Source: an uncultured Rhodospirillaceae bacterium (GTDB lineage: Bacteria > Pseudomonadota > Alphaproteobacteria > Rhodospirillales > Rhodospirillaceae). From it: a stretch of DNA of 64,000 bases. Position 1 is the first letter of the stretch, and every line of letters begins with the position of its first letter. A program made the translations under genes and the position numbers. The stretch lies in NCBI GenBank assembly GCA_943787205.1, contig CALSLN010000012.1:189-64188 (forward strand), read 5' to 3'. Under the pieces are notes generated by a model. The model searched no databases and was not told the origin of the DNA. It saw only the letters and a program-made list of their open reading frames with translations. Positions 1 through 64,000 of the stretch are shown here, one piece after another.

Positions 1-1
1 T

Positions 2-1144
2 TCGGTAACGATTATCGAACGACACGCAGACATCGCCTCTGAGGCATCAGCGACACCTTCGGCTGTATTAATGCCGCGCCTAACTGCCCGCGAAAGCACA
101 GATGGAACGTTTTATGCCCATGCCTGGCAAACGTTACTAAGCCTTTTGAGCGAGGTTGCTAAAAACGGAACGAACATTGGTCTGCAACAATGTGGTGTTT
201 TGCACCTGGCAACAACTGAAGAGGAAACTGCACGACAAACGGCGATCATACAGTCTGGTGCCCTACCCCACTCTCTAGCCAAACAAGTCTCCCCTGCCGA
301 AGCAGCAGGCTTGGCCGGCATTGATCTTGAAATGGGCGGCTTACACTTCCCGGATGGTGGCACGCTTTCGCCAAGACAGTTCTGCGATGCCCTTTTGGAT
401 GGGTCTGTCGTTAGAAAGAAACTGGCGGCGGCACGGCTCGAGAGGGACAAAGATCAGTGGCGCGTTCTTGATGAAAATGGCGCACCAATCTTACAGGCAG
501 ACTGCATCATCCTTGCTGGCGGGCTCGACAGTGCTGTTTTCGACCAATCAAACTGGCTGCCGTTGACCCCAAGGCGCGGGCAGCTGACTCGGATTCCCTC
601 AAATAATGTCAGCGACACCCTCACCTGTGTGCTTGCGGGAGAGGGGCACCTGACACCCTCGCGGAACGGGCAGCACGTGATCGGCGCGACGTTCGACCAT
701 GTGCGACCTGAGGACTTAGGCGAACGCAAGCCGCAGCCTGAGCGAGACGCAGACAGTCGTAATGTGAGGATAGTAGAATCTCTGGTTCCTGGTTTGCTTG
801 AGGCCACAATCGAAGCCGTAGGCGAAAGTTGGGCTGGCCTGCGATGTACGACACGCGACCATCTCCCACTCGCCGGACCCTTGCCAAATCAGGCTTCCTA
901 TCTGAATGATTTTGCAGACGTAAAACACGGCCATCGCTGGACCCAATATCCCAGGGCGACCTATCACGAAGGGCTTTACGTGCTAACAGGGCTTGGGGCT
1001 CATGGTGCTGTTGCAGCGCCCCTAGCCGCTGACCTTATTGTTAGTCAGGCTTTCGGTGATCCGCTGCCGCTGCCACGCAACATTGCGCAGGCGCTTCATC
1101 CCGGGCGATTTATTGTACGAGACCTTAAACGCGCCAAAAACTGA
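2..1144 (+). CDS. mnmC: MnmC, C-terminal FAD-dependent oxidoreductase domain (5' end lies outside the window)
   Basis: The frame is open from base 2. It has a DAO-like domain, and the C-terminal tail ...PLPLPRNIAQALHPGRFIVRDLKR resembles the MnmC C-terminus as I recall it (not searched). Confidence 0.7.
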   Translation, partial: SVTIIERHADIASEASATPSAVLMPRLTARESTDGTFYAHAWQTLLSLLSEVAKNGTNIGLQQCGVLHLATTEEETARQTAIIQSGALPHSLAKQVSPAEAAGLAGIDLEMGGLHFPDGGTLSPRQFCDALLDGSVVRKKLAAARLERDKDQWRVLDENGAPILQADCIILAGGLDSAVFDQSNWLPLTPRRGQLTRIPSNNVSDTLTCVLAGEGHLTPSRNGQHVIGATFDHVRPEDLGERKPQPERDADSRNVRIVESLVPGLLEATIEAVGESWAGLRCTTRDHLPLAGPLPNQASYLNDFADVKHGHRWTQYPRATYHEGLYVLTGLGAHGAVAAPLAADLIVSQAFGDPLPLPRNIAQALHPGRFIVRDLKRAKN

Positions 1145-1328
1145 TCGTTATTTTTGTGTACCGGTGAGTCACCGCCTCAGGACCGCCTCAAATTTAACGC
1201 AACAAAGACTCTAAACCGCGCGCGTCATGCCTTGATTTGATTGTTCTCTCTTCGCCTCAGAAAAGCGCGGCCCCGGGGAAAGACAGATGATGTTTAGGCG
1301 ACACACAAGCGTAATGCGCTTGGCAGGT

Positions 1329-1691
1329 TTAACCGTAGTTATGACAGCGCTGCTGGTGGTTTGGTTTCTCACCAGCCTCTCTTAGTGCGGCTGCATGTCC
1401 ATTCAGTTGGGCTGACCAGTCGGGGCCGGATTCAGTAAACGACATCTGCGGAGCCGTATCAGCTTTGCGAGTCAGGATGCCGCGCTCTTCGAGCTGGTTA
1501 CGCATTTGCAGCATTGCTTCTGCAGCGTGCGCGAAGCCCTCGATAGGGAAGATGAGTCGTTGTTTGAACTGTGGCTTGAGGCGCCCTTGTTCGTCTTTGT
1601 CGGACACAGCCATTGTCAGCAGATCAACGCGTACAACACTTCCCGTTACCGTGATCTCACCAATAGCATCTGCAAATATTTCTTCTGACAT
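1329..1691 (-). CDS. hypothetical protein (120 aa)
   Basis: Intact ORF with an AGGGA Shine-Dalgarno about 8 nt upstream of the ATG. I recognise no family. Confidence 0.4.
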   Translation of the reverse strand: MSEEIFADAIGEITVTGSVVRVDLLTMAVSDKDEQGRLKPQFKQRLIFPIEGFAHAAEAMLQMRNQLEERGILTRKADTAPQMSFTESGPDWSAQLNGHAAALREAGEKPNHQQRCHNYG

Positions 1692-2002
1692 TGTCTGTCC
1701 CTATCTTTGTGAGGCGCGGAGTGCGCAAAAGCGCACTCTTAAAAGATAGGCCCGTCATAGCGAAAGACAGGCGCACCAGCCACGAAAAACCGCGCCCCCA
1801 AAATGCTACCTCCCGCCCTGCCAAGTCGATCGCTCGTCAGCAATCTTCAAGGTAAAGCGGGAGGCAACTGTTGCTTTCTGTCACCGGGGTAGGAACTGAC
1901 TCAGGGACAGTGACAAGAAAGCGAGATCACATGGGGTACTGAACACAGTTTCTCTGGGTTGGCGTTTCCTTGTTGATTTCAACTGCTTCATTGCTATTCA
2001 AT

Positions 2003-2023
2003 TTGTGGGAATTATTCCCACGA
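2003..2023. promoter_or_regulatory. operator-like palindrome TTGTGGGAA-TTA-TTCCCACGA
   Basis: The GTGGGAAT/ATTCCCAC half-sites form a perfect 8-1-8 inverted repeat. It is the first of two copies upstream of the ORF starting at 2150. Confidence 0.6.
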
Positions 2024-2067
2024 ACAAGAACACGATAGACCCGGTTCATCACAGACGTCAAGAAATA

Positions 2068-2090
2068 ATTGTGGGAATATTTCCCACAAT
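2068..2090. promoter_or_regulatory. operator-like palindrome ATTGTGGGAA-TAT-TTCCCACAAT
   Basis: Perfect 10-3-10 inverted repeat with the same TGTGGGAA half-site as 2003-2023. It lies about 66 bp downstream of that copy and 59 bp upstream of the TTG start at 2150. Confidence 0.65.
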
Positions 2091-2149
2091 GTGTTAGTGT
2101 CATCTCATGAAAATAATGACTGCCATCTCTTTATCTGCGTGCGGCTGTT

Positions 2150-2969
2150 TTGAATAACCCCGCTGGCCCGCCAGATGCCCTGATTGCTGCTCTGCGCCGC
2201 ATGCTGCGACCGCTGGTGCGCTTGATGATCAGCAAGGGTGTAACGCTACCAACGCTAACAACCATCCTTAAAGAGACATTTGTCTCTGTGGCCGAAGACG
2301 ACTTCCCCGTTAAGGGAAAGCGACAGACAGATAGCCGGATCAACTTGCTGACAGGGGTCCACCGCAAAGATGTGAAGCGGCTGCGCGCTGAAACGCCGGC
2401 GGAGAGAGAAATGCCACAGGCCGTAGGCTTAGGCGCTCAGATCGTCTCCCGTTGGGTCAGCGACCCCTTAACAACAGACTCAGAAAACCGCCCTATCCCA
2501 TTGCCACGACAGGATAAATCTGGCTCTTCGCTCTCATTTTACGGTCTTGTTGAAGGCATTTCCAAGGACGTGCGCCCACGCGCAGTGCTTGATGAATGGC
2601 TCAGACTTGGGGTCGCAAGCATGGATGATAAAGACCGGGTGGTTCTGAACCGCCAGGCTTTTGTCCCCGAAAAGGGGTTTTGATGAAAAAGCCTTCTATT
2701 TTGGGCGCAACATTCATGACCACTTAGCGGCGACCACCCACAACCTAATTGGCGACGGCAACCCCCGGCTGGAACGCAGCGTTCACTATGGGGGATTGAC
2801 CGATTCATCGGTGGAAACCTTAGCCGCAGAGGCGGAAAAAGTTGGTATGGACGCCCTTTTGGCTCTAAACCGGCTCGCACGGGAGAAGGTAGAGGCGGAT
2901 AAAGGCAAGACGGATGCCAACAGCGCTTCAATTTTGGCTTGTATTTCTTTGACCAGGAACACAGCCTAG
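2150..2969 (+). pseudogene. hypothetical protein, frame broken once (possibly DUF6502-like; unverified recollection)
   Basis: ORFs 2150-2683 and 2661-2969 overlap in different frames. The junction is CCCCGAAAAGGGGTTTT, and removing 1 nt gives a continuous protein of about 270 aa. Confidence 0.5.
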
Positions 2970-3000
2970 AGGAACAACAGGGCAACGATTCGGACACATA

Positions 3001-4248
3001 ATGAGTGAGAATCTGCTGAGGACAGGGAACCGGCCGCTGCGACACGTTGTCGCGGCTACCCTTTTGCTCGCCCTGACGGCAGGTTGCGCGTCTTCCCCGA
3101 CTGACCATCAGTCTGCCGCCTACTCCGGCGACGGTATTAGCGGAACCGGCATTGTTGCTCAAAACGCTTCAGACGATGGGATCAGTGGCACTGGTATTCT
3201 CGCCCACCATGACGGTGGCGACGGTATCGGCGGAACTGGCGTTGTCGCTCAACTCGGTGGCGATGGAATCGGTGGCACTGGAATTATCGGAACCATCTCG
3301 GGCTTCGGCAGCATCATCGTGAATGGGCTGAAGCTTGAGTACAATAATAACACAATGGTTGAGAGCGATGGCCGACCCGCCGCTTTGGCCGACCTCAAGA
3401 TTGGACAAGTGATTGAAGGGGTTGCCTGGCGTGATCGACGCGGCGACCTGCGTCTTGAGAAGCTGGAAATTCGCCACGCTGTGACAGGACCAATCTCTAG
3501 TATCGACTATGACAATGAACGCTTAGTTGTTCTTGGTCAGACTGTGCGTGTCAATTTGGCCGGGGATAAGAATCAGAAATCAGGATTCTCATCTCTAAAA
3601 GTCGGCGACATGGTTCGCGTTTCAGGCTTGCGCATGGACGACGGGTTGATCATCGCATCACGGCTGGATCAAACAGATGACGATGGCCGAGTGCTCGTCC
3701 GTGGACCAATGACAGTTGCAGCGAATGGTGCCGCCAGCATCGGAGCCTTAAGCATAGACCTTTCGTCAGCGGCCTTGGCCGACACACTGGCAAACGGCAC
3801 TAACGCATTCGTCGCCGGCCGCATGCTCGACGATATGTTTACCGCAGACATAGCTATCAGCAAGCAGGGCTTACCCTTTAGCGATAGTGTCACGGACGTT
3901 TACCTTGAAGGGTACGTCCCACAGAACTCCGAGACAGACCTGACTGTGCAAGGCGTACCAGTGACGGGACTAAGCGTTCCATCCAGCATCAAGCCTGGAG
4001 ATCGCGTTGTAGTCACCGGTCAAGTGGGCGCAGATGGCAGCATCGCAGCGCGAGAAATTAAGCAGGTCAGAACTGTAATTACCGTGCTCCGCCCATCGCA
4101 ATTGATGCGCCCAGCGCGGGTCCGTCCAACAACGATTGATCGACCACAGAGAATTGAGAGAGTACGGCCCGTTGAGCGGCCGAACGTTACCGTTCCTGAG
4201 CGGCCTCAGCGGGAACGACCCGGAGACTTCCGCCCGCCGATGGTGTAG
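3001..4248 (+). CDS. lipoprotein with Gly-rich tandem repeats, DUF5666-like beta-rich repeats and an Arg/Pro-rich tail
   Basis: Lipobox LALTAGC (Cys29). There are four DGI(S/G)GTG(I/V) repeats, then repeated G-x-V/I...VNG/VLGQTV segments. The C-terminus carries about 10 RP dipeptides. Confidence 0.75.
   Translation: MSENLLRTGNRPLRHVVAATLLLALTAGCASSPTDHQSAAYSGDGISGTGIVAQNASDDGISGTGILAHHDGGDGIGGTGVVAQLGGDGIGGTGIIGTISGFGSIIVNGLKLEYNNNTMVESDGRPAALADLKIGQVIEGVAWRDRRGDLRLEKLEIRHAVTGPISSIDYDNERLVVLGQTVRVNLAGDKNQKSGFSSLKVGDMVRVSGLRMDDGLIIASRLDQTDDDGRVLVRGPMTVAANGAASIGALSIDLSSAALADTLANGTNAFVAGRMLDDMFTADIAISKQGLPFSDSVTDVYLEGYVPQNSETDLTVQGVPVTGLSVPSSIKPGDRVVVTGQVGADGSIAAREIKQVRTVITVLRPSQLMRPARVRPTTIDRPQRIERVRPVERPNVTVPERPQRERPGDFRPPMV
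3130..3294 (+). repeat. four in-frame tandem repeats of about 45 nt (14-15 aa), inside the lipoprotein gene
   Basis: The units are DGISGTGIVAQNASD / DGISGTGILAHHDGG / DGIGGTGVVAQLGG / DGIGGTGIIGT, read directly from the translation. Confidence 0.8.
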
Positions 4249-4269
4249 CGCGAGCTTAGCTCGAGTGGC

Positions 4270-5082
4270 CTAGCGCGCTGGGCGACCGCGCTGAGGGAAA
4301 CGGTACGTAAACGAAACGCCGCCGCCTGCATTAGGACTGTTCTCTGAAAATCCCATGACCGTGTAAAGATTGACAGACCAGTCGTCTGCAAATCGGATAT
4401 TGAGATAGGCCATACCGTCTTGGGGGTCTTCCGATGTCTCAAGTGACGCCTGTCGGTAATCATAAGAGACGCCAGTCGCGACCCGGTCAGACCATGAGTA
4501 CTGTAAGCCAACACTTCCGTAGACCGTGTTGCGAAGTTTAAAGCCATCGGGCACGCCAGCCCATTTGTAGCCGATTGTGGCAAAAGGAATAAACGGACCA
4601 AGCGCCTTGGCAACATCAAATTGCAGTGATGCGTCTGCCTCACCGGTCCCAAGACCAGCATCAAGACTCGCAGTTGGGATCTTCACGCGCGTCGAAACAT
4701 CAATGAATAAATTGTCTTCGTAGAACCGCTCGAAGCTGTACATCAGCGACAATGAAATATCGCCAAGGCCGGAGTCCGCTGCTGCGCCTCTCGTTCCAAT
4801 ACTTCCACCGTCGGCACCGTCAAGAATCAACGCGGGCCCACTCACATGGAGCCAGGGCACAACGGCACGAACGGTCCAAGGCCCATCCTCCACTCGGAGG
4901 GAAAGCGGCACATAAAGTATTTCCGTGTCCAGTAAATCGTCACCGTACGAACCGGTTGTGTAGTCCATCCCGAGGCTCATACGAAACTTCCGGTCATCTG
5001 ACTGCGCCAACGCTGCAGTGGAAACCGAACACACAGCCAACACCCCAAATAGGGCTGACTTTAAAGAAGGTGAATTCATCAT
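4270..5082 (-). CDS. outer-membrane beta-barrel protein (MetA-pathway/transporter-like family, tentative)
   Basis: Start taken at the internal MMNSPSLKSALFGVLAVCSVSTAALA signal peptide. The mature part shows an alternating beta-strand pattern with aromatic-rich strands. Confidence 0.6.
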   Translation of the reverse strand: MMNSPSLKSALFGVLAVCSVSTAALAQSDDRKFRMSLGMDYTTGSYGDDLLDTEILYVPLSLRVEDGPWTVRAVVPWLHVSGPALILDGADGGSIGTRGAAADSGLGDISLSLMYSFERFYEDNLFIDVSTRVKIPTASLDAGLGTGEADASLQFDVAKALGPFIPFATIGYKWAGVPDGFKLRNTVYGSVGLQYSWSDRVATGVSYDYRQASLETSEDPQDGMAYLNIRFADDWSVNLYTVMGFSENSPNAGGGVSFTYRFPQRGRPAR

Positions 5083-5149
5083 AGGACAAGTATGCTCAAT
5101 TGAGAGGCCATCTGGACAGATGCTGTAAACCCTCCGTAGTCTGAGTTCC

Positions 5150-6658
5150 ATGAAACATTTATCAAAATTATCTTTTTTGTGCGGCGTCATCGCACTACTC
5201 ATGTCGCATACGGCAGCAGCAGAAACGACACTCCGCCTGGGCTTGGGGTCTTTGCCCAATGGCAACGGGAACCCTTATTTTTCGAGTGCCCGCACCGGCT
5301 GGTATACCCTTGCGAGCGATTTTCGACACCCTGACCCATCTCGGCCCAAACCTATCGATACAGCCCGCGTTAGCAATATCTTGGGAGAACACCGACGACC
5401 AGACTTGGGTCGTCACGCTACGCGATGGTGTCACCTTCTCTAATGGAGAAGTGCTGGACGCGAACGCTGTTATTGCAAGCTACGCTTATCTGCAGACGGA
5501 AGAGGGCATGCGAGAGTCTCTGGCCCGAGACGTCAAAGATATCGAAAGCATGGAAGCCGTCGATTCCCTAACCCTCCGCTTTGTTACGAGCGAACCGATT
5601 CCCGCGTTTCCTCGACTAATGGCAATTATTCCTATCGTGGCACCGGCCCACTGGCAAAAGATCGGCCGTGAAGGCTTTGCCTTTGATCCCGTTGGCAGTG
5701 GTCCCTTTGCAGTGACGGAATGGAATGCGACCCAGGTTTTATTGAAAGCCCACACCAGCGCCTGGCGTCCACCGAAACTCGATGCGCTTGAAATCTTGGA
5801 CCTACCTGAAACCGCATCCCGCGTTGCCGCTCTGATGACAGACCGCATCGATATCGCCTCGGAGATCGGACCGGACGATGCGTTCAACATTGAGGCATCA
5901 GGAGTTCAACACCTACCAACGACCTGCGACGGCAACGGAAGTCGTCTCGTTCAATACGTTGGTTGAGTCGCCCCTCCAAGATGTCCGCGTGCGTCGTGCT
6001 TTGAACTACGCCGTCAACAAAGAAGCTATCGCGATCGCAATAATGGATGGCCGCACGCTCGTTGTTGACCAAATGACGCCCAGCACTAATCCGGATCGGG
6101 ACGATGCATTGGAACCGTACCCCTACGATCCTGACAAAGCGCGCGCTCTGTTGGCTGAAGCGGGTTACCCCGATGGCTTTTCCTTTGTCTTCGAATTCAG
6201 CTTCGGCACCGGCGGAACCCATATGGCAGCCATGTACCAACAGGTCGCCGCCGACCTCGCAAAAGTGGGAGTCGATATGGAAGTGCAGCCCCGACCCTTT
6301 AGCCAATACGTGCAGGGTATTTTGCAGGGCAAGTGGGGTGGGCAAGCCTTCGGTTTTGAATATGAAGTGCTCCCAACCGGCGGGCAGCATGCGACCGTTC
6401 CGTTTACACTCTTGTGCGTGGTCTTACCCATGGTACTGCGACGAAACGATTCAGCCCTTTATCGAGCAAGCCAAACACGCGATGAATCCTGCGGACAGAG
6501 TTGCCGCCGTACGCAAAGTGCTCAAGCATTATCGCGATGAAGCCGTGTCGCTGATGTTGGTTGAGAACATGGGACTAGACGGCATTAACCCGCGCGTACA
6601 AGGATACAATCAAGACGGCGGTATCATTCCCTTCCACGCGATTACTTTGGAAGACTGA
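5150..6658 (+). pseudogene. ABC transporter substrate-binding protein, family 5 (peptide/nickel type), three frame breaks
   Basis: Four overlapping ORF pieces (5150-5443, 5259-5966, 5878-6540, 6104-6658) are colinear with the neighbouring paralog. It has a signal peptide and a shared EPYPYDPDKARALLAEAG motif. Confidence 0.8.
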
Positions 6659-6661
6659 CCC

Positions 6662-8168
6662 TTGAAACGTATCACGACACTACTCGCTGCCTTACTCGGA
6701 ATGGGGCTTGCCCAGGTTACGGCGCAGGCGGAAAGCCTCCTCCGCATTGGCATGATTGCGATGCCGCCAGCCCAGGGGAACCCTTTCTTCACCACCGGGG
6801 ACAACGCCGCATATGTTCTATCCGGCGATTTACGACACGCTCACACAAGTGAGCGAAATGGGCGTGGTGGTTCCACAGATTGCGACCTCTTGGGATCGCG
6901 TTGACGATCTCACTTGGGTCTTTGAAATCAGACCGGACACAGAATTCTCCAACGGCGAGCCGGTCAATGCAGAAACCGTCGTCGCGATGGTCGCCGCTTT
7001 TGAGCGAGACGACTTCATCCCGTTCAGTTTAAGGCGGGAATTTGATTTCATCGCAGGCGTCCGTGCCCTTGATAATCTGACCGTGGAAGTCACAACAATC
7101 GCTCCGCACGCATTGTTGCCACGGTATATGTCTTTCTTCTATCTCGTCCCGCCGAAACATTTGGCGGACAATGGGCCAGAGGGATTGGCATCAAACCCCA
7201 TTGGGTCCGGACCCTTTGTGGTCGACGACTGGCTGGCAGAGCGCGTGCTTCTAAGCGCCAACAAAACATCCTGGCGGGCACCAAAAATAGACAAACTAGA
7301 AGCTCTGGTTTTACCGCAAGCAACTTCGCGATTGCAGGCGTTATCCTCTGGACGAATCGATGTTGCGATCAATCTCGGACCTGACGATGAACCGCGACTA
7401 AAAGCACAAGGCTTGCGGCTGGTGCCACGTAATCCGGTTCGCATTTCAGTGATCGCCTTAAACACGATGATAGAGGACTCGCCGTTTAAGGATGTGCGCG
7501 TCCGGCAAGCCATGAACTATGCGGTCAATCGAGAGGCCATCGCAGCAACCCTCATGGGCGGCTACGTCAAACCAGCCAGTCAGCCAACGCCGGAAAACGC
7601 CATCGGCTTTGACCCAAGCCTGGAGCCTTACCCGTACGATCCTGATAAAGCCCGCGCCCTGTTGGCAGACGCCGGCATAACGGATGGGTTTGACGCGGTG
7701 TTTGAAGTGGTCACCGGCGCGAACAGTTCGACCGACGCAGTCATGCAACAGGTTGCCGCCGACTTAGCCCGCGTCAACGTCCGCGTTGAAGTGCGTCCAA
7801 TCATGTACAGCCAAGTTGTATCGCGCATGACCCAAGGCGGTTGGGACGGATCGATGTTTAGTGTCGACTTCGCTACTGGCCCGACGATGGATGGTCTGCG
7901 ACCCTTCCGTTTGCACTCCTGTACCTGGAACGCACCTTGGTACTGCGACCCCATCGCGGAGGCCTTGTATCAGGAGGCGAAAATTACCGCCGATACAGAA
8001 AAACGAATCGACCTGACGCGGCAGGTCATCAAACGATACCGCGACGAAGCCTCGAGCATTCTGTTGTTCCCCATTCTTGGCCTCGATGGCTTAGGGGCGC
8101 GCGTCAAAACATGGGCACCAGTGAACGACCGATTGATGCTGCACAATGCCGAGCTCTTCGCCGAATAG
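6662..8168 (+). pseudogene. ABC transporter substrate-binding protein, family 5, one frame break near the N-terminus
   Basis: A signal-peptide ORF (6662-6904) plus the body (6756-8168). The break is at a GGGG run near 6797; removing one G gives GNPFFTTGTTPHMFYPAIYDTLT. Confidence 0.8.
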
Positions 8169-8397
8169 GCGAACACGCGATCTGCCCGAAAAACAAAAAT
8201 GCTGTTTTGCTCGAAACGAGCCCATGCACTAGGCCTTTTTGAGAAATTTCGTCTGTGTTCTCAAGCCGTTAAGCCCAAATATGAACGAGTGCCGACTGAC
8301 TCTACGAAAATGAGGGCGGTTTAGCGCGGAAATCTGCGGTTTTTTACGGTGTGGCTGGCGAATCGTACGGTGACGGCAGGAGCGCGCAAAAGGCGAG

Positions 8398-9191
8398 CTA
8401 CGACCCACCCAATAAATTCCGCACATGGGCGAGACGCGTTTCAACAACGCGTTCCATGTCGTCCGTCAGGACAAAACCATCGTCACCCTCGCCGTCCTTC
8501 ACCTTGGCATTCCACTCGGCCATAGACATGCCCAGCTTCTCGCTCTGACGGTCCAACGCGTTGCCCGGCGAGACAAACTGCTCGCAGGTTTCCACATCAA
8601 TTTTTTTCATGGGCAACCAAGTCTCGTAAACACATGCGATACAAGGTGTCTTCCGTGCGATAGGTGCGAAAGTCAGGTTCTTCTGCGAACCCGAGGATCA
8701 TGTCGTGCCACACCCGGCGGACACAAAAATTGATCGGGTTGCTTTCATCGAGAGAATGCCGCCACTGCTCATGCATGGGCATATCAACGTGAAGCTTGGT
8801 GAAGACATACCCGAGATCATCGTTCTCAAGCAGATGCTGCACACACAGATGAACGTGATTGGGATAGAAGACGTCATCGGAATCGAGAAAGAACAGATAA
8901 GACCCGGTGGTTTTACGCACACCCTCGTTGCGGGCGAATCCAGGGCCTTGGTTTTCGTCGTAGGTCACCAGCTTTATCTCTGGGTGTTTTTCAGACCAAG
9001 CCGTAATGATCTCGCGCGTGTTGTCGGTGGACACATCGTCCGACCACAGCGATTTCAGGGATTAATTCTGGGATCTTATCCCGCGCGGCTGCAACGCTAT
9101 CGACCGCACTTCGCAAGGTACGATCAAGAGTCTCCGCCGCGTTGTACGCGGGGATAATAACGGCAACGGAAGGGGCACGAACACGGGACAT
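8398..9191 (-). pseudogene. family 2 glycosyltransferase, one or two frame breaks
   Basis: The N-terminus VAVIIPAYNAAETL (8991-9191) joins DDVSTDNTREII...LDSDD (8597-9034). A possible C-terminal extension (8398-8616) joins across an A7 run near 8600. Confidence 0.65.
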
Positions 9192-9241
9192 GGGGGCAAT
9201 TTAGAACTATCACCCGGCGAATGACAGTCATTCGAGTACCG

Positions 9242-10055
9242 CTACATCAAATCTAGAGCCTTCAAGACGCTCTTGGTGATGCCTATACGAGCAGGCGCCT
9301 GACTGGGATCATGGATATCCATGTTTAAGGCGAACACGGAGGCTTCGTTGCCACGCTCTATCCATCCGACAAACCACCCCGTTGAAGGGTCAGTATCAGT
9401 AGTCCAACCACCCTTACCATGCAGGGTGTATGCCTCATTGCGCTCAAGAATGGTGATGCCTTTGACCGCATCAATGGTCTTCAGAGAGAACGGTAGATCA
9501 TCCAAATAGAGCCGCCGCAGAAACTGAACCTGCTCGTGTGCACTGATACGAAAGCCCCTCAGAACCCAGAACCAATCGAGATTTTCGCTGGTAATTTTGC
9601 CCGTGCCATAACCCACCCTGTTGAGGTAGCTGGTCATGCGCTCAAGACCCACATCGCGTGCAATCTGCTGGTAAACCGGCAAGGCAGAAACGGCGATGGC
9701 CGTCCGTAGGCTGTGATCCATATTCCATTCTGGTCTCTGCCGGGTCACCCCGTCCCATTTGAGGACGTGAGAGTCGACGTCGGTCACGACACCTGTTTCA
9801 AGAGCGATGAGAGAGTTTAAAACCTTGAAGGTGGATGCTGGCGGAAAGAGTTCAGCGGCACGCTCAGGATTATGAACATCCACAGTTCCTTGACGCACGT
9901 CCATAACAACAATTGCGCCGACAGTCCCAGCCCGCTCAAAGAATGCAGAAAAGTCTGGGGTGCTGCTGAATCTCAGGGGTTTGTGCAAAGGCGGAAACTA
10001 CTAGGAACCAAGACGCAGTCAGCACAGCCAGCAGGGTAGATATGATACGAAGCAC
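9242..10055 (-). pseudogene. class D (OXA-like) beta-lactamase homolog, frame break between signal peptide and mature domain
   Basis: Motifs STFK, SAL (SxV position), YGTG (YGN position), KGG (KTG position) and WFVGW. The signal peptide VLRIISTLLAVLTASWFLVVSAFA is in another frame upstream, with the break at a CCCC run near 9985. Confidence 0.75.
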
Positions 10056-10085
10056 TTTGGTCGCTACGCTCCCGACTTGAGCACC

Positions 10086-11509
10086 CTACATATGGATCGG
10101 GCGCTTGTGCACGGCTAAGGCCGCTTCCTTGATCGCTTCACCCAATTGCGGGTGGGCGTGACAGGTACGGCCGATATCTTCCGCTGAGGCGGTGAATTCC
10201 ATACCCAGCGAGACTTCCATAATCAGATCGCCAGCCAGCGGGCCAATGATGTGGCAGCCCAAGACTTCATCGGACTCCGCATCGGCTAGAATTTTCACAA
10301 AGCCATCCGTGTCGCCGTTGGCGCGGCGCGGGAGTTGGCGGTGAACGGGAATTTGCCGCTCTTATATTTCGTGCCTGCCTCTTTGAGTTGCTCTTCGGTT
10401 TTGCCGACGCCGGCCACTTCGGGCCAGGTGTAAACGACGGAGGCGATGGCATCGTAGTTGATGTGCGGTGTCAGGCCCGTGAGGGATTCGGCCACCACAA
10501 CGCCTTCGTCTTCCGCTTTGTGGGCCAGCATCATGCCGCCAATAACATCCCCAATGGCGAAGATGCCTTCCACATTGGTTTGGAAGTGATCGTCCACTTC
10601 AACAAAACCACGGTCCGTTAAATTAACGCCCGCTTTGTCCAGGCCGAGCCCTTGGGTGAAGGGGCGGCGGCCAATAGCCACCAGCACCACATCAGCCTTC
10701 AGGGTTTCCGCATCGCCGCCAGCGGCTGGTTCGACAGAGACGGTGGCGCCGGTCTTAGTGGCTTTGACGCCGGTAACTTTAGACCCGAGCTTAAACTTAA
10801 GGCCCTGCTTTTCGAGGATGCGCTGCATTTGCTTGCGCACTTCCGCATCCATCGGCGGCAGGATGAAATCGAGATACTCAACGACGGTGACATCAGCCCC
10901 GAGGCGACGCCAGACGGAGCCCATTTCCAGGCCAATCACACCGGCCCCGATAACCACCATGGACTTCGGCACCTTCTTGAGATCAAGCGCGCCGGTGGAA
11001 CTGACGATGGTTTTCTCATCAATGTCGACACCTGGCAGCGGTGTCACTTCAGAGCCCGTCGCGATGACAACATTCTTAGCGTTGATCTTCTGGGCTTTGC
11101 CTTTGCCGTCTGGCTTGACCGTAACTTCATGAGCGCCCAGCTCAGCTTTGGTGATGCTGCCCAAACCCTTGAAGTAATCGACCTTGTTTTTCTTGAACAG
11201 GAATTCGATGCCCTGGGTAAGTTCGGTGACGACAGTATCCTTGCGCGCCATCATGGTTTTGAGATCGAGCTTAACGTCGCCAACCTTAATACCGTGATCG
11301 GCAAAGTGGGTGTTCGCTTCGTCGTAGAAGTGAGAGGACTGCAACAATGCCTTGGATGGGATACAGCCTACGTTTAGGCATGTTCCGCCGAGAGCGCCGC
11401 GACTTTCGAAACAGGCTGTTTTCAAACCCAATTGAGCCGCGCGAATGGCGCAGACATAACCGCCGGGTCCGCCACCGATAATGATGACGTCGTATGAAGA
11501 GTCACTCAT
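10086..11509 (-). pseudogene. lpdA: dihydrolipoyl dehydrogenase (E3), one frame break near the 3' end
   Basis: [13 protein letters not shown] and [13 protein letters not shown] motifs are present. The C-terminal dimerisation piece (10086-10298) is in another frame, with the junction near 10295-10330. Confidence 0.9.
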
Positions 11510-11520
11510 GATTTTCTACC

Positions 11521-12762
11521 TTATACGTCGTAGAGCATGCGGGCTGGGTCTTCGAGGCACTGCTTAACGCGGACCAGGAAGGTGACAGCTTCACGCCCAT
11601 CAATGATGCGGTGATCGTAGGACAACGCGAGATACATCATAGGTCGCGCTTGGATCGAACCGTCCGGCATGACCATGGCGCGCTGCGTAATGTTGTGCAT
11701 GCCCAAGACCGCCGACTGCGGCGAATTCAGAATAGGCGTCGACATCATGGAGCCGTAGGTACCGCCGTTCGAAATGGTGAACGTGCCGCCGGTCATTTCT
11801 GCCATTGTGAGCTTGCCATCACGGGCCTTCATGCCGTAGCCGGAGATATCGGCTTCAATGGCGGCCAAATCTTTAAGGTCACAATCACGCACCACGGGAA
11901 CGACTAGACCAGTCGGCGTGCCGACAGCAACACCAATGTCGTAGTAGTTTTTGTAAACGATCTCATCGCCTTCGATGGCGCCATTCACAGCCGGGAGTTC
12001 TTTAAGTGCGGTGACACAAGCCTTCGTGAAGAAGGACATGAAACCCAATTTGATGCCGTTCTTTTTGACAAAGGCATCTTGATACTGTTTGCGGGCGTTC
12101 ATCACTGATGTCATGTCCACCTCGTTAAAGGTGGTCAGCATGGCGGCCGTGTTTTGCGCCTCTTTGAGTCGCGCTGCAATACTGCGACGCAGGCGAGTCA
12201 TCTTCACGCGTTCTTCACGCGGGCCACGATCCGGTACGGATGGGGCAACGACACCCTCGCCGCCAGATGCGACATATTTCAGAACGTCGCCCTTGGTCAG
12301 GCGGCCATTCTTGCCTGTGGCGGGAATGGTGTTGGGGTCGAGGTGATGCTCATCAACCAGGCGGCGCACCGATGGGGCCAATGGATATCCGGCGCCAAGC
12401 GAAGCTGCAGGCGCAGCAGCTGGGGCCGGTGCAGCGGCAGGCGCGGCAGCCTTAGGAGTCTCAGCTTTTTTAGGCTCTTCCTTCTTAGGTGCATCTTTCT
12501 TAGGGGCGGCGGCAGAGCCCGCAGCGCCTTCCGCCAAAACGGCGAGGATGGCACCGACTTCAACATCCGCGCCTTCTTCGGCGATGATTTCGCTGAGCGA
12601 CCCAGCGGCAGGCGAATTGACCTCTAAGGTCACTTTATCGGTTTCCAACTCAACCAACGGCTCGTCAAGCGCAACGGCTTCGCCGGGCTTCTTGAGCCAT
12701 TTGGCGACGGTGGCTTCGCTCACGGATTCGCCGAGCTGGGGCACTTTAATTTCTGTCGACAT
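11521..12762 (-). CDS. sucB: 2-oxoglutarate dehydrogenase E2, dihydrolipoyllysine succinyltransferase
   Basis: Lipoyl domain ([11 protein letters not shown]), Ala/Pro linker and catalytic DHRIIDG. The start is at [13 protein letters not shown], with GAGGAC upstream. Confidence 0.92.
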
Positions 12763-12787
12763 AGCGTCCTCGGTCCTAACGGATGGG

Positions 12788-15703
12788 TTATTCAGCAGCC
12801 AGTTTTGTGGGGCGGCGGAAGGGTTGAGGGATGTCATCAAGCGGCGTATTCAACGCCCACTCGACCAACTGATTCTGTTCGTTAACGTGGACTTTCATGA
12901 AGCCCGTTGCCGGCGATGCTGCCGGGAGACGCCCGGCATAAACCGGCCGCTTGGCCTTGATATTAATGTCTTCCAGCGCGTACTCGATGCGGCGATCGAC
13001 AAAGGTCCAGCTGCCCATGTTGGCCGGCTCTTCCTGGCACCACACAACTTCAGCGTTCTTGTATTTCTTAAGCTCTTTGTTGAGCGTGTCTTTTGGCCAT
13101 GGGTACAATTGCTCGACCCGGACGATAGCGACATCTTTAATGCCAGCGTCTTCACGCGCTTGCAGAAGATCGTAATACACCTTGCCGGTGCACATCACGA
13201 CGCGGCGGACTTTATCGGCAGCGCCAATTTTTTCGGTCTCGCCGATAACGCGCTGGAACTGCGACTTCGCATTCATGGTCAGTAAGCGGGCTGACACAAC
13301 GCTTATGACGTAACAACGACTTCGGCGTCATGATCACCAATGGCTTACGGAAATCTCGGCGCACCTGACGACGCAAGGCATGGAAATAGTTGGCCGGTGT
13401 GGTGATGTTGCAGACTTGCCAATTGTCGTTGCCGCACATTTGCAAGTAGCGCTCAAACCGGGCGGATGAGTGTTCTGGCCCTTGTCCTTCGTAGCCATGC
13501 GGCAAGAGAAGAACCAGACCCGACAGACGCAGCCATTTGCTTTCACCAGACGAGATAAACTGGTCGATGATCATTTGAGCAGCGTTGGAGAAATCACCGA
13601 ACTGCGCTTCCCACATCACCAAAGCGTGCGGTTCCGTCAGCGAGTAGCCGTACTCAAACCCGACGATGGAAAGTTCTGATAAGGGACTATCGATGACTTC
13701 GAAGAAGGCCTGGTCTTTGCGAATGTTGTTCAGCATGACGTGGCGCTCTTCGGACTTTTGATCGACCAACGACGCGTGACGTTGCGAGAACGTGCCGCGG
13801 CGGCAATCCTGACCCGAAAGGCGCACTGGCGCGCCTTCAACCAGCAGCGTCCCGAAGGCCAAAGCTTCCGCGGTTGACCAATCAATTCCCTCGCCACTGT
13901 CGATGGCTTTGCGTTTGGCTTTGAGCTGACGCGCGATCTTAGAGTTCACCTTAAAGTCATCAGGCACGGATGAAATTACGTGGCCGACTTCTTTGAGAAC
14001 TTTGTCTGTGACGCCCGTCGCGTGCTCTTGATATTCTTCCTCGCCAGCCAGCTGATCGAGGCCTTTCCATGCGCCTTCCAACCAGTCTGCTTTGTTGGGG
14101 CGGTAGGACGACGCGGATTCAAAATCCACTTCCATCATGTGGAGGAACTGGCTCATCTGCATGTCGGCCTGTTCTTGCGTCATCGTGCCTTCAGCGACCA
14201 GCTTATCGGCATACACCGTGCGGGCTGTAGGGTGGCCGCCAATACGGTCGTACATCAAGGGCTGAGTGAACTTAGGCTCGTCACCTTCGTTATGACCGTG
14301 ACGACGGTAGCAAACGAGATCAAGCACAACGTCGACACCAAACTCCTGACGGAATTCCGTGGCAATGCGGGCACAGTGAACGACGGCTTCCGCGTCATCG
14401 CCATTCACATGGAAGATTGGTGCTTCCACCATTTTAGCAATGTCGGTGCAATACAAACCGGAGCGGCTGTACTGCGGCGTCGTGGTGAAGCCGATCTGAT
14501 TATTAATAACAAAGTGAATGGTGCCGCCAGTTGTGTAGCCCTCAATTTGTGAGAACCCAAAACACTCCGCAATCACACCTTGGCCAGCAAAGGCCGCATC
14601 GCCATGCAGCAACAAGCCCATGACCTGCTTACGGTCCACGTCTTTCATTTGCTCTTGCTTAGCGCGCACTTTGCCGAGAACCACTGGGTCGACGACCTCA
14701 AGGTGAGACGGGTTGGCGGTCAACGAGAGGTGAACGTTGTTGCCATCAAACTCACGGTCCGCAGACGTACCGAGGTGATACTTAACGTCTCCAGAACCTT
14801 CGACATCGTCCGGGTTTGAGGAGTTGCCCTGGAACTCAGAGAAGATTGCCGTGAACGGCTTGTGCATTACGTTGACGAGAATATTCAATCGGCCACGGTG
14901 CGCCATGCCAAGCACGACCTGCGAGATGCCGAGCTTACCGCCGACCTTGAGAATTTGCTCGATGGCCGGGACAGACGCCTCACCGCCATCTAATCCAAAA
15001 CGTTTAGTGCCCGTGTATTTCGTGCCAAGGAATTTCTCGAACCCTTCTGCTTCAGTAAGGCGTTCGAGAATCGCTTTTTTACCGTTGTCAGAAAAATCTG
15101 TCTGATTGCGCTCGCTTTCGATGCGCTTCTGCAACCAGTACTTCTGATCCGGGTCTTGGACATGAGTAAATTCGACACCGATAGAACCACAGTAGGTGTC
15201 TTTAAGAATTTGCAGCATCTGCCGAGGCGTCGCGTGATCCATACCCATCACGCCGCCGAGGTAAATCTCTCGATCCATGTCAGCTTCGTCGAAGCCGTGA
15301 ACCTTGGGATCAAGCTCTGGGTGCAATTCTTGCTCTTGTAAGTTCAAAGGATCGAGGTTGGCAATCTGATGGCCACGCGCCCGATAGGCCCTGATCAATT
15401 GCAAGGCGTGTATGGAGTCTTCAGTTTGTTTGAGGAGGTCAGCCTGATTGACAGCAGGCCCCTTGCCCTTACCCGAAGGCTTTTTTGGCGACCGGCATCT
15501 TCATCAGCCGCACCAATGACGGTCGCTTCCGATGGCGCCCAACTGGCTCCATCAAGCCCCCCTAGAAGATCATCAGCCTCGTCACCCAGATCCTTAAAGA
15601 ACGCCGTCCAGGACGGGTCTACGGAAGATGGGGCACGCAAGTACTGAGCATAAAGTTCTGCGACGAACGTAGCGTTCGCGCCAGTCAGGAATGTGGGGTC
15701 CAC
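12788..15703 (-). pseudogene. sucA: 2-oxoglutarate dehydrogenase E1, two frame breaks
   Basis: Three colinear pieces: 15395-15781, 13212-15404 and 12788-13297. The N-terminus reads DPTFLTGANATFVAELY. The GTG start at 15703 is tentative, and the ORF is open up to 15781. Confidence 0.9.
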
Positions 15704-15973
15704 GGCGTATCTGTCCCTCGGTGAAACAACCGACCCAAGAGGGCCGACTTCCTCTCTCTCTAAGCTTTTTAGACGAAACAAAGGGTTAAAACAACGCGTA
15801 CCGACGGTAACTTACCGTGACAAAAGGATAATTTGGCTTCGATTCCAGTTCAAAAGGATAGCAACCAGATGCCCCTCTACTCGGATCATCGCCCCGCACC
15901 TAACCTAGGCCATCGCACAAACAGACGAGAGAGCCGCACTTTTGCGGCAAATAATCGATATTCGGAGGGCAAT

Positions 15974-16360
15974 ATGGCCAATTTGTTGGAACGCGTGGGT
16001 GGGCAAGAGGCTGTAAATGCAGCGGTGCACCTCTTTTATGCCAAAGTCTTGGCAGATTCTGAGTTAGCGCCGTTCTTTAAGGACAGCAACATGGAGCGCC
16101 AACACCGATCGCAGGCAAAATTCCTGGCCAACGTTATGGATGGGTCTGCTACGAACGTCGAAACCTACATGCGAAACGCCCACCGCCCCTTTATCGAGAA
16201 GATGAACCTGAACGAGATCCACTTTGGACGTGTTGCCGGCCACTTGGCTGCGACTCTAGAAGAGCTTGGCGTGGATGCGGAAACTAATGGTGAAATCTTA
16301 ACCGCTGTGGCCAGCCTGCAAGACTTCGTTCTAGACCGCACCGTCGCGGTCGCCGCCTAG
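15974..16360 (+). CDS. group 1 truncated hemoglobin (trHbN-like)
   Basis: MANLLERVGGQEAVNAAVHLFYAKVLAD...FF is a typical trHb N-terminus. The protein is 128 aa, with GGAGGG 4 nt upstream of the ATG. Confidence 0.8.
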   Translation: MANLLERVGGQEAVNAAVHLFYAKVLADSELAPFFKDSNMERQHRSQAKFLANVMDGSATNVETYMRNAHRPFIEKMNLNEIHFGRVAGHLAATLEELGVDAETNGEILTAVASLQDFVLDRTVAVAA

Positions 16361-16364
16361 GGCT

Positions 16365-17039
16365 TTATTCAGCAGCAATGATTTCTTGGCCGCCATCATT
16401 AATTTTAGCGATGGTTTCATCGACCGTCAGAACCTGACCAAAGGCGAGGCGGATGGCGGCCAAAGTTGCATCTTTAATCTCTTCAGCAGATAGGCCCTGC
16501 ATACCGTGGTTGCCCGTCCCGTCAGATAAGAAGAAGACCTTGTAGTCTCTTTGATTCGCTTCGCGCGCCGTTGTGTCGCAACACACATTGGTGGCGATGC
16601 CGCCAATGATAACCGCCTCGATATTGTTGGTCCGCAAGATGAGGTCCAAATCCGTCCCGGTGAACGAACCGTAGCGCGGCTTAGACAGCAAGACATCGCT
16701 AGGCTCGACTTCAAGGGACTCATGGAGTTTGGCCGCGTCAGAACCCGCGGTAATCCCGCCTTTCCGGTTGGTGCCCGTGCTTTGCAGATAGGCGGTGACA
16801 ATCTCAGACGCAATACCGCGATTAGCCCCGTCGGCGCGTATTTCATTGATGGTGTGAATGACCATCATGCCGTGATCCCGACAGACACGAGAGAGCTTGT
16901 TCAGACGTTGAACAACCTCAGGACCATCAGTCGCAGAGATGTCAAAGCCTTCGACAAAAATATTTTGTAGATCGACATTGATCAACGCCGTGCGCGCTGG
17001 ATCGATAGGCCAATCAATCATCGACATCGTCCACATCAA
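16365..17039 (-). CDS. isochorismatase-family cysteine hydrolase
   Basis: ALINVDLQN (Asp), KPRYGSF (Lys) and GIATNVCCDTTAREA (Cys) form the triad signature. The true start may be one of the internal Met codons at 17021-17027. Confidence 0.8.
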   Translation of the reverse strand: MMWTMSMIDWPIDPARTALINVDLQNIFVEGFDISATDGPEVVQRLNKLSRVCRDHGMMVIHTINEIRADGANRGIASEIVTAYLQSTGTNRKGGITAGSDAAKLHESLEVEPSDVLLSKPRYGSFTGTDLDLILRTNNIEAVIIGGIATNVCCDTTAREANQRDYKVFFLSDGTGNHGMQGLSAEEIKDATLAAIRLAFGQVLTVDETIAKINDGGQEIIAAE

Positions 17040-17430
17040 TCTGACCGGTCACCTTGCGACGGAAGATCGAGAAAGACATGCCCACAGCCAAGATGGTTGC
17101 GGCTGCAATCAGTGCAATCCAAGCCACAAGAGAAACGCTATCGAGCGACAAGAGGCCGAAGTCGACCAGCACCCAAATAATCGCCGCAAAGAAGGCGACG
17201 GACAATCCAACACCAAATGGCCCCAGAGACTCCCATGTGGCATGGATAACAAATGCATAAGCCGCTAATAGCACGATGCCGGCCAGCACTTTCATCGGCA
17301 GCCCTCCGCCGCCGCCTATGACCCAAGCATAGTAAGAGACACCCGTTGGGTTAAACGTCGCCATCACCAGGACAAGGCACAAGGCCCAGCGCCAGAGAAA
17401 CCCTTTACCCGAAAAACTGTCATCCGCCAT
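17014..17430 (-). CDS. small integral membrane protein (about 4 TM segments), unknown function
   Basis: Hydrophobic segments run throughout and the C-terminus is acidic (DVDDVDD). Its 3' end overlaps or abuts the isochorismatase-family gene. Confidence 0.55.
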   Translation of the reverse strand: MADDSFSGKGFLWRWALCLVLVMATFNPTGVSYYAWVIGGGGGLPMKVLAGIVLLAAYAFVIHATWESLGPFGVGLSVAFFAAIIWVLVDFGLLSLDSVSLVAWIALIAAATILAVGMSFSIFRRKVTGQIDVDDVDD

Positions 17431-17836
17431 TTCAACATCCTCCCCCTTTGATATAGGCGTAAGCTTAACGCCAGAGGTTCAGAGTGGATAGAGGCGAAGG
17501 CGTCATTTGGACCCCACACGACTGCGAAGCCGTCCCGTTCAGCACGTACCCACTTTGGAAACGGTTCATGGTGCGCGCGCCTTTTTGGCGTAAAGACAGC
17601 ACACTCGACACATCAGAAAATTTAGATTTCACGGAATGGTCTAGTGTTGACCGACACGTTCAAAACTTTTTCTCAGAAGACGGTTTCCTCTGCGCGTCGC
17701 CCCCCTTTAATCATCCGCAATTTAGCGATCACCCAGCCCATTCAGGAAGCTTGCCAGCCGCTTTTTGATCGTATAAACCTCAGGTTGGAATACACCTATA
17801 ACGATTCAATTTACCAAAAGAATTGCTTTAATTGTA

Positions 17837-18076
17837 ATGGATCATCTCACTAGAATCCCTGAAATTTGTACCGTCAGCGAAGCGGCAAACGTCCTACGGC
17901 TCAGTTTTGGGAATGCACAAGAGGTCGCCGAATTTCGGCGGCTGGTCTGTGAGAACGCAGGCGATCAGACCTGCGCAACGTTCTGGGATGACGTCAGTAA
18001 ACACATCTTAAAACTGGATCAGGAAGACGCTACCAGAACAGTGGTCAGAGAGACCCAAGTCAGCGTCAGTCTGTGA
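17837..18076 (+). CDS. hypothetical protein (79 aa)
   Basis: ORF only, with no recognisable motif. It is convergent with the MBL hydrolase gene. Confidence 0.25.
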   Translation: MDHLTRIPEICTVSEAANVLRLSFGNAQEVAEFRRLVCENAGDQTCATFWDDVSKHILKLDQEDATRTVVRETQVSVSL

Positions 18077-18079
18077 GAC

Positions 18080-18964
18080 TTAATCTTTTTCGACCGTCTC
18101 GAAATCGTAGCCCTTTGCATCACCGGTGATACGAACAGCCGTCGGTGTTCCAAAGTGCGCTGGCATGACCAGAGAGTCTGTTTCAGCCACGGTATTCAAA
18201 AACTCTTTGCGTGTAATGCGAGACAAACCAGGGTCGGAGCAAAAACTACTCGACCACTCTGGATGCTCAATTTGGAGAGGGTGATGGATCGTATCGCCGA
18301 TGAGATAGGCACGCTCTTTGCCATCACTGACATGTAAGATCACGTTGCCCGGTGTATGCCCTGGCGCCGGGATAAGATGAATCCCAGGCTCAATTTCATA
18401 ATCTGAATCGACTATGAGCGCCTGACCCGCGTCTAGAATCGGTTGGACACTATCGCCCCACGACCGGTGGTTCGCAGGCTTGTCTGACGTTTCACGCACC
18501 TCGGCCCAGTGCTCAACTTCAGTGCGCGCCATCAGATACTTGGCATTGGGAAAAGTCGGCACCCAACGCCCATCAAGAAGTTTGGTGTTCCAGCCAACAT
18601 GGTCAGCATGGAGATGGGTACACAAAACAAAGTCGATACTTTCAGCTGGCACGCCGGCCGCCGCAAGGTCTGCCAAGAATGGTCCGGTACGCTGATGCCA
18701 ATCCAACAACTCGGGTCGCTCTTTGTCATTACCGATACAGGTGTCGACAAGAATGTTGTGGCGTGGCGTCTTAATCACCAACGTATGGAAGGACATGACC
18801 AGCTTGTGAGTTTCGGCATTGTAGAACCGAGGGTCAGCGGCAACTTTAGACGCACGAACAGCGTCTTCAGTGGCGTCCGGGAAAAGAAAATCTGGGACGC
18901 GAAACGCGCCCTCCATTTCTACGACACGTACAATGTCAAAAGGTCCTGGGAGATGCATGCCCAC
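18080..18964 (-). CDS. MBL-fold metallo-hydrolase
   Basis: HxHxDH motif (THLHADHVGW) plus downstream His/Asp ligands (APGHTPG, GDTIHH). Confidence 0.85.
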   Translation of the reverse strand: MGMHLPGPFDIVRVVEMEGAFRVPDFLFPDATEDAVRASKVAADPRFYNAETHKLVMSFHTLVIKTPRHNILVDTCIGNDKERPELLDWHQRTGPFLADLAAAGVPAESIDFVLCTHLHADHVGWNTKLLDGRWVPTFPNAKYLMARTEVEHWAEVRETSDKPANHRSWGDSVQPILDAGQALIVDSDYEIEPGIHLIPAPGHTPGNVILHVSDGKERAYLIGDTIHHPLQIEHPEWSSSFCSDPGLSRITRKEFLNTVAETDSLVMPAHFGTPTAVRITGDAKGYDFETVEKD

Positions 18965-18997
18965 ATCAAAGACCGAAGAGACCGGCCTGTCTAGAGC

Positions 18998-19606
18998 CTA
19001 AGGTGCGCTACTCGGCTGACGAACCATCGTCCAGATCGGCAGGTTCGACGGCAAGGAGAATTGTGCCGTCACTTCAAAGCCATGCTTTTCATAAAATCGG
19101 ACGTTGCTCTCAGAGAGTGTGTCGAGAAACACGGACTGTCCTGAACGATCACAGCGTTCAAGACCGTGCTTAAGTAAAGCGGACCCAACACCCGTTCGAC
19201 CGTAGGCCGGGTCAACGCCAAGGACATCAAGATACCAATGTGGATCTTGCGGGCGATGCCGTTCGATGAGCGGGATAACACTCATCACGTCCGTAAACTT
19301 CTGTCCGGCTAAACGCCAAAGGACAAAAGGAACCTGGAAGCGACTCAACATGCCACCGCCTGGCTTTTCAGGCGACAGCCACAGAGCCGCGCCATGCCCG
19401 CCATCGACTGTATCCGCGTAGCCGTCTCTCCGAATCAATTTGATATAAGAGTTGAAGTACTTGGGGGCCTTCTTCGACCACGCTTCAGCATCGGGCACCA
19501 TCCATTGATGGAATGGCTCGCGGGCAAACGCTTTCACCATGGCTTGCGCCATTTGCGGCACATCTTTCTTAGTCGCCGGGCGGGGGAAAGCAGTCGATTC
19601 GTTCAA
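18998..19606 (-). CDS. GNAT family N-acetyltransferase
   Basis: Acetyl-CoA motif A (YGRTGVGSALLKHGLE) and C-terminal FYEKHGFEV. Confidence 0.8.
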   Translation of the reverse strand: MNESTAFPRPATKKDVPQMAQAMVKAFAREPFHQWMVPDAEAWSKKAPKYFNSYIKLIRRDGYADTVDGGHGAALWLSPEKPGGGMLSRFQVPFVLWRLAGQKFTDVMSVIPLIERHRPQDPHWYLDVLGVDPAYGRTGVGSALLKHGLERCDRSGQSVFLDTLSESNVRFYEKHGFEVTAQFSLPSNLPIWTMVRQPSSAP

Positions 19607-19921
19607 AATGTCTTCTCCGGCAAGAGTCTGCGGCTATTTTGCAGACGGGGGAAACATGCGGCCTTCTTAGGGCTTTCGCCTTGATTTAGCCAGACAAAGC
19701 CAGCGTTGATCGAGAAAAAAAACCGTTATCCCAATGACTTAGGCGGTATCTCGTTAGAGCACCGGATTATCGCCATATGCGAGAGTCCTCCGGCTTGTAA
19801 CTTATGGTTTAGCGCTCACTCACCCCCAGAAATACACATTCGACTCAAAATAATGAGTGTGGCTATAGTTAGCAGTCGAAATTAATAATGTGCGACAGGT
19901 TCCCAGAAAGGGACGCAGGTC

Positions 19922-20819
19922 ATGTTGGAACAGACAGCGATTCAAGGCGTAGATTTCTACCTAGGCGACCCCAAAGAGGGGGGCGCGTAAGGGCCTTGCC
20001 TCTATGCTGCGTGGCATGGGCATGAAGAACATTAAAGCCTTCGATAACGCCAACGACCTTCTCGGCGCTGTTAAAGTTCGCTCCCCTGATGTCTTGCTCA
20101 TCTCCTCAGATATTCACCAAGACGTCTTCAAGTTTCTCAAAGGCATTCGCGAACAGGATATTGGCCTGAACCCGTTTACTGTCATTTCCGTGATGATTGA
20201 GCGTGACAATGAACGCCAACTCAACGGTGCCATGAAATCCGGGGCAGATGACATCATGACCGACATCCCCGCCGCCGGGCAGGTGATGGACCGAATGGAA
20301 AAAATCGCCTTCAAGCGTCTACCGTTCATCGCCATGCCAGATTACATCGGCCCTGACCGGCGCGCCGCCGAGCAGCGCAAAGCAAAGCTGCCTGTGTTTG
20401 ATGCGATCAACACGCTAAAAGACAAGATCGAAGGGCGGCCCAGCTCACCCGCGCAGTTAGAAGCCGACATTGCAGATATGATGCATGAGGTTCGGGCAGC
20501 ACAACTAGAAGGCTACAGCCACAAGCTAGGCTTCCTGTGCAATCGAGTCATCAAAGCCTACGAGCTTGAGCAGCCTGTAGATGAAATTGATAAGACACTG
20601 CGCATCTTGCAAAGGTCTTTGAACAAGGCCGCAACAACAGCGCAAAAAAGCAAAGAAGCGGCCCTATCAGAGGTTTGCACGAGCTTCGCCGATAAGATCG
20701 ATAGCATCTTTTCTGAAAGCAACCGGCCGACGGAGCGTGAACTTAAACTGCTGAAGACACTGACCCGCGCGTACCAAATGGCGCGCGAAAACATCTCCGG
20801 CGCCGCTACCCCTCACTAG
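19922..20819 (+). pseudogene. degenerate receiver-domain protein with helical C-terminal domain, one frame break
   Basis: The ATG at 19922 opens a short ORF that joins 20004-20819 if one G is removed from the run in GAGGGGGGC near 19975. It has a CheY-like fold pattern with a degenerate acidic pocket, then a YIGPDRR motif. Confidence 0.55.
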
Positions 20820-20856
20820 TACGCGGCACGAACCTCAATTCAAAACCTAGACAAAG

Positions 20857-20891
20857 AAAAACCCCGCTCGGCCAGGCCGAACGGGGTTTTT
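20857..20891. terminator. bidirectional rho-independent terminator
   Basis: AAAAA-CCCCGCTCGGCC-A-GGCCGAACGGGG-TTTTT lies between the convergent genes ending at 20819 (+) and 20911 (-). Confidence 0.8.
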
Positions 20892-20910
20892 CGTAATTGT
20901 ATTTATAGGC

Positions 20911-23097
20911 CTAGAAGCGGTACGTCCCCTGGACACCGTAGGACAATCCTTCCCCTGGATATCCGAGGGCAGACCCGATGTTGTTGGCATCGGCTGGATT
21001 GCCTTGGCTCAACGATGTGAAACGCACTGTGTTCTGGAAGTACTCTTCGTCGGTCAGGTTTTTGCCAAAAACCGCTACTTCCCATGATTCGTCTTCAGCC
21101 ACATAAGCGATGCGAGCATCCAACAGAGCAAAACCATCTTGGCCAATCAGGGCTTCATTGTTTTGCGTGTGGAAGACCCGCGACTGGTAACTCAACTGGC
21201 CAAAGATATCGACGCGAGCACCGTTAGACAGTGGCACTTCGTATGTGGCGTTGAGGTTCAACGAAACCTTCGGCGCATTGTTCAAGCGGTTGCCGGACAG
21301 ATCCACACCTGTGGCGTTGCCAAAGGTTGAGATGAACTCGTCGTAAGTGGCGTCTAGGTAAGCCGCTGAACCATTGATGCTCAACTGCTCGCTAGCCCGC
21401 ATATTCACTTCAGCTTCCAAGCCCCAAACTGTGGCTTCCGCTGCATTAGTTGTGACGGTGAGGCCGTCTTTAAACGCGGAAACCTGGAGGTTCTTATAGT
21501 CGTAGTAGAAGGCCGACGTGTTCAAACGAATGAGGCCATCAGCCAGTTCCGACTTAGACCCAACTTCATAGGACCACAAGGATTCTGGCTCGAAGGACGG
21601 AGAGTTATCAAACGCGTTCCAGCCGCCGGACTTAAAGCCCTTACTGACAGTGGCGTAGAACAAGTTGTCTTCGTCCGGACGGAATTCAATGCCAAAGCGC
21701 GGTGTGAACTCGTCGTAGGACGCTTCTTCGGTCCGCGAATTAAACTGAACAACAGTGCCGACCGCAGCCAGGCCACGGAAGTCACCAAAGATGGCGCCAA
21801 CGGATGTTTCATCCGTCTTCTTTTCATCGGAGTAACGCCCGCCAACAGACAACGTAATCGCATCGCTCACGTCATAGGTAACCTGACCGAAGACGGCGAT
21901 AGATTCTGCTGTGTCATCGTTGGGGATGATAAAGCTCACTTGCCCAAACGAGGGGTGCGTGGCGCGACCAAGACCAAGAGCGCCGGATTTATCTTCGTCC
22001 AAGAAGAAGCCACCGACGAGCCAAGACCAGCCGTCCAACCCAGTTGAGGCAAGACGTAGCTCTTGAGAGAACTGATCCGTTTCGTAAATGAACGTAGACC
22101 GCGTGACTTCTTGTTCTGTGCCATCGGTGTTGAAGAAGAAATCACTCTCATAAGTGCGGAACGCACTGATAGACGTGAGCAAAACATTCTTGGAAACATC
22201 CCAGTTCAACTCAGCAGTTACGCCACCGGTTTTCCAATCGAAGAACGTATCGAGATTATTCCGTGTGACATCGATACCGTCTTGCGGAGCTGGATTAAGA
22301 AGAGCTGCGAAAGTTAAGTCATCAAGCGGTTTGGCTGTTCTGTTGTTGCTGCCAAAATCGGACCAGTCACCAACGACCTTCAATGTCGCAAATTCATTGA
22401 GATCAAATACGAACGTGCCGCGAATGGCCGCGAGCTCTTGGTCATCAATATCGTCTGAGCCACCGGGCTCCAGATCTTTTGTATACCCATCATCGTTCAG
22501 GTACTTGGCCGCGATGCGGGCTTTTACGCCGTCGGTGATCGGGCCGCCAGCAGCGACTTCAATCTGACGACGGTTCCAGTTGCCGTACGAGGCTTTGGCG
22601 TAGCCTTCAACTTCATCGCCAGGGGTACGGGATATAATGTTGATCGCACCAGCAGTGGCATTCCGACCGTACAACGTGCCCTGCGGACCGCGCAGCACTT
22701 CGATGCGGTCAACGTCAAGGAATTGGGTCAGGCCCATATTGGCGAGCGTGAGGTACACACCGTCAAGGTTAATGGCAGTGCTAGGATCGTTGGTCACACC
22801 GAAAGCGGACGACCCAACGCCACGAATGTAGATTTGGCCTTCACCACCAGCCCGACTAAACGCTAGTCCGGGAGTCTGAACATACAGGTCCTGAATGTCA
22901 TCAATGGCGAGATCATCGAGCATATCACCGGTGATCGCGGTCATTGCGACAGGCACATCTTGCAGCGACTGAGTCCGCTTCTGCGCCGTGACGACGATTT
23001 CTTCCAGCGCGAGGGTTTGGGCGGACGCGACAACAGGCACACCGACTGCAAGAGCAGCGGCAGCGACTGTTGCAAGAAGACTAGAGCGTCTAATCAT
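20911..23097 (-). CDS. TonB-dependent receptor
   Basis: Signal peptide, a TonB-box/plug region (EEIVVTAQKRTQSLQDVP) and a C-terminal ...GVQGTYRF terminal-Phe barrel signature. Confidence 0.9.
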   Translation of the reverse strand: MIRRSSLLATVAAAALAVGVPVVASAQTLALEEIVVTAQKRTQSLQDVPVAMTAITGDMLDDLAIDDIQDLYVQTPGLAFSRAGGEGQIYIRGVGSSAFGVTNDPSTAINLDGVYLTLANMGLTQFLDVDRIEVLRGPQGTLYGRNATAGAINIISRTPGDEVEGYAKASYGNWNRRQIEVAAGGPITDGVKARIAAKYLNDDGYTKDLEPGGSDDIDDQELAAIRGTFVFDLNEFATLKVVGDWSDFGSNNRTAKPLDDLTFAALLNPAPQDGIDVTRNNLDTFFDWKTGGVTAELNWDVSKNVLLTSISAFRTYESDFFFNTDGTEQEVTRSTFIYETDQFSQELRLASTGLDGWSWLVGGFFLDEDKSGALGLGRATHPSFGQVSFIIPNDDTAESIAVFGQVTYDVSDAITLSVGGRYSDEKKTDETSVGAIFGDFRGLAAVGTVVQFNSRTEEASYDEFTPRFGIEFRPDEDNLFYATVSKGFKSGGWNAFDNSPSFEPESLWSYEVGSKSELADGLIRLNTSAFYYDYKNLQVSAFKDGLTVTTNAAEATVWGLEAEVNMRASEQLSINGSAAYLDATYDEFISTFGNATGVDLSGNRLNNAPKVSLNLNATYEVPLSNGARVDIFGQLSYQSRVFHTQNNEALIGQDGFALLDARIAYVAEDESWEVAVFGKNLTDEEYFQNTVRFTSLSQGNPADANNIGSALGYPGEGLSYGVQGTYRF

Positions 23098-23370
23098 TAC
23101 TTTTATTCCTTATGATTCATTTTTTATTGCGATATGCGCCAATATATCAACTGGCAGCACCGTGCCAAGCCGACTCGGTCGTGCCTAGCCAAATAGTATC
23201 GGGCTGTGGTTTGCGGAGCACACACACAGATAAACGAACATATTTTCGATTTGTCTCTCTGTTCAGGGCATGAATGAAAATATTTCGCTGGATTTCAATG
23301 AGACCGGAGAACGACATTCTATACGTTCAACATTCTGCTCATTCTTTGCACGTAAAAGTCGATATCACGT

Positions 23371-24048
23371 TCAGGTGATTCCGTAAGCGCTGGCCTCGGT
23401 CGCGTAGCCAAAGGCCTCCGCATCCGTCTGCGCAATCGCCTTCACCAATTCAAACGTGTCGAGTGTATAGGCCTCTGTCCAGGGCGCGTGGTAGCTCTGG
23501 TTGAACTGATCAAGCTCGATGCCCGTCAGGCCCAGGTGCTCAACCACAGAGGCAAAACCAGTCGCAATGTCTTCATAGCGCAAGATGGTATCAACGAGTT
23601 GGGTGCCGTCATCGTCGAACACGTATTGAGTCTGCGGTGACGGGCCAAGTAAAGACCCGTGTTCCGCCAAATGTTTGCGGACGTAGTCATTGAAGTCTGC
23701 GTATCCAATGACCCGAGTGTGATGGGGCGCCGTTACGGTTTGGGCATTGTAAGTATACCAAGACAATTGCATGTCCCAGGGATTACGCACGGCGGCGAAA
23801 CGATACAGGGCATTAAATTTTTCTGCGCCGAGCGTCTCTTTGGCACGCGCCGCGGCTACATGAATTGGTAATTCAAGAACAGCTTCAGAAATAGACTTAG
23901 TAGCAAGCCAAGCACTGCGTTTTGCCGGATCCTTCAAACGCTTCCAGGCGCGCATGAGATCCAAATGCGCGAAGGCCCCGGCGATCGATGTCCCCGCGGC
24001 CTTCGGCACGTGAATAAAAAGAAAAGCCGGGTCGTCGCAAATTACCAT
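23371..24048 (-). CDS. sulfotransferase family 2 protein
   Basis: The N-terminal FIHVPKAAGTSI is the PAPS 5'-phosphosulfate-binding loop typical of Sulfotransfer_2 proteins. Confidence 0.7.
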   Translation of the reverse strand: MVICDDPAFLFIHVPKAAGTSIAGAFAHLDLMRAWKRLKDPAKRSAWLATKSISEAVLELPIHVAAARAKETLGAEKFNALYRFAAVRNPWDMQLSWYTYNAQTVTAPHHTRVIGYADFNDYVRKHLAEHGSLLGPSPQTQYVFDDDGTQLVDTILRYEDIATGFASVVEHLGLTGIELDQFNQSYHAPWTEAYTLDTFELVKAIAQTDAEAFGYATEASAYGIT

Positions 24049-24078
24049 CGCGTTCTATCGACCCGGCCCTAACTCGTT

Positions 24079-24951
24079 TTAGCCCTTCATGGCTTCCAGC
24101 ATCGTCGACCCAAGAGCCGCCGGGCTTTCAGCAACCAAGAAGCCAGCCGCCTTCATAGCGTCGATCTTGGAGTCCGCTGTGCCCTGGCCGCCAGAGATAA
24201 TCGCTCCGGCATGACCCATGCGCCGTCCGGGAGGGGCAGTTAGACCTGCGATGAATCCAACCACAGGCTTCTTAACATTATGTGACTTTAGAAATTCTGC
24301 GCCTTCTTCTTCTGCGGTGCCACCGATCTCGCCGATCATGATAATCGCGTCGGTCTCGTCGTCCTCGAGAAAGAGCGAGAGGCAATCTACGAAATTGGTA
24401 CCGTTGACCGGGTCGCCGCCGATACCGATGCAGGTCGACTGGCCGAGGCCGGCGGCGGTGGTCTGGCCAACAGCTTCGTAGGTCAGCGTGCCTGAACGGG
24501 AGACGATACCAATGCGCCCCCGACGATGGATATGGCCGGGCATAATACCGATCTTGCAGGCATCCGGTGTAATCACGCCGGGGCAATTGGGGCCGACCAG
24601 GCGACTTTTGGAGCCTGTGAGCGCGCGTTTGACCCGCACCATGTCGAGCACCGGAATGCCCTCCGTGATGCAGATAATCAGTGGCATTTCGGCATCAATG
24701 GCTTCCAGAATGGCATCAGCCGCAAACGGCGGCGGCACAAAATAACGCTGGCATTTGCATTAACCCGCTCTACAGCTTCGCCAACGGTATCGAAAATTGG
24801 CAAGTCGAGGTGTGTGCCACCGCCCTTGCCGGGGGTCACGCCGCCAACCATTTGCGTGCCGTAGGCAATGGCCTGTTCCGAGTGAAATGTGCCCTGCGAG
24901 CCGGTAAACCCCTGGCAGATCACGCGGGTTTTTGTCTACGAGAACCGCCAT
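24079..24951 (-). pseudogene. sucD: succinyl-CoA ligase alpha subunit, two frame breaks
   Basis: [30 protein letters not shown]...[10 protein letters not shown] reads across three frames. The start overlaps the sucC stop (TGATG). Confidence 0.9.
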
Positions 24952-26123
24952 CAGCCTGCCCCTCCGGTTGCCGCGCACAATCTTGACGTGCGGCGTCTCC
25001 GAGATCGTCCGCCGAAATAATGGCGACATCCGATGCCGCAAGCAGTGCCTTGCCCTGATCCACGTTGGTGCCTTCCAGTCGCACGACCAGCGGCACGTCG
25101 ATGCTGACTTCCTTGGCGGCCGAGATAATGCCCTCTGCAATGACGTCGCAGCGCATGATACCGCCAAAGATATTCACCAGAATGCCGTTCACGTTCTTGT
25201 CCGACAGGATGATCTTGAAGGCTTCGGTGACCTTCTCGCGCGTGGCGCCGCCGCCGACATCGAGAAAGTTTGCGGGCTCGCCACCGCGCAGCTTGATGAT
25301 ATCCATGGTCGCCATAGCCAGGCCGGCGCCGTTCACCATGCAGCCGATGGTGCCATCGAGTTTGATGTAGCTGAGGTCGTGCTTTGCGGCTTCAAGCTCG
25401 GCCGGATCTTCTTCCGATTCGTCCTGCAGGGCCGTAATTTCAGGCTGGCGGTAGAGGGCGTTGTCGTCAAATTCATCTTGGCATCGAGCGCCAGCATGTC
25501 GCCAGCGCCGGTCAGCACCAACGGGTTGATTTCCAACAGGCTGGCATCGCTGGCAATACGGCCTCATAGATTTTTGCGGCAAAGCCGACGCAGGCCTTTG
25601 ACGGCCTTGCCCTCAAGCCCGAGCCCGAAGGCGAGCCGGCGGCCATGGAACTGCTGATAAGCCGGACGCCGGATCAATCGCCACGGTGATGATCTTCTCG
25701 GGCGTGTTGGCATGCGACCTCCTCGATCTCACCCCACCTTCGCGGGAGGCCATGATGGCAACCCGCCCGGTGGCCCGGTCGAGCACCGCGCCGAGTAGAG
25801 CTCGGTGGCAATGTCGCAACCTTCTTCGATATAAATCCGCCCGACTTCCTTGCCTTCGCGGCCCGGTCTGATGGGTCACCAGCACCTTGCCGAAACATGG
25901 CTTCGGCTTCGGCAGTCGCTTGCTCGGCGCTTGTGCACTACCTTGACACCGCCTGCCTTGCCACGGCCACCGGCATGGATCTGTGCCTTGACCACCCACA
26001 CCGGCCCACCAACGTCGTCGATCGCAGCCTTGATGTCGTCAGGTGACAGCACTGCAACACCGTGGGGACAGGAACGCCATGTTCAGAGAGCAGGCGCTTG
26101 GCCTGGTATTCATGAATATTCAT
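24951..26123 (-). pseudogene. sucC: succinyl-CoA ligase beta subunit, at least five frame breaks
   Basis: The [20 protein letters not shown] start is at 26123. Conserved segments ([49 protein letters not shown]) are scattered over all three minus-strand frames. Confidence 0.85.
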
Positions 26124-26168
26124 GTGTTGGTTACCGATACCTTGCAGGCGGCCGGGGACACGAGCCGA

Positions 26169-27216
<1,048 letters not shown>

Positions 27217-27383
27217 TCAGAAAGGTTAATTGTTGGGGGCCGAAACCCCGTCCTCGGTTGGTAGCGCGAAACCGCAGGCGGAGCAAGTGTGCGAACGGTT
27301 AAGAGGCCCGGAAAATGGCTGTTTCGCAGCATTTTGGGCTGCCATACTGGGACTTTCAATTCCTGGTTTGAGGTTTAAACGCT

Positions 27384-28412
27384 ATGTCTCGCCTTTCCCT
27401 GGCCGCCCCCCTGATTTCTGCACTTTTATTGGCCAATTGCGCCTCCCCGCCCGCCGAGAATGGCCGTGCACCTGCACTACCGCCGCTCTCCGATCTCACG
27501 TCTTATACTTTGGTTGATCCGGCCTCACTTGCGGTTCTGTCCATCGACCAGGCGATTCACGCGCTCGCAGACGCGGATGTGGTGTTTTTAGGCGAAAGCC
27601 ATCGCCACCCTGGCAATCACATTGCCCAAATGGCACTTTTCCGAGCTTTACACGCCCAAAAAGCCGATACAGCCCTCTCCCTTGAGCAGTTTGAGCGGGA
27701 TGTGCAGCCGATTCTGGACCAATACTTGGCCGGTGACATTGGCGAAGCCGCCCTGCGCTCCAAAGGCCGCGCTTGGGATAACTACCCCGTCAGCTATCGC
27801 CCGCTGGTGGAATATGCCAAATCCAACGGCTTGCCAGTGATAGCCGCAGAAACACCAAACATGGTGGTGCGCTGTGTCGGCCGCGAAGGGCCAACATTCC
27901 TGGAAACCCTACCCGCTGACAAACAACATTGGTCTGCCGCGACGCTACGCCTGGGTGATAGCCCTTATAGAGATCGGTTTATCGCATTTGCCGGTGGCAA
28001 TGCCGGGCATGGCCAAGCAGAGGACGAGGGCGACACCGTGAGCGAAGCCGTGCTGCGGAGTTATGCTGCGCAGGTTACGCGCGACGAAACCATGGCCGAG
28101 TCCATCGTCCAGCACATCAACGCCAATCCGGGGCGGCGTGTGGTCCATCTCAACGGGTCTTTTCATTCCGCAGCATTCTTGGGCACAGCCGAACGCGTGC
28201 AATGGGACCGACCAGACCTAAAAATCGCTGTTGTGCATCCGATTGAAGTGGATGATCCGGCCAACCCGGTGATCCCAGAAGACGCACGCGATGAAGGCAC
28301 GCTGTTGTTGCTCATTCAGCCCATGCCTGAGGCCTATATTTCAGATGAAGAAGAGCGCGCGGCCATTATGGAACAAATGAAATTTCGTAAGAGCGTCGAC
28401 TGCGAGTTGTAG
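27384..28412 (+). CDS. ChaN-family lipoprotein (heme-binding/Tiki-like fold)
   Basis: Lipobox LLLANC. DVVFLGESHRHPGNH...LSLEQFERDVQ...W..Y.PLVEYAK matches the ChaN pattern as I recall it. Confidence 0.7.
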   Translation: MSRLSLAAPLISALLLANCASPPAENGRAPALPPLSDLTSYTLVDPASLAVLSIDQAIHALADADVVFLGESHRHPGNHIAQMALFRALHAQKADTALSLEQFERDVQPILDQYLAGDIGEAALRSKGRAWDNYPVSYRPLVEYAKSNGLPVIAAETPNMVVRCVGREGPTFLETLPADKQHWSAATLRLGDSPYRDRFIAFAGGNAGHGQAEDEGDTVSEAVLRSYAAQVTRDETMAESIVQHINANPGRRVVHLNGSFHSAAFLGTAERVQWDRPDLKIAVVHPIEVDDPANPVIPEDARDEGTLLLLIQPMPEAYISDEEERAAIMEQMKFRKSVDCEL

Positions 28413-28416
28413 TCCG

Positions 28417-29538
28417 CTATTCCACATGGCGTTGGCGAATATAATCTTCCGCCTGCATCTCAATCAGTCGCGACACGGTGCGTTGGAATTCAAACTTCCA
28501 ATCGTCGCCATCGTAGATCGTGTCCGGCGGCGTTGCAGCGGAGCAGATCAACACGGACCGATGTTCATAGAGCGCGTCGATGAGCGTAACAAAGCGCCGA
28601 GCAGCGTTCCGTTCATCCGGCCCGAGCGCGGGAATATCATCTAGAATAACGGTGCAGAACTGCGCCCCAATCTCCAAATAATCCGTCGGCCCAAGCGGCT
28701 GTTCGCAGAGATCAGAAAACGTGAAGCGCGCCACCTGATGCGCTGCCGCCGGGACCACAATTTTGCGGCCCTTCACAGTAATGCTGTCCGGCTCTGGCAC
28801 GGCATCATCCGTCAATCGGTTCCACGCCGCATCAAGAGCAGCCGTCGCGGCGTCACCTTGAGGGGCGTGGTAAACCGCCTCACCAAGAATACGGCCCAAG
28901 CGATAATCTTGGCGCGCCTCTAGTTGCAGGATATCGAGGCGATTTTTCAATAGCTCTATGAACGGTAAAAACTTTTCTCGCTGCAGCCCATCTTTGTACA
29001 ACTCGTCGGGATGGCGGTTGGATGTTGTGACAACAACCACACCGCGCTCGAACAAACGTGCGAACACCCGAGCAACGATCATCGCATCCGCAATGTCACG
29101 CACTTCCATTTCATCGAAGCACAACAAGGTCGACGCGTCGGCAATACCATCCGCAATGCCGGGGATTGGATCGCCATCGTCGGTGCCGGGCAACTGACGC
29201 ATACGGTGCACCTCACCATGAATGTCGCGCATAAATTCGTGGAAGTGCACACGGGTCGTTTGTTCGGGCATAGAGTCGACCAACAAATCCATCAACATGG
29301 ATTTGCCAACGCCAACGCCACCAAACAAATACAAACCCAAGGGCGGTGGCTTTGCGCCGTATTGGCCGGTCAGGCCGAAGCGATCCATCCAGCCCTTGCG
29401 GCCACTTTTAGGCTTATAGGATTGGAGGGCGTGATGCAGGCTGTTGAGTTTTTCCGCTGCAAGCTCTTGCGCCGGATCAGGCTTCAAGGTGCCCTCTGCA
29501 ACGAGCGCGCGGTATCTCGTGAGAGGACCGTCTGTCAT
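28417..29538 (-). CDS. zapE: cell division protein ZapE (AFG1-like ATPase)
   Basis: Walker A in GLYLFGGVGVGKSMLMDL and Walker B in LLCFDEMEV, at the typical length of about 370 aa. Confidence 0.85.
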   Translation of the reverse strand: MTDGPLTRYRALVAEGTLKPDPAQELAAEKLNSLHHALQSYKPKSGRKGWMDRFGLTGQYGAKPPPLGLYLFGGVGVGKSMLMDLLVDSMPEQTTRVHFHEFMRDIHGEVHRMRQLPGTDDGDPIPGIADGIADASTLLCFDEMEVRDIADAMIVARVFARLFERGVVVVTTSNRHPDELYKDGLQREKFLPFIELLKNRLDILQLEARQDYRLGRILGEAVYHAPQGDAATAALDAAWNRLTDDAVPEPDSITVKGRKIVVPAAAHQVARFTFSDLCEQPLGPTDYLEIGAQFCTVILDDIPALGPDERNAARRFVTLIDALYEHRSVLICSAATPPDTIYDGDDWKFEFQRTVSRLIEMQAEDYIRQRHVE

Positions 29539-29686
29539 GACTAGTAAAGAAACGCGATCACGGGTGAGTCTTTCAAAACACGGAGACGGTGAACCCTATC
29601 AAAAAACCGGGTACCACAAAAGGAAAGCGCGGCACTCCGATTATGAAGCGCCGCGCTTATATCTTTTTGAATTTTATCTCCGGAAA

Positions 29687-30643
29687 CTATCCGTCGACAT
29701 TCATCCGTTCGATCAGCCCATTCAGAACCGACTCTGATTGGTCGTTCGGAACCTGACAGGTACCAGCAGCATGGTGACCACCACCACCGTGAGCGAGCAT
29801 GAGCTCACCAACGTTGGTATTGGAAGAGCGATCAAAGATCGACTTACCAACAGCAAACACAGTGTTTTGCTTTTTGAGGCCCCACATTACGTGGATCGAG
29901 ATATTTGTATCTGGGTACATCGCGTAGATCAGGAAGCGGTTTGCGGCCCAAATTGTTTCTTCATCGCGCAGATCAAGAACAACAACGTTCTTGGTCACCG
30001 TTGAGCACCGTTCGATTTGCTCTTTGGCTTTACTTTCATGCTCGACGTAGAGATCAACACGTTCCTGCACATCAGGAAGGTTAAGAATTTCTGCGATTGG
30101 CATTTCAACGCATTTGTCGATGAGTTCCATCATCAACTGGTAGTTCGAGATGGTGAACTCACGGAAGCGGCCAAGGCCTGTCCGGGCATCCATCAAGAAG
30201 TTCATGAGGTTCCAACCCTGAGGATTGATCACTTCATCTTTATTGAAGTCTGCAGAGTCACCCTTATCGACCGCGATCATCAACTCATCGGTGATGCGTG
30301 GTGATGACTTCTTACCGTCAAACCAGTCGTAAACGACACGAGCGGCTGATGGAGCGTCCGGAAGAATGATGTGGTTGATCTGCTCACCAACACGGACCGT
30401 CTCACTTTCGTGGTGATCAAAGGCAATCTTAACGCCCTCGACGTACGGCAGGTTGGTGGTGATGTCCTTGTTCGTGATCTCAATCACGCCGTCCTGCATA
30501 TCCTTCGGATGCACGAACTTGATCTCATCGATCAGGTTCAGTTCCTTCAGGATGGCGGCGCAAACCAGGCCATCGAAATCACTTCGTGTAACAAGGCGAT
30601 ACTTCTCGCCCGAATTTAGTAGGTCTTCAGGGCTGACGGTCAT
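29687..30643 (-). CDS. DHH-superfamily phosphoesterase (NrnB/exopolyphosphatase-like)
   Basis: N-terminal RSDFDGLVCAAIL and a DHH motif (AFDHHES). The start is at MTVSPEDLL, with GAGGGGAG upstream. Confidence 0.65.
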   Translation of the reverse strand: MTVSPEDLLNSGEKYRLVTRSDFDGLVCAAILKELNLIDEIKFVHPKDMQDGVIEITNKDITTNLPYVEGVKIAFDHHESETVRVGEQINHIILPDAPSAARVVYDWFDGKKSSPRITDELMIAVDKGDSADFNKDEVINPQGWNLMNFLMDARTGLGRFREFTISNYQLMMELIDKCVEMPIAEILNLPDVQERVDLYVEHESKAKEQIERCSTVTKNVVVLDLRDEETIWAANRFLIYAMYPDTNISIHVMWGLKKQNTVFAVGKSIFDRSSNTNVGELMLAHGGGGHHAAGTCQVPNDQSESVLNGLIERMNVDG

Positions 30644-30789
30644 GGAAAACTCCCCTCGACTTGTACTCGTCTTGCGCGAAAGATAAACAGGATTGCTTGG
30701 GCGTGACAACGCCTCTTGCCTGTATGCCCCACGGAACTACGACGGATCACAACACGGTGCAACCGAGAATACACTTTTTGACCGATAGA

Positions 30790-31131
30790 ATGTGCGCGAT
30801 CGCTCGCTTCACGACAGAGAAAATGGCCGTAAACGCCTTTGTTTTAGAGGGTTTTCTGGCTTTGGCCGGACTCAGCGGGTGCGCGATAGACCCCTTCATC
30901 GATGGCCGACGGGAAGCCGGTTCGAGCCGCTCCGTTGGGCGATCAACAGCGAACACGGTGGCGATTTGCTACAATAGCCGCTCCACCACACCGGCCGCTG
31001 TGATGCAAATGGCCGAATCCGAATGCGCAAAAACGGACCGAGTGCCACGTTTTGATCGGGAAGACGTCTTATCCTGCTCGATCTCAAACCCAACCCGCGC
31101 CTATTTTAAGTGCGTGTCGCCGACGCCATAG
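30790..31131 (+). CDS. small putative lipoprotein
   Basis: Lipobox LAGLSGC follows a hydrophobic segment. The start codon is uncertain (30790 or 30823). Confidence 0.4.
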   Translation: MCAIARFTTEKMAVNAFVLEGFLALAGLSGCAIDPFIDGRREAGSSRSVGRSTANTVAICYNSRSTTPAAVMQMAESECAKTDRVPRFDREDVLSCSISNPTRAYFKCVSPTP

Positions 31132-31157
31132 CCCACATTGATACGAGGGACATCGCC

Positions 31158-31952
31158 ATGAGTCATAGAAACAAGCGGATACCGCTTTCCCGGGTTTTGG
31201 CTACAATCGGAGCCGTCGCGGCTTGCTGGGCCGTCACCGACAGCTTGGCAGAAGACGCACAAGCCCCATCTCAAACCTGCACAGAAGGCGGCTATATGCT
31301 GGTCATGGGTGGCATTAAGGACCAATCCACGGTGCCCGATGCAGAGTTAGCCCGCAGCTATGGCCCCGCCGTCTGGAGTTTGGTGGAAAGTTATGACGCT
31401 TTCTACGTGCTCCGCGCCACACCAGACGAAGTATACGAAGGGGACTGGCCCGACTGGAAAGCGGCAGTGATTTCAAAATGGCCCTGCCGGGAAACAGGCT
31501 CTGAATTTTGGAATTCAGATTCTTATCAGAACGACGTGAAGCCGCGCCGTAAGAACGCTGGGGTTTATGATGTCGGCATGTTTAATCCGGCACGGGCTTT
31601 CCCCCCTGCAAAAACCCAAGACCTGGTGCCTGACTCGTGCAGCGCGCCCTACCTCGTGCTCATTCTGTCAAAGGTGACGGATGCCGAGGCTTACGGACAG
31701 TATGGCAAAGCCCTTGGCGAAACCGGCGTCGCGCGCCGGGCAGGACTCAATATGCTCTTCACCGGCCAACCAAAAGAAGTGCTCGAAGGCACATGGCCAG
31801 AGGGCACGAACGCCTTAATTTCTGTCTATCCCTGCCGGGCAGCCTGGGATGCCTTTTACAGCGGTGAGCCCTACGAATCGGACATCAAACCACTCAGAAA
31901 AGATGCGGGCGACTTTACCATCGTCGGCTTCACACCCGAGCGCGTGGAGTAA
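31158..31952 (+). CDS. secreted protein with two tandem DUF1330-like domains
   Basis: Signal peptide MSHRNKRIPLSRVLATIGAVAACWA. There are two repeats of the pattern Y.V....V.D.E.Y..Y...EG.WP....I..(W/Y)PCR..W..FY.S..Y....KP.R, and GAGGGA lies upstream. Confidence 0.65.
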   Translation: MSHRNKRIPLSRVLATIGAVAACWAVTDSLAEDAQAPSQTCTEGGYMLVMGGIKDQSTVPDAELARSYGPAVWSLVESYDAFYVLRATPDEVYEGDWPDWKAAVISKWPCRETGSEFWNSDSYQNDVKPRRKNAGVYDVGMFNPARAFPPAKTQDLVPDSCSAPYLVLILSKVTDAEAYGQYGKALGETGVARRAGLNMLFTGQPKEVLEGTWPEGTNALISVYPCRAAWDAFYSGEPYESDIKPLRKDAGDFTIVGFTPERVE

Positions 31953-31956
31953 TTTT

Positions 31957-32475
31957 TTGGACCGGCACACCCCCGATCAACTCATCCATATTATTTGCGG
32001 ATCGACCGGTGCGGGCAAGTCGACCTATGCGCTTGATCTGTGCAGCGCGATTGACGGTGTGCACTTCTCAATAGACGAATGGATGGTCACTCTGTTTTGG
32101 GACGACAGCCCCGACCCCATAGAGTCCGAATGGACGATGGAACGGATCAATCGTTGCGAAACAGAGATTTGGGCCATGGCTTTGCAACTGACACAGTATC
32201 GTGTTCCATCGGTTTTGGACCTTGGATTCACGACAAAGGACCATCGTGCCAAGTTCGCGGAACTGGCCAAAGAAGCTGAGCTTGATGTGCAATTGCATTT
32301 CTTGGATTTACCCCAGCCCGAGCGCTGGGAGCGGGTACAGCAACGCAACAAGAAGAAGGGCAGCACCTTTCAGCTAGAAGTCGACCGCGAGATGTTCAAC
32401 TTTGTCGAAGACATGTGGGAGCCGCCGGAAGCCGATGAAATGACAGCCCTCAACGGCGTTCGAGTGACGGAGTAA
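31957..32475 (+). CDS. P-loop NTPase/kinase-like protein (AAA_33 or zeta-toxin-like fold)
   Basis: Walker A in ICGSTGAGKST. A TTG start lies 5 nt after the upstream stop. The start codon is tentative. Confidence 0.6.
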   Translation: MDRHTPDQLIHIICGSTGAGKSTYALDLCSAIDGVHFSIDEWMVTLFWDDSPDPIESEWTMERINRCETEIWAMALQLTQYRVPSVLDLGFTTKDHRAKFAELAKEAELDVQLHFLDLPQPERWERVQQRNKKKGSTFQLEVDREMFNFVEDMWEPPEADEMTALNGVRVTE

Positions 32476-32484
32476 GCAGCCTCC

Positions 32485-33102
32485 CTAGCTCTCCATCAAC
32501 GATGCGATGGCGTTATCCATATCACCACCGCGCTTACGCAAACCTTCAATGACACCCGCTTTATGTTTGCCCGGGTGGTTCTGAGACAACTTGGCTTTGG
32601 CTTCCAGTTTTGCAATCGGCATGGTCAGGCCAACGATTCCGCCCATCATGCGCTTATGGAAATCAGGATCCACTTTGTCAGATGTCCACGGCGGTTTGGG
32701 CGCGAGGTGCGCTTCTTCTTGAGCCGCCAGCGCATCGATATGGGCTGCGTTGTGGTCTTCTGAAATCACCGACGGCGAGCCAGTCGCGTGGACGGCAACA
32801 TAGTTCCAAGTGGGAACAAGGTTTTTACCTTCATACCAATCCGCTGAGATATACGCGTGCGGCCCTGAAAAAATAACCACGGCCTCTTGAGTACCGTCAA
32901 ACGCGTTCCAAATGGGGTTTTGTTTAGCGGTATGAAAATGCAGCTGGCCATAGTCGCCCGCGTCGCGATCCAAAATGACAGGGATATGGGCTACCTCAAG
33001 GCCACCGTCGTGCGACACACACACGATGGCGAAGGGATACGCTGCGATGACATCGTGTGCGGTCTTAAGATCGTTTTCTTGAAAGTGCTTTGGCGTGTAC
33101 AT
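32485..33102 (-). CDS. FMN-binding negative transcriptional regulator, PaiB family
   Basis: MYTPKHFQEND...AYPFA...HIPV...HFHTAKQNP...PTWNY..VH is the characteristic PaiB pattern. Confidence 0.8.
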   Translation of the reverse strand: MYTPKHFQENDLKTAHDVIAAYPFAIVCVSHDGGLEVAHIPVILDRDAGDYGQLHFHTAKQNPIWNAFDGTQEAVVIFSGPHAYISADWYEGKNLVPTWNYVAVHATGSPSVISEDHNAAHIDALAAQEEAHLAPKPPWTSDKVDPDFHKRMMGGIVGLTMPIAKLEAKAKLSQNHPGKHKAGVIEGLRKRGGDMDNAIASLMES

Positions 33103-33120
33103 CGCCTGCTCCTATGAAAG

Positions 33121-33150
33121 AAAAAAGGCCGCCGGTGGAAACCGACGGCC
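33121..33150 (-). terminator. rho-independent terminator after sdhB
   Basis: On the minus strand the sequence reads GGCCGTCGGT-TTCC-ACCGGCGGCC followed by TTTTTT, 30 nt after the sdhB stop. Confidence 0.75.
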
Positions 33151-33179
33151 TTTCTTAAAAAGAAAAGATGCGGTTCCGG

Positions 33180-33962
33180 TTAGCCCAGACGCTCCATCAT
33201 TTTGGATTTGATATCTGCAATGGCCTTGGCCGGGTTGAGACCCTTTGGGCAGGCATTCGTGCAGTTCATAATCGTATGGCAGCGATACAGACGGAATGGG
33301 TCTTCCAACTCGTCCAAACGTTCGCCCGTTGCTTCGTCACGGCTGTCGTTAATCCAGCGCGCCGCTTGCAACAGCACGGCTGGGCCGAGATAGCGATCAC
33401 CATTCCACCAATAGCTTGGGCAACTGGTGGTGCAACAGAAACATAAAATGCATTCCCACAGACCATCGAGCTTGGCGCGTTCTTCAGGAGACTGTTTGCG
33501 TTCTCCATTGGGTGGCGGTGGCGTGTCAGCCTTTATCCACGGCTCGATCGAGGTGAGCTGGGCGTAGATGTGATTGACGTCAGGAACCAGATCTTTGACC
33601 ACTGGCAAATGCGGCAACGGATAGACTTTGACGTCACTCTTGCACTCTTCGATTGGCTTCAAGCAGGCCAGCGTGTTGCGGCCATCAATATTCATGGCGC
33701 AGGACCCACAGATGCCTTCACGACAAGATCGACGCAACGTTAGCGTTGAATCCATCTCGTCCTTAATTTTAAGGAGCGCGTCCAACACCATGGGACCACA
33801 GCTATCCATATCGACTTCATAGGAATCCAGCTGCGGATTACTTTCCGTATCCGGGTCATAGCGATAGACCGAAAACGTCCGGGTGTTTGTCGCACCTTCA
33901 GGCTTGGGATGCTTCGTGCCCTTTTTGACCTTAGAGTTCTTCGGTAGGGTAAATTCAACCAT
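33180..33962 (-). CDS. sdhB: succinate dehydrogenase iron-sulfur subunit
   Basis: Three Cys clusters ([33 protein letters not shown]). The ORF is intact at 260 aa. Confidence 0.95.
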
Positions 33963-33973
33963 CGATACTACTC

Positions 33974-35759
33974 CTAATACACGCGAGCTTTCGGCTCGAT
34001 GTACGCAACATCTTCAGACAGGGTGTACGTGTGGACTGGTCGATAATCGAGATCGATAGACCAGTCTTCTTTCAAGTACGCCAGCGTATGCTTCATCCAG
34101 TTCTCATCATCGCGATCTGGATAATCTTCATGAGCATGAGCGCCGCGGCTTTCATGCCGTGCTTCAGCACCAACGATGGTGGATAGGGCACAGGCCATCA
34201 AATTTTCGAGCTCAAGCGCTTCGATGAGATCCGTATTAAAGATGAGGCTGCGATCAGAGACCTTAAGGTCGGAAATAGATTTCGCAATCGCATCCAACTT
34301 ATCGCAACCTTCCTTGAGCGTCTTGGACGTCCGGAAGACCGCCGCATCGTTCTGCATCGCGTGCTGCATCTTGCCGCGAATTTCAGAGGTCGTTGATCCA
34401 CCGTCGGCATTGCGCGTTTTATCAAGGCGGCCCAATGCATAATCAGCAGAGTCTTTAGGGAGGTCTGGCAGAGGCGCGCCCGGTTTCATGATGTCTGCAC
34501 ATCGCAAAGCGGCCGCGCGGCCAAAGACGACGATGTCTAACAGCGAGTTAGTGCCAAGACGGTTGGCCCCGTGCACGGAAACGCTGGCGCATTCCCCAAC
34601 GGCCATAAGGCCTGGCATCACCGCGTCTGGGTCGTCTGCCGTCGGGCACATGACTTCGCCGAGGTAATTGGTTGGGATGCCACCCATGTTGTAGTGAACC
34701 GTCGGCAGCACTGGAATGGGATCCTTGGTGGCATCGATGCCAGCAAAAATCTTTGCTGTTTCGGTGATGCCCGGGAGACGTTCCCACAAGACGTCCGACC
34801 CCAAGTGCTCAAGGTGGAGCAAAATATGATCGTTGTTGTTGCCGACGCCACGCTGTTCACGAATTTCCATAGTCATGGCGCGGGAGACAACATCGCGAGA
34901 CGCCAAGTCTTTCGCCGTTGGCGCATAACGCTCCATGAAGCGATCGCCTTCGGAGTTGGTAAGATACCCACCTTCGCCGCGAGCGCCCTCAGTGATCAGC
35001 ACACGCCGCACCGTACACACCCGTCGGGTGGAACTGAACAAACTCCATGTCCTGAAGCGGCAAGCCTGCGCGTGCAACCATGGCATTGCCGTCGCCCGTA
35101 CACGTGTGCGCAGACGTACAAGAGAAATAGGAACGCCCGTATCCGCCCGTGGCCAACACAACTTGGTTGCCGCGGAAGCGATGAATTTCACCGGTGGCCA
35201 TATCGATGGCCATCACACCAACGCAACGTCCTTTGTCCATGATCAAATCAATGGCGAAGAACTCAACGAAAAACTCAGCGTTATGCTTCAAGCTCTGTTG
35301 ATAGAGCGTATGCAAAATCGCGTGGCCTGTGCGGTCAGCCGCGGCGCACGCGCGTTGCACTGGCGCTTCACCAAAGTTGCGCATGTGGCCGCCGAAAGGA
35401 CGCTGGTAAATTTTACCTTCTGGCGTACGCGAGAAGGGCACGCCGTAATGTTCCAATTCACGCACGGCGGGGATGGCCTCGCGGCACATGTACTCAATAG
35501 CGTCTTGGTCACCAAGCCAGTCCGACCCTTTAACGGTGTCGTACATGTGCCATTCCCATTTGTCTTCGGCCATATTGCCGAGTGCAGCGCCAACGCCGCC
35601 TTGCGCGGCAACGGTGTGACTGCGGGTTGGGAAAACTTTGGTGATACAGGCGGTCTTGAAGCCTTTCTCAACCATACCGAAGGTGGCACGCAATCCAGCG
35701 CCGCCGGCTCCGACAACGATAACATCGTAGTCGTGGTCAATAATGTCGTAGGCAGCCAT
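33974..35759 (-). pseudogene. sdhA: succinate dehydrogenase flavoprotein subunit, one frame break
   Basis: [15 protein letters not shown] is at the N-terminus. The junction FHPTG(V/I)YG / [13 protein letters not shown] lies near 34990-35010, between ORFs 34989-35828 and 33974-35191. Confidence 0.92.
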
Positions 35760-35763
35760 ACGT

Positions 35764-36159
35764 TTAAGCCCCGAACGCGATTGTAAGAATGGAAACGATG
35801 GAGAGAGTCGCCAAGCCGTAGCAGGCAAACTTAACCAGGATATTTAGCGTCACACGCCAGCCGTGGTGGCTGACATAATCTTCAATAACCACCTGCATAC
35901 CGAGTTGTGCGTGATGGAATGCGACGCCAAGGAAAAGGATCATCACTGTGGCGTTGATCGGCTGACCGAACCACAAGATGAAAGCATCATAGCCAGATCC
36001 CGACAGGGCAACGATTGAAGCGACGAGCCACATCGTTAAGGGGATCAGCGCAATAGCCGTAAGTCGTTGCACCCACCAATGGTGGGTGCCTTCCTTCGCA
36101 GACCCCAAGCCGCGTGCGCGACCAAGAGGAGAGCGAAGAGATGAAGAATTCGATGTCAT
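35764..36159 (-). CDS. sdhD: succinate dehydrogenase membrane anchor subunit
   Basis: 131 aa with three TM segments and the HHW...RLTA motif, positioned between sdhC and sdhA. Confidence 0.85.
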
Positions 36160-36171
36160 GTTAATCCCCGC

Positions 36172-36549
36172 CTACAAAACCATGACCCATGTCGCTGCAG
36201 TCATAGCAGCGGCACCGATCAAAACGATTACGTCGGCTCGTCGAGTCTCGTGGAGTTCGAAATACCGTCCAAAATCCCAGAACAAGTGACGCAAGCCGTT
36301 ACAAAGGTGAAAAAACAGCGCAAAGGAAAACCCGAGCAACAGGATTAACCCAATCCACGAGCCTAAGAAGGCCTGGACCTGATCAAATTCCGGTTTGCCG
36401 TAGGCTGCAGCCGTGATCCACCAGGTCAGCAGGAGTGTGCCAAAGGTGAGACCAACGCCAGTAATGCGATGGGTGATAGACATGAGCGCCGTCAGCGGCA
36501 GGCGATAAACCTGCAGGTGCGGCGAAAGAGGTCGGTTTTGAGTCGCCAT
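36172..36549 (-). CDS. sdhC: succinate dehydrogenase cytochrome b556 subunit
   Basis: RPLSPHLQVYR...SITHRITG is the canonical SdhC N-terminus. Confidence 0.9.
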   Translation of the reverse strand: MATQNRPLSPHLQVYRLPLTALMSITHRITGVGLTFGTLLLTWWITAAAYGKPEFDQVQAFLGSWIGLILLLGFSFALFFHLCNGLRHLFWDFGRYFELHETRRADVIVLIGAAAMTAATWVMVL

Positions 36550-36803
36550 AATCGGCCAATGCCTTTTGTTTTCAAGGGGTTCATACCCCGGAACGGCACG
36601 GAAGTGCAGTGCGTCATTCCTACTCCCGGCCCTGCATCAAGTCAACGCAACGCGCGGTTTTGCTGGTTTTATCCAATATTCCAGAATCGGTTGCGCCCAG
36701 CCAACGGGCGCGCGACCATGCAGGCCGCTTTTCAATCAGAACGGCCATAGAAAATAGGGTTTCGGGACGATAAATGGCTCAAAACAAGGCTTTTTTACAG
36801 AGA

Positions 36804-37558
36804 ATGACGCTCCCGAGACGGGCGCTAATTGGAGGCCTCGCCAGCGCCACAGTGATTGGAAGCCCCCCTTTGCAAGCGGTGCCGATGTCGCGGATAGCTC
36901 GAATATCGTGCGAGCGATAGACGCCACCTACGACATGACCGTGATCTCGACAGGCGAAATCTTTGGACACGAGCATTGGTCACTTTATGTCCATCCAGAC
37001 GGCAGCCGGACCATCTCTGTGCGGATGATCAACAATCAATTCAATTTGTTCCGCACAATCGTCCACCGCGTCGATAAACAGTTCCGGCCTTTGGAATGTC
37101 AGTTGCTGTATTATCGTGACGGCAAAAAAATGGGATCGGCCTGGTTTCAAGTCGACGGGCACACTCTGCACGCCGAAGCTAACCTGCCGAGCGGACGATT
37201 AACGCACACAGTGGATGTGCCAGAACAGTTTTCCATGGTGAATCATGCCGCCGCCGCAGAGGGTTGGCATTTTTGGTACTGCCCGAAAGACAACGCGCCA
37301 CATCAGGCGACGCTCTATAATCTTCGAGTCGACGCGACGACATCGGAAGCCGTGCTCGGTCGTGTGCACACGCGGACCATTCAGCATCTGGGCTCGGACG
37401 ATATCGAAACACCCGCCGGGACCTTTGCCAGCGACCACTACGCATTCGGAGGCCCATCACGTATTTGGGTGCATGGCGAAGACCGCATGCCTGTGCGGTT
37501 GCGGTTTGAAGCCGCAGATACGGAATTTGTTCTTTCAAAGTGGCAGCCCATCGCCTGA
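36804..37558 (+). pseudogene. secreted protein, unknown family, paralog A of 5 (Tat-like signal peptide in a different frame)
   Basis: The ATG at 36804 encodes MTLPRRALIGGLASATVIGSPP. The body ORF 36908-37558 joins it if one C is added to the C6 run near 36863-36868. It carries the shared family motifs (see findings). Confidence 0.65.
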
Positions 37559-37585
37559 CCCTAAGATCACCTAACGAAGGACTTC

Positions 37586-38356
37586 ATGATGACAAAGTTT
37601 GTCGCAACGATCTTTACTGTAAGCACACTCCTTTGGAGCACTCTCAGCGTTGCCCAATCCGGCGACACAGACGGACCCAACGCCAACATCCTGCGGTGGG
37701 CCTCAGGCACCTACGCCTACACAACATTGAGCGACCCCCGCGACAGAGGGTGGGAACGCTTCCACATGAACGTCTACGCGGATGGGTCGCGGACCATGAA
37801 TATGTGGCATGATCTGAAAGCCCGAAGCGCGCAGTTCACCGTCATCCATCGGGTAGAGGCGAATTTCAGACCAATCGAGACCTTCGTTCCTTATTGGGTC
37901 GCCAATGGCTTTAAGGGCTCGACGCTCATTCGTATCGACGGCGACACCTTAACCGCCAGCGCCAGTGGACCGGCAGGTCAGCACGATCAAACTATACCCG
38001 TGCCTGATGTTTTTTCCGTTGGCACCCACCCCGTATCAGCCGACGGTTGGCACTTGTGGTCTGACAACGGTGAATCCGGGGTCGATCAATCCTCGAAAAT
38101 CTACAGCATGGAAGCATCGGCCGACGTCACCAAACCGCCCTTGGGGACGGTTAGAGACTTAGCCTTCAAACGCATCGGCGAAGAAACGATCACGGTTCCC
38201 GCAGGAACTTTCGACACCATTCATTACGATCTATCGGGCAGTCAGGTTTGGATTACCAAGGAAGATCGCTTGATGGTTCGCATGATCAATGAACGCTTTG
38301 ATCGCGATTACGTCCTCACGGAATTCGACAACGAAAATTACGGAGAAGCACGATGA
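37586..38356 (+). CDS. secreted protein, unknown family, paralog B of 5
   Basis: Signal peptide MMTKFVATIFTVSTLLWSTLSVA. Motifs: NILRW, DGSRT, HRVEANFRPIE, VPDVFSV..HP, WHLW, PAGTFDTIHY, YVLT. Confidence 0.8.
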   Translation: MMTKFVATIFTVSTLLWSTLSVAQSGDTDGPNANILRWASGTYAYTTLSDPRDRGWERFHMNVYADGSRTMNMWHDLKARSAQFTVIHRVEANFRPIETFVPYWVANGFKGSTLIRIDGDTLTASASGPAGQHDQTIPVPDVFSVGTHPVSADGWHLWSDNGESGVDQSSKIYSMEASADVTKPPLGTVRDLAFKRIGEETITVPAGTFDTIHYDLSGSQVWITKEDRLMVRMINERFDRDYVLTEFDNENYGEAR

Positions 38357-39111
38357 AATTGGGGGCGCTATCGAAAACCGTCTTCGCAACATACGCGGTT
38401 CTTTTTTCGGGGACTGCATTCGCTGCGGAGCTTGGGCAAAACCCCAACGTCACGCGTTGGAGTGAAGGCACCATCGTCTATCGCACCATCGAGACCCAAA
38501 GGGTGCGCGCCCATGAGTCGTGGCGCCTGACGGCTCACCCCGATGGATCGCGAACCATTCGATCGTTTGTCGACAATTTCGATGCAGAATCTCAACTCAA
38601 CATGATCCATCGGGTGGCCAAAGATTTCCGCCCCCTGGAGAGCCTGGTGACCTACTGGAGCAAGGGAAACTATAGGGGCTCCGGAATGTTCTCGGTCGAC
38701 GGACCGACCCTGACTGCGACCTTGAGTGGCCCACAGGGCCCGCTGATGGAAACAGTTGATGTGCCAGAGAAATTTTCCATGGTGCCGCATCCCCTGGCTA
38801 CCGATAGCTGGCACACCTGGTACTTTGATAAAGCAAAAGGCGGGGCCCAAACGACAACCCTTTACAATGTGCAAATTGCAGCGCCGAGCGACACGCCTGC
38901 CCTAGGCCGTCTTGAAAATGGCACGATGACGTTTGAGGGCGTGGAAGAGGTGACTGTTCCAGCCGGCACGTTTACGACGGACCACTACACGATGAATGAT
39001 AGCATTCACATTTGGGTTAGTGGCCCAGACAATATGATGGTGCGATACGCCATGCCGACTCGCGATCTAGAATATGTACTGACTTCTTTAAAAACCGGAG
39101 CGACCAAATGA
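38353..39111 (+). CDS. secreted protein, unknown family, paralog C of 5
   Basis: The start overlaps the upstream stop (ATGA). The signal peptide ends in AFA. Motifs: NVTRW, HPDGSRT, HRVAKDFRPLE, VPEKFSMVPHP, WHTWY, PAGTFTTDHY, YVLT. Confidence 0.8.
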   Translation: MKLGALSKTVFATYAVLFSGTAFAAELGQNPNVTRWSEGTIVYRTIETQRVRAHESWRLTAHPDGSRTIRSFVDNFDAESQLNMIHRVAKDFRPLESLVTYWSKGNYRGSGMFSVDGPTLTATLSGPQGPLMETVDVPEKFSMVPHPLATDSWHTWYFDKAKGGAQTTTLYNVQIAAPSDTPALGRLENGTMTFEGVEEVTVPAGTFTTDHYTMNDSIHIWVSGPDNMMVRYAMPTRDLEYVLTSLKTGATK

Positions 39112-39842
39112 TCTATAGAATTTTCGCGCTCGCGGTTTTGCTTGGTGGCTTTGGCTCATTTGGCGCACAGGCAGACAACGCAAACATCGTTCGTACAGCG
39201 ACAGGCGAATACAGTTACATCAACCAGGACACCGATGAAATCGTTGGCCACGAAAATTGGTCGCTGTTGATTGATCGGGATGGCAGCCGGACATTTACCA
39301 TTGCACAACGATGGGATGAACGAGATTACGTCACACGAACCATCCTTCGCCTTGACGCCAATCTGCGACCCATTGAAACCTACCAAACACGATGGGATGA
39401 CAAAGGCTGGGCGTCTTCCGGTGTTTACACTGTCGTGGAAAACACCGTCACTGCCGTCGTAACGGGCAGAGGAGGCCGCGCAACACAGACCCTCGAAGTC
39501 CCTGAAGCTTTTTCGATGGTCCCGCACCCTCTAACGACGGACGGTCTCCATTTTTGGTACGTCGACGCGCCCGTCGGCGAGACCATTAAAGGCACGGTCT
39601 ACAACATCAGAAAAAGAGACGAACTCTCCGGCGGAGTCCTCGGCGTTGTGCACACGGTAGATCTCACATTCCTCGGTGAAGACTCCCTAACGACCGAAGC
39701 CGGGACCTTTGACACCAAACATTTTAAGATGGGCGAAGATTCAGATTTCTGGATCGATGCGCGCGATGGAGTTTTGGTGCGACTCAGCTACGGACCGGAA
39801 GGCACCCGTTACGACCTGACCGCCTATGAACGGAGCGACTGA
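39108..39842 (+). CDS. secreted protein, unknown family, paralog D of 5
   Basis: ATGA overlap with paralog C. The signal peptide ends in GAQA. Motifs: NIVRT, DGSRT, LRLDANLRPIE, VPEAFSMVPHP, LHFWY, EAGTFDTKHF. Confidence 0.8.
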   Translation: MIYRIFALAVLLGGFGSFGAQADNANIVRTATGEYSYINQDTDEIVGHENWSLLIDRDGSRTFTIAQRWDERDYVTRTILRLDANLRPIETYQTRWDDKGWASSGVYTVVENTVTAVVTGRGGRATQTLEVPEAFSMVPHPLTTDGLHFWYVDAPVGETIKGTVYNIRKRDELSGGVLGVVHTVDLTFLGEDSLTTEAGTFDTKHFKMGEDSDFWIDARDGVLVRLSYGPEGTRYDLTAYERSD

Positions 39843-39843
39843 T

Positions 39844-40572
39844 ATGAAAATTCTTACCAGCTTATGTCTACTCTCGTTCTCTCTACAAACTGCTTGGGCA
39901 GCAGACAACGTCAACATCACCCGGTGGGCCAAAGGGACCATTGAATACAGGTCGCTCTCAACAGGCGAAGTCTCTGGGTCCGAAGACTGGCATATGACTG
40001 TCCACCCCGACGGCTCGCGTACCATGGCTGCCCGAAACCGGCTTGATCAGGCAGGGTTTCAACGACACGTCACATACCGTGTGGCGGAAAATTTTCGGCC
40101 CTTGGAAGTGACGTCTGTCTACTGGGTCAAAGGTGAGTGGCGAGGGACCGGGCTATTTTCTATCACCGGCAACCAATTGGACGCATTCGTCAAAACTCCA
40201 GACGGACTCATACGACAATCGCGCACCGTTCCTGAGAATTTTTCGATGATTCCGCACCCGCTTTCGACCAACGCTTGGAACAGCTGGTACTACGACAAAG
40301 CCAAGGGCGGACCGCAAACCGTGACCGTGTACGACATGGATGCCGGGGCCCAAGCGGTAAGCTCAATGCTGGGGAAGGTGTACGACCAAACCATAGCGTT
40401 CATTGGCGAGGAAGAAATGACCACACCAGCCGGAACGTTTACGGTCGACCATTGGCGCGTTGAAGATATCGTCGACCTCTACGTCACTGGGCCAGACGCT
40501 TTGATGGTCCGGTTCCAATGGATTCCTGCCGATCGGGACTACGTTTTGACGTCTCTTGAAACGGGCTCGTGA
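39844..40572 (+). CDS. secreted protein, unknown family, paralog E of 5
   Basis: Starts 1 nt after the paralog D stop. Signal peptide MKILTSLCLLSFSLQTAWA. Motifs: NITRW, HPDGSRT, YRVAENFRPLE, VPENFSMIPHP, PAGTFTVDHW, YVLTS. Confidence 0.8.
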   Translation: MKILTSLCLLSFSLQTAWAADNVNITRWAKGTIEYRSLSTGEVSGSEDWHMTVHPDGSRTMAARNRLDQAGFQRHVTYRVAENFRPLEVTSVYWVKGEWRGTGLFSITGNQLDAFVKTPDGLIRQSRTVPENFSMIPHPLSTNAWNSWYYDKAKGGPQTVTVYDMDAGAQAVSSMLGKVYDQTIAFIGEEEMTTPAGTFTVDHWRVEDIVDLYVTGPDALMVRFQWIPADRDYVLTSLETGS

Positions 40573-40708
40573 ATCGGTCGGCTAATGGTCACCCCACTGA
40601 GAACCGAAAGAAATAGGGCCAGCAAAGGCGGTCTCTATAGACTTAACGTCGCCATCATCCGCTATAGTAGGGAAAGAATAATCACCTAATCCTAAGAGGG
40701 GTTACGCT

Positions 40709-41905
40709 ATGACTGACGCCGTTGACCACGATCTCAAAGTCAAACACACAAAAGACGAAGCCTCGCGACAAAACTTTGTCGCCGGAATGCGCGGATACGT
40801 TCTGAACGACTTATCCGGTCACATGAAAACTGTGTGGGATCGCAAGGTCGAGCCTGCCTTTGAGAAAGCCAATGGTCGAGCACCAAGCGACGGTCCAGAA
40901 ATTCACAAGACCATCAAATCTGAAACCATCTTCAAATTTTACTCCGCGATGCGGTGCAACACTCAAGAGATGGTATGGCGCTCTGTCATGCCAGCCGTTG
41001 AGCGTGAAGGCCGGGATTTATCTCGGCGCGCACAAGTCTTGAGTCAGGCCGGTGACAAAGCGCAAGGAACCGTCGAGACGAATCCTAACTTCGAAGTGCC
41101 GCGCTATGTGTCTGAACTCGATGTTCACATGATGCCCGGCAACTATCATGAAGAACGCATCGACTATGACGTGACGCAGGGTGCCGTGTTCGACAACGGG
41201 CTAGCCGTTTTCTCATTCGGATTGCTCGGCGACCGAATGGAAGACATTACGGATTCCGTTTCGACATTTTATCAAGCTCACTACCCAGACTCGAAGCCAA
41301 AGAAAATTCTCGACCTCGGATGCACCCTCGGTCACTCAACGCTGCCTTGGAAGGCACGTTACCCTGACGCCGAGGTGCACGGTGTTGATGTCGGCGGACC
41401 TTGTGTGCGCTATGCCCATGCCCGAGCGCAATCATATGGCGTCGATGCGCACTTCCATCAAATGGATGCCGAGCATACGGACTTTGAAGATGAATCTTTC
41501 GACATCGTTTACTCGTGCATGTTCCTGCATGAAGTGCCGCTCAAAAATATCAAAGGTGTTTTCAAAGAAGCCCATCGTCTTTTGAAACCAGGCGGCGTGA
41601 TGCTGCATTACGAGCTGCCACCGAATACGATGACGTCGCCCTATGACGGCTTCTACTTGGACTGGGATTCTTATTACAACAAAGAGCCGTTCTATAAGGC
41701 ATTCCGTGATGCAGATGCGAAAGCGGAAATTGAAGATGCCGGGTTTGAGAAAGACAGCTTCTTTGAGCATGTCGCTCCCAGCCGCAACCTTTATGGCCAC
41801 GACGCCCTCATGGAAGCCGCGCAACAAGACGGCGCGAAAAACGATAGCCGTGTTGGCCGCTTCGGTGATGGTGTGATGTGGTACTTCTTCGGAGCGCGCA
41901 AATAA
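40709..41905 (+). CDS. class I SAM-dependent methyltransferase with a roughly 190-aa N-terminal extension
   Basis: Motif I ILDLGCTLGHST, an acidic post-I residue (HGVDVG) and LLKPGGVML. The N-terminal half matches nothing I recognise. AGAGGGG lies upstream. Confidence 0.75.
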   Translation: MTDAVDHDLKVKHTKDEASRQNFVAGMRGYVLNDLSGHMKTVWDRKVEPAFEKANGRAPSDGPEIHKTIKSETIFKFYSAMRCNTQEMVWRSVMPAVEREGRDLSRRAQVLSQAGDKAQGTVETNPNFEVPRYVSELDVHMMPGNYHEERIDYDVTQGAVFDNGLAVFSFGLLGDRMEDITDSVSTFYQAHYPDSKPKKILDLGCTLGHSTLPWKARYPDAEVHGVDVGGPCVRYAHARAQSYGVDAHFHQMDAEHTDFEDESFDIVYSCMFLHEVPLKNIKGVFKEAHRLLKPGGVMLHYELPPNTMTSPYDGFYLDWDSYYNKEPFYKAFRDADAKAEIEDAGFEKDSFFEHVAPSRNLYGHDALMEAAQQDGAKNDSRVGRFGDGVMWYFFGARK

Positions 41906-42261
41906 TGCCAGACGATTCAGCTAACGCTGAGAGCACACCGCTCCGGTACAGCGTAAAAGGCAAACGCATGCGATTTTTCGACGCACAAGGCGTCGACGAG
42001 CTCGTAGCAATTTGCATGGGCATGGCGCAAGAAATGTGGGTCATAAAAGAACGACAAGCGGCGCTGGAGTCCGTTGCCGCCGAAAAGGGTGTCGTGCTCC
42101 CCGATGACATTGAGGGTCACGCCTTCTCTCCAGATCAACGCGCAGCGCTAGATGCGGAGAAACAGGGTTTTATTGACCGCATCTTCTTTACGCTACGGGA
42201 AGAGGCAGAATCGCTCGCGGCTGAGCCCGAAGAAGAGCCCCCTGCGCCATCCATGCCGTAA
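41905..42261 (+). CDS. small acidic protein (118 aa), unknown function
   Basis: The ATG overlaps the methyltransferase stop (TAATG), implying translational coupling. The C-terminus is Glu/Pro-rich. Confidence 0.55.
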   Translation: MPDDSANAESTPLRYSVKGKRMRFFDAQGVDELVAICMGMAQEMWVIKERQAALESVAAEKGVVLPDDIEGHAFSPDQRAALDAEKQGFIDRIFFTLREEAESLAAEPEEEPPAPSMP

Positions 42262-42303
42262 CACCCGCCGCGCACATACATCCCATATACGATAGGAATT
42301 CCG

Positions 42304-43686
42304 GTGACTGATCACGCGCATGTAGAGGGAGGTACACCGGCTCCATCAAAATTATCGGTTCCATTCCAACTTGGGTTTGGGGCGGGCCAAATCGGCGGCT
42401 CAATTCTCGCTAACACCCCAGCACTGATCCTGCTGTTTTTCATGACCGACGTTTTGGCCATTCCACCTGCATTGGCTGGACTCGCTGTTTTTATTCCAAA
42501 GATCTGGGTCATCGTTTTTGATCCTCTGATGGGGCGCATCTCAGACCACACCAATAGTCGTTGGGGACGCCGACGCCCCTACCTCCTAGCTGGTGCCCTG
42601 GGTTGCGGGGCGGGATTCTATTTTCTCTTTGATGTTCCCACCCTCGATACCGTTACGGCACGGTTCATCTACATGACGGTCATGTTCACCCTGGTCTCGA
42701 CCGCGTTCTCCATATTCTCGGTCCCCTATTTGGCAAAAGCTGGTGAGTTGGCGCCAGACTACAAAGGCCGCACGACAATCATGGCGTACCGCATGGCCTT
42801 TCAATCAATTGGGATTCTGATCGGCATCGGCCTCGTCCAATACTTGGTGCTATGGGGCGGTGGCGGATTGGCTGGGTACACTTTTATGGGCGCCGTTCTT
42901 AGCGTTATCTGCATGGTGACAATGTTGTCGCCCTTCTTCGCTTCCCGCAACGTCCCAACCGAAGCCGCAGTCGTGACACGGATTCCATTTCGTGAGCAAA
43001 TGCGGACAGCGCTGGACAACAAGCCCTACCTTATTATTGCCGCGGCGGTGATGCTCTATTGGGTTGCAGCAAGCTGTGTCTACGCCGGACTTCCGTACAT
43101 GTTCACGTATATCGTGCAGGGATCACCGGGCCTGTTTTTCGACCTCGCGCTCTACATGACCATTGCGGCGTTTGTTGCCATTCCTGGTTGGACATGGCTG
43201 GCCGGCCGAATCGGTAAAAAGCCGACCTATTATATTTCCACTCTCGCCTATTGCCTGACCGTGTTGTCGTGGATTCCAGCCGCGCCAAATGAGGATTTTC
43301 TTATCGTCCTGCGGGGAATTTTTATCGGCTTAACCAACACAGGCCTGCTCATGACGGCCGTTGCCATGCTGCCTGACACCATAGAATACGACCGCATCAA
43401 AACAGGGCTGCGGCGTGAAGGCATCTTCTCGGGGTTTTGGATGGCGATCGAAAAAGGCGGCAACGCTATGGGCGCTCTTGTTGTGGGATTGGTGCTATCG
43501 CTTATGGGTTTTGTGGAGTCGTCAGGCGGCGCACCCGTGGAGCAAACCGATGCCGCGATCACAGGAATTTTGATCGCTTTCTCAGGCGTTCCCGTCCTGC
43601 TGATGCTCGCAGGCCTGATTATATTGAAAGCCTATCGCTTAGACGAGGACAGCCTGCAGGCTATGAAAGATGCCGCAAAGCCCTAG
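42304..43686 (+). CDS. MFS transporter, glycoside-pentoside-hexuronide (GPH):cation symporter family
   Basis: About 12 TM segments, and the GPH signature loop DPLMGRISDHTNSRWGRRRPYLL after TM2. Confidence 0.8.
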   Translation: MTDHAHVEGGTPAPSKLSVPFQLGFGAGQIGGSILANTPALILLFFMTDVLAIPPALAGLAVFIPKIWVIVFDPLMGRISDHTNSRWGRRRPYLLAGALGCGAGFYFLFDVPTLDTVTARFIYMTVMFTLVSTAFSIFSVPYLAKAGELAPDYKGRTTIMAYRMAFQSIGILIGIGLVQYLVLWGGGGLAGYTFMGAVLSVICMVTMLSPFFASRNVPTEAAVVTRIPFREQMRTALDNKPYLIIAAAVMLYWVAASCVYAGLPYMFTYIVQGSPGLFFDLALYMTIAAFVAIPGWTWLAGRIGKKPTYYISTLAYCLTVLSWIPAAPNEDFLIVLRGIFIGLTNTGLLMTAVAMLPDTIEYDRIKTGLRREGIFSGFWMAIEKGGNAMGALVVGLVLSLMGFVESSGGAPVEQTDAAITGILIAFSGVPVLLMLAGLIILKAYRLDEDSLQAMKDAAKP

Positions 43687-44201
43687 ACGTCAGACTCAGG
43701 AACGCCAGACCATTTCTCCGGCTTGTCTTCACAGCTAAGGTCCCATTCGATCAAGTTGACCAAAACGCCATCTGGATCTCTAAAGATCATTTCGCGCTGT
43801 TTGACGAAACCGCGAATCCTCAACGGCGCTGCCGGACTCACAATCGTATGCCCCCCAGCCTCAAGTTTAGCCGTCACCACATCAAGATCATCGCAATAAA
43901 AAACGATGCAAACTTCCCCGCGGTTCATCCCGGTGCTGGCCCGTGTAATCGGCTCGGGCTGAGGTTTGGTTAATTCGAACAAACCGACCATGCCGTATTC
44001 GGGCTGACCGGTCCGCTTGAGAATGCAGGCACGGGTGTGGGTCGAGTCCGGCACCGCCAAAACTTCGGCGATATTACCCTCACTCAACTCGCCTTCCACG
44101 AACACGTCATCAAGCCCAAGAACATCCTCGTAAAATGCGCGGCTGACATCCAAGTCAGACACCATCAAGGCGGCACGAATCATAGGACTAAAGTTGGGCA
44201 T
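43683..44201 (-). CDS. VOC (glyoxalase/bleomycin-resistance/dioxygenase) family protein
   Basis: MPNFSP..AALMVSDLDVSRAFYEDVLGL is a typical VOC beta-alpha-beta start. GGAGAA lies upstream, 16 nt after the LLM gene stop. Confidence 0.7.
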   Translation of the reverse strand: MPNFSPMIRAALMVSDLDVSRAFYEDVLGLDDVFVEGELSEGNIAEVLAVPDSTHTRACILKRTGQPEYGMVGLFELTKPQPEPITRASTGMNRGEVCIVFYCDDLDVVTAKLEAGGHTIVSPAAPLRIRGFVKQREMIFRDPDGVLVNLIEWDLSCEDKPEKWSGVPESDV

Positions 44202-44217
44202 CTGTTTTCTCCGACAG

Positions 44218-45234
44218 TTATGCGGCGGCAGTCCGCTTGAGGCCAAAGGCTTCCGAGACCAATTCATAAGATTTTATACGGGCTTGAAAATCGTGCGTGA
44301 TGGTAACAATCATCATTTCATCTACGCCGCAGCGCGTCGCGAGATTTTCCAGCTCCTCTTTCACTTTGTCCGGCGGGCCCACCAGACCCGTGCGCTCAGC
44401 AGAGTCTGCGATGTGCCGCTCACGATCCGTATACGGATAGGCCAGCGCCTCTTCGGGTGTGGGATAGGGGCCTAACTCGCCCTTGGTGAGCTGAAGACGC
44501 CAAAGCTTGCGACTCAAAGCGAGGTGATCTGCTTCTTCCTGTGTTTCAGCGCAAACAACGCCCACGCACATGGTCGCGCTAGGTTCGGACAGAACATCAG
44601 ACGGCTCAAAGGTGTCGCGATAGAGGCCGATGATGTCTTCAGCCCCCTCCGGATGAATGAAATGGGCAAAAGAATACGGAAGACCAAACTTAGCGGCCAT
44701 CTTGGCGCTTTCATCGGAAGACCCTAGCAACCACATTTGCGGTGGGACATCTGGTTTGGGCATGATTTTTACGTTAGACAGCGCCGGGTTTGCCAGCTCG
44801 CCCCCATGAAGGAACGCTTTCAGGTCGATAATTTTCGTCGGGTAATACTCGACACCTATCTCAGAGCCGTAGGCCATACCCAAAGTGGTTAACTGATCCC
44901 CTCCTGGCGCGCGGCCAAGACCAACATCAATACGATCAGGATACATGGTCGCGAGAAGTGAAAAGTTCTCGGCGACTTTGAGCGGACTGTAATGACTCAA
45001 CATTACGCCGCCAGACCCGACTCGCATGTGAGACGTGACGGCAGCCACCCGGGCAATAAGAATCTCAGGCGAGCAACCGGCTAGGCCTTCCGTTCCATGA
45101 TGCTCTGCCAACCAATACCGGTGATAGCCAAGATTTTCGGTGGCGCGCGCCAGTTCCAAAGTCTCATTAATAGCCTGCGCAGCGGTGCCGCCAGACCGAA
45201 TTGGTGTTTGATCGAGAACACTGAGGGTGAGCAT
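44218..45234 (-). CDS. LLM-class flavin-dependent oxidoreductase (luciferase-like, YhbW-type)
   Basis: LSVLDQTPI...LGYHRYWLAEHHG...GSGGVMLSHYSPLKVAE...DRIDVGLGRAPG is the group signature. Confidence 0.85.
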   Translation of the reverse strand: MLTLSVLDQTPIRSGGTAAQAINETLELARATENLGYHRYWLAEHHGTEGLAGCSPEILIARVAAVTSHMRVGSGGVMLSHYSPLKVAENFSLLATMYPDRIDVGLGRAPGGDQLTTLGMAYGSEIGVEYYPTKIIDLKAFLHGGELANPALSNVKIMPKPDVPPQMWLLGSSDESAKMAAKFGLPYSFAHFIHPEGAEDIIGLYRDTFEPSDVLSEPSATMCVGVVCAETQEEADHLALSRKLWRLQLTKGELGPYPTPEEALAYPYTDRERHIADSAERTGLVGPPDKVKEELENLATRCGVDEMMIVTITHDFQARIKSYELVSEAFGLKRTAAA

Positions 45235-45247
45235 GTCGTGAATCCGC

Positions 45248-46126
45248 CTAATCTTGTGAAAGCGCTGCGATCATATCGGCCTTAGCAAGGAGGCGCTTTG
45301 CTTCCGCCACATGAAGAACCTCGATCAGACGGCCATCAAGAGTCGTGACACCAGCGCCCTGCGCATCCGCTTCTTCATGTGCCGCAATCAGCCGTCGCGC
45401 GTATTCAATGTCGTCCTGACTTGGCGCGTAGGCCCTATTGGCACCGTCTATCTGTTTTGGGTGAATCAAGGTTTTGCCATCAAACCCGAGGTCATGCCCT
45501 TGTCGACATGCCGCTTCAAACCCGACTTCGTCATTGAGTTCAACATGAACGCCATCGAGAACAATCAATCCATTGGCTCGTGCCGCGAGAATAACCATCT
45601 GCATCGCAACAAGCATAGGCGCCCGGTCCGCCGGGTGAGCGCAGTGCAGGTCTTTGGATAGATCGGCCGTGCCGACGCACATCCCCGCAAGACGCTTTGA
45701 CGATTGTGCAATCGCGTCAGCAGAAAGAATGCCGCGTGGCGTTTCCATCATGGCCCAAACCGGAAAGTCTTCGGCCGCGCCTGCACGCGTCAAAAGCGAG
45801 TCGACGTCAGCAACATATTGAACAGTGGATACCTTGGGTACGACAACGCCCTGGGCCTTGGACTGGGCTACCGCCCTCAAATCGTCCGCGCCCCAAGATG
45901 TATCGAGTCCATTGACCCGAATCATCAACTCCCGTTGGCCATAGTCCCCTGAGTTGACGGCGGCGACGGCAGCTTCTCGAGCCGCACTCTTTGCATCGGA
46001 CGCGACAGCATCTTCGAGATCAAAGATCAGCATATCGGCTTGGAGTGCCTTGGCCTTCTCCAGTGCCCTCGGATTAGATGCAGGCATGTACAGTGCACTG
46101 CGGCGGGGTCTATCAACGGCAGTCAT
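45248..46126 (-). CDS. HpcH/HpaI aldolase / CitE-like CoA-ester lyase family protein
   Basis: RRSALYMPASNPRALEKAK...DMLIFDLEDAV is a typical CitE/malyl-CoA lyase-like N-terminus. The start is taken at the internal MTAVDRP. Confidence 0.75.
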   Translation of the reverse strand: MTAVDRPRRSALYMPASNPRALEKAKALQADMLIFDLEDAVASDAKSAAREAAVAAVNSGDYGQRELMIRVNGLDTSWGADDLRAVAQSKAQGVVVPKVSTVQYVADVDSLLTRAGAAEDFPVWAMMETPRGILSADAIAQSSKRLAGMCVGTADLSKDLHCAHPADRAPMLVAMQMVILAARANGLIVLDGVHVELNDEVGFEAACRQGHDLGFDGKTLIHPKQIDGANRAYAPSQDDIEYARRLIAAHEEADAQGAGVTTLDGRLIEVLHVAEAKRLLAKADMIAALSQD

Positions 46127-46271
46127 CGCGCGGCGGATCCTTAAACCATTCAAATTTTTTCGTGTCGTCGGTATAGCGCTGGGCCAGAGCGCAAACAAGG
46201 CAAGGCTAGTGGTGCAGCCTGTCCCGATATACAGTGGTTAGACTAACCCGTTCTCAGACAAGAGTTCTCCC

Positions 46272-46931
46272 ATGAGCCAATCCGGGCCTGGTCCTGGCAT
46301 CTCAAATCTGCGGTTTCTGCTCGTTGATGACCATCCTCAAATTAGGTTGCTCGTCCGCACCATTCTGCATGCGCTCGGCGCACGGGACATGATTGAAGCC
46401 TCTGATGGTGGAGAGGGTTTGAAAATGGCGACAAGTTCTCAACCAGACATCGTCATTACAGACTGGGCCATGGAGCCGATGAGCGGCGTGGAAATGGTTA
46501 AGACGATGCGCGAATCACACGACAACGCCATAAAGTATATGCCGGTGATTATGCTAACGGGGTTTTCCGAACGCGGGCGAATCATGGCGGCCCGTGATAG
46601 CGGCATCAACGAGTACCTTCTCAAGCCGGTTTCACCAACGTCGCTCTACAGCCGCATTCGTTCAGTCATCGAACAGCCAAGGCGGTTTGTGAAAACGTCC
46701 GTTTACTTCGGACCAGACCGCCGCCGCGGCAAAGAGAAATTCGATGGTAACGATAAGCGCGGCACTGAAGAGACCGGCGCCTCCGTCGATCTGTCTGTGC
46801 AAATGACCCAAAGTGAAATTGAAGAACAGTATTTTATGCCAACAGAATCTGGCTCAACCGCATCCGCTGAACAGTATGTCTCGCCAGGGATTCGACGCGC
46901 ACAGGAAATGGCCAAGAAAAACCGCCGGTAA
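46272..46931 (+). CDS. single-domain response regulator with Arg-rich C-terminal extension
   Basis: Canonical receiver (LLVDDHP, ITDWAMEPMSG, MLTG, LLKP), followed by YFGPDRRRGKEKF and an extra tail of about 60 aa. Confidence 0.8.
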   Translation: MSQSGPGPGISNLRFLLVDDHPQIRLLVRTILHALGARDMIEASDGGEGLKMATSSQPDIVITDWAMEPMSGVEMVKTMRESHDNAIKYMPVIMLTGFSERGRIMAARDSGINEYLLKPVSPTSLYSRIRSVIEQPRRFVKTSVYFGPDRRRGKEKFDGNDKRGTEETGASVDLSVQMTQSEIEEQYFMPTESGSTASAEQYVSPGIRRAQEMAKKNRR

Positions 46932-46951
46932 TCGAAATTGGTCTCTCATCC

Positions 46952-47569
46952 ATGAATGAACTTTTAAGCGGGACCTTGATTGGACTCGCACTGGCTGCCC
47001 CTGTTGGGCCCGTTGGCATTTTGTGCATTCGCCTTGCCCTTACCCAAGGGCGCTGGGCGTCTGCTGCAGCCGGCCTGGGCGCCGCAGTCGCAGATGCCAT
47101 ATTTGGAGCATTGGCAGGGTTGGGGCTGATCCTCGTTCAGAATTTCATCGCCGAAAACCAGATAGCGCTTGGTTTAATCGGCGGGTCGATTGTCATAGGT
47201 CTCGGCATCTCGACGTTGCGGACATCGATAATGTTTGACGACAGACCCGTTACCCTCATGTCATTGAGTAAAGATTTCGCGACAACGTTCTCGATAGCGA
47301 TCACCAATCCGGCGACCATGGTCGCTGCCTTTGGCCTTGTCGCAGCTATCGGTCCGATTGATCTAGAGGGTGGCTCATACGCCGGCGCACGCTTGGTGAC
47401 AGGTGTGTTTTTAGGGTCGGCGTTGTGGTGGCTCGCCCTTGCCAGCGCCGCAATAGCGTTGCGCCAACGCATCGCCAAAAACTTGGCGTGGATTAACAAA
47501 TTATCTGGCGGATTGTTTATCGCGTTCGGCGCCGTTGTTTTGGCACGAGCCGTGGCCGGCGGATCCTGA
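46952..47569 (+). CDS. LysE/RhtB-family amino-acid exporter
   Basis: About 205 aa with 5-6 TM segments and the N-terminal G..IGL..A.PVGPVG pattern. Confidence 0.75.
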   Translation: MNELLSGTLIGLALAAPVGPVGILCIRLALTQGRWASAAAGLGAAVADAIFGALAGLGLILVQNFIAENQIALGLIGGSIVIGLGISTLRTSIMFDDRPVTLMSLSKDFATTFSIAITNPATMVAAFGLVAAIGPIDLEGGSYAGARLVTGVFLGSALWWLALASAAIALRQRIAKNLAWINKLSGGLFIAFGAVVLARAVAGGS

Positions 47570-47592
47570 TAGAATCCGCCGAACAGGCCACT

Positions 47593-48678
47593 TTATCCTT
47601 TAACGCTGAGATGATCGCGAACGAGAAGTTCTGCGATCTGAACAGCATTCAAGGCTGCACCCTTGCGCAAGTTGTCAGACACACACCAAAACGACAGACC
47701 ATTATCGATCGTTGCGTCAGACCGAATCCGTGACACATACACGGCGTCTTCACCGGGCACTTCTGCAGGCGTCACGTAACCTTCTTTGATGCGGTGATCG
47801 ACAACCGAGACGCCTTCTGCTTTTTGCAGAATCTTGCGAGCCTCTTTGTCGTCAATGGGTTTTTCCGTTTCGATATTCACGTATTCAGCATGGCCAATAA
47901 ATGTAGGGACCCGCGCACAGTTAGCGTGGACTTTAATTTTGGGGTCGAGAATCTTCTTTGTCTCGACCATCATTTTCCATTCTTCTTTGGTTGCGCCATC
48001 ATCCATGAACGTATCGATTTGCGGGATAACATTGAACGCGATCTGTTTCGGGAAAACCTCTTGGCTCTCAGACGTCACCTGATTGACGTAGATTCCCTTC
48101 GTCTGATTGAACAATTCGTCCATGCCGTCTTTTCCAGCGCCAGACGTCGACTGATACGTGGATACAACAATACGCTTGATACCAAATGCGTCGTGCAAAG
48201 GCTTAAGCGCGACAACCATTTGAATAGTTGAGCAATTTGGGTTGGCGATGATCCCTTTCTTCTTGTAGCCGATAATCGCTTCCGGATTCACTTCGGGTAC
48301 GATCAACGGGACATCAGGGTCCATGCGGAAATGGGACGTATTGTCGATCACAATAGCGCCAGCCTCGACTGCTCGAGGACTGTGTTCTGCGGAAACCTTT
48401 GCGCCTGGTGAAGACAACACGATGTCGACGCCGGCAAAATCAAACCCTTCCAGATTTTGGACTGGAATGACATCGTCTTCGCCATAAGACACATCAGAGC
48501 CAACAGACCGCTTAGAGGCCAGAGCAATAATCTTATCCGCTGGGAACTGACGCTCCCACAGAGTATTCAGAACCTCGCGTCCGACATTCCCCGTGGCACC
48601 AACCACGGCAACCGTATAGCCCGCACTGTTCTCACGTCTGTTTGGATCGTCTAACATAGTCTTGCTCACTGTTATCAC
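47593..48678 (-). CDS. asd: aspartate-semialdehyde dehydrogenase
   Basis: VAVVGATGNVGRE Rossmann start and NPNCSTIQMVVAL active-site Cys. The start codon may be internal. Confidence 0.9.
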   Translation of the reverse strand: MITVSKTMLDDPNRRENSAGYTVAVVGATGNVGREVLNTLWERQFPADKIIALASKRSVGSDVSYGEDDVIPVQNLEGFDFAGVDIVLSSPGAKVSAEHSPRAVEAGAIVIDNTSHFRMDPDVPLIVPEVNPEAIIGYKKKGIIANPNCSTIQMVVALKPLHDAFGIKRIVVSTYQSTSGAGKDGMDELFNQTKGIYVNQVTSESQEVFPKQIAFNVIPQIDTFMDDGATKEEWKMMVETKKILDPKIKVHANCARVPTFIGHAEYVNIETEKPIDDKEARKILQKAEGVSVVDHRIKEGYVTPAEVPGEDAVYVSRIRSDATIDNGLSFWCVSDNLRKGAALNAVQIAELLVRDHLSVKG

Positions 48679-48787
48679 CCGATGGTTTAATTTTGCACCA
48701 GAAGGGCTTGCGTTTGGGGCGCCTCAATAGCGCCAACGCCCTAAAAACACAAGCAAACCCTGGGCGAACGGCTCAACAAGCCCTGAT

Positions 48788-49153
48788 ATGGGCTCTGACA
48801 CAGACTCGGACAAGGACATGGCGAGGACCCTAAGAACGTATCCTGCTTTCTGGTCTTATTACCTACGGGAACATCGCAAACCTGCGACCCGTGGCCTGCA
48901 CTACCTGGGCTCTGCCTTGGCCTTGGGGTTTTTCGCCATAGGCGTTTCTGTTGAGCCAGGTCTGCTGTTTTTTATTCCAATCGCCGGATATGGGTTTGCT
49001 TGGCTCGGCCATTTGTTAGTCGAGAAGAATAAGCCAGCGACATTCAGCTATCCCCTTTGGTCGCTCTACAGCGACTTCCGGATGTTTGGCTTATGGATTA
49101 CGGGACGTCTCAAACCGCATTTAAAGAGAGCCGGCGTGCTCGACCAAGCCTAA
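48788..49153 (+). CDS. DUF962 (Mpo1-like) membrane protein
   Basis: Y...H....TRGLHYLG...[18 protein letters not shown] is the pattern typical of DUF962. Confidence 0.65.
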
Positions 49154-50259
49154 CCTGCGAGGGCTGCCATCTCTTCGAGTACCGCGTCGCCCATTTGGGT
49201 GGTGCCAACAGCGGCAACACCATCAGCGACAATATCACCGGTGCGGATGTTTTTACTCAACACGGCTTCGACCGCATTCTCGACCAGGTCCGCTTCCTTC
49301 GCCATATCGAAAGAGTAGCGCAACATCATTGAGGTCGAGAGAATCTGTGCCAGCGGGTTGCCCAGGTTCTGCCCAGCGATATCCGGAGCCGAACCATGGA
49401 CTGGCTCATACAACCCGGGTTGGCGACCATCTTCTGCGACAGCGCCGAAGCTAGCTGACGGCAACATACCGAGAGACCCGGTCAGCATGGCTGCCAAGTC
49501 AGATAGAATGTCACCGAAGAGATTGTCAGTCAGGATCACGTCGAATTGCTTTGGTGTTCGCACCAACTGCATGGCGCAATTATCGACAAACATATGACTC
49601 AGTTCGACATCGGTGTACGATTCGTCGCGCAGCGTCGTTGTCACATCGCGCCAAACCACACCACTTTCCATAACGTTAGCCTTGTCGACAGAACACACAC
49701 GACTATCTCTCTTGCGCGCCAAATCAAACGCAACATGCGCGATGCGGAGTATTTCATCAGTTGCATACGCTTGCGTGTTGTACCCACGCTGACCACCATC
49801 TGGCAGCTCTTCAATCCCGCGCGGCTCGCCAAAATAGATGCCGCCGATTAGCTCGCGAACAATCATGATGTCTAAGCCCTGGACGAGCTCATTCTTCAAT
49901 GACGAGGCGCCAGCAAGTGCATCGAAAACTATGGCTGGGCGTAAATTCGCGAAAAGACCCATCGCTTTACGTAGACGCAGAAGGCCATTTTCTGGCCGAA
50001 GGTCGTAGTCCACGCCATCCCACTTAGGGCCCCCGATTGAGCCGAACAGAACGGCATCGGATGCGTGGGCCAGCTTGATGGTATCCTCTGTGAGCGGTGT
50101 TCCGTGTGCATCATAGGATGCGCCACCAACCAAACCCTCTTCAAACTCGAAGGATGCCGCACCGGTTTTATTCAGCCAATCGAGCACACGGCGCGCCTGC
50201 ACCATGACTTCAGGGCCGATGCAATCGCCGGCGAGAACGAGGATCTTCTTTGTGGTCAT
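49150..50259 (-). CDS. leuB: 3-isopropylmalate dehydrogenase
   Basis: [14 protein letters not shown] and NLFGDILSD motifs in an intact 369-aa ORF. Confidence 0.93.
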
Positions 50260-50286
50260 AACGGCTACCCGTGGGCTCCCTGGGGC

Positions 50287-50889
50287 TTACGTGTAAAGCC
50301 AGGGCTGGCTGGCCTGTTGCTTGGCTTCGAAAGCCTTGATCTTACCGACATGCTGCAACGTCAGCGCAATATCATCGAGGCCATTCAGTAAATTATGGCG
50401 ACGGGTTGCGTCCAATTCGAACGGCGTAACCGAGCCATCGGGGGCTGTGATTTGCATGTTCTCAAGATCGACACTGAAATCACTACCGTCGGCCTGAACT
50501 GTTAGTGCTTCGACCTGAGCTTCAGGCAACGTGATGCACAAAATGCCGTTCTTGAAACAGTTATTGTAGAAAATATCGGCGAAGCTTGGCGCAATGACGC
50601 AACGAAATCCGAAATCCAGCAAACCCCAGGGGGCATGTTCACGCGAGGAACCGCAACCAAAGTTTTTGCCTGCAAGTAGAATTTTAGAATTACGGAATGC
50701 ATCCTGATTAAGAATGAACTCAGGACGCTCGGCTTCATTTTCATCATAACGCATATCGTAGAAAACGGAGATACCGAGTCCTGTGCGTTTAATCGTTTTC
50801 AAAAACTGCTTCGGCATCATCATGTCTGTGTCGACATTGACCATCGGCATTGGTGCAGCAATACCCGTGAGTACAGAAAAATTTTCCAT
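50287..50889 (-). CDS. leuD: 3-isopropylmalate dehydratase small subunit
   Basis: [15 protein letters not shown] motif, 200 aa. Confidence 0.92.
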
Positions 50890-50892
50890 GTC

Positions 50893-51099
50893 TTAGCCCT
50901 TTTTGCCTTTGCCGTTTGCCCAAGCAGAAATAATTGCAAATTCGCCCATGTCATCCATGGCGTTCGCATAGTCTGATGTCAGGGAGTTTTTAATAGCGGC
51001 TCCAACGCTTCGTCCTTCGCGCTGAGCTTTCGTCCACAATGCGTCAACATCAACGCGGATCGCGTCGTCAGCATTGGCCCAATCAAGAACGCGGTTCAT
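50893..51099 (-). CDS. small acidic hypothetical protein between leuC and leuD (68 aa)
   Basis: The start overlaps the leuC stop (51096-51099), and the stop lies 3 nt before the leuD start. No motif recognised. Confidence 0.45.
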
Positions 51100-52511
51100 G
51101 AGCTTACCACTTTACGGACGTCGGTGAGATGGCCAGTGATCGCAGCCGCTGCCGCCATTTCTGGGCTAACCAAATGCGTCCGTCCACCGCGGCCCTGGCG
51201 GCCTTCAAAATTACGGTTGGATGTGGACGCACAACGCTCGCCGGGCTGCAGAATATCTGGGTTCATGCCAAGGCACATGGAGCAACTAGGCTCACGCCAT
51301 TGGGCACCTGCCGCCAAGAAAATTTCATCGAGGCCTTCTTCTTCAGCCTGGTACTTAACCAAGCCTGATCCTGGGACAACCAGCATCTCAACGGAGTCCA
51401 CGACCTTACGGCCTTTAAGAACTTCAGCTGCTGCGCGCAAATCTTCGATCCGCCCGTTGGTGCAGGAGCCGATAAACACTTTATCAACGGGAACACCGTC
51501 CAGAGCTTCACCAGCCTCTAGGCCCATGTATTTGAGCGATCGACCAATCCCAGACTTTTTATTCGGATCGTCGAAATCGTCTGGATTGGGAACCAAAGAC
51601 GTGATCGGCAACACGTCCTCAGGCGACGTGCCCCAAGTTACATGGGGGATGATCTCTTCAGCGTTAATGACAACTTCTTTATCAAAAGTCGCGCCTTCGT
51701 CAGTGTTTAAGGTTTGCCAATATTTGACAGCCGCTTCCCACGCATCGCTCTTTGGCGCCCTGGGCTTGCCCTTGAGATATTCGAAGGTCTTTTCATCTGG
51801 CGCGATGAGTCCTGCGCGCGCACCACCTTCGATGGTCATGTTGCAAACTGTCATCCGGCCTTCCATGGACAAAGCGGTAAACGCATCGCCTTGGTATTCA
51901 ATGACATGGCCGGTACCACCGGCTGTCCCGATGCGGCCAATGATCGCCATAATCAGATCTTTAGATGTCGTGCCAACCGGTAGCTTGCCGTCCACGCGGA
52001 CCAACATGTTTTTCGACTTCTGCATGCTCAGCGTTTGGGTCGCTAAGGTATGCTCGACATCAGATGTGCCGATGCCAAAGGCAAGGGCACCAAAGGCGCC
52101 ATGGGTTGCCGTGTGGCTATCACCACAGACAATGGTCTTGCCCGGCTGTGTTAGGCCTTGCTCAGGCCCAATGATGTGCACAATGCCCTGACGGATATCG
52201 CCCATCGGGATGTACTCAACCCCAAAGTCATCGCTGTTCTGTTTTAGAGTTTCGAGCTGCAATCGACTTTCAGGATCTTCGATCTTTTCAAGCCGGTCAG
52301 GCGTGCTCGGCACGTTGTGATCTGGCACAGCGATTGTCTTGTCCGTGCGATGCAGTTTGCGTTGCGACAAACGCAGGCCTTCATAAGCCTGCGGGGTTGT
52401 GACCTCATGAGTCAGATGCAAATCAATATAAATCAGTGAGGCGCCATCTTCGTCCTTATGGACGACGTGACTATCCCACAGCTTGTCATACAACGTACTC
52501 GGCTGAGCCAT
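51096..52511 (-). CDS. leuC: 3-isopropylmalate dehydratase large subunit
   Basis: Aconitase-type Cys ligands ([22 protein letters not shown]) in an intact 471-aa ORF. Confidence 0.93.
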
Positions 52512-52554
52512 AACGAAGCACCCGGTTAGAAAAACAATCGAACGCCGTTAAGCG

Positions 52555-52980
52555 TTAGCTCTTTGCAGCTTTAGCCTTGGCGGCTTTAGCGGCTTTATTC
52601 ACTTCACGCTCTTTGAGCACGGCAGCTGTATCTTCTGCGATACGAGCTGACTTGCCGCGACGGCTGCGCAAGTAATAAAGCTTGGCGCGACGCACACGAC
52701 CGTGGCGAACCAAATCGATGCTGTCGATGATTGGTGCATAAAGCGGGAAGACACGCTCGACACCTTCGCCGAACGAAATTTTACGTACCGTGAAGGCAGA
52801 ATTCAAACCTGAATTCTTGCGGGCGATGCAGACGCCTTCGTAGGCCTGAATACGCTCACGCTGACCTTCCTTCACCTTAACATTGACCCGAACTGTATCG
52901 CCGGGGGTGAAATCGGGAATATTTTTACCTTCAGTGAGCTGAGCAATCTGTTCCTGCTCAAGTTGTTGGATTGTGTTCAT
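52555..52980 (-). CDS. rplS: 50S ribosomal protein L19 with Lys/Ala-rich C-terminal tail
   Basis: [11 protein letters not shown]...[22 protein letters not shown] is the canonical L19 pattern. The tail reads [12 protein letters not shown]. Confidence 0.92.
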
Positions 52981-52985
52981 TTTCC

Positions 52986-53705
52986 TCAACCTTTCTTGTT
53001 CGTCTCCGCCGCGACAAACCGATCCCAAAGATCCGGCCGCCGAGAGCGGGTAATTGTTTCTGCCTGGTCCTGACGCCAGGTTTCTATGTTTTTGTGGTGA
53101 CCAGATCTCAGGACCTCAGGCACCGCGCGACCGTTCCATTCTTCTGGCCGCGTATAATGGGGATATTCTAATATCCCCTGTTCAAAACTTTCTTCCGACA
53201 GCGAGTCGGGGCTACCTATAACGCCAGGCAACAAACGAACCACTGCATCGAGCACAGTGATCGCTGCCGCTTCACCTCCGGACAGAACGAAATCGCCAAT
53301 GCTGATTTCGTCCATATCCCAAGCCTCAATTACGCGTTGGTCGACACCCTCATAGCGTCCACACAACAACGTCACTCCATCGGCCTCAGCCAAGGACCGC
53401 GCAACGGATTGGTCGAACAAGCGTCCGCGCGGTGTCAAATAAATCAACGGCCGGCCATCGGAATGGGCTTGATGAAGCGCTGCATCAATAACATCTGGTC
53501 GCATCACCATGCCGGCGCCACCCCCGAAGGGAGTGTCATCGACGGAACGGTGTTTATCGCTCGCAAAGTCCCGAATGTCTACTGTTTCCAGGCTCCACAG
53601 CCCGTCTGCAGCGGCCTTTCCGGCCAAAGAGGCCCCCAACGGACCAGGGAACATTTCCGGAAAAAGAGTTAAGACAGAGGCGTTAAATGACGCGGATCCG
53701 GTCAC
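52986..53705 (-). CDS. trmD: tRNA (guanine37-N1)-methyltransferase
   Basis: [26 protein letters not shown] and [13 protein letters not shown] motifs. The GTG start overlaps the rimM stop (GTGA). Confidence 0.9.
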
Positions 53706-54256
53706 GAGTCGTCCCCCGGCTCTACCTCGGCTGCGGCTAAGGCCTCGGCCGTAACCACCAGCATCCTGGCTGCCACGTCCACCGTCGGCACCGCTGAGGC
53801 CGTAAACGGGATCAGCACGGCACGACCGTCGAGAAGACGCATGTCGACCATGTCGCCCGCCCCGAAATCGTATATGGCCGTTACTGTTCCGCATTCTTTA
53901 CCTTGCTCATCTACCACTGTGATGCCGACCAGGTCGGCGTGATAAAACTCTTCTTCGTCTTCGGTCTCCGGTAGCACATCTCGCGCCACATAGAGCAGTT
54001 GTCCCTTTAAAGCCTCGATGGCTTCGCGGTCTTCAGCGCCCTTAATCCGAGCGATAACCACACCCTTGGCCTCGCCCGTAACCTTCAGCTCCAACTGCGC
54101 ACCGTCATCGGTTGCTAGTGGTCCGTACGCTGCAACATCCGCAGGTTCTGCGGTGAAACTCTTAATACGAGCGTCACCTTGAAGCCCACGCGCTCCGACG
54201 ATAACCCCAAGACAAATTTGTGAGTCGCCAGAAGACATTGCGTGCAAACCGGCCAC
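53702..54256 (-). CDS. rimM: 16S rRNA processing protein RimM
   Basis: Sits in the conserved rpsP-rimM-trmD-rplS context and has the G.I.GARGL.G..R..SF pattern. The start is GTG at 54256 or ATG at 54238. Confidence 0.85.
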
Positions 54257-54708
54257 TAGGCCTCGGCTTTTTCCTCTTCGGCGGCTGCTTCAGCAGGCGC
54301 TTCTTCGGCAGGGGCTTCTTCAACTGGCGCTGGTGCGGCAGCTTCGGCAGCAGCGGCTTCAGCAGCAGCTTTAGCCGCTTCTTCAGCTTCGCGAAGACGC
54401 TCTTGCGCTTTTGCCCGTGGCTTATCTTGTTTGGTCTGCTCAGGAATCGCAGCAGCTTCAAGAATACCAGCCTTCGCCAAGAAGCGATGGACACGATCAC
54501 TCGGTAGCGCGCCAAGGCCTAGCCAATGACGAATGCGCTCTTCTTTCAAGATAACGCGATCAGCGTGGTCACTGGGAAGCACCGGATTGTAAGCTCCGAG
54601 CTTTTCGATGAAACGACCATCACGGGGAGACCGGCTATCGGCCACAACGATCCGGTAATACGGGCGCTTCTTTGCACCACCCCGGGATAAACGAATACGA
54701 AGACTCAT
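54256..54708 (-). CDS. rpsP: 30S ribosomal protein S16 with Ala/Glu-rich C-terminal extension
   Basis: [35 protein letters not shown] is canonical S16, followed by a low-complexity tail of about 60 aa. Confidence 0.92.
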
Positions 54709-54765
54709 GCGTCTTGCTCCTTAATTGTTCGACGTTTGTTTAAAGTGTTTCTGTTTCACGTTCTG

Positions 54766-56172
54766 TTATCTCCCCCGGAACGGAAGACCTTGCGGCATTC
54801 CTCCAGGGAGGCCCCCGCCAAGACCTGCCCCTGGCATACCGCCAGAGAACATTCCTGCGAGACCCTTCTTCTTCATCTGTTTCATAACCGTCGCCATTTG
54901 CTGGTGTTGCTTCAGCAAGCGGTTGACGTCTTGCACCGACATCCCCGATCCAGCGGCAATGCGTTTTTTGCGCGACGCTTTAATCAGCGCAGGTTGACGA
55001 CGCTCACCCGGCGTCATCGATAGCAGTATGCCTTCTTGGCGCTTGATCGCCTTTGGATCAACTTCAGCGTCTTTGATCTGCTTGGCCATCTTGCCCATGC
55101 CAGGCAGCATGCCGAGCAGGCCTTTCATATCGCCCATCTTTTGCAACTGGCGCAACTGAGACAAAAGGTCATTGAGATCGAATTGACCTTGCATCATGCG
55201 CTTGGCTAGACGCTCCGCCTCTTCTTCATCGACAGTTTCAGCCGCTTTCTCAACCAGGCTAACCACATCGCCCATGCCAAGAATACGCCCAGCAATACGA
55301 TCAGCGTGGAACCCTTCCATGGCATCGGTTTTTTCACCGACGCCCATGACCTTAATGGGCACACCCGTCACAGCTCGCATAGAGAGGGCAGCACCACCGC
55401 GAGAATCACCATCAACACGGGTTAATGCGATACCTGTGATGCCGACTTTGTCTTTGAATGCAGTCGCCGTAGCTACAGCGTCTTGGCCGGTCATCGCGTC
55501 GGCAACGAGCAACGTCTCAACCGGAGAAACCGCGTCACGGACTTGTCTAACTTCATCCATCAACACTTGATCGATGGTGGTCCGGCCGGCGGTATCAAGA
55601 ACAACAACATCAAAGCCGCCCTTGCGACCTTCATCCATGGCGCGCTTAGCGATATCGACCGGCTTCTGACCAGCAACGATAGGCAGCGTGATCACATTAG
55701 CCTGCTGCCCCAGGGCTGCGAGCTGTTCCATAGCAGCGGGACGGTAAACATCCAACGACGCCATCAACACGCGTTTCTTTTCTTTGGTTTGCAGATGGCG
55801 GGCGATCTTAGCCGTCGTTGTGGTTTTACCAGAGCCTTGAAGGCCAACCATGAGGAACGGAACCGGCGGCGCAGATTTCAGATTGAGTTGAGCTTCATCC
55901 TCATCGTCACCAGTGAGCATATCGACCATGCAGTCATGCACGATTTTGATGACCATCTGGCCAGGCGTAACGGATCGGATAACTTGTTCGCCGATTGCCT
56001 GCTCAGTGGCCTTTTCGATAAAGTCTTTAACAACGGGAAGGGCGACATCGGCTTCAAGCAAAGCAACGCGGACTTCGCGCATCGCTGCGCGCACGTCGTC
56101 TTCTTTCAACGATCCCCGTTTAGTGAGAGCATCGAAAACCGAGCCAAGGCGTTGTGACAGAACGTCAAACAT
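54766..56172 (-). CDS. ffh: signal recognition particle protein Ffh
   Basis: N domain, G domain (GLQGSGKTTT, DTAGR, TRVDGD) and a Met-rich M domain. Confidence 0.93.
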   Translation of the reverse strand: MFDVLSQRLGSVFDALTKRGSLKEDDVRAAMREVRVALLEADVALPVVKDFIEKATEQAIGEQVIRSVTPGQMVIKIVHDCMVDMLTGDDEDEAQLNLKSAPPVPFLMVGLQGSGKTTTTAKIARHLQTKEKKRVLMASLDVYRPAAMEQLAALGQQANVITLPIVAGQKPVDIAKRAMDEGRKGGFDVVVLDTAGRTTIDQVLMDEVRQVRDAVSPVETLLVADAMTGQDAVATATAFKDKVGITGIALTRVDGDSRGGAALSMRAVTGVPIKVMGVGEKTDAMEGFHADRIAGRILGMGDVVSLVEKAAETVDEEEAERLAKRMMQGQFDLNDLLSQLRQLQKMGDMKGLLGMLPGMGKMAKQIKDAEVDPKAIKRQEGILLSMTPGERRQPALIKASRKKRIAAGSGMSVQDVNRLLKQHQQMATVMKQMKKKGLAGMFSGGMPGAGLGGGLPGGMPQGLPFRGR

Positions 56173-56222
56173 GCCGTACGAAGCGTCCCTTTAGCGGGAT
56201 CCCTTTGCCCAAACGAGTAATG

Positions 56223-56252
56223 CGCCAGTGCGCGAACCCTCGCGGACTGGCG
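56223..56252. other. 13-bp-stem inverted repeat in the ffh / epimerase divergent intergenic region
   Basis: CGCCAGTGCGCGA-ACCC-TCGCGGACTGGCG with one central mismatch, 50 nt upstream of the ffh ATG. Confidence 0.4.
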
Positions 56253-56433
56253 GACCCCCTCGAGAGTAGGATGCCCGAAGAATAATGAATTCGGTGCCTA
56301 GCCTATCGTGACCAGACGAGCGGGATTTACGGACTTAGGCCCTATGAGTCAAGGAAAAGTGCCAATTCCCCATACAAAACCGTCAAGTATGGGTGGTCAT
56401 TGATAGGGGTTCACTCCCTCACCGTGATAGAAA

Positions 56434-57459
56434 TTGAACATGAGGAAAGCCTTAGTATTTGGTGGCGCGGGGCAAATTGGTGGCGCCGTTGCCCAACACC
56501 TGGCCCGAACAGATTGGCACATTACCTCCGTAACCCGAGAAAACCGACCTCTGCCTTATGCAGAAAACGGCCGAATTACTTGGTTTAAAGACCCAGGGAA
56601 GAACCGAGCCGACATCATTTCCGACATTGGAGGCACATTCGATGCCGTAGTCGACCCAACCGCCTACGATGCCCAGGATTCAGCCGATTTACTGACCTCT
56701 GAGGCCAAAATCGGTGCCATTGTTTCAATATCATCCAGCAGTGTTTACGCGGACTCTGACGGGCGCTCCCTGGATGAGGCTCAAAACACCGGCTTTCCTG
56801 AGTTTCCCGTCGGAATTCCCGAAACCACTGCCACGGTTAAGCCAGGTCCGGAGACCTACTCAACCCGCAAGGTCGCGATGGAACAGGCTCTCGAGAAGGC
56901 CAAGATTCCTGTGCTTATTCTCAGGCCTTGCGCCATTTATGGGACATATGCGCGTGAACTCAGGGAAGCTTGGATTCTACGTCGGTTGGCAGAAAACCGC
57001 CAAGTTCTGCCCATTTCTCATAAAGCCGAGAGTATCTTTCACACCAGCAGCACCAGCGGAATTGCGTCGCTAATCGACTGCGCTCTACGAGATCCTAAGA
57101 GCGCGACCCTCAATGTCGCTGATCCAGACGCTTTGTCAGTTAAGGGTCTTATTAAAGCCGTGTGTGACGCCGTAAGCACAACCGCTGAGATTCTTCCCTT
57201 TCCGGGCGAACCCGAGGGAATGGTGGGTCGAACACCCTGGACCGTTGCACGGCCTTACGTTCTGGACACGAGTCGGGCGCGGGCTCTGGGTTGGCACGGC
57301 GGCGAGCCATACGCGGAGGCGGTTACCTCGGTTTGTGCCTGGGCCATGGAGCAGGCCTCAGAAACGTCATGGGACGCAGCGTTCCCACTTTACAAAGCCT
57401 ATGGCGTGAACATGTTCGATTATGCGGCAGAAGACCAATTCTTGGCCGAACAAGCATAA
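56434..57459 (+). CDS. NAD-dependent epimerase/dehydratase (extended SDR) family protein
   Basis: N-terminal Rossmann ALVFGGAGQIGGAV, 341 aa. Substrate unknown. Confidence 0.7.
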   Translation: MNMRKALVFGGAGQIGGAVAQHLARTDWHITSVTRENRPLPYAENGRITWFKDPGKNRADIISDIGGTFDAVVDPTAYDAQDSADLLTSEAKIGAIVSISSSSVYADSDGRSLDEAQNTGFPEFPVGIPETTATVKPGPETYSTRKVAMEQALEKAKIPVLILRPCAIYGTYARELREAWILRRLAENRQVLPISHKAESIFHTSSTSGIASLIDCALRDPKSATLNVADPDALSVKGLIKAVCDAVSTTAEILPFPGEPEGMVGRTPWTVARPYVLDTSRARALGWHGGEPYAEAVTSVCAWAMEQASETSWDAAFPLYKAYGVNMFDYAAEDQFLAEQA

Positions 57460-57507
57460 CGAGCGGTTTGCTGGACTTTGGCCCCGAGTGAGCCATATAA
57501 CCCGCCC

Positions 57508-58356
57508 ATGACAACCGGATCGACCATAGAGGGTTTACCCTTCCGCAAAATGCATGGACTCGGCAACGATTTTGTCGTGTTGGACGCGCGCGTCCGACCG
57601 TTGGAATTAAGCGAGTCCCAAGTGCGCACCATCGCAGATCGACATACGGGCATCGGGTTCGACCAACTGCTTATTATCGAACCACCACAATCTGGTGGCG
57701 ACGCCTTCATGACTGTGCGTAATGCCGACGGTGGCGTTGTGTCGTCCTGCGGAAACGGGGCGCGATGCGTTGCTGCCATCGTGATGGACGATCTCGACAA
57801 AGCATCGATCATCATTGAGACGCTGGCTGGTCCAATCACCGCGCGCCGCGCCGATGGCGGACTGGTAGCCGTTGATATGGGCCCAGCCCAATTAGACTGG
57901 CAGGATATTCCTCTCGCGATGGAAGAAGACACCAATCACATCGATCTTGTTGTTGGCTCGCTTTCAAATCCCGTCGCGGTCAGTATGGGCAATCCGCATT
58001 TAGTGTTCTTCGTCGACGACGTCGATAGCGTCGACCTAACGGACTTCGGCCCAACGGTTGAAACGCACGCATTGTTTCCCAACCGCACAAACGTAGAGAT
58101 CGTCGAAATCATCGACCGCAGTCATGTCCGCATGCGGGTGTGGGAACGCGGCGTTGGCATTACGCAAGCCTGCGGCACGGGCGCTTGCGCTGTTGGTGTT
58201 GCCGCAGCCCGCCGCGACCTAACAGACCGTGCCGTGCGCGTCACACTTGATGGTGGCGATCTTCATATTTTATGGCGCGATGATGGGCACGTGATCATGA
58301 CCGGTCCCGTGGCAGAAACATTCTCGGGTGTATTCGACCGAGGCCTTCTCGGATGA
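57508..58356 (+). CDS. dapF: diaminopimelate epimerase
   Basis: FRKMHGLGNDFVVLD, the two catalytic Cys contexts (SSCGNGARC, QACGTGACA), and a start at MTTGST. Confidence 0.9.
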   Translation: MTTGSTIEGLPFRKMHGLGNDFVVLDARVRPLELSESQVRTIADRHTGIGFDQLLIIEPPQSGGDAFMTVRNADGGVVSSCGNGARCVAAIVMDDLDKASIIIETLAGPITARRADGGLVAVDMGPAQLDWQDIPLAMEEDTNHIDLVVGSLSNPVAVSMGNPHLVFFVDDVDSVDLTDFGPTVETHALFPNRTNVEIVEIIDRSHVRMRVWERGVGITQACGTGACAVGVAAARRDLTDRAVRVTLDGGDLHILWRDDGHVIMTGPVAETFSGVFDRGLLG

Positions 58357-59626
58357 CAGTCACGAAAAGTAACGGGGCAGAAAAAACCGCCGGACCTCAG
58401 GTCGTCAGCTTTGGTTGCAGGACTCAACACATACGAATCCGCCGTGATGCGCGACCATGCGATAGCTGCAGGTCGACACAACACCATCATCGTCAACACC
58501 TGCGCAGTGACTCAGGAAGCTGAGCGGCAAGGGCGGCAATCACTCCGTCGTTTACGCCGAGACAACCCGGATGCAGAAATTATTGCGACAGGGTGTGCTG
58601 TTCAGCTGAGCCACAAGCGTACGCAGACATGCCGGAGATCGACCGCGTGATCGGCAACGAAGACAAGATGAAAGCGGAGAGCTTTGCCGCAGATAACCAA
58701 TCAGCCCATTCTGATTAGCGACATCATGACCGTGCGGGAAACCGCCTCACATATGGTCGAAGGGTTTAACGGCAGAACGCGCGCGTTTGTTCAAATACAG
58801 CAAGGCTGTGACCATCGCTGCACCTTCTGCATTATTCCGTTTGCGCGCGGGTAACAACCGAAGTGTTCCAATGGGGCGGTTGTTTGAAGAGATCCGTGAG
58901 CTTGTCGCTATCGGTCACAAAGAAATTGTTTTGACCGGTGTAGATATCACCGGTTATGGATCAGACCTTCCGGGCCAACCGACACTTGGCCAATTGGTGC
59001 GCCGCCTACTGGCTGCTGTTCCGGACCTGCCCCGCCTACGACTGTCCTCGCTTGACCCTGCAGAAGCAGACGAGGGCTTGTTCCATGTTATTGCAAACGA
59101 ACCGCGCTTGCTGCCGCATTTCCATATTTCTGCACAAGCGGGCGACGACCTCATTCTGAAACGCATGAAAAGGCGGCATCTGCGCCAGGATATTATTTCT
59201 TTTTGCGATCGCATCAGAACCGCGCGGCCAGACGCCGTGTTTGGTGCAGATATCATTGCTGGGTTCCCCACGGAAACCGACGCGCAGTTTCAGAACACTC
59301 TGAATCTCGTCGCAGATGCGGGACTAACCCATCTACATATCTTTCCATACTCTATTCGAACTGGAACGCCTGCTGCGCGCATGCCCCAAGTCGAAAAGGC
59401 TGTTATCAAACAGCGTGCGGCCGATCTGCGTGCTGCTGGAAAAAGCGCAATGAATACGTTCCTGGAAAGCCGTGTGGGCAGCAGAGCTTCAGTTTTGATG
59501 GAAGATAATGGCCTCGGCAACAGCGAGCATTTTGTCCCAGTCAGGGTTGGACCAGATCTTCAGCCAGGCGCGCTCATTGACGTGACAATCGGGGCCGTTC
59601 AGGACGGCCAATTGATCGCAGCCTGA
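58353..59626 (+). pseudogene. mtaB: tRNA threonylcarbamoyladenosine methylthiotransferase MtaB (radical SAM), about four frame breaks
   Basis: The ATG overlaps the dapF stop. SFGCR.NTYE, VNTCAVT and the radical-SAM motif [12 protein letters not shown] are spread over three frames, and the long 3' piece is 58787-59626. Confidence 0.8.
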
Positions 59627-59629
59627 CAC

Positions 59630-60579
59630 GTGACTGATCCATCGAATCAAGACCCGTCGGAAAAAAAGGGGTGGTTTGGCCGCCTCACATCGGGTTTGCG
59701 CAAATCGTCAGCCAAACTAGCCGGCGGGATCGGCGATTATTCACCAAACGCAAGCTTGATGACGCCGCCTTAGAAGAGCTGGAAGAACTTCTGATCACGG
59801 CCGATCTTGGCGCCGCCATGGCGGCGCGCCTAACAGCCAACTTAGCAAAGACCCGGTTTGGTAAAGACATAACTGGAGACGAGATCAGGGCTGCTTTCGC
59901 CGAAGATATTGCCGCCTCGTTGACGCCCGTCGCCAAACCTCTGGTTATCGACTCGTTTAAAAAGCCGTTTGTTATTCTTGTTGTCGGAGTGAATGGCGCT
60001 GGCAAAACAACAACCATCGGCAAACTGACAAAACAGTTTCGCGATGATGGAAAGACAGTAACCCTGGCTGCCGGGGACACTTTCCGCGCCGCAGCCGTTG
60101 AGCAACTACAAGTCTGGGGGCAACGGACTGGCGCGCCCGTTATTGCCCGCGAAACTGGCGCCGATGCTGCCAGCTTGGCCTTTGATGCCTTGAATGAGTC
60201 TGCGGCACGGTCAGACGATGTGCTTCTGATCGACACGGCAGGACGTTTGCAAAACAAAGACAACCTAATGGCTGAACTGGCCAAAATTGTTCGCGTCATT
60301 AAGAAGAAAGATGAAACGGCACCGCATGCTGTGCTTTTGGTTCTAGATGCAACGGTTGGTCAGAACGCGCATTCACAAGTCGAAGCATTCAGAAACATCG
60401 CTGGAGTCACAGGCTTGGTGCTAACCAAAGTTGACGGCACCGCAAAAGGCGGTGTGGTTGTCGCACTAGCCGAGAAGTTCGGCCTACCTGTGCACTACCT
60501 CGGCGTCGGTGAAGGCGTTGACGACCTTCGCCCGTTTACGGCTGAGGACTTTGCCAGGGGCCTGCTGGGCTTCTCGTAA
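59630..60579 (+). pseudogene. ftsY: signal recognition particle receptor FtsY (short form), one frame break
   Basis: A GTG at 59630 encodes ...KKGWFGRLTSGLRKSSAKLAGGIGD, which joins LFTKRKLDDAALEELEE... (59671-60579) near 59735. GVNGAGKTTT and DTAGR motifs are present. Confidence 0.88.
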
Positions 60580-61588
60580 GATAAGGTCGCGTTTGATTTT
60601 GCGGTGTGATGTAGCATGACGCCAACAACCATTGCAGGTTTAGCCCAACACTTGTTTCTTCTGGCGCGCCCCATGTGTAGGTGACGTTGCGATCCTCTTG
60701 CCCACTGGCGCGCTCAACGATGTACATAACAAATACATCGTTTGTGAATCCACTGGCCGTGTTGTTCATTGCCCAATCCACATTACGAAGACGAATGCCA
60801 ACCTGGCGGTCTGGCTTTTCTTTTGTTGGGCGCGGCACGAAATGGAGCCCGCCCTGGTCGTTGATCGGAATTTGTCTGAAGTTTTCTTTTTTACCGGTCT
60901 CGCCACTAAAAGACATGGAACAACTAAATATGCGAGCCTTGAGTTGTTTGTGCAGCACCTCTGGTTCGGCATTGACTTGCACATCATCAGACACCCGTCG
61001 AATGACATCGCCTTTCCACAAGGCTCGGTCGCTCAACATCATTTGGTAATCGGCGTAAACGGTCTCGTCTTGCTCTTCATACACGCAAGCTTTGTATTTC
61101 ATCTCAGCATGGTACCCACCAACAGACTGGCGCCAGAACAAATCGCATTGCGGAAGGTTGGTTAAATCATCCAGGGCCAGACTATCGAGTGCTGACAAAT
61201 CTTCATGCGCCTTCATATAGGGCGCTCGATCGAATCCAGCGAACGAATGCAACTTCATGCGCACGGCGCTTGCAGCTTCATCGATATGAAAAGAGTAAAT
61301 ACGCGGGTGCCAGCGGTCCTGTTCGTACCAATAATCCAAAATAAAAAATGCATTCTCACCAAAGCGATCGTTGGGGATGCGACGCACTTCAGACAGCACG
61401 CGCTCATGCCGAGTGTCTTCGGGCAACTCCAGTCTGTTGTCGAAATACACCTGCTCCATGTTGTCGTAGGTACCAGGGAACAGTTCGCTGATAATCATTA
61501 GGTCGCGTTGGAGGGGTGGTTGATCTTGCGCTGCCGCCGACCCGGTGGAAAACGACAGAACAATAAAAATGGAAATGATTTGACGCAT
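60536..61588 (-). CDS. secreted protein, N-terminal CpcT/CpeT-like (DUF1001, lipocalin-like) region, tentative
   Basis: Signal peptide MRQIISIFIVLSFSTGSAAA. LFPGTYDNMEQVYF...RIYSFHID resembles the CpcT-family N-terminus (recollection). The 3' end overlaps ftsY convergently by 44 nt. Confidence 0.5.
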   Translation of the reverse strand: MRQIISIFIVLSFSTGSAAAQDQPPLQRDLMIISELFPGTYDNMEQVYFDNRLELPEDTRHERVLSEVRRIPNDRFGENAFFILDYWYEQDRWHPRIYSFHIDEAASAVRMKLHSFAGFDRAPYMKAHEDLSALDSLALDDLTNLPQCDLFWRQSVGGYHAEMKYKACVYEEQDETVYADYQMMLSDRALWKGDVIRRVSDDVQVNAEPEVLHKQLKARIFSCSMSFSGETGKKENFRQIPINDQGGLHFVPRPTKEKPDRQVGIRLRNVDWAMNNTASGFTNDVFVMYIVERASGQEDRNVTYTWGAPEETSVGLNLQWLLASCYITPQNQTRPYLTRSPAGPWQSPQP

Positions 61589-61717
61589 GATCGCACCTTC
61601 AATTCTCGATACCAATACAGTATCTCGGGCAAGTAACGCAGAATATAGGCTATGGCGCCATACCTTTTACCTTCGGAAAGAGGCGGCCGGAACTGTTTGG
61701 AGATGTCCCCAAAAATG

Positions 61718-61743
61718 AAAAAAGGCGGTGCCAATACACCGCC
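61718..61743 (-). terminator. rho-independent terminator-like hairpin
   Basis: On the minus strand the sequence reads GGCGGTG-TATTGG-CACCGCC followed by TTTTTT. It lies about 350 nt downstream of the secA stop and about 130 nt upstream of the next minus-strand start. Confidence 0.6.
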
Positions 61744-62092
61744 TTCCGATAGAAGTTAAGGACCCCACCCTTAGGTAGCGACATCTAAACTCCCACCTCG
61801 GCCTTGAGGCGTTGAGGAGCTACACTCCTTGTCATCTTCGTCATCCCGGTAGCCCCCCGAACCTGGTCTGCCACATTATTGACGGCAGCTTGATTATTGG
61901 CCGATTAGCTACATTGGGCAGAGTTGCAGATTTTATTCAGGAGGTTCGACCTCTGCGCTGCAAGAGCAGACTCGACGGTGGGTTCAATAGCTATGGAATT
62001 TCTAATGTAAAAACATCGGCTTAAAAATCTATTTGGCTAGGCCCAGTATATGGGGTGTTTCAAATCAAAAACACACTGTACCGGAAAAGGTT

Positions 62093-64000
62093 TCAAACAT
62101 TTCCGGTGGTCGGTTGAGACCCCACAACCCCATGACAATGCTTGTATTTCTTGCCCGAGCCGCAAGGGCATAACTCGTTTCTAGCGACCTTGCCCCAACT
62201 TGCCGGATTCTTCGAGTCGCGATCTTTGGGATTGACGCGCGGCATAGCCCGCTGCTGCCCGATTTCGTCGATCCGCTTGCGGCGCGTTCTTTTTGCTCCG
62301 GTGTAAGCGGCCGACTCTGCAGGGGTCCCGCCGGCTTAAGCTGGTCTGCTGTCGGTTCAACCTGGATCTCGACCCGGGATAATATTTCGGTGACGCGTTC
62401 GCGAAGACCTTCCAGCATCTCCTGGAACATCGAAAATGATTCTTTTTGATATTCAAGAAGTGGTTGCTTCTGGGCGTATGACCGAAGGTTTATGGACCCA
62501 CGCAGAAAATCCAATTGTTGCAGATGGTCGCGCCAACCCGCATCGATCATCTGTAATACCAAACTCTTCTCAACACGACGCATAACGTCCGTTCCGACGT
62601 TTACACTTTTCTCAGCCATCTTTCGATCTGATGCTTCAATCAAGCGGTCTTGAATCTCTTCGTTGGCAATTCCTTCTTCCTCCGCCCACTCGGCATAAGG
62701 GAGATCAAGTCCCAGTAGGCGCAAACTTTCCTCATGCAGAAGATCGATATCCCATTGTTCCGCCATAACCTGTTCGGGTAGAGCGCGGGCAACCAGGTCT
62801 TCAACGACCTCGTGGCGCATATCCGTGACGAAATCAGATACGTCCTCGGAAGACATTACTTCCTTACGTTGATCGAAGATCGCCTTGCGCTGATCGTTCA
62901 TCACGTCGTCGTACTGCAAAAGGTTTTTACGGATATCAAAGTTGCGCGCTTCAACCTTCTGTTGCGCTTTTTCAATCGCCTTGTTGATCCACGGGTGAAT
63001 AATCGCCTCACCCCGCTCCAGACCAAGGCGTTGCAGCATGCTGTCCATGCGTTCTGATCCAAAGATTCGCATGAGGTCGTCTTGTAGAGACAAGAAGAAT
63101 CTCGAGGAACCAGGGTCACCCTGGCGACCGGAACGACCACGTAACTGATTGTCTATGCGGCGACTCTCATGACGTTCGGTGCCAAGTACAAATAGCCCGC
63201 CCGCTTCTAGCGCGATATTTCTTTTTTCTTCAACGTCGTCACGAATGGCCTGCTTCTCAGAGCCGGGCAGGGGCTTGCCTTGAGCCTTTTCTTTTTCTTC
63301 AATTATGAAGTCAGGATTGCCACCCAGCTGAATGTCTGTGCCGCGACCCGCCATGTTTGTTGCGATTGTAACCGACCCAGGAACACCCGCCTGAGCAATA
63401 ATGTGCGCTTCGCGTTCGTGTTGCTTAGCGTTCAGCACTTCAGCTTTGACTTTTTGTTGCTGTTTTAACAGCTTTGCGAGCTGCTCTGATTTCTCAATCG
63501 ATACTGTACCGACCAGGACAGGCTGCCGGCGCGCATGACACTCTTCGATAAGTTCAATGATCGCCTCATTTTTTTCTTCTTCTGTGCGGTAGACTTCATC
63601 ATCAGCGTCGATGCGCGCTTGCGGAAGGTTTGGTGGGATTGCGATAACTTCTAATCCGTAAATCGACCCAAACTCTTCTGCTTCGGTCATCGCAGTCCCC
63701 GTCATACCCGCTAGCTTGGGATACATCCGGAAGTAGTTTTGATACGTGATCGAGGCCAGGGTTTGGTTCTCGTTTTGCACCGTGACCCCTTCTCTCGCTT
63801 CGATCGCCTGATGCAGACCGTCTGACAATCTCCGACCCTCCATCACCCGGCCGGTAAACTCGTCGATCAAATGCACGCGATCATCTCGCACAAGGTAGTG
63901 CACGTCTTTCTGGAACAGGTGGTGCGCACGCAGCCCCTGGTTGACGTGATGGATCAAGGTAATGTTCTGAAGGTCATACATATTACCGTCATCAAGAATA
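62093..64000 (-). pseudogene. secA: preprotein translocase ATPase SecA (5' end outside window), frame break(s) near the 3' end
   Basis: The long ORF 62065-63981 is the SecA body. The canonical Zn-finger tail [17 protein letters not shown] is in another frame and ends at 62093, with the break near 62230-62330. Confidence 0.9.

What the first reader, a model, noticed from the sequence alone, without database searches (positions are those of the whole stretch)
36804..40572. Five tandem, translationally coupled paralogs of an unrecognised secreted protein family
Five consecutive plus-strand ORFs (36804-37558, 37586-38356, 38353-39111, 39108-39842, 39844-40572) each encode a protein of roughly 240-256 aa with an N-terminal signal peptide. 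Paralog A has a Tat-like PRRALIGG signal; B-E have Sec-like signals. All five share the same ordered motifs: N[IV]xR[WTA], ExW, DGSRT, [HYL]R[VL]xxx[FL]RP[LI]E, VP[ED]xFS[MV]xxH, [WL][HN]xW, LG, [PE]AGTFxxxH[YFW], VR and [YF][VD]L[TS]. These include two invariant His. The copies look only about one-third identical by eye (not computed), so this is an old, maintained expansion rather than a recent duplication. ATGA overlaps at 38353 and 39108 and a 1-nt spacer at 39843 imply coupled translation, which would fit either a hetero-oligomer or a graded set of binders or enzymes. I cannot place the family in any characterised fold. Candidate roles, all speculative, are periplasmic ligand-binding barrels, jelly-roll glycan-active enzymes feeding the downstream GPH symporter, or a periplasmic immunity-protein array.
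Basis: partly seen in the sequence, partly recalled or inferred. Interest (0 to 1): 0.85.

Follow-up and report, generated by a model that had tools for sequence, protein, structure and literature searches.

The report
Tandem array of periplasmic beta-spiral proteins
Five neighbouring genes encode old, diverged copies of an exported, uncharacterised beta-barrel-like protein; it is a new sequence family within the known LolA/EipB/DUF3108-like fold group, most likely small-molecule or lipid carriers, and the first copy is broken by a one-base deletion in this sequence.

Summary
The five paralogs are real. They are 32-47% identical to each other, share 33 invariant columns, have dN/dS of 0.06-0.13 against orthologs, and have GGAG ribosome sites with ATGA overlaps. 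Paralog A, however, is not an intact ORF here. A 1-nt deletion near 36870 separates its conserved twin-arginine signal (true start 36774) from the body. Relatives have an intact 261-aa gene, and sdhA nearby is also frameshifted, so a sequence error is likely.

No Pfam or NCBIfam model reaches its threshold, but the family can be placed. The AlphaFold model (pLDDT 87.6) is an all-beta "spiral/cup" with a plug helix. It is closest to Brucella EipB (DUF1849, Foldseek E 8e-7), BF2203/4FVS (DUF3108-like), PA1994, and more weakly LolA/RseB.

The family has about 650 clusters at 50% identity, both exported and cytoplasmic. Most loci carry one copy, and five-copy arrays are the extreme. Relatives keep different subsets (C+D, B+E, A+B+E, B+C+D), which argues against an obligate five-part complex.

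The commonest neighbour, also in non-syntenic loci and on a Novosphingobium plasmid, is one particular 398-aa SAM methyltransferase with a small partner protein. The GPH symporter is not a consistent neighbour.

Best guess: periplasmic ligand carriers. An enzyme role is not excluded. Jelly-roll and immunity readings are not supported.

The parts
36774..37558 (+). Paralog A. It has a twin-arginine (Tat-type) signal, MAQNKAFLQRMTLPRRALIGG... It is broken here by a 1-nt deletion at about 36870-36872, and the body ORF is listed as 36908-37558.
   Evidence: intact 261-aa orthologs in L005/L006 and the JGI contig; the frame-corrected gene has dN/dS 0.07; the RR motif is kept in L005_1 and L013_1.
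37586..38356 (+). Paralog B, 256 aa, with a Sec-type signal (…LSVAQS|GD).
   Evidence: (E 3e-68 to the family HMM).
38353..39111 (+). Paralog C, 252 aa, with a Sec-type signal. Its start overlaps the B stop (ATGA). This is the protein that was modelled.
   Evidence: AF2 pLDDT 87.6, pTM 0.80; Foldseek: 6ntr, 3fzx, 2h1t.
39108..39842 (+). Paralog D, 244 aa, with a Sec-type signal and an ATGA overlap with C. It is the copy closest to Pfam DUF6134 (24.6 bits, below the 27.9 cut-off).
39844..40572 (+). Paralog E, 242 aa, with a Sec-type signal. It starts 1 nt after the D stop. An alternative ATG at 39826 lacks an SD.
   Evidence: The ortholog in L005 is called at the equivalent start.
40709..41905 (+). 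Cytoplasmic class I SAM methyltransferase with a long N-terminal helical hairpin. It is the most consistent neighbour of the family.
   Evidence: generic small-molecule MT fold. (co-occurrence, including non-syntenic loci and Novosphingobium pSA1).
41905..42261 (+). Small 118-aa protein with no family assignment. It is a conserved partner of the methyltransferase.
   Evidence: no hits. (always next to the MT, with or without the array).
42304..43686 (+). GPH/MFS_2 cation symporter. It is present in the window's close relatives only.
   Evidence: It is absent in the syntenic loci L017, L019, L023-L025.

Best explanation
The five genes encode soluble periplasmic proteins of about 220 residues after signal cleavage. 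Each folds into an open beta-barrel or 'beta-spiral cup' closed by a short helix, the architecture of EipB, PA1994 and the DUF3108-like proteins, and more loosely of LolA/LolB/RseB.

I propose that they are ligand-binding carriers. Each copy would hold a small hydrophobic or amphipathic molecule in the lumen. The shared polar constellation (invariant Glu in 'ExW', His before the plug helix, second His after 'AGTF', several Arg) would recognise a common head-group. The divergent remainder would tune specificity, so the array would be a set of related binders rather than one complex.

They are probably co-transcribed with a cytoplasmic small-molecule SAM methyltransferase and its small partner, and here with a GPH symporter. 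This suggests that the periplasmic proteins handle the substrate or product of that methyltransferase on the other side of the inner membrane. Whether the direction is uptake or export is unresolved.

Shown: paralogy, purifying selection, signal sequences, predicted fold, structural neighbours, gene linkage.
Inferred: export, ligand binding, link to the methyltransferase chemistry, operon structure.
For: Fold: the AF2 model is confident (pLDDT 87.6, pTM 0.80), with about 15 strands plus one helix at 148-155. Foldseek hits are EipB/DUF1849 6ntr (E 8e-7, TM 0.52-0.57), 3fzx, 2h1t, then LolA3, RseB and LolA. The family profile hits 4fvs and 3fzx through the shared 'TVPAGTF' hairpin. There are repeated sub-threshold Pfam hits to DUF3108/DUF6134 in the paralogs and in 9 of 61 diverse members. 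EipB is a monomeric periplasmic cup with a mostly hydrophobic, solvent-accessible lumen sized for a small ligand (bioRxiv 10.1101/551135).

Export: Sec-type or twin-arginine signals are present in all array members of all relatives examined.

Independent function of copies: relatives keep C+D (L001), B+C+D (L008), A+B+E (L013) or B+E (L015), and there is a decayed E remnant in L001. Fifty of 69 dereplicated groups have a single copy.

Linkage: a full-length homolog of the same MT lies within 1.5 kb in 16 of 69 groups. It lies within 5 kb in 7 of 53 groups not linked to sdh. It also lies next to a cytoplasmic member on Novosphingobium pSA1. No terminator-like site lies in the 137-nt gap between E and the MT.

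Uptake-type context elsewhere: exported singletons sit directly after TonB-dependent receptors (L014, L016, L020). They also sit inside an IclR / flavin reductase / FAD monooxygenase / Amdase-like / aldehyde dehydrogenase operon (L034-L038, L041).
Against: No ligand is known for any close structural relative (EipB, PA1994, BF2203), so 'carrier' is carried over from fold and cavity, not from biochemistry. Strong conservation of charged residues across 33%-identical paralogs and across cytoplasmic members (Glu55 and His146 in C numbering are nearly invariant in 61 diverse sequences) is at least as typical of enzymes as of carriers. MFS transporters are not known to use periplasmic binding proteins, and the symporter is not consistently linked. 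I could not obtain model coordinates, so placing the invariant residues in the lumen rests only on strand periodicity (E55 shares a face with W57 and L59). The MT plus small-partner module also occurs widely without the family. Neighbour statistics rest on my own crude ORF calling.
Confidence: 0.4

Rival explanations
1. They are cofactor-independent (or metal-dependent) periplasmic enzymes built on a beta-barrel scaffold. An invariant Glu/His pair acts in acid-base catalysis or metal binding. The paralogs act on a series of related substrates from the same pathway as the methyltransferase.
For: Thirty-three invariant columns among the paralogs are dominated by E, D, H, R, S, T, N, W and Y. Glu55 and His146 are nearly invariant across exported and cytoplasmic members. 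Cytoplasmic members sit among catabolic enzymes: hydantoinase A/B, alpha/beta-hydrolases, FAD oxidases, SDRs, aldehyde dehydrogenases. The Tat signal on A is compatible with a cofactor loaded before export. From general knowledge, there is precedent for barrel enzymes with LolA-like or lipocalin-like folds (VioE, allene oxide cyclase, AbyU/PyrI4).
Against: No hit to any enzyme family by sequence or fold. Many conserved motifs lie in hairpin turns (DGSRT, RPxE, PAGTF) and could be structural; PAGTF is shared with DUF3108-like proteins of unknown function. The second His is not conserved outside the exported clade.
Confidence: 0.3
2. They are envelope-homeostasis factors like Brucella EipB or LolA/LolB. 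They would chaperone lipoproteins, lipids or LPS-related molecules across the periplasm, and their position next to the methyltransferase would be inherited synteny without functional meaning.
For: The best structural match is EipB, a periplasmic protein needed for envelope integrity in an alphaproteobacterium. Weaker matches are to LolA3, RseB and LolA. The array lies in a housekeeping neighbourhood next to sdhCDAB in 16 dereplicated groups.
Against: No Pfam DUF1849 or LolA hit even at E<=1. The conserved EipB disulfide is absent, and mature C has no Cys at all. Copy number varies from 1 to 5 and the family is patchy (27 word-search hits, about 650 clusters at 50% identity), unlike a core envelope function. 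Many members are cytoplasmic. MT linkage recurs in non-syntenic loci.
Confidence: 0.15
3. The five proteins assemble into one hetero-oligomeric periplasmic complex, and translational coupling sets the stoichiometry.
For: ATGA overlaps and 1-nt spacing. One Tat-signal copy among Sec copies could in principle reflect special assembly.
Against: Related genomes retain different subsets (C+D; B+E; A+B+E; B+C+D), and most genomes have a single copy. EipB is a monomer. The gap between A and B is 27 nt, so they are not coupled by overlap.
Confidence: 0.05
4. The array is a periplasmic immunity-protein array against an antibacterial toxin.
For: The only support is the general pattern of tandem exported paralogs.
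Against: There is no toxin, T6SS, CDI or bacteriocin gene in the window neighbourhood or in 16 syntenic groups. The position between sdhC and the MT is stable. There is strong purifying selection with conserved polar motifs rather than diversification. PADLOC and toxin libraries were not searched.
Confidence: 0.02

Closest known systems
EipB (DUF1849, PF08904), Brucella abortus, PDB 6NTR
   Same: It is a periplasmic, soluble alphaproteobacterial protein of about 250 residues without a lipobox, and a 14-strand open beta-spiral 'cup' closed by a helix. It is the best Foldseek match to the model of paralog C (E 8e-7, prob 1.0, TM 0.52-0.57). Its biochemical function is also unknown.
   Different: Sequence identity is only 11-12%, and there is no Pfam DUF1849 hit at E<=1. 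The conserved EipB disulfide C69-C278 has no counterpart. EipB is a single-copy gene linked genetically to ttpA, not a tandem array next to a methyltransferase. RMSD is 5-6.6 Å, so the match is at fold level only.
DUF3108 / DUF3108_like (PF11306, PF21347): BF2203 (PDB 3FZX, 'YmcC-like fold') and BDI lipoprotein (PDB 4FVS)
   Same: These are the only families or structures reached by sequence. The family profile hits 4fvs (E 0.0077) and 3fzx (E 0.018) through the 'T(V/T)PAG(T/A)F' hairpin. 3fzx is also a Foldseek hit (E 2.7e-4). Nine of 61 diverse members give sub-threshold DUF3108 hits (best 2e-5).
   Different: All five paralogs score below the gathering cut-offs (best 16.9 and 14.7 bits against 26). 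TM-score to 3fzx is only 0.31-0.36. DUF3108 proteins are mostly Bacteroidota or Proteobacteria lipoproteins, and their function is unknown.
DUF6134 (PF19630)
   Same: It is the best single Pfam score: paralog D, E 3e-5, 24.6 bits, covering profile positions 48-180 of 184.
   Different: The score is below the cut-off (27.9). The other paralogs score 12.6 bits or nothing. The family is uncharacterised.
PA1994 (DUF1089), PDB 2H1T
   Same: It is a beta-spiral with a helix plug (Foldseek E 3.5e-4, TMt 0.48-0.57). It is cytoplasmic, like the signal-less branch of this family.
   Different: There is no sequence similarity, it is shorter (186 aa), and its function is unknown.
LolA/LolB/RseB/LppX-type lipid and lipoprotein carriers
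   Same: They are periplasmic, with a curved antiparallel sheet around a helical plug and a hydrophobic cavity that carries acyl chains. They are the functional model for the carrier hypothesis.
   Different: Structural matches are only weak (E 0.003-0.05, TM 0.2-0.33) and there are no sequence hits. The strongly conserved charged motifs of this family are not a feature of LolA-type carriers (from my own knowledge).

Membership tests
Pfam DUF6134 (PF19630) | Score at or above the curated gathering threshold (27.9 bits) | tested here: not met
   Best is paralog D at 24.6 bits (E 3e-5). C scores 12.6 bits, and A, B and E give no hit. Two of 61 diverse members hit at E<0.01.
Pfam DUF3108 (PF11306) / DUF3108_like (PF21347) | Score at or above the gathering threshold (26 / 27 bits) | tested here: not met
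   D scores 16.9 bits and B 14.7 / 12.7 bits. Nine and 4 of 61 members hit at E<0.01, best 2.1e-5.
DUF3108-like structural group (3FZX, 4FVS) | Shared C-terminal 'PAGTF' beta-hairpin and overall barrel fold | tested here: inconclusive
   The motif aligns in profile-to-PDB searches (E 0.0077 and 0.018). Foldseek to 3fzx gives E 2.7e-4 but TM 0.31-0.36.
DUF1849 / EipB | Sequence-profile match to PF08904 | tested here: not met
   No hit at E<=1 for any paralog.
DUF1849 / EipB | 14-strand periplasmic beta-spiral cup with a helix plug | tested here: met
   The AF2 model has about 15 strands and one internal helix. Foldseek gives 6ntr as top hit, E 8e-7, TM 0.52-0.57. This is a prediction, not a solved structure.
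DUF1849 / EipB | Conserved disulfide (C69-C278) that contributes to stability | tested here: not met
   There is no conserved Cys column among the five, and mature C contains no Cys.
LolA/LolB (lipoprotein carriers) | Sequence or strong structural match to the LolA/LolB fold; binding of lipoprotein acyl chains | tested here: not met
   There are no Pfam or NCBIfam hits. Foldseek gives E 0.02-0.05 and TM 0.25-0.33. Ligand binding is not testable here.
Tat-exported proteins (paralog A only) | Twin-arginine motif (RRxΦΦ) before a mildly hydrophobic h-region and an AxA-type site, conserved in orthologs | tested here: met
   LPRRALIGG in the window, LPRRAVLGG in L005, SSRRRLVLG in L013. No TatP or SignalP run was possible, and export itself is not testable here.
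Sec-exported soluble periplasmic proteins (B-E) | N-terminal basic residue, hydrophobic core, small-x-small cleavage site, no lipobox Cys | tested here: met
   The sequences show these features. A hydrophobic N-terminal segment is present in 102 of 176 family proteins. This was judged by eye and a Kyte-Doolittle window, not by SignalP.
   No such hit appears in Pfam, NCBIfam, PDB sequence or Foldseek searches. CAZy/dbCAN was not available.

The most novel reading that the evidence does not exclude
This family is a previously unrecognised class of periplasmic (and cytoplasmic) beta-spiral proteins that works with a specific, widespread methyltransferase module. It would act either as substrate-capture or substrate-presenting proteins for secondary and TonB-dependent transport, or as cofactor-less Glu/His enzymes. 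Birth-and-death tandem arrays (1 to 5 copies, one copy switched to Tat export) would diversify specificity. If so, it would give the first biochemical function for the EipB/DUF3108/DUF6134 fold group.
Probability: 0.2. Interest if true: 0.65.

Novelty: new variant of a known kind. Interest (0 to 1): 0.4.

Why it matters
The EipB/DUF1849, DUF3108, DUF6134 and PA1994 group is a sizeable set of envelope and cytoplasmic beta-spiral proteins, and none has a known ligand or reaction. This branch adds three things the characterised members lack:
- A set of strongly conserved polar residues that can be mutated.
- A recurrent genetic partner (one methyltransferase family plus a small protein), which narrows the chemistry.
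- Natural copy-number variation, with orthologous subsets that can be compared.

It also has one cultured carrier (Eilatimonas milleporae DSM 25217) and a Novosphingobium megaplasmid copy, so experiments are possible.

By itself the finding is a new uncharacterised family in a known fold group, not a new kind of system. The practical lesson is that the first ORF is frameshifted in this sequence.

Tried and rejected
- **Direct family assignment.** Pfam and NCBIfam gave only sub-threshold DUF3108/DUF6134 hits.
- **PDB by sequence.** With the 5-sequence profile nothing was significant. With 61 sequences there were only weak 4fvs/3fzx hits.
- **Names from the large protein databases.** All 27 close homologs are 'hypothetical protein' with no Pfam domain.
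- **Function from the methyltransferase.** PDB sequence search, an AF2 model (pLDDT 91.4) and Foldseek return only generic small-molecule class I MTs (phosphoethanolamine N-MTs, RebM, NovO and others). There is no match for the N-terminal helical hairpin. Database names are 'class I SAM-dependent methyltransferase' or 'UbiE'.
- **The small partner protein.** No Pfam, NCBIfam or PDB hit.
- **DUF1838, a recurrent neighbour.** No solved relative and no functional literature.
- **Literature on DUF3108, DUF6134, DUF1849 and EipB.** Only the EipB paper is informative, and there is no later biochemical function.
- **The search for related loci with the 61-sequence alignment.** This failed because no conserved stretch was found; I repeated it with the 30-sequence alignment.
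- **Annotation of the Novosphingobium hit.** The record carries no gene table, so ORFs were scanned by hand.
- **Promoter and terminator scan.** Counts were not above shuffled expectation, so there is no usable operon boundary evidence beyond the absence of a terminator in the E-MT gap.
- **Rfam scan of the window.** No hits.
- **Rejected readings.** These were the jelly-roll enzyme, the immunity array, the obligate five-part complex, and the symporter as an obligatory partner. Reasons are given under the rival explanations.
- **Not possible.** I could not map invariant residues onto the model, because no coordinates are returned.

Full report
**1. What is in the sequence**

Between the divergently transcribed sdhCDAB genes and a methyltransferase gene there are five consecutive + strand reading frames of one family.

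B (37586-38356), C (38353-39111), D (39108-39842) and E (39844-40572) are intact. B/C and C/D overlap by ATGA. D and E are separated by one base. Each start is preceded by GGAG at 8-12 nt. An alternative start for E at 39826 has no such site.

36804-37558 is 755 nt. The frame of ATG 36804 ends at about 36918, and the conserved body is in another frame, with the listed ORF starting at 36908. Alignment with the intact 261-aa orthologs of two related contigs places a single-base deletion at about 36870-36872, next to a C6/T3 run inside the signal-peptide region. It also shows the true start at ATG 36774. A 96%-identical JGI contig also has a 261-aa first gene.

In the same 20 kb, sdhA is split by a one-base insertion at about 35005, while all relatives have an intact 594-aa gene. 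Two frameshifts in 22 genes, one of them in a core TCA-cycle enzyme with 97-99% identity on both sides, point to sequence errors rather than biology. I cannot prove this without reads.

**2. The paralogy is real and old**

- The five proteins align end to end with 33 invariant columns, two His among them.
- Pairwise identity is 32-47%.
- Against orthologs in L005, dN/dS is 0.06-0.13 for all five, including frame-corrected A (dS is near saturation, so the values are approximate).
- A rough NJ tree and best-hit analysis show B-, C- and E-type clades shared between the window's marine relatives and freshwater Rhodospirillaceae MAGs. A and D types occur only in close relatives.

Relatives keep different subsets. 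L001 has C+D plus a frame-broken 60-residue remnant of E. L008 has B+C+D, L013 has A+B+E, and L015 has B+E. L004, L005, L024 and L025 have five. Among 69 dereplicated groups of loci, array size is 1 in 50, 2 in 8, 3 in 4, 4 in 1 and 5 in 4. This is birth-and-death evolution of a tandem family, and it argues against an obligate five-subunit complex.

**3. Export**

B-E have short basic N-termini, hydrophobic cores and AxA-like sites, with no lipobox. A has LPRRALIGG followed by a Gly/Ala-rich h-region, and the twin-arginine motif is kept in its orthologs (LPRRAVLGG, SSRRRLVLG). These are my readings of the sequences; no SignalP or TatP run was available.

In the wider family, 102 of 176 proteins have a hydrophobic N-terminal extension. 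About 70 have none, some of which are fragments. The fold is therefore used on both sides of the inner membrane.

**4. Family and fold**

No Pfam or NCBIfam model reaches its cut-off. The best scores are DUF6134 (D, 24.6 against 27.9 bits) and DUF3108 (D 16.9, B 14.7 against 26).

The word-indexed search of 5.8 billion proteins found 27 relatives, all unnamed and without Pfam domains. The exhaustive profile search found 647 clusters at 50% identity with E<=1e-3, and 136 at E<=1e-30. The family is real but modest in size. By record titles, carriers are mostly Rhodospirillaceae and other alphaproteobacterial MAGs, plus some Gammaproteobacteria and one cultured species, Eilatimonas milleporae. 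Novosphingobium megaplasmids also carry copies.

An AlphaFold model of C, built with a 30-sequence alignment, is confident (pLDDT 87.6, pTM 0.80). It is almost all beta, with about 15 strands and one internal helix at 148-155 that carries the conserved HPLxTDxWHxW motif.

Foldseek against the PDB gave these matches:

| Target | E-value | TM-score |
|---|---|---|
| Brucella EipB (DUF1849, 6NTR) | 8e-7 | 0.52-0.57 |
| BF2203 (3FZX, 'YmcC-like', DUF3108-like) | 2.7e-4 | 0.31-0.36 |
| PA1994 (2H1T) | 3.5e-4 | 0.37-0.57 |
| LolA3, RseB, LolA | 0.003-0.05 | 0.2-0.33 |

A 61-sequence profile reaches 4FVS and 3FZX by sequence through the 'TVPAGTF' hairpin. Nine of 61 diverse members give sub-threshold DUF3108 hits.

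EipB is described as a monomeric periplasmic 14-strand 'beta-spiral' cup with a helix at the bottom and a largely hydrophobic, solvent-accessible lumen. It resembles PA1994 and LolA/LolB, is required for envelope integrity, and has no known ligand.

The family is thus a new sequence family inside a known fold group. It is not a member of DUF1849 (no profile hit, no conserved disulfide), and not of DUF3108 or DUF6134 by their curated thresholds.

**5. Context**

In 16 dereplicated groups the array lies between sdhC and a 398-aa methyltransferase, followed by a small protein of about 118 aa. The GPH/MFS_2 symporter follows only in the window's closer relatives and is missing in L017, L019 and L023-L025.

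No terminator-like site lies in the 137-nt gap between E and the MT, but the scan as a whole is not above background.

The methyltransferase is a class I SAM enzyme with a long N-terminal helical hairpin. Sequence and fold searches return only generic small-molecule methyltransferases. Its family is large (3671 hits at E<=1e-10), and the MT plus small-protein pair also occurs without the array.

Even so, full-length homologs, N-terminal domain included, lie within 5 kb of family members in 7 of 53 groups not linked to sdh. That is 7 in about 359 kb of flanking DNA. On Novosphingobium resinovorum pSA1 a cytoplasmic family member sits between hydantoinase A/B genes and a 32%-identical homolog of the MT (E 2e-49). 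Without genome-wide copy numbers I cannot give a formal enrichment. For any plausible paralog number this is several-fold above chance (inference).

Other recurrent neighbours of singletons are:
- DUF1838 (within 1.5 kb in 8 of 69 groups);
- TonB-dependent receptors directly upstream (L014, L016, L020);
- amine oxidases, alpha/beta-hydrolases and SDRs;
- a conserved operon IclR / flavin reductase / FAD monooxygenase / Amdase-like / unknown / exported family member / aldehyde dehydrogenase.

These statistics rest on my own crude ORF calling and clustering.

**6. Mechanism**

The most economical reading is that these are soluble periplasmic cup-shaped binding proteins for small hydrophobic or amphipathic molecules. 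The invariant polar residues would recognise a shared chemical group. The variable residues would tune specificity, and the array would provide several specificities.

They would act on the periplasmic side of a pathway whose cytoplasmic step is the linked methyltransferase. The direction, uptake or export, cannot be decided.

The main rival is that they are enzymes. Glu55 and His146 (C numbering) are nearly invariant even in cytoplasmic members. Glu55 shares a strand face with Trp57 and Leu59 (inference from periodicity). Many relatives sit among catabolic enzymes.

An EipB/LolA-like envelope role is possible. It fits poorly with variable copy number, patchy distribution, cytoplasmic members and the recurring MT linkage.

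The hetero-oligomer, jelly-roll glycan enzyme and immunity-array ideas are not supported.

**7. Verdict**

The family is not 'unplaceable'. It is a new, uncharacterised branch of the EipB/DUF3108/DUF6134/PA1994 beta-spiral group, expanded here to the upper end of its copy-number range.

It is worth a modest follow-up, because it offers conserved residues, a recurrent genetic partner and cultured carriers for a fold group that has no known biochemistry. It is not a new kind of system. Interest 0.4.

Noticed in passing
window 33977-35759 (- strand), break at about 35005: sdhA (succinate dehydrogenase flavoprotein) is split into two frames by a 1-nt insertion relative to intact 594-aa orthologs. 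Identity is 97-99% on both sides. Together with the deletion in paralog A, this suggests indel errors in the window sequence.
   Followed up: yes
L005 12294-13010 and L006 7251-7967: Two relatives, with paralog C 75% identical to the window's, carry an extra TylF-like O-methyltransferase (238 aa, PF05711/PF13578) inserted between paralog E and the 398-aa methyltransferase.
   Followed up: no
L001 11501-11679: This is a frame-broken remnant of the last 60 residues of an E-type paralog, downstream of the two-gene (C+D) array of the GKS03 alphaproteobacterial MAG. It is direct evidence of gene loss from a larger array.
   Followed up: yes
window 40709-42261; L054-L058: The methyltransferase (long N-terminal helical hairpin plus class I SAM fold) and a small uncharacterised protein of 118-150 aa form a widespread two-gene module. 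The module also occurs without the beta-spiral family, for example next to Amdase-like and Cys/Met-metabolism PLP enzyme genes. Neither protein has a specific functional assignment.
   Followed up: partly
L112 (Novosphingobium resinovorum SA1 plasmid pSA1) 3387-12544: The gene order is hydantoinase B, hydantoinase A, a cytoplasmic family member (236 aa), an unknown gene, a homolog of the methyltransferase (32% identity over 340 aa), then an alpha/beta-hydrolase. This is an independent, cultured-organism instance of the family-methyltransferase linkage.
   Followed up: partly
L012, L014, L016, L018 (adjacent); L028, L031, L034, L035 (nearby): DUF1838, another uncharacterised family, is a recurrent direct neighbour of single-copy exported family members, sometimes together with a TonB-dependent receptor (L014, L016).
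   Followed up: partly
L034-L038, L041: These loci share a conserved operon: IclR, flavin reductase, FAD_binding_3 monooxygenase, Amdase-like, an unknown 304-aa protein, an exported family member, then aldehyde dehydrogenase. L034 and L035 also carry a tandem pair of cytoplasmic family members about 7-9 kb downstream.
   Followed up: no
window paralog A (36774-37558) and its L005 ortholog: Only the A-type paralog has two Cys (in 'RPLEC' and 'FWYC'), and both are conserved in the L005 ortholog. It is also the only copy with a twin-arginine signal. Whether these features are linked (a cofactor or disulfide) is unknown.
   Followed up: no
window 1-64000: No Rfam family reaches its gathering score anywhere in the window. 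G+C rises to 0.58-0.60 at 24-28 kb, against about 0.53-0.55 elsewhere.
   Followed up: no
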